Shown here one piece after another: positions 1 to 28,822 of a stretch of DNA of 28,822 nt (within the stretch, counting starts at the first letter, position 1; every line of letters begins with the position of its first letter). The notes beneath the pieces are model-generated. The model saw nothing but the letters and a program-made list of their open reading frames with translations. It was not told the DNA's origin and did not search any database. This DNA comes from Candidatus Hodarchaeota archaeon. GTDB taxonomy: Archaea > Asgardarchaeota > Heimdallarchaeia > Hodarchaeales > Hodarchaeaceae. The stretch spans positions 1-28,822 of the forward strand of contig JAEOTC010000045.1 in the NCBI GenBank assembly GCA_016840035.1. The letters run 5' to 3'. A program made the position numbers and the translations under genes.

Positions 1-317
1 CACAATAGATACTTCTTTCATCTTAATATACTTCCGAAATATTATTAATTATAGTTTTAAATAGAAAGGTATGTTATTTAAGGTAATATAAGGAAAATTC
101 GCATATATTAAATCGCTTCACCTAGTGATTCTCGAAACTAATATCAACATTAAGAAAATTATACTCAAATGTTTGCTTCCCCAATTTATTTTCTAATAAT
201 GAGAGTCATTTTTTAGATTATTTTAGGAAGTGTGTCTAGTAGAAGAAGAGGTTACAATCCAAAATATAGTTCTTCAAAAAAACATTTTTATAAAATAACA
301 GATAGTATCAATCGATA

Positions 318-707
318 GTGAAAGCTTTGGGTACTCATGAAATAATCCAAGCCTTTGAGGCTGTTTTTGGGGAAATGATTGATCTTCCAGCCTGTATTTC
401 CCTCTGTGACAATGATGGCCTTCTTATATATTCAGTAGGAGAATGTGCAGATCAATGGGTTTTAGAATCACTGTTATCCTATCTGATCATGTCGTTTGAA
501 GCTACTTTTGATAAATTAATTCAGATAAACGAGGTACTTGATAGTCTTGTAATAACTACTGGGGATAAAGTCTATTACATTGATAATGTTGGAGGAAAGG
601 AAGGATTATATATGATAATACAAACCACTCCAGTTTTAATGAACAAAGTTCTCCCCTTTCTTAAAAATATTGTAGAAAATGTTGAAAAATCATTATCTAG
701 AGGATAA
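318..707 (+). CDS. Roadblock/LAMTOR2 (profilin-like fold) domain protein
   Basis: 129 aa with helix - 'ISLCDNDGLLIYS' hairpin - helix - three short strands - C-terminal helix, the typical Roadblock/LC7 pattern; GTG start. Confidence 0.65.
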   Translation: MKALGTHEIIQAFEAVFGEMIDLPACISLCDNDGLLIYSVGECADQWVLESLLSYLIMSFEATFDKLIQINEVLDSLVITTGDKVYYIDNVGGKEGLYMIIQTTPVLMNKVLPFLKNIVENVEKSLSRG

Positions 708-951
708 ACGCTTATAAATTCTTGCAAAAATTGACAATTTTTTTCAAATCTCTTTCTTATAAGAATAAAATTTAGTTTTCTCAATTTTATTAGCGTAAAA
801 TTAGATTTATTAGGAGTAATCATTTTTAAACCAATATTTTCAAGAAACATCTACATATCAAGTAACTTTTTAATTTCCCAATATTTCCCCTTACTTTGTC
901 TAAGGTATACCGATTGATAATAAATTAGATCTAAAAGGAAGATAGGTATTC

Positions 952-2037
952 ATGGGAAAGATTAGAGTAGCAATCGCAGGATTAGGTAATTGTGCTTCGG
1001 CTTTAATTCAAGGTGTTCACTATTATCGCAATGAAAAACCTGATACAAGAGTTCCAGGCTTAATGCACGTCAAATTTGGTGATTACCATGTGCGTGATTT
1101 AGAATTTGTCGCAGCGTTTGAAGTCAATAAAGACAAAATCGGGAAAAAAATTAGTGATGCAATCTGGGTAGAGCCTAATTGTACACCAAAGTTCTCTGAT
1201 GTCCCTGATATCGATGTTATTGTTCAACCTGGACCAATAAATGATGGGGTTGCTTCTCATATGATGGATTCATTTCATTGTTATGACGAATCGAAGATGA
1301 GTCCAGTAGATGTGGCTCAAGTATTGAAGGACGCGAAAGCTGATGTTCTAGTTAATTTTCTCCCTGTGGGAAGTGAGGAAGCTACCCGTGTTTATGCCCA
1401 AGCCTGTTTGGATTCTGGAGTTTCCCTTGCTAATGGGATTCCTACGTTTATTGTTTCAGATCCCTCTAAAGAATGGCCAAAGAAATTTGAGGAGAAAGGG
1501 ATTCCTATTGCAGGAGATGATATTAAATCTCAAGTCGGCGCAACTATTTTGCACAGAGTATTAGCGAAATTAATGCTTAATCGTGGAATTGAAATTGATA
1601 AAACCTATCAACTCAATGTTGGTGGTAACACTGATTTTGAAAACATGAAGTATGAAGCTCGTTTAAAGACGAAACGGATAAGCAAAACAGAAGCAGTTAC
1701 AAGTTTAATGCCTCATGATGTTCCTACACGTATTGGTCCCTCTGATTATGTTCCCTTTCTAGGAGATAGGAAAATATGCTATCTATTACTCGATGGTCGG
1801 AAGTTTGGTGACCAACCAGTCTCCATTGAAGCGAAATTAAGTGTTATTGATAGTCCCAATTCCGCCGGGGTTATGATAGATGTTATTCGTGCCTTAAAAA
1901 TTGCCAGAGATCGGAAGATTGGTGGTCCATTAATCTCAATGTCTTCTTACTCATTTAAGCATCCTCCAGTTCAAATACCTGATTTCGAGGCTCATGAACG
2001 AGTTGAAGCCTTCATTCGGGGAGAAGTTGAGAGATAA
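952..2037 (+). CDS. ino1: myo-inositol-1-phosphate synthase
   Basis: Motifs 'AIAGLGNCASALIQG', 'NFLPVGSEEA', 'GDDIKSQVGATILHR', 'QLNVGGNTDF', 'DSPNSAG'. Confidence 0.97.
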   Translation: MGKIRVAIAGLGNCASALIQGVHYYRNEKPDTRVPGLMHVKFGDYHVRDLEFVAAFEVNKDKIGKKISDAIWVEPNCTPKFSDVPDIDVIVQPGPINDGVASHMMDSFHCYDESKMSPVDVAQVLKDAKADVLVNFLPVGSEEATRVYAQACLDSGVSLANGIPTFIVSDPSKEWPKKFEEKGIPIAGDDIKSQVGATILHRVLAKLMLNRGIEIDKTYQLNVGGNTDFENMKYEARLKTKRISKTEAVTSLMPHDVPTRIGPSDYVPFLGDRKICYLLLDGRKFGDQPVSIEAKLSVIDSPNSAGVMIDVIRALKIARDRKIGGPLISMSSYSFKHPPVQIPDFEAHERVEAFIRGEVER

Positions 2038-2052
2038 ATTCTTGAATAGCAC

Positions 2053-2991
2053 TTGGTGCTTGATTTGAACTTCAGATCACTTTTTCGCGACATTTACGAT
2101 CTAATACGATTTCCTTTATGTATAATGGGTTCTCTTGCGGGGTTTACTGCAGGACTGATAGTATTACTCGTTCAAAATCCTGGATATGATATTGGAACTC
2201 TACTTGCCGAATATTGGCAATTTGGGGTATTAGGATTATCCATTCCGTTTTTTATTGTAGGAGCTTCCATGGCAATTAACGATTATCATGATTTTGAATC
2301 CGATAGGATTAATGGGAGGATGGATAGACCACTTGTAAGGAATCCCAATATAAAACCAAGCTACGTATTATATGGGTCAATTCTCATGATTGGATTAGGT
2401 GTCCTAATTGCGTTTCTTTTATTTTCAGACAATCTTCTTGTTCCTTTAGGAGTAGTCCTTTTCAGTTTCCTGTCGATTTCATATAATTTGTGGACAAAAG
2501 ATAAAGGTATTCTTGGAAATATTACAGTCGCAACGAGTAATACAGCTCCTTATTTATTAACTCTTGTTGCTCTTGAAGCGAGAGATACAAGTACGGTACT
2601 TGTTGTTTTTGTTATGGCTATCATTACATTTTGTGGTGTATTAGGAAGAGAATTGGTAAAGGGAATTATGGATATTGAGGGTGATCGCATTACAGAATCT
2701 CGTACTTTTGCTGTTCAATATGGTCCGAAGAAAGCAGTTCAATTAGCATCTTTCTTGTTCCTAATTTTAATAGTCCTCATTCCATTACCAATGTTTATCA
2801 AATTTCAAAACAATTATTTTTATTTGATTTTGATGGTAGTTACTGTTTCAATGTTTCTTTACACGGTTATGATTTTATATAATGACCCTTCTGTTAACTC
2901 AGGAATAAAAGCAAGGTCTTATACTCGAACGGCACTCTGGATTGGATCTGCAGCTTTTTTAGTTGGTGCACTTGCCCTTTCTGGAGTCTAA
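2053..2991 (+). CDS. UbiA-family prenyltransferase, likely digeranylgeranylglyceryl-phosphate (DGGGP) synthase
   Basis: Multi-pass membrane protein with 'INDYHDFESDRIN..DRPL', 'YNLWTK..GILGNI' and 'RELVKGIMDIEGD' Asp-rich motifs. Confidence 0.85.
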   Translation: MVLDLNFRSLFRDIYDLIRFPLCIMGSLAGFTAGLIVLLVQNPGYDIGTLLAEYWQFGVLGLSIPFFIVGASMAINDYHDFESDRINGRMDRPLVRNPNIKPSYVLYGSILMIGLGVLIAFLLFSDNLLVPLGVVLFSFLSISYNLWTKDKGILGNITVATSNTAPYLLTLVALEARDTSTVLVVFVMAIITFCGVLGRELVKGIMDIEGDRITESRTFAVQYGPKKAVQLASFLFLILIVLIPLPMFIKFQNNYFYLILMVVTVSMFLYTVMILYNDPSVNSGIKARSYTRTALWIGSAAFLVGALALSGV

Positions 2992-3002
2992 GCTAGTCTA
3001 AT

Positions 3003-4391
3003 ATGGGATTAAATTTGTTCGGCGATCCAAAAGTGTTTACATGGCAAATTGCTCAAAAATCTAAGTTACGAGAAGGATCTGAAGGTGTTTATAAGATCAT
3101 CAGACAGCTATATAGGTACCAACACCAGAAAATCACGAATAAAGAATTTGCACGGATTGTTGGAATTCCTGTCCCCGTTATTTCCGCAGTTCGGGGAGAG
3201 TTATTAAAGACTGAATTCTTGAAAACTAAAAACATACTTACAGAAAAAGCAATTTCATGGCTCGAAAAGGAACTAGGATTGAGATTTGAAAATTCATTCT
3301 TCCAAGATTTTGATGCCTCCTCCTTCTCAATTACGAATGAATGTTTAGAGTTTTTTAAGCCGGTTATTGATGCTTTACAAACTCGTCCCTCTCCTGAATA
3401 TAAATATGATCAAACAAGGAGTACTATTGAGACAGTATTAAAGCGCGCACTAATAATGGCCCGAAATGGAGACGTAGAAGGAAGAAAAATTGTTTTATTG
3501 GGTGATGATGACGGTCTGTCTATGGCACTTGCCCATTTAAACTGCGCTCAAGAAATTTTTGTCATTGATATTGATTCACGGATTTTAAAGGTAATTGATG
3601 ATTTTTCTGAACAAAATAAATTCTCTACAGTAGTACAAACGCATCTATGGGACATAAGAACAGCTTTTCCTGAAGAATGGCTGAATCGATTTGATACATT
3701 TGAAATGGATCCCCCTTATACTGTTTTAGGCTTCAAATTATTTGTAAATCGCGCCCTTTCGTTAATTGATCCAGAATCGAATTCCCACGGGTATATTTCA
3801 TTTGGGAATAAGACCCCATTGGATAAATGGGAGTGCCAAGACTTCATAAATAGCAATGGACTCGTAATCGAGGAATTCATTCCAAATTTCAACCAATATA
3901 TTGGGGCAACAATACTGGGTAGTTCATCAAACCTTTATATCGTTGGTTCTATCCCTGAGAAAGTATGTAGAACGGAACTAGGGGATCAAAAGCAAGCAAT
4001 CTATACGTTTGATGAAAAAAAGGTTAAAGAACTACCTACGGTTGGCTACCAAATCCTGGCAGAATTTTATGGTGTTAAGAGGAAGATTTTAACTGAACCT
4101 ATCTATCTAAAGGAAATTGTAAGCAAAGGATTGAACCAAAGTCAACTTCACACTGAGGAAGTTTTTCTAAAAGAGTATTCTCCCTACGGACTCTCCCTTA
4201 TCTTTATCTTAGTAGAAAGTCACTGTCATATTCACACATGGCCAGAACATGATTATTTATCCTTGGATTTATTCGTCTGTGAAGCAAAAGAAAAAGCCGA
4301 AACATTCTTCCGCTATATTATAAAAACAATCAATCCAGTTGATTACCATAAATTTCAGTTTTTTCGGGGACAACCTCCGTTAACAGATTGA
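3003..4391 (+). CDS. bpsA: Fusion: N4-bis(aminopropyl)spermidine synthase-like (BpsA/DUF43) N-terminal region + pyruvoyl-dependent S-adenosylmethionine decarboxylase-like (SpeD/SpeH) C-terminal domain
   Basis: BpsA motifs 'YDQ', 'GDVEGRKIVLLGDDD', 'DIDSR', 'FDTFEMDPPYT', 'PNFNQY'; from about nt 4038 'GYQILAEFYG...SPYGLS..ILVESHCHIHTWPEHDYLSLDLFVC..RG', with the E-S autocleavage site at 4215-4220. Confidence 0.88.
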   Translation: MGLNLFGDPKVFTWQIAQKSKLREGSEGVYKIIRQLYRYQHQKITNKEFARIVGIPVPVISAVRGELLKTEFLKTKNILTEKAISWLEKELGLRFENSFFQDFDASSFSITNECLEFFKPVIDALQTRPSPEYKYDQTRSTIETVLKRALIMARNGDVEGRKIVLLGDDDGLSMALAHLNCAQEIFVIDIDSRILKVIDDFSEQNKFSTVVQTHLWDIRTAFPEEWLNRFDTFEMDPPYTVLGFKLFVNRALSLIDPESNSHGYISFGNKTPLDKWECQDFINSNGLVIEEFIPNFNQYIGATILGSSSNLYIVGSIPEKVCRTELGDQKQAIYTFDEKKVKELPTVGYQILAEFYGVKRKILTEPIYLKEIVSKGLNQSQLHTEEVFLKEYSPYGLSLIFILVESHCHIHTWPEHDYLSLDLFVCEAKEKAETFFRYIIKTINPVDYHKFQFFRGQPPLTD

Positions 4392-4410
4392 TCTTAAGGT
4401 GTAAAATGGA

Positions 4411-5061
4411 ATGTCTAGTCGTTTAGATGATCAAAATCAAGAATTTCATTTCCTAAACGAACTTGGTAGAAAAGCGGTCCATTTATCAGTCTTAATTATA
4501 CCCTTTAGTTATCACGTACTTAATATCGAATTATGGTTTATCCAATTATCTCTTTTCGGAGTTTTATGCTTTTTTTTACCAATGGAACTCTATCGACTCA
4601 AAATTAATCCTAGAACTTGGATAAATTATATTACACGAGAGGCAGAGAAGGATGAACCAGCAAATTATATTCTTACCACACTAACCTGGTTAATCGTATT
4701 ACTTGGAGTTTATTGGTTTTATTCAATGGAAGTGGCAGAGTTAGCATTAGTGGCAACTGTGCTTGGAGATTCAGCTGCTGCACTGATTGGAAGAGGAGTT
4801 GGGCAGCATAGACTACCTTTCACAAGAGATAAAACTGTAGAAGGATATTTTGGGGGTGTATTTTTTACTTATTTGTTTGGATTCGTATTTCTCTATTTAA
4901 TCGGGTCTCCTTCATTCGTTCTTCCACTTTTACCAGCAATTACTGTAGCAATATTTGATTTCTTCGAAGATCTCCCTTATTGGGCTGCAGATAATTTATT
5001 TCATCCATTGATAACCCTCCTTTTCGCATATGTTCTGACCCTCATTGGGATTATTAGCTAG
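4411..5061 (+). CDS. CTP-dependent polyprenol/phytol/dolichol kinase family membrane protein
   Basis: 'ELGRKAVHL', 'GDSAAALIGR..G.H.LP...KTVEG' and C-terminal 'DNL' motifs; hydrophobic segments. Confidence 0.85.
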   Translation: MSSRLDDQNQEFHFLNELGRKAVHLSVLIIPFSYHVLNIELWFIQLSLFGVLCFFLPMELYRLKINPRTWINYITREAEKDEPANYILTTLTWLIVLLGVYWFYSMEVAELALVATVLGDSAAALIGRGVGQHRLPFTRDKTVEGYFGGVFFTYLFGFVFLYLIGSPSFVLPLLPAITVAIFDFFEDLPYWAADNLFHPLITLLFAYVLTLIGIIS

Positions 5062-5074
5062 TGTGTTTTTTCGA

Positions 5075-5785
5075 CTATTTTCCAGTTAAAGGAACCATCT
5101 TATTCGAATTACATACTTTACAATGGTTATTCTTAACGAAACAATTCTTACAATAAGGTGTATTACAACTAGGATTCCCACATTGAACAGTAGCGAATTC
5201 ATCGCAAGTATGGCAGATAGTTTTAGAGCCAAACAAGTTGCGTGCTTGACCAAACCGCTTTATTCTATAATATATAATAATCGTAAGCAAAATGCTGAGA
5301 AGGAGTACAATTGGTATGAAAAAAGGAACATCAAAGATAGTAGTGGGTTCTTCTGTCACATCCAAGAGAATTTCTGAAATCGTCACTTGATAGGTTAAAT
5401 CTTCTAAATAGAAAGGATCTGACTCATTATTAAATGCTTCACCACTTGTAAACGAAATGTCAAATGTATCTGTTTCACCAGCTCTCATACCTAGGATACC
5501 CTTCATAAAACCGACATTTGGGGGAACAGTAAGAAATGGATATTGTTCATATAACTCAGGAGGAGCATTAGGATCATTTGGATCATGTACCCATACAGTC
5601 CCATTCTGTATTTCCTCAATCACGAGATTTACCCACAAAGTATAGTTGAGTTTCACTACATCATTCAGTTCAATACGGGTATCAGGTGTGACTTCCAGTG
5701 CAGAATTTACTGTTAAATTCTTTCCTGAAATAGGAATCAATAGAAAGAGTAAGATGCAAACAGGCATTAAACGTTTATAATCCAT
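5075..5785 (-). CDS. Type I membrane protein: signal peptide, FKBP-like ectodomain, TM helix, cytoplasmic 8-Cys zinc finger
   Basis: 'NDVVKLNYTL', 'GFMKGILGMRAGET..F', 'EAF', 'LTYQVTISEI' match the FKBP/SlyD fold; TM 'FFIPIVLLLSILLTIIIYY' followed by RIKR; C-x2-C-x7-C-x4-C-x4-C-x2-C-x6-C-x2-C. Confidence 0.7.
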   Translation of the reverse strand: MDYKRLMPVCILLFLLIPISGKNLTVNSALEVTPDTRIELNDVVKLNYTLWVNLVIEEIQNGTVWVHDPNDPNAPPELYEQYPFLTVPPNVGFMKGILGMRAGETDTFDISFTSGEAFNNESDPFYLEDLTYQVTISEILLDVTEEPTTIFDVPFFIPIVLLLSILLTIIIYYRIKRFGQARNLFGSKTICHTCDEFATVQCGNPSCNTPYCKNCFVKNNHCKVCNSNKMVPLTGK

Positions 5786-5902
5786 TTTTAATCACTAGAG
5801 ATGTCAAAGAACGAATAAAGAGGATTGAACTTTTATATTTATTTCTGAAGAACAGAAGAAGAATAATATTATGCTCTCTGAATAACAAACACATCGGATA
5901 TA

Positions 5903-6295
5903 ATGACACCAAATTCAGATTTAATACAAAAATTTGAGCTTCAAGGATGGGCTGCTAACAGTTCTCACCGATCAGAAGGAGTAGCGTTTATAGCTCAAGA
6001 CCCTGCAACTGCTCGGGAAAGATTAAACCTTTTTACTGATGATTCTCCACGGATCTTAATTTGTCCCCTTTTGGATTGGTCTTGGTCAGATATTGCTAAT
6101 AAAGTGGCGGGAGTAGTTACAGATCATGGAACAAGAGTTTCTAGAGGATCAGAAGTCTCTGGTATAGTTCAAGTTGCTGCTGTATTGGGGACTAGGACAG
6201 CAACCAAGATGATCAACGATGGAGATTATGTTAAAATAATCTGTGAGGGAAATGATGCGTTAGCGAAAGTATTTGAAAAAGCTAAAAGGGAGTAA
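5903..6295 (+). CDS. Stand-alone PEP-utilising enzyme mobile (phosphohistidine swivel) domain, catalytic His apparently absent
   Basis: 'ILICP..D..W', 'AGVVTDHGTRVSRGSEVS', 'AAVLGTRTATKMINDGDYVKI' align with the consensus 'A.vTd.GG.tSHaaIvaRE.giPaVvG...AT..l.dG..v'. Confidence 0.75.
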   Translation: MTPNSDLIQKFELQGWAANSSHRSEGVAFIAQDPATARERLNLFTDDSPRILICPLLDWSWSDIANKVAGVVTDHGTRVSRGSEVSGIVQVAAVLGTRTATKMINDGDYVKIICEGNDALAKVFEKAKRE

Positions 6296-6300
6296 CTTGT

Positions 6301-6936
6301 TTACTCTTTTTCTTCCTCATTAGACTTTTCTTTTGATTCTTCTGTAGAAGACTGAACTTCTCTCTCTGCAAGTTTTAATTTTACGTAGCTATCCCATTCC
6401 TCTTGATTGGTTTGGAATTTCTCTTCCCATTCTTTTGTGAGTGTTAATAATTGATTATCGTGTTCAGTTTTAATTGTAGAGAGTTGAGATTCTAATTCTT
6501 TCACCATAGTAGTTAATCGAGAGTATTGTTGCAAAGTCTCTTCTTTTTCAGTTTCCAAAGTTTTGGCTCTCTGTTCTAAAATATTAATTTGTTTTTGTAA
6601 TCCGTCAACTTCAGCTTCTTTTTTCACAAGAGTATCTTGAAGGCTTTCAAGGGCATTGGTGTCTGTTTGATCACTTTTCTTAGCCTGGCTTCTGGTTTTT
6701 TTGGCAATGCTAATGGAGTATTGATTAAGTAGATCCTGATTGATCTTTATAAGCTGATCAGTAATCTCTCGAACAAAGCTTTCTGCTTGATACACGGGTA
6801 CACTTGAATGAGCAGGAACTCGACGAGGAATTGACTGTAAAAAAGTATCACGAGATTCTCCTAACTGTGTTTTAGACTCAGATATAAGAGGATCAAACAA
6901 TTTCATTATGAAGTTACCAAGATCAGAATCGGACAT
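6301..6936 (-). CDS. Coiled-coil protein of unknown function
   Basis: Long heptad-patterned, Q/E/K-rich C-terminal half; start moved to ATG at 6936, which is preceded by a GGAGTGA RBS-like sequence. Confidence 0.7.
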   Translation of the reverse strand: MSDSDLGNFIMKLFDPLISESKTQLGESRDTFLQSIPRRVPAHSSVPVYQAESFVREITDQLIKINQDLLNQYSISIAKKTRSQAKKSDQTDTNALESLQDTLVKKEAEVDGLQKQINILEQRAKTLETEKEETLQQYSRLTTMVKELESQLSTIKTEHDNQLLTLTKEWEEKFQTNQEEWDSYVKLKLAEREVQSSTEESKEKSNEEEKE

Positions 6937-7112
6937 CAAATCACTCCAAAAAAATGCATTATTGTAGGGGAGAATATTCACTCTTTTTAATTTTGGTATT
7001 CGTTAGAGTTCTTTTTCCTTACCTTTATAATAGATCGTTGGAAGAAAAAAATAGGGTTAAATCTACATTTATGATAGATAAAAAGAATCTCAGAAAAACG
7101 GTGATCTGTGAA

Positions 7113-7481
7113 ATGTCTTATCAAGATGATATGAACGCATTAATTCAGAATGGATATGTGTCCATTGTTACAATATTCGATCCAAATGGCGCTACTTACT
7201 GGACAAACCAACCAGAGTGGCAAGTTGATGGTCCAACTCTGATTAATTCCTGGAAAAATAAGGAACCTGGAGTAAATGTTGCTGGAGTTCGTTATTCAAG
7301 TATGGTTAATGATTGGGAAGCAGGTAGCTTTGTCGCAAGGAATGTTGGTGGAGCAGGAATTATAGTTTTGGTTCGCGCTCCAAATAATTATTACTTCTTA
7401 ACATGGACTCCTGGGGATGTACAGATTCCTTCAATTAATGTCCATGGTGAAGTTTTTAAGATGGCAGCTAAATTTAAGTAA
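7113..7481 (+). CDS. Profilin (Asgard-type actin-monomer-binding protein)
   Basis: 122 aa from ATG 7113 (GGTGA at 7100-7104): 'MSYQ..', 'TIFDPNG', 'W', 'GVNVAGVRY', 'VARNVGGAGIIVL' and a C-terminal helix match profilin conserved elements. Confidence 0.88.
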   Translation: MSYQDDMNALIQNGYVSIVTIFDPNGATYWTNQPEWQVDGPTLINSWKNKEPGVNVAGVRYSSMVNDWEAGSFVARNVGGAGIIVLVRAPNNYYFLTWTPGDVQIPSINVHGEVFKMAAKFK

Positions 7482-7520
7482 TCTCCTCTCCATTCCTCTC
7501 TTTCCTTTTTTTCCCCTCTG
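7482..7520 (+). terminator. Pyrimidine/oligo-T tract, probable archaeal terminator after profilin
   Basis: Nearly pure C/T run containing a T-tract, immediately after the stop codon. Confidence 0.45.
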
Positions 7521-7640
7521 ATTTATCTCTCTTTCCTTCTGTCATACTTCTTTAATAAGTCAAGGAGAACAAACACTAAAGTTCTCTCAGTAGTCAGTTT
7601 ATATTCATTACTGACTCCTAAAACGCTAGATGAGAATCCT

Positions 7641-16145: not shown

Positions 16146-16577
16146 GTGACCGTGTTTGAGGATGCCCATGGATACTTAAATAGCTCCATTAGGGTTTATG
16201 TGAATGCCACTTCAACACTTGACAAGTTATTTGCCATTAAACTTGTGGTTTTAAGTATGATCATCGCTGTTGATGCTTTAGTTGAAAAAATTGGAACGAG
16301 TGGAAATATTACCTTTCAAAGTCATCTTGAAGATTCAAATTTCTTTTTACCTATGGCCGCATACGAACAACGAGTTGTAGAGTTACAATCACTTGAGGAA
16401 AGCAATTCTCAAGTAAAGGAACTCTCTTTATCGGTTAGACTGCAAAACTCAATTGACACACTGAAATTTGTATATGGGAAACATGGCTTTCGATCATTAT
16501 TATCCTTGAACATAAAAGAGTTCATCAATAATGCATTATTTTTTATTTTAGAGGTAAAAGAATTGGTGGAGACTTAA
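16146..16577 (+). CDS. Hypothetical all-helical protein, possibly a degenerate HEPN-like domain
   Basis: 143 aa ORF filling the gap between genes; helical pattern 'A..YL..S', 'AVDAL', C-terminal 'EFINNA..FI..VKELV'. Confidence 0.45.
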   Translation: MTVFEDAHGYLNSSIRVYVNATSTLDKLFAIKLVVLSMIIAVDALVEKIGTSGNITFQSHLEDSNFFLPMAAYEQRVVELQSLEESNSQVKELSLSVRLQNSIDTLKFVYGKHGFRSLLSLNIKEFINNALFFILEVKELVET

Positions 16578-16609
16578 TCCCCACCAAAAGGGTAAATAAA
16601 TGAAGAATT

Positions 16610-17593
16610 TTAAGCGTTAGCTGAACTTCGTTTTTTGCGAACCCAAGCAGTAGGATCTTTGATAACTACTGGTTTTGCTGCAGCTCCCCTTTTCACTTCG
16701 AACTTTTCCATACCTAAACCACGAGCTAATTCTTTGAATCGATTTCTAATTGTTACAGGAGTAGTTCTTGCTGGAACAGCAATTTGTTGTTGGGTGCGAC
16801 GTTCACCTGTCTGAATAGAGGCAATATAGATTGCTGCAGCTGCGAGTGACATTGGAATTTTGCCGATGGTCAATTTTTTCTCTCTAGCTTCCACTAGAAT
16901 GTCGATAGCAATTTTACGGGTATACATTGTTAGACCCAAATTCTCTCCAAGACGATTTACTAGAGTGATTGGATCAGTGGATGTTTTATTCATGTTAACA
17001 TTCTGAAGGAAAATTCGAATACATCTACCTAATTCTTTGGAAGAAATATTTGCAACCTCTGAAGTATCTTTTAATGTGATTGCAGTCCCTTTCTTACGAC
17101 AAGCTAAATAGATTGCAGCACTCATCATTCCTATTACAGATCGCCCTTTGATTAGGTCTTTTTTGAGAGCTAATTTGTAGATATGAACAGCCGTCTCACA
17201 TGTATCATCCGATAAATTCAAATGAGATCTGATGCGTTTTAATTCCATCAGTGCATTCTTCAAGTTACGTGTGGTTCGATCTTGGATTCGTTCATCCATG
17301 ACTGTTAAACGTGCAAATTTTGCTTGTGCTTCAGTATTTAGGGACTTCCCGTAAGAATCCTTGGATTTTCCACCAATAACTGTTCGAAGTTCATTATTAT
17401 TTAGTAATGTTGTAGGTAAACCAACCCTTACTCTTGATTTCTCTTCTTGTGCATTATAAGCTCGCCATTCAGGTTCATGACTGAATATTGCGCTGTTTGC
17501 TACTAATCCACATTCTGCGCATATAATTTCCCCGCGCTGATCGTCGTAAACCATTGCAGGACTGTTACATTCATTACAGCTCTCGTAAGCCAT
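16610..17593 (-). CDS. tfb: Transcription initiation factor IIB (TFB)
   Basis: Zn ribbon 'CNEC...GEIICAECG', 'PEWRAY', 'RVG.P', two cyclin repeats 'KGRS..AAIYLACR' and 'GK.P..LAAAAIY', 'VTIRNRFKEL'; start set at ATG 17593. Confidence 0.96.
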   Translation of the reverse strand: MAYESCNECNSPAMVYDDQRGEIICAECGLVANSAIFSHEPEWRAYNAQEEKSRVRVGLPTTLLNNNELRTVIGGKSKDSYGKSLNTEAQAKFARLTVMDERIQDRTTRNLKNALMELKRIRSHLNLSDDTCETAVHIYKLALKKDLIKGRSVIGMMSAAIYLACRKKGTAITLKDTSEVANISSKELGRCIRIFLQNVNMNKTSTDPITLVNRLGENLGLTMYTRKIAIDILVEAREKKLTIGKIPMSLAAAAIYIASIQTGERRTQQQIAVPARTTPVTIRNRFKELARGLGMEKFEVKRGAAAKPVVIKDPTAWVRKKRSSANA

Positions 17594-17901
17594 GTTAAGA
17601 CTCTCCAAAGGAAAAAATTGATACAATAATTCTCGTTCGTACCACATTTCTCGGTGAGCGATAGATGATTAATCGCTTATAAAAAAATACCTAGAGAATC
17701 TATCCATAATATATGAAAGTAATATGTTTTTTATGCTAGTATATAAATTGAGTAATAAGTAAATTCTCAAGATTCAATTGTTGCTTCGACTGATTACCAA
17801 GTAGAAATTGTGATTTCTCCAATTAAGATCATTGTTTTTGTTGAAACTTCCCTGAAGTTTAATGATTTTTTCATTGAAATGGAAGTATGATAAAACCACG
17901 C

Positions 17902-17929
17902 ACTGAGATTATGTCAATCCAATCTCAGT
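17902..17929. repeat. 9-bp perfect inverted repeat with 10-nt spacer
   Basis: ACTGAGATT-N10-AATCTCAGT in the intergenic region between tfb and the HTH regulator. Confidence 0.6.
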
Positions 17930-18000
17930 AAAAATAAACAAAATATCCTTTAGAATGAATGTAATTGTACCATTAAGGTCGAAGAATTTACTGATTTATC

Positions 18001-18432
18001 CTATTCCTCGTCATCTAAACAGATTTTACAATTTTCATGAGTAATTCCATATTGTCGATGGAATTTGCATAGAAATTTTCCATTTTCAATGAATCTGAGA
18101 ATTCGCTGTACCTCACGTGGGGCATAACTATCTTCCTCCGCTATACGACGAGCTGATTCTAGAATTTCAGTCATTATCTCGGGATCGAATTCAACTTTAT
18201 TACCCCGTGTATTTTTCTTTCCCGCTTTGTCCTTATATTGTGAAATAGCAGGTTCTGTAAGTTTAAACCTTTTAGCAATTTCTGTTTGGGGCATACTATG
18301 TTCATTTATGAGTGTATTCGTCAATACACGACGGATAGCCGGAAGAATATACCATACAATTACCTCTTGAGGTTGTACAAGCTTTTTCAACCGTTTAGGG
18401 CCAGTTTTGGTATTCGTTTGGGTACCCGACAT
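18001..18432 (-). CDS. Archaeal XRE-like HTH transcriptional regulator (COG2522-like) with C-terminal Cys/His motif
   Basis: 'PQEVIVWYILPAIRR', 'QTEIAKRFKLTEPAISQY', 'RG', 'LCKFH...CKIC'. Confidence 0.88.
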   Translation of the reverse strand: MSGTQTNTKTGPKRLKKLVQPQEVIVWYILPAIRRVLTNTLINEHSMPQTEIAKRFKLTEPAISQYKDKAGKKNTRGNKVEFDPEIMTEILESARRIAEEDSYAPREVQRILRFIENGKFLCKFHRQYGITHENCKICLDDEE

Positions 18433-18504
18433 ATCTATTCAATTCAAAAGGGATTTCAAAGAAAGATTAACAATCGTTATTCCATGTTAGTCTGAACAAG
18501 ATCA

Positions 18505-18521
18505 GATTTAAAAACCTTTTT
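18505..18521 (-). promoter_or_regulatory. BRE/TATA promoter for the HTH regulator
   Basis: Minus strand reads AAAAAGGTTTTTAAATC, about 75 nt upstream of the ATG. Confidence 0.45.
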
Positions 18522-18556
18522 AGAAGAAGGCCGTCGAAAATAGACTAAAATAAGAC

Positions 18557-18577
18557 ATTACTCAGATGCTGAGTAAT
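18557..18577. promoter_or_regulatory. Inverted repeat, candidate operator
   Basis: ATTACTCAG-atg-CTGAGTAAT between the divergent regulator and hflX. Confidence 0.45.
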
Positions 18578-18605
18578 AGAATCTCAGAACATTAGAAATT
18601 CTTCT

Positions 18606-19961
18606 TTGCTTGACTACTTAATATCGGAAGTGAAAATTTTACAGCAAATGGAAGCAGAATTAGCGGAACCAAGAGGGGAGTGTATTCTCATACTTCCATA
18701 TCCAGATACAAAGCATGATTTATTTCTCAATAAGGAAATGCGAATGCTTGTAAAGTCTTCCAATTATAGGGTGGTTGAAGAATTTCGATTGAGAATCAAT
18801 AATCCAAAATATCTTCTTTCCCCTAGTCGATTAATTGAATTAAAATCGATAGTTGAGAAGCTTGCGGATGTTTTCATTATTGTTGGGGCCCATTTATCAG
18901 CAAAACAACATATAAATTTGGAAAAGAAGCTAGAATGTCTTATAATTGACAAATTTGAGCTTGTGCTTGAAATATTTGCCCTTAGAGCAATGACGGAAGA
19001 GGCAAAGATACAAATACAGCTCGCCCAACTTAAATATGAAGGTCCAAGAGAAAGATTAAGGTTGATGGATCGTTTGAGCGTTGAGGGAGCTTGGCACACC
19101 GAACGTGCTGGATTTTGGGGTACAGGTGAAAACCCTCTCCATGAATTTGATGCTGGAGCCAAAAAACGTGAAGCTCATTTAAAAGGGAAGCTAGCGGACT
19201 TAAAGCAAAAACGAATAGATCGGAGATTAAATCGAAAGCGGCATCATCATGATAGTGTCTATGTTAGTATAGTTGGTTATACCTCTGCAGGAAAATCAAC
19301 ATTACTTAATGCCTTAACAAATACCGATGCTTCGAGCGTTAGCCCTCGACTCTTTGAGACTTTAGATACCCGAATTAGGAGTTTCAAGTTAGAGGATTTG
19401 AAAATTTTTGTTACGGACACTGTAGGATTTATTGAAGATCTACCAACCTTCTTGATAGACTCCTTCCGTTCGACGCTTGAAGAGAGTATAGCTGCGGATA
19501 TTATACTAATCGTAATTGATGGAAGTGAGTCGTCGTTAGATTTGATTGTACAAAAGTTGAATGTTACCGTCAATACAGTCAATGAAATTATGCCGCAGAA
19601 TAATCGGATTTTAGTATTAAACAAAATAGATCTCCTCTCCTCTGAACAGCTTGATAAACGAGAAAATCTTCTTAAGAAGCATTTCCCAGAATATGAAGTT
19701 GTCTCTGTCTCTGCAGAGAAGAATGTTCAACCAGTTATTCGTGCTATTGAGAAATTTCGTCCCCCGAAGAAGTATTTGCTCAAGTATAACCCAAATCATG
19801 TTTTTAGATCTTTCTGTCATGAATTTACCACTGTTGAAGAGGAATCATTCGAAGGCCAATGGTCAATGACTTTTTCCATCAGGAAGCCAACTTATGGTCT
19901 CGAAGCTATAAAACGAAAGGGGGAAGCCCTTAATGTCACGTTCGAAGTTCGAGAGGTTTAA
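18606..19961 (+). CDS. hflX: Ribosome-splitting GTPase HflX
   Basis: 'LEIFALRA...EAKIQIQLAQL.Y', G1 'GYTSAGKS', G2 'LFETLD', G3 'DTVGFI', G4 'NKID'; exact start uncertain. Confidence 0.95.
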   Translation: MLDYLISEVKILQQMEAELAEPRGECILILPYPDTKHDLFLNKEMRMLVKSSNYRVVEEFRLRINNPKYLLSPSRLIELKSIVEKLADVFIIVGAHLSAKQHINLEKKLECLIIDKFELVLEIFALRAMTEEAKIQIQLAQLKYEGPRERLRLMDRLSVEGAWHTERAGFWGTGENPLHEFDAGAKKREAHLKGKLADLKQKRIDRRLNRKRHHHDSVYVSIVGYTSAGKSTLLNALTNTDASSVSPRLFETLDTRIRSFKLEDLKIFVTDTVGFIEDLPTFLIDSFRSTLEESIAADIILIVIDGSESSLDLIVQKLNVTVNTVNEIMPQNNRILVLNKIDLLSSEQLDKRENLLKKHFPEYEVVSVSAEKNVQPVIRAIEKFRPPKKYLLKYNPNHVFRSFCHEFTTVEEESFEGQWSMTFSIRKPTYGLEAIKRKGEALNVTFEVREV

Positions 19962-19968
19962 AGTCGAG

Positions 19969-21156
19969 ATGGAAGTGAAACAATCGAGAGAAATTTCCTT
20001 CTTAAGTCTGTTATTTCTTCTCTTGAGTTTATCTATACTTCTCCCAATTCTATGCGTATCGCAATCAAATTTTTATTGGAATATAGAGCAGGTTGGAATT
20101 CCTGCTGCTTGGGAATTCACTCAAGGTTCTCCAGAAATAATTGTAGCCGTTATTGATTCTGGAATTGATTTTAATCACCCTGACTTAGAAAACCAAATGT
20201 GGGAAAACTCAGATGAAGTACCAAATAATGGATGGGATGATGACGGAAATGGGTATATCGATGATCTCGTAGGATGGGACTTTCGCGGGAACGACAATAA
20301 TCCCCTACCTCCTCTCCCTTCAACATCAGGAACTAAACATGGTACTTTTATCGCAGGACTAATCGCTGCTGACGATGATGATGACATTTTTGTTGGTGTT
20401 GCTCCTAATGTGAAAATTATGAATTTGCGCTTTCTTGATGCCAATCTAGGTTTTACTGGCCTTGAATGGCCAAAATTGGTTGATGCAATTAACTATTCTG
20501 TTACTAATGGCGCCAAAATCATTAATTTATCCCTGCAAGCTTATGGCTCTCCTCCAGTCGAAATTTATGAAGCAATTCGAAATGCATACCTAGCCGGAGT
20601 TATTATAGTTAGTGTAACAGGCAATCGTGGTCCAAGTAGCGTCACTTTAACATATCCTGGAAATTATAGCGAAGTAATTGCCGTTTCCTCGGTAAAATCC
20701 ACCTTGGAAGTCTCTGAGACCTCTCTAACTGGAGAGGAAAACGAAATCTGTGCCCCAGGGGAGGAAGTTTATTCTATCACAGGGTACAATACATCAGTTG
20801 TTCCTGGATCTGGAACTTCCTTTGCGGCTCCATTGGTATCTGGAGCAATAGCTTTAATGTTATCCTTGAATCCTAGCTTAACTAACGAAGAAATTCGTGA
20901 AATATTACACGAATCATGTATAGATTTAGGAGATAAGGGTAAAGACGATGTTTATGGTTATGGGTTATTGAATATTACTTCCGCTTTAGAAAAAATAGAT
21001 AATACTTCATCAACTGTCCCCAGTACGTCTACACATTCAATAACAACTTCTCCCGAAGATGGGTCGATATCTGATTTTTTTATATTGGGTATAGCGTTTT
21101 CTTTGCTATTTGCTATCATTATTATCTTCCGAATGTCAGACCAACAGAACTCCTAA
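19969..21156 (+). CDS. Membrane-anchored S8 subtilisin-like serine protease
   Basis: Catalytic 'VAVIDSG', 'HGTFIAG', 'GTSFAAP'; N-terminal hydrophobic signal, Ser/Thr linker and C-terminal TM; start moved to ATG 19969 to avoid overlap with hflX. Confidence 0.92.
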   Translation: MEVKQSREISFLSLLFLLLSLSILLPILCVSQSNFYWNIEQVGIPAAWEFTQGSPEIIVAVIDSGIDFNHPDLENQMWENSDEVPNNGWDDDGNGYIDDLVGWDFRGNDNNPLPPLPSTSGTKHGTFIAGLIAADDDDDIFVGVAPNVKIMNLRFLDANLGFTGLEWPKLVDAINYSVTNGAKIINLSLQAYGSPPVEIYEAIRNAYLAGVIIVSVTGNRGPSSVTLTYPGNYSEVIAVSSVKSTLEVSETSLTGEENEICAPGEEVYSITGYNTSVVPGSGTSFAAPLVSGAIALMLSLNPSLTNEEIREILHESCIDLGDKGKDDVYGYGLLNITSALEKIDNTSSTVPSTSTHSITTSPEDGSISDFFILGIAFSLLFAIIIIFRMSDQQNS

Positions 21157-21167
21157 TTTTCAATATC

Positions 21168-22340
21168 TTAAGCTTTCCCACATTTTACCTTAGTGATTAA
21201 ATCCGCAACCTCTATTAGATCGGAGTCTTTAGGTACTAATTTTTTCTGTGCACCTTCACTTAAAGGAACCGAAAGAATTTCTGTACCATTAAGGCAGGCC
21301 ATTTGACCATAATTCTCTTTTAAAATGAGTTTAATTGCTTGTACTCCTAATCGAAGGCCTAAAATTCTATCAAATGAACTAGGCGTTCCTGCTCGCATTG
21401 TATGTCCAAGAGTAACTTCACGAATGTCATATTCGACATCATTGTCATTGAAGTATTTGCGAAGTTCCTCCTTAGTATTTAGCTCCTTTACCAGAACTTT
21501 GGACATATTTAACTTCGACAGAATTGGATTCCCGAAGTCATCTCTAGGTAATTTTTCAATATCCTTCTGCGAAATTGTTGTAAAATCACGTTCAAATGAT
21601 TTTTTTGTTGGGATTGCTCCTTCACTACATGCAATGATATGATATTTCCGTCCAGAGTCAATTCGGTCCCTCAAAATGTTAACAATGTCATTTTGTAAGT
21701 CAAATGGCTTTTCTGGGATTAAAATGATATCTGCTCCCGTAGAAATTCCACTAACCAAAGTTAGCCAACCTGCATCTCTCCCCATTACTTCAACAATAAA
21801 TATTCGCTGATGAGAACGGGCAGTTGTAGTAATGTTATCCATTGTATTCGATGCAAGTTGGATTGCTGACCAAAAACCGAAAGTGTAATCTGTACTTGAA
21901 AGGTCATTATCAATAGTTTTTGGAACCCCAATTACCTTTGCTCCAGCGTATTTATACATCGCAGAGGCCACTCCCAATGTATCATCTCCTCCTATCGCAA
22001 TGAGTGCATCTAATCCTAGTTTTTCAATTTGAGAAGCCATTTTTTCAGCAGTTTCTTTAATGGCCTTTTCTCGTTTGACTGATTCTTGGATATTCTTAGC
22101 TTGCTTATATGGATTTGTTCTGGAAGTATATAAGAGAGTCCCACCTACTGTGTGTAAATCATCTAACTTTTCAACATCTAATTCACGTATTGTACCTTCT
22201 AAAAACCCCTTCCACCCCTTTTCAATACCTATGACTTTATAACCTGCATCTGCAGCTTTTAAAAGAACACCATAAATTACACTATTTAATCCTGGACAAT
22301 CCCCTCCTCCAGTTAGAATTCCTATAGTTTTGGACATCAT
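21168..22340 (-). CDS. pfkA: PfkA-family phosphofructokinase (group III), probably pyrophosphate-dependent
   Basis: 'TGGGDCPGLN', 'GGT.L.TSR', 'GGDDT', 'PKTIDND', 'EVMGR.AGW'. Confidence 0.92.
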   Translation of the reverse strand: MMSKTIGILTGGGDCPGLNSVIYGVLLKAADAGYKVIGIEKGWKGFLEGTIRELDVEKLDDLHTVGGTLLYTSRTNPYKQAKNIQESVKREKAIKETAEKMASQIEKLGLDALIAIGGDDTLGVASAMYKYAGAKVIGVPKTIDNDLSSTDYTFGFWSAIQLASNTMDNITTTARSHQRIFIVEVMGRDAGWLTLVSGISTGADIILIPEKPFDLQNDIVNILRDRIDSGRKYHIIACSEGAIPTKKSFERDFTTISQKDIEKLPRDDFGNPILSKLNMSKVLVKELNTKEELRKYFNDNDVEYDIREVTLGHTMRAGTPSSFDRILGLRLGVQAIKLILKENYGQMACLNGTEILSVPLSEGAQKKLVPKDSDLIEVADLITKVKCGKA

Positions 22341-22472
22341 TTATCAACCTACTGAGTGTTTTCAACACGTAATAAGAATTAAATGATAAGAAATTAATAC
22401 TTCACTCTATATTGATATGTTCAATTAAAAACCCAAGAGTGAAAAAAGAAGAGAGAATGGATTGAAATTAGG

Positions 22473-23297
22473 TTATCTCAATTTTCCATAGCAATGTGGA
22501 CAGAAGAAAGCATTTTGCGGGACTTGCTTGCCACAAAACTTACATCCGGCCTGAGCTCCTCCTTTCGGAACAGCTTTTTTAACCACCGTTCTTTTTTGCT
22601 TTGGTTTTCCTTTAGTGGAGGAAATTGCCATTTTAGGCCTTTTCTTTGCAGAGCTAGATTGTTCAGTACCCGAACCGCCACCCCATTGGAGTGTAGGTTC
22701 CCAACCACCTGCTGGAGCTGCTTTTCTACGTTTCGGTTTAGGAGCTGCACCTGTTCTTAAACCAACTACAGCAACTATAGCCCCAAGTAATGCAAGTAAA
22801 ACAGGTGTGAGAACACCTAAGAATTGAACTACTACAATACGTCGAGTTAATATCCGTATTGTAGATGATCCTCTGTTGTTGACCCTAATGTATAAATCGA
22901 AAGCTTCATTAATCGAAAATGGGTCAAAGAATGACAAAGAGATTTGTTTTTGGGCTGTTCCCTCGGGTTTATCATAACTCCTAAATGTGCCATCCAAGGC
23001 AGCACCAGGGTGAGGGTAATTATCATTTTTAAGGTATAACTGAAAATCACATGAATAAGCATCGTCAGCGGAAAAGATGAAGTAGACTTTAATATTTAAC
23101 ATCAAAGGTGAGGCTGGTACCCGGCCTACAAATGCTTCCCCGTCACTAGTTCCTCCGGAAATTGCAATCGGGGTTACTTCGTCCGCTGTACGTCCTCCGA
23201 AAGGTGGAACGACGATCCACATGACATTAAACAAAGAAAACAATAGAATACCAATGATTGCTATTCCAATTCCGCCAATAGTAACTTTCGACACCAT
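22473..23297 (-). CDS. Two-TM membrane protein with Lys-rich cytoplasmic tail and C-terminal zinc ribbon
   Basis: N-terminal TM, beta-rich loop, second TM, 'CKFCG......FCPHC'; ATG at 23297 (GTG 23306 also possible). Confidence 0.7.
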   Translation of the reverse strand: MVSKVTIGGIGIAIIGILLFSLFNVMWIVVPPFGGRTADEVTPIAISGGTSDGEAFVGRVPASPLMLNIKVYFIFSADDAYSCDFQLYLKNDNYPHPGAALDGTFRSYDKPEGTAQKQISLSFFDPFSINEAFDLYIRVNNRGSSTIRILTRRIVVVQFLGVLTPVLLALLGAIVAVVGLRTGAAPKPKRRKAAPAGGWEPTLQWGGGSGTEQSSSAKKRPKMAISSTKGKPKQKRTVVKKAVPKGGAQAGCKFCGKQVPQNAFFCPHCYGKLR

Positions 23298-23582
23298 TTT
23301 TATCACTCAAACTCAGTTTAATCTCAAAAATTGTATAACTTAAATACTTACTAATGGGTTTTCGCTTAGAAGTTAAATAAATATTTCTAATTCAGCAGAT
23401 TCTTTTGTTTAATTCATGATTAAAAACGAGTAAAAATCAGACTGTCAATTTTGTAGGGTAGTTAACCTATTATCACAAATCTATTTGAAAATAAACTGTC
23501 GAATATTAGGAATATTGAAGAAGCTACTATAAATCAATAATTTTATTTGAAATTCGGGCTTTTAAATGCATAATTAATTCAG

Positions 23583-23765
23583 GTGATAAAGATCATCCAA
23601 ATTGATGCTAAATCTTGCGTAGGTTGCGCCTATTGCTTCATGGTTTGTCCTGTAAAGGGTTTTAAAGTCGAAGGAATATCACGTTTTCAGAACAAATGCA
23701 ACAAATGTACTCAGTGTATCTATAATTGTCCTGTGGGTGCTATACGAGCTACTTGGGAGGAATAA
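23583..23765 (+). CDS. 2x[4Fe-4S] dicluster ferredoxin
   Basis: Two CxxCxxCxxxCP motifs in 60 aa. Confidence 0.92.
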   Translation: MIKIIQIDAKSCVGCAYCFMVCPVKGFKVEGISRFQNKCNKCTQCIYNCPVGAIRATWEE

Positions 23766-23767
23766 TA

Positions 23768-25054
23768 ATGGTACAGAATTATGATGTATTTATTGGTGGG
23801 GGTGGTCTTGGAGGATTGTTAACTGCATCACTATTGTCTCAACAGGGAAAATCAGTTTTCTTAGCCGAAAGATTACCATTTTTTGGGGGACGTTTTTCCA
23901 CTCATAGTCTCGATGGCTATGAGATTCCTACTGGAGCAGTTCATATGATCCCTCATTCTCAAAGAGGAATTCTAGGACAAATGCTGTTGAAGAATTTATC
24001 ACTTCCTCTTAAAATAGTGGATACACATAATTTTACAACTTGGTACTGGAAAAACCGACAACCAATAAGTCACAAAAGATTTTGGGGTTTTTTTCGTGCG
24101 ATACCAAAATGGAAACAGCGGTTTTTCACTTTTCGAAGATTGCTGTTAGATCGAAGTGAGATTCATAATAATTCGTTAACATTTCATGATTTGCTAAGCT
24201 CTAAGACAGACGATCCCCAAATCTTTAAATTTTTCAATGCAATTACTGGTTTCGCCCTGAGCTTGGATATCTCAGAAATGACAGCTAAAACAACTTACCA
24301 GTTCTTAGATCGATTGTATAAAAGTGGTAAAGCAGGGGTTCCAATTGGAGGCTGTAAACGAGTGATCGAGAACCTGGTAAATTTTTCCCAGACTCATAAG
24401 TCCGTTCTTAAAAAGAATACGCAACTTATCAAGCTTGAAACCGATGGGGATAGAATCAAAACCATCATTCTTCGTCATACACGAACAAATGAGGAATTAG
24501 AAATACAGGCTGAGGAATTTATCTTGAATTTGGGGATTAATCAGATCAATTCGATCTTAGAAAGAAGTAAGGTAAATTTTCGTCTACCTTCACTCCCCGA
24601 TGCGATAGGTGGAGGCTTTGCTTTTAAATCAAAATCCTCTCTGTTAAAAAAATCTACTGTTGCACAATTTCCTGATTGCGAGTATGTTAAAGGAGCAGTA
24701 GAACCTTCACTTATTTCCCCCGAGTTAGCACCTAAAGGGAGTCATCTTTTTCTAACCCATCAAGTCTTCGGATCCAAGGATGTTGAAACCGCTACAAAAT
24801 GTGCGAGAGATGAAATTCTTGAATTATTTCCGTCTCTTCATGAGGAGGATGAATTATGCATTCATACATTCCATCGAGATTGGCCAGTTAATAATACAAT
24901 GCAGGGTTTAGATAATAAGAATTTTTCTGATGTATATTCTAACTTAAGTTTTGTTGGTGACGGTTTCAAAGGTAATACTGGTTGGTTCATGACTGAAGGA
25001 GTAGCTTTCGGTACGCAAAAGGTCACAAATCATATTTTGAACAAGAAATCTTAA
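23768..25054 (+). CDS. Phytoene desaturase-like (COG1233) FAD-dependent oxidoreductase
   Basis: 'GGGLGGL', 'ER..FFGGRF', 'TGAVHMIPH', 'P.GG', 'LAPKG', 'VGDG...EG'; ATG 23768 preceded by GGAGG, 2 nt after the ferredoxin stop. Confidence 0.85.
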   Translation: MVQNYDVFIGGGGLGGLLTASLLSQQGKSVFLAERLPFFGGRFSTHSLDGYEIPTGAVHMIPHSQRGILGQMLLKNLSLPLKIVDTHNFTTWYWKNRQPISHKRFWGFFRAIPKWKQRFFTFRRLLLDRSEIHNNSLTFHDLLSSKTDDPQIFKFFNAITGFALSLDISEMTAKTTYQFLDRLYKSGKAGVPIGGCKRVIENLVNFSQTHKSVLKKNTQLIKLETDGDRIKTIILRHTRTNEELEIQAEEFILNLGINQINSILERSKVNFRLPSLPDAIGGGFAFKSKSSLLKKSTVAQFPDCEYVKGAVEPSLISPELAPKGSHLFLTHQVFGSKDVETATKCARDEILELFPSLHEEDELCIHTFHRDWPVNNTMQGLDNKNFSDVYSNLSFVGDGFKGNTGWFMTEGVAFGTQKVTNHILNKKS

Positions 25055-25188
25055 TCCCCCCTTATGGTTGTTGTTTTTCGGTACTTTCTGAAGGTTGAGA
25101 AAAAGTACACTTTACCCTCCCAAATAAATCGAAAGGCATAAATGATTAAAAATTGAAAATCTGTCAATACTCACAATGAGGTGTTTCT

Positions 25189-26316
25189 ATGAAAAAACAA
25201 GTTGTAGTCATATTCATGTTTATACTCTTCATCATTAGTATTCATCCTTTATCAGCAAAAAACACGGGAGTGAATCAACAATTAGGAAAAATTGCGGTTA
25301 TAATAGATTCTCCTGAATTCTATCACGCTTCCTATACTGATGATATCCTTAACGGATTTAACTACATAAATCAAACGTATTCAATAGATGTGGATATCAT
25401 CCAACTTACAAACTACACACTTGTCAATAGGGCTCCGTATGAGATTACATACACTTACAATGGATCATCCACGAATCAAACACAACTTGTTGAGATGTTA
25501 ATTCAAAGAAACCAGTATGATTTAATAGTATTTATAGGATATGAATTGAGACGGGGATTTGATGTATCTGAATTTCCTGAAACCGATTTTCTATTTTATG
25601 ATTTGTCGGGGGAATTTCCTGCATTTGAAGGAGGTAATATTCCGGAAAATCTTTTCATAGTTAACTTCAAAGATAATGAGCAGGCATTTCTCGCTGGTTC
25701 TTTAGCTGTGATGGAATTTTATCCTTTACCCACAAAAATTGGGATTGTAGGTACTTGGAACGGAGATTCAAGAACTCGTTACCTAATTGCTGGTTTCCAG
25801 AGTGCCCTCTTCCGAAATACTACGAATGTAGATATTTCGATCGCTTATGTTGATACTTGGATTGACCAAGAAAAAGTAAAAGAGATTAGTTCTGATTTTA
25901 CTACTCAAGGAATAGAACTTGTTTTTACAGCACTTCAAGCAAATAATACACTTGTAATGCTTGAATCATTCACTGGAGGGGATGTAGTGAGTATTGATTT
26001 AAATCAATCAAAGAGTGTAATGAAAAATAATACTCGTGTGCTAACAAGTGTGTTTAAAACTTTCAATACAAGCGAAGGGTTTTTTGGAGGTGTATCTGCA
26101 TCATTTGGAATAACTGATCAGATCTTCTATTCTAATGGATGGTCTGATCCTGTGAGTGCAAATAAGACTTTAGTTGGAATACAGGACGAAATTGCCTCTG
26201 GTGATCTTGTTGTACCTACAGATATAAAGTATGCTTCAAATACACCAAGTATATCGATAGTTTTGATAATTCTAGCAATTCTACCTCTCTTATCTTTAAG
26301 AAAAAAGAGAAGATGA
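25189..26316 (+). CDS. BMP/PnrA-family (nucleoside-binding) solute-binding protein with C-terminal membrane anchor
   Basis: Signal peptide; 'YDLIVFIGY', 'EFPETDF', 'F.DNEQAFLAGSLA', 'KIGIVG', 'AGF', 'IASG.L.VP'; C-terminal TM + RKKRR. Confidence 0.82.
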   Translation: MKKQVVVIFMFILFIISIHPLSAKNTGVNQQLGKIAVIIDSPEFYHASYTDDILNGFNYINQTYSIDVDIIQLTNYTLVNRAPYEITYTYNGSSTNQTQLVEMLIQRNQYDLIVFIGYELRRGFDVSEFPETDFLFYDLSGEFPAFEGGNIPENLFIVNFKDNEQAFLAGSLAVMEFYPLPTKIGIVGTWNGDSRTRYLIAGFQSALFRNTTNVDISIAYVDTWIDQEKVKEISSDFTTQGIELVFTALQANNTLVMLESFTGGDVVSIDLNQSKSVMKNNTRVLTSVFKTFNTSEGFFGGVSASFGITDQIFYSNGWSDPVSANKTLVGIQDEIASGDLVVPTDIKYASNTPSISIVLIILAILPLLSLRKKRR

Positions 26317-26351
26317 CAGCTATCTAAGTTTTAAGGTTGGAAAGTAACTTC

Positions 26352-27149
26352 ATGAACGAATCTATTTGTATTATCGGTGGTTCGGGTTTCTATGACTTCT
26401 TATCCTCTCCCTCTGAGAAATTAGTGGAAACTCCATTTTGCTCTGAACCTGTAGTATTATATCATTCGAGAGTAAATGAGAAAGATCTATATTTTTTACC
26501 CCGTCATGGAAAAGGCCATTCAATTCCACCCCATCGCATAAATTTCAAAGCAAATATCTATGCTCTTCATCTCCTTTCCGTTTCAAGAGTTTTATCTACC
26601 AGTGCAGTTGGTAGTGTCCGAACTAAGATAAAACCTGGAAAATATGTTCTTCTAGATCAATTTATCGACTTTATTCGACCTATTACATTTTTTGAAGGTG
26701 ATTTTAAGGTCGATTTCCCTGATGGAAATATGCTATCAGGGGTAATTCATACTGATATGACTCATCCCTACTGTCCTGATCTCCGTTCTCATATCTCAAA
26801 AGTCTTATCAAAATTCTCCCATTTTCAATCCGAGGGAACATATTTTTGTGCTGCAGGTCCACGATTCGAGACTCCCGCAGAAATTAAGGCTTTACAAGCA
26901 ATGGGTGCAGATGTGGTGGGTATGACCAACTCTTCAGAGGCAATTCTATGTCGTGAACTAGGTATTTGTTACAGTTCAATAGCAGTAGTTACTAATTTCG
27001 CTGCAGGACTTCAAAAAGAAGTGAATCATCAGGAGGTTGTCGAGTTATTTAACAAACGCGCTTCTGAATTAAAAACGATATTGAATGATATAATAGAAAT
27101 CCTTCCTGGCATTAAAACCTGTTCGTGCAAAAGCCATATCTCAAAATAG
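26352..27149 (+). CDS. mtnP: MTAP-family purine nucleoside phosphorylase (methylthioadenosine/methylthioinosine phosphorylase)
   Basis: 'IIGGSG', 'FLPRHG..H.IPPH.IN..ANI', 'AVGS', 'DQFID', 'GPRFETPAE', 'VVGMT', 'TNFAAG'; TTG 26337 is an alternative start. Confidence 0.92.
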   Translation: MNESICIIGGSGFYDFLSSPSEKLVETPFCSEPVVLYHSRVNEKDLYFLPRHGKGHSIPPHRINFKANIYALHLLSVSRVLSTSAVGSVRTKIKPGKYVLLDQFIDFIRPITFFEGDFKVDFPDGNMLSGVIHTDMTHPYCPDLRSHISKVLSKFSHFQSEGTYFCAAGPRFETPAEIKALQAMGADVVGMTNSSEAILCRELGICYSSIAVVTNFAAGLQKEVNHQEVVELFNKRASELKTILNDIIEILPGIKTCSCKSHISK

Positions 27150-27356
27150 GGGTTGAGCTGATAATTGATTATGATTTGAATCTCTTCCATAGAAGTGATA
27201 TTATTTTTCTTCCCCAAGAACAGATTGAATTTTGTTAGGTTATCGAGATAAAGAACACTACTCTTAAGTAACAATCTCAGAATGAATTTTTCAAGAGATA
27301 AATCCACTTTCCAGAAGTAGAATTCTGGAAGTGTTGAAATATGGAAGGTTAATTCA

Positions 27357-28529
27357 ATGGTTCAAACAGAACATCTATTCACCTCCGAATCAGTTACTGA
27401 AGGACATCCTGATAAAATGGCTGATGCAATCTCGGATAGTATCCTAGATGCCATCTTAGCAAAAGACCCAGAAGCACATGTTGCCTGTGAAACTTATTTA
27501 ACAACTGGTATGGCACTTGTTGGGGGAGAGATTTCTACTAATACTTATGTAGATATTCAAAAGGTCGTCCGTCAGAAGATAAAGGATATTGGGTATTTGA
27601 ATTCCGATATGGGATTTGATTATAAGAGTGTGGCGGTTTTAAATGCCATACATGAACAAAGTTCTGATATTGCTCAAGGTGTCAAAAAATCCACGCCTGA
27701 AGAACAAGGTGCTGGAGATCAGGGGATGATGTTTGGGTATGCATGTGCAGAAACTGAGGAATTTATGCCTTTACCTATTACATTAGCCCACAACTTGACT
27801 AGCAGATTAGCTGAAGTTCGAAAGACTGGAAAAATTTCATGGCTACGTCCTGATGGAAAATCTCAAGTTACAGTCGAATATAAAGGGAGAACACCTATTT
27901 CAGTAAGATCTGTTGTTCTTGCAGCGCAACATACCGAAGAGGTAACCCATGCTCAAATAAAAGAAGAACTTATTGAAACAGTAATCAAACCAGTAATTCC
28001 CTCAGTTTTTCTTAACGATGAAACAGAATTCTTCGTCAATGAGACTGGTAGATTTGTTATCGGAGGACCACACGGAGATACTGGACTCACAGGTAGAAAA
28101 ATAATTGTAGATACCTATGGCGGAGTGGGTTCTCATGGTGGTGGATGTTTTTCGGGGAAAGATCCTTCAAAAGTAGACCGATCTGGATCATATGCTGCAC
28201 GCTGGGCAGCAAAAAATGTTGTAGCCGCAGGATTAGCTGAAAAGTGTGAGATCCAGATAGCATATGCAATAGGGGTCGCAAAACCCCTATCTATATACTT
28301 AGAGACTAAAGGGACAAATAAAATACCTGAAAAAATAATACTTGATCTCATTAAATCTCATTTCGATTTCCGACCTGGGATGATTATTCAAAGATTAAAT
28401 CTCAAGAGACCAATTTATGCAAAAACAGCAGCTTATGGTCACTTTGGGAGAAATGATCCTGATTTCACTTGGGAAAAAACAGATGTTGCCTCACTATTAA
28501 AGGAAAATGCAGGATTTTTAGACAAGTAA
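27357..28529 (+). CDS. metK: S-adenosylmethionine synthetase, bacterial/eukaryotic type
   Basis: '[13 protein letters not shown]', 'GAGDQG', 'RPDGKSQV', '[14 protein letters not shown]', '[16 protein letters not shown]', 'YGHFGR'. Confidence 0.98.
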
Positions 28530-28635
28530 GAAGTTAAAATTTTAATAAGAAACTAGACCATAATCCTGTAGCTTTTACCTTGGATTTTGTAGAAACATCC
28601 TCCTCTCCTTTTACAACGCAATATCACCAATAAGG

Positions 28636-28650
28636 TTTTCTTTTTTTTTC
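28636..28650 (+). terminator. Oligo-T tract, possible terminator after metK
   Basis: Long T run about 110 nt after the stop codon. Confidence 0.35.
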
Positions 28651-28819
28651 TATTTGCACCTTAAATTTTAAGTGGAGGATTCTATAAATGAGTCTTTGAT
28701 TTTTTGTACTTGAATATAAGGTATCATTTGTGGATTCATCAAATCAAATTTGATTTACTCGAATAATAAAATATGGAAATGTTGATTCCACAGAGATTAT
28801 TTTCCTAAAGGGTGATAAA

Positions 28820-28822
28820 ATG
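28820..28822 (+). other. Probable start codon of a gene continuing beyond the window
   Basis: GGTGA RBS-like sequence followed by ATG at the last three bases. Confidence 0.4.

What the first reader, a model, noticed from the sequence alone, without database searches (positions are those of the whole stretch)
3003..4391. BpsA::AdoMet decarboxylase fusion - self-supplying branched-polyamine synthase
Seen: a single ORF with intact BpsA motifs followed by a complete SpeD-like domain. Self-cleavage at E405-S406 would release a 57-aa pyruvoyl chain. Known: BpsA uses decarboxylated SAM to make branched polyamines and is characteristic of (hyper)thermophiles. Some SpeD homologs are instead arginine or ornithine decarboxylases. 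Inference: the fusion allows substrate channelling, and points either to a thermophilic host or relic or to a new acceptor. I do not recall this fusion being characterised.
Basis: partly seen in the sequence, partly recalled or inferred. Interest (0 to 1): 0.7.

Follow-up and report, generated by a model that had tools for sequence, protein, structure and literature searches.

The report
BpsA-like aminopropyltransferase fused to SAM decarboxylase
A Hodarchaeales (Asgard) archaeon encodes, in one self-cleaving protein, the enzyme that makes the aminopropyl donor for polyamine synthesis and a relative of the heat-lovers' branched-polyamine synthase; it is the genome's only enzyme of either kind, so it is more likely the lineage's basic polyamine synthase than a thermophile-style branching enzyme.

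Summary
Window 3003-4391 (+) is one 462-aa ORF with BpsA_C (residues 125-303) followed by a complete class-1b AdoMet decarboxylase (346-456). The E405|S406 site, H411 and C426 are intact.

It is not an artefact. The same architecture recurs in hundreds of proteins from Hod-/Heimdall-, Loki-, Thor-, Hermod- and Odin-labelled Asgard genomes, including closed ones, and in Xenorhabdus and Enterococcus.

- **Not canonical BpsA.** The transferase half is DPPYT with an invariant Lys270, where BpsA has DPPET and Glu259. It lacks an 18-residue BpsA insert, keeps only a remnant of the acidic tail, and sits in a separate tree clade.
- **No spermidine supplier.** Asgard families carrying this subtype have no SpeE, while canonical-type BpsA always co-occurs with SpeE.
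- **dcSAM use is supported.** Relatives in genomes without any AdoMetDC have GDSD or GDGD instead of GDDD.
- **No sign of hyperthermophily.**

Best reading (about 0.5): a self-supplying primary aminopropyltransferase that makes spermidine-type polyamines from putrescine or agmatine. The acceptor and product are untested.

I found no paper describing this fusion. The scan has met it before on other DNA, and two earlier follow-ups reached similar verdicts. It is a new variant of a known kind.

The parts
3003..4391 (+). Whole fusion ORF, 462 aa (P0001)
   Evidence: AF2 model has mean pLDDT 89.7 and pTM 0.75. Foldseek: BpsA 5XNC E 2e-22; AdoMetDC 1TLU TM 0.89, rmsd 1.8 A.
3003..3314 (+). N-terminal helical, winged-helix-like domain (residues 1-104)
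   Evidence: Helices in the model. Weak MarR hits in relatives. Residues 23-27, 51-55 and 104-107 lie in the predicted homodimer interface.
3375..3911 (+). BpsA_C (PF01861) Rossmann-type transferase core, residues 125-303; the match stops at profile position 187 of 243
3501..3512 (+). GDDD motif (G167-D170), equivalent to Tk-BpsA G157-D160, which positions the aminopropyl amine of dcSAM
   Evidence: Invariant in 112 fusions. Role taken from PMC12979288. Replaced by GDSD or GDGD in relatives from genomes without AdoMetDC.
3708..3722 (+). DPPYT motif (D236-T240); canonical BpsA has DPPET
   Evidence: Invariant in 112 fusions. Canonical and SpeE-linked types have E or D at the Tyr position.
3810..3812 (+). 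Lys270, invariant; aligned by HMMER to the substrate-binding Glu259 of Tk-BpsA (the register could be off by one)
3999..4016 (+). IYTFDE (residues 333-338): remnant of the BpsA C-terminal acidic 'lid' (canonical IYYDEE / LHVDEE), followed by a low-confidence linker
   Evidence: alignment. Y334 invariant. pLDDT 64-74 over residues 317-347.
4038..4370 (+). Class-1b AdoMet decarboxylase (SpeD) domain, residues 346-456
   Evidence: The only AdoMetDC hit in the genome.
4215..4220 (+). E405|S406 predicted autoprocessing site; S406 would become the pyruvoyl group
4233..4280 (+). H411 (equivalent to H68) and C426 (equivalent to C83), AdoMetDC processing and catalytic residues
   Evidence: both invariant.
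952..2991 (+). Upstream genes, probably co-transcribed: inositol-3-phosphate synthase (952-2037) and a UbiA-family prenyltransferase (2053-2991); gaps of 15 and 11 bp
   Evidence: Context only: the arrangement is confined to one GTDB family.
4411..5061 (+). Downstream gene 19 bp away: 216-aa membrane protein with six hydrophobic stretches, CTP_transf_1-like

Best explanation
The gene encodes a self-supplying aminopropyltransferase. Step 1: the C-terminal SpeD domain cleaves itself between E405 and S406 and turns S406 into a pyruvoyl group. This leaves a 46.5-kDa chain (transferase plus SpeD beta part) holding a 57-residue alpha chain. This step is inferred from intact residues. Step 2: that domain decarboxylates SAM to dcSAM (inferred). 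Step 3: the BpsA-family domain binds dcSAM through its GDDD loop and transfers the aminopropyl group to an amine, releasing MTA (inferred; supported by comparative evidence). Step 4: this is the only aminopropyltransferase and the only AdoMetDC in a genome that has a PLP Arg/Orn-type decarboxylase, agmatinase-like enzymes and deoxyhypusine synthase. The acceptor is therefore most likely putrescine or agmatine, and the product spermidine (directly, or via aminopropylagmatine), possibly extended further. This is the least certain step. On this reading the DPPYT/Lys subtype is the primary aminopropyltransferase in SpeE-less Asgard lineages. It would not be the secondary, spermidine-branching BpsA of thermophiles.
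For: Donor side:
- TIGR03330 equivalog scores above its cut-off. E354, S406, H411 and C426 are conserved, and most are invariant in 42 fusions.
- An HMM of the fusions' SpeD domain scores SpeE-operon-linked Asgard SpeDs at 77-93 bits. Orphan SpeD homologues in transferase-less genomes score only 30-33 bits.

dcSAM use:
- GDDD is invariant in 112 fusions.
- In 12 Asgard genomes with no AdoMetDC (11 of family f2, 1 of f21), the nearest relatives carry GDSD or GDGD. Every fused or SpeD-accompanied copy has GDDD. The one exception is an 87%-complete genome.
- Separate SpeD and BpsA-family genes lie adjacent in several other families, for example SpeD-SpeE-BpsA_C in f22.

Sole enzyme:
- The own genome (87% complete) has no SpeE by Pfam (best 20.5 bits) or by tblastn with two Asgard SpeEs. 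The fusion is its only AdoMet_dc and BpsA_C hit.
- DHS, a LysA-like PLP decarboxylase and an agmatinase-like gene are clustered on contig C293.

Phyletic complementarity in a 151-genome phylum sample:
- The DPPY + Lys/Arg + GDDD type (families f1, f13, f6, f26) never co-occurs with a real SpeE.
- The acidic types (DPPE/DPPD, families f12, f18, f20, f23, f25) and the DSxHC type (f11, f22) always do.

Other:
- No CASDC is found in any of the 151 genomes.
- Xenorhabdus and Enterococcus carry the fusion as an orphan gene, which fits a module that needs only common metabolites.
- GNAT fusions occur in the same subfamily.
- The homodimer prediction passed, through the transferase domain: score 0.65, best of 3 controls 0.00. 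That mark was reached by 20 of 30 proteins solved as pairs of one chain and by 1 of 23 solved as single chains. Runs agree in at least 60% of contacts and partner pLDDT is at least 79. BpsA oligomers are solved, so the pass may reflect likeness to them.
Against: - No enzymology exists for any DPPYT-type member, so the acceptor is inferred only from what is missing.
- DHS occurs in 144 of 151 Asgard genomes, but AdoMetDC in only 55. Spermidine synthesis by a known route is therefore evidently dispensable in the phylum, and DHS does not force a spermidine synthase here. The fusion is also patchy in Loki-type family f13 (7 of 25).
- An invariant Lys where BpsA has a polyamine-binding Glu could point to an acceptor with an anionic group rather than a polyamine.
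- The tight operon with inositol-phosphate synthase, UbiA and a CTP-transferase-like membrane protein could mean a lipid-linked role in this family.
- Families are few and related, so the co-variation patterns rest on perhaps 3-8 independent events.
- The genome is 87% complete.
- The predicted dimer does not show the SpeD-SpeD pairing that class-1b AdoMetDC uses.
Confidence: 0.5

Rival explanations
1. One reading: a self-supplying branched-chain polyamine synthase. It would add aminopropyl groups to N4 of spermidine, as BpsA (EC 2.5.1.128) does. The spermidine would be imported or made by the same enzyme.
For: Best sequence and fold matches are solved BpsAs: 5XNC at 6e-30 by sequence and 2e-22 by Foldseek. 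GDDD, Asp236 (equivalent to D225) and Tyr299 (equivalent to Y290) are conserved. An (I/L)YT-x-(D/E) remnant aligns with the acidic carrier tail. Tth-BpsA is a generalist (PMC12979288).
Against: Glu259 is not conserved (invariant Lys270). The motif is DPPY rather than DPPE. An 18-residue insert of canonical BpsA is absent, and the acidic cluster is reduced to one or two residues. The domain falls in a separate, well-supported clade. There is no SpeE to supply spermidine in any sampled fusion-bearing family, whereas canonical types always sit with SpeE. No hallmark of hyperthermophily is present.
Confidence: 0.2
2. The transferase aminopropylates a non-polyamine amine. In this family that might be a lipid head group or inositol-derived intermediate made by the co-transcribed genes. 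More generally it could be a small anionic metabolite, protein or nucleic-acid amine.
For: The MIPS-UbiA-fusion-CTP_transf_1-like operon is tight, with gaps of 11-19 bp. It is conserved in relatives down to 51% identity and in 10 of 10 genomes of the genus. The flanking UbiA and CTP-transferase-like genes are not the housekeeping pair: a true CarS and more than 13 UbiA paralogues lie elsewhere. One Loki-type copy has a PEMT/ICMT-like gene upstream. Invariant Lys270 and DPPY resemble amino-group methyltransferases, with weak RsmD and N6-MTase Pfam hits. The subfamily is also fused to LPG_synthase_C and PP-binding domains.
Against: The lipid context is confined to one GTDB family. The CTP-transferase-like gene was not found in f2, f3 or f6. 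Loki-type, Xenorhabdus and Enterococcus copies have unrelated, variable neighbours. Synteny in that family extends beyond the operon (a 129-aa ORF upstream, a 236-aa ORF and a PEP-utilizer gene downstream), so it may be plain collinearity. The fusion has no hydrophobic segment. Related stand-alone copies sit next to SpeD or a PLP Orn/Arg-type decarboxylase, which is polyamine context.
Confidence: 0.15
3. The SpeD-like domain is a neofunctionalised pyruvoyl arginine or ornithine decarboxylase (SpeDA/SpeDC). It would supply the acceptor (agmatine or putrescine) rather than the donor.
For: Such neofunctionalisation is widespread. It was recognised in genomes where a SpeD homologue lacks SpeE, and the processing residues are shared by all three activities (PMC10407285).
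Against: The genome would then have no source of dcSAM for a GDDD-type transferase. The domain passes the AdoMetDC equivalog cut-off. It resembles SpeE-operon-linked SpeDs far more than orphan homologues. The genome already has a PLP decarboxylase next to an agmatinase-like gene and DHS. GDDD co-varies with the presence of this domain.
Confidence: 0.05

Closest known systems
BpsA, N4-bis(aminopropyl)spermidine synthase (EC 2.5.1.128) of Thermococcus kodakarensis (PDB 5XNC/5XNF/5XNH) and Thermus thermophilus (6J27)
   Same: Same Pfam family and fold: an N-terminal helical domain plus a Rossmann transferase. GDDD, the Asp of DPP and the Tyr of FN-x-Y are conserved. The predicted dimer forms through the transferase domain. 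The donor is expected to be dcSAM.
   Different: DPPYT instead of DPPET. An invariant Lys aligns with Glu259. An 18-residue insert after FNEY is missing. The acidic carrier tail is reduced to D337-E338 and continues into a SpeD domain. It lies in a separate clade, in genomes without SpeE and without hyperthermophile hallmarks.
Class-1b AdoMetDC/SpeD (Thermotoga maritima 1TLU, Aquifex 2III)
   Same: Full-length domain with TM 0.89 and rmsd 1.8 A. The ES cleavage site, His, Cys and the N-terminal Glu are conserved. It scores above the NCBIfam equivalog cut-off.
   Different: It is appended to the C-terminus of a 345-residue transferase, so the beta chain would be 405 residues long. SpeD-SpeD dimerisation is not seen in the predicted homodimer.
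AdoMetDC-aminopropyltransferase fusion proteins of Ca. Pelagibacter (validated in E. coli delta-speD and delta-speE; PMC11107197)
   Same: Same logic: the donor-making and donor-spending enzymes sit in one polypeptide. This is the functional precedent for a self-supplying aminopropyltransferase.
   Different: There the AdoMetDC is N-terminal and the transferase is SpeE-type (PF01564), a ternary-complex SN2 enzyme. Here the order is reversed and the transferase has the BpsA fold.
Separate SpeD + BpsA_C-family gene pairs and SpeD-SpeE-BpsA_C operons in other Asgard families (f6, f11, f22, f23; loci L018-L021)
   Same: The same two activities are encoded side by side. The f6 pair (SpeD next to a DPPYT/Arg-type transferase, no SpeE) looks like the unfused equivalent.
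   Different: They are not fused. The f11, f22 and f23 partners are DSxHC or DPPET types accompanied by SpeE. Stand-alone DPPYT proteins end in a CxxC...CxxC zinc ribbon that the Asgard fusions lack.

Membership tests
Pfam BpsA_C (PF01861 / DUF43) superfamily | Significant match to the family profile | tested here: met
   161.3 bits against a cut-off of 27. The match covers only profile positions 10-187 of 243.
BpsA sensu stricto (EC 2.5.1.128) | GDDD motif that positions the dcSAM aminopropyl group (Tk D159/D160) | tested here: met
   G167-D170; invariant in 112 fusions.
BpsA sensu stricto (EC 2.5.1.128) | Acidic acceptor-binding residues: Glu259 and the Glu of DPPET | tested here: not met
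   Lys270 (or Thr271 in the other register) replaces Glu259, and DPPYT replaces DPPET. Both are invariant in the fusions.
BpsA sensu stricto (EC 2.5.1.128) | C-terminal flexible acidic cluster (Tk E339, D342-E345) acting as aminopropyl carrier | tested here: inconclusive
   The aligned segment IYTFDE keeps two acidic residues (one in Loki-type copies) and then runs into the SpeD domain.
BpsA sensu stricto (EC 2.5.1.128) | Groups with characterised BpsA in a family tree | tested here: not met
   In the FastTree of 159 catalytic domains, the canonical DPPE clade (support 99) is separate from the fusion clade (support 96). An 18-residue insert of canonical BpsA is absent.
BpsA sensu stricto (EC 2.5.1.128) | Works downstream of a spermidine synthase (SpeE) that supplies its substrate | tested here: not met
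   No SpeE in the own genome or in the sampled fusion-bearing families f1 and f13.
BpsA sensu stricto (EC 2.5.1.128) | Product N4-bis(aminopropyl)spermidine | not testable with these tools
   Needs LC-MS of polyamines.
Class-1b AdoMetDC (SpeD, TIGR03330) | Equivalog-level profile score over the full domain | tested here: met
   84.1 bits against a cut-off of 75.65, covering profile positions 2-112 of 112.
Class-1b AdoMetDC (SpeD, TIGR03330) | Glu-Ser self-cleavage site plus His68, Cys83 and Glu11 equivalents | tested here: met
   E405/S406, H411, C426 and E354.
Class-1b AdoMetDC (SpeD, TIGR03330) | Decarboxylates SAM rather than arginine or ornithine | not testable with these tools
   Indirect support only: the domain is closer to SpeE-linked SpeDs than to orphan homologues, and GDDD co-varies with its presence.
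AdoMetDC-SpeE-type fusion (Pelagibacter kind) | Transferase domain of the spermidine synthase family PF01564 | tested here: not met
   No PF01564 match in P0001. The domain order is reversed.

The most novel reading that the evidence does not exclude
In Hodarchaeales the fused enzyme does not act on a free polyamine. Instead it aminopropylates a product of its own operon (inositol-phosphate synthase, UbiA prenyltransferase, CTP-transferase-like membrane protein). That would create an aminopropylated inositol or ether-lipid head group, a lipid class not described so far.
Probability: 0.08. Interest if true: 0.85.

Novelty: new variant of a known kind. Interest (0 to 1): 0.55.

Why it matters
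If the DPPYT-type fusion is the primary aminopropyltransferase of SpeE-less Asgard archaea, then spermidine-type polyamines in the closest known prokaryotic relatives of eukaryotes are made by an enzyme of a different fold from the spermidine synthase that eukaryotes use. Characterised BpsA works by a ping-pong mechanism, so the mechanism probably differs too. None of the four Heimdallarchaeia genomes searched, nor the own genome, had a eukaryote-type class-2 AdoMetDC, although that search had no positive control.

This bears on where the eukaryotic AdoMetDC/SpdSyn pair came from. That origin has been said not to fit a simple Asgard plus alphaproteobacterium model (PMC10407285).

It would also show that the 'BpsA/DUF43' family is mostly not a thermophile branched-polyamine family. 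Current database names ('adenosylmethionine decarboxylase', 'N4-bis(aminopropyl)spermidine synthase') each describe only half of this protein, or the wrong activity.

Orphan copies in culturable, genetically tractable Xenorhabdus make the question directly testable.

Tried and rejected
- **Assembly artefact:** rejected. There are hundreds of independent copies, including closed genomes.
- **Eukaryote-type AdoMetDC (PF01536):** no hits in the own genome or in four f2 genomes, but no control genome rang either, so the result is weak.
- **Alternative spermidine route:** the CASDC model TIGR01047 hit 0 of 151 genomes. Complementary distribution with the fusion therefore could not be shown.
- **DHS as an argument for an obligatory spermidine synthase:** dropped once DHS proved near-universal (144 of 151) while AdoMetDC is present in only 55 of 151.
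- **Anti-phage defence role:** no meaningful PADLOC hit.
- **Literature:** seven full-text searches and readings of PMC12979288, PMC11107197, PMC12803844, PMC10407285 and PMC7576179 found no mention of a BpsA-AdoMetDC fusion or of BpsA in Asgard archaea. PMC6290158 is not held.
- **Channelling geometry:** the distance between the two active sites could not be measured, because model coordinates are not exposed.
- **Motif regex:** a first pass missed several loci and was replaced by phmmer-based column mapping.
- **Thermophily proxies:** they disagree mildly. IVYWREL gives about 49 C, while CvP, tRNA GC and reverse gyrase look mesophilic. I conclude only 'not a hyperthermophile'.
Full report
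**What is there.** Window 3003-4391 (+) is one uninterrupted ATG-started ORF of 462 aa.
- Pfam finds BpsA_C at residues 125-303 (E 3e-47) and a full-length AdoMet_dc at 351-456 (E 5e-23).
- The NCBIfam equivalog for class-1b AdoMetDC scores above its cut-off (84.1 against 75.65).
- An AlphaFold2 model built on 42 diverse homologues is confident (pLDDT 89.7, pTM 0.75). Only residues 302-304 and 339-343 fall below 50, and the linker at 317-347 scores about 64-74.
- Foldseek returns solved BpsA structures first (5XNC, E 2e-22) and T. maritima AdoMetDC for the C-terminal domain (TM 0.89, rmsd 1.8 A).
- The self-cleavage site is V404-E405|S406-H407.
- The equivalents of T. maritima E11, S63, H68 and C83 are all present. 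S406, H407, H411, W413, P414, E415 and C426 are invariant across the 42 fusions.

**Host and distribution.**
- The window is archaeal (TFIIB at 16610-17647) and has 35-36% GC.
- The closest homologues (81-87% identity) are labelled Candidatus Hodarchaeales.
- The two-domain architecture recurs in Hod-, Heimdall-, Loki-, Thor-, Hermod- and Odin-labelled Asgard records, including closed genomes of 3.2-4.9 Mb.
- It also occurs in Xenorhabdus species and Enterococcus sp., where it is an orphan gene. In X. budapestensis it lies beside a resolvase.
- It is therefore not an assembly artefact.
- Among 159 representatives of the transferase family, 26 carry the SpeD domain. The tree needs at least six gains or losses of the fusion.
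- The Heimdall-type and Loki-type Asgard fusions fall in one supported clade (17 rows, 15 fused, support 96).

**The transferase half is not classical BpsA.**
- Against Tk-BpsA (5XNC), GDDD, the Asp of DPP and the Tyr of FN-x-Y are conserved.
- The fusions read DPPYT where BpsA reads DPPET.
- HMMER aligns an invariant Lys270 to the substrate-binding Glu259. In the other possible register it is Thr271. Either way, no acidic residue occupies positions 268-272 in any of 112 fusions.
- Canonical BpsAs carry an 18-residue insert after FNEY that all DPPYT proteins lack.
- The acidic tail of canonical BpsA (IYYDEE / LHVDEE) is the aminopropyl carrier according to PMC12979288. Here it is reduced to IYTFDE, and the chain then continues into SpeD.
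- In the tree, the canonical DPPE clade (support 99) is separate from the fusion clade.
- Most of the nearest 150 cluster representatives are stand-alone DPPYT proteins with Lys or Arg at position 270. None has been characterised, as far as I could find.

**Evidence that it uses dcSAM.**
- In Tk-BpsA the middle Asp residues of GDDD salt-bridge the aminopropyl amine of dcSAM.
- I sampled 151 genomes of the phylum. Twelve genomes with a close DPPYT relative but no AdoMetDC at all (eleven of family f2, one of f21) carry GDSD or GDGD.
- Every fused copy, and every copy accompanied by a SpeD, has GDDD. The single exception is an 87%-complete genome whose sister has a SpeD.
- In other families, separate SpeD and BpsA_C genes are neighbours. 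Examples are SpeD-SpeE-BpsA_C in f22 and SpeD-BpsA_C in f6, f11 and f23.
- An HMM of the fusions' SpeD domain scores those operon-linked SpeDs at 77-93 bits. Orphan SpeD homologues in genomes without any transferase score 30-33 bits. This argues against a neofunctionalised Arg/Orn decarboxylase (background in PMC10407285).

**What the acceptor might be.**
- The own genome (87% complete) has no SpeE by Pfam (best 20.5 bits) or by tblastn with two Asgard SpeEs. The fusion is its only AdoMetDC and its only BpsA_C protein.
- Elsewhere it has a cluster of deoxyhypusine synthase, a LysA-like PLP decarboxylase and an agmatinase-like gene.
- Across the phylum sample the pattern is clean at family level. 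DPPY/Lys-or-Arg/GDDD proteins (f1, f13, f6, f26) never co-occur with a real SpeE. Acidic-type (DPPE/DPPD; f12, f18, f20, f23, f25) and DSxHC-type (f11, f22) BpsA_C proteins always do.
- Canonical BpsA needs SpeE's product. The DPPY type evidently does not.
- The simplest reading is that it takes the place of SpeE, acting on putrescine or agmatine.

**Caveats on the acceptor.**
- DHS is near-universal (144 of 151 genomes), whereas AdoMetDC is present in 55 of 151 and CASDC in none. Known spermidine synthesis is therefore dispensable in much of the phylum.
- The families are few and related.
- A conserved Lys in the acceptor site might instead indicate an anionic acceptor.

**The lipid-gene context.**
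- In this window the gene is flanked, with gaps of 11-19 bp, by inositol-3-phosphate synthase, a UbiA-family prenyltransferase and a CTP_transf_1-like protein with six hydrophobic stretches.
- The arrangement holds in relatives down to 51% identity and in 10 of 10 genomes of the GTDB genus.
- The genome has a true CarS and more than 13 UbiA paralogues elsewhere.
- Against a functional link: the CTP-transferase-like gene was not found in the other Heimdallarchaeia families searched. Loki-type, Xenorhabdus and Enterococcus copies have unrelated neighbours.
- Collinearity in this family also extends beyond the operon. The fusion itself is soluble.
- I keep a lipid or inositol acceptor as a minority rival and as the most novel reading not excluded.

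**Thermophily.**
- No reverse gyrase reaches the cut-off.
- Charged-minus-polar bias is -0.002 and tRNA GC is 0.58 (n=11).
- IVYWREL is 0.409, which gives a crude 49 C.
- Nothing indicates a hyperthermophile, so the enzyme is not a marker of heat adaptation here.

**Quaternary structure.**
- Two copies of the full protein are predicted to pair through the transferase domain (helix 272-284, strand 287-295 and parts of the N-terminal domain).
- The score is 0.65, with the best of 3 controls at 0.00. That mark was reached by 20 of 30 proteins solved as pairs of one chain and by 1 of 23 solved as single chains.
- The runs agree in at least 60% of contacts, and partner pLDDT is at least 79.
- BpsA oligomers are solved, so the pass may reflect likeness to them.
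- The SpeD domains are not in the confident interface, so how the class-1b dimeric active site forms remains open.

**Known or new.**
- A donor-plus-transferase fusion has a validated precedent in Ca. Pelagibacter: AdoMetDC at the N-terminus of a SpeE-type transferase (PMC11107197).
- A BpsA-fold transferase carrying a C-terminal SpeD appears in none of the papers I could search. That includes a 2026 review of branched-chain polyamines with no mention of fusions or Asgard archaea.
- Databases name the protein 'adenosylmethionine decarboxylase' or 'N4-bis(aminopropyl)spermidine synthase'.
- The scan itself has met this fusion before in other genomes. Two earlier follow-ups on Asgard genomes (e1-5695676, e1-5416159) reached the same core verdict, and one (e1-1548867) reports it in a CPR bacterium.

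- The GDDD/AdoMetDC co-variation.
- The family-level SpeE complementarity.
- The insert and tail comparison with canonical BpsA.
- The restriction of the lipid operon to one family.
- The Xenorhabdus and Enterococcus orphan copies.

**Verdict.** This is a new variant of a known kind.

Noticed in passing
L016:7888-9036(-) with L016:9138-10412(+); L017:7793-8953(+) with 6394-7668(-); L044-L053: Heimdallarchaeia family f2 (13 genomes, two of them closed) has no AdoMetDC and no SpeE. It keeps a DPPYT/Lys relative with GDSD or GDGD in place of GDDD, divergently adjacent to a LysA/ODC-like PLP decarboxylase. One idea: the transferase moves the aminocarboxypropyl group of SAM and the PLP enzyme decarboxylates afterwards, which would be an undescribed polyamine route.
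   Followed up: partly
window 952-5061: Tight operon of inositol-3-phosphate synthase (the genome's only copy), a UbiA-family prenyltransferase, the fusion and a CTP_transf_1-like membrane protein with six hydrophobic stretches. It is conserved in the GTDB genus (10 of 10 genomes). The CTP-transferase-like gene was not found in the other Heimdallarchaeia families searched.
   Followed up: partly
phylum sample: Deoxyhypusine synthase is found in 144 of 151 Asgard genomes. About two thirds of them have no AdoMetDC or SpeE, and none has CASDC. Where the aminobutyl donor for hypusination comes from in those genomes is unexplained.
   Followed up: no
L018:7400-8563(-), L016:7888-9036(-), P0125, P0162: Stand-alone DPPYT-type proteins of about 385-400 aa end in a CxxC...CxxC zinc-ribbon-like tail after the (I/L)YTGE motif. 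The Asgard fusions lack it. The Xenorhabdus fusion (501 aa) has both the ribbon and SpeD.
   Followed up: no
P0131, P0133, P0144, P0164, P0225; P0206, P0209; P0139; P0270: The same transferase subfamily is also fused to GNAT acetyltransferase, LPG_synthase_C, PP-binding (carrier protein) and RrnaAD-like methyltransferase domains.
   Followed up: no
L064:10001-11506; L065:8001-9551: Bacterial copies of the fusion in Xenorhabdus (eight named species or strains) and Enterococcus sp. are orphan genes. In X. budapestensis the gene follows a resolvase and a 1.7-kb gap, which suggests horizontal acquisition.
   Followed up: partly
L038:2031-4456; G146:C89: In family f10 a 130-aa SpeD is immediately followed by a 678-701-aa protein with only a partial BpsA_C match (profile positions 48-160). 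This is another architecture linking the two domains.
   Followed up: no
window 23726-28529: A run of genes for a flavin amine-oxidase-like protein (weak match), a Bmp/PnrA-like binding protein, MTA phosphorylase (TIGR01694-like, 239 bits) and bacterial-type SAM synthetase MetK. It is a SAM/MTA salvage neighbourhood about 22 kb from the fusion.
   Followed up: no
window 7641-10442 and 13120-15486: Two large DNA methyltransferase genes: one Eco57I/MmeI-like type IIG of 933 aa, and one N6_N4_Mtase of 788 aa.
   Followed up: no
window 6954-7481: A 175-aa ORF with a weak profilin match (E 0.007, below cut-off). It may be an Asgard profilin-like protein.
   Followed up: no
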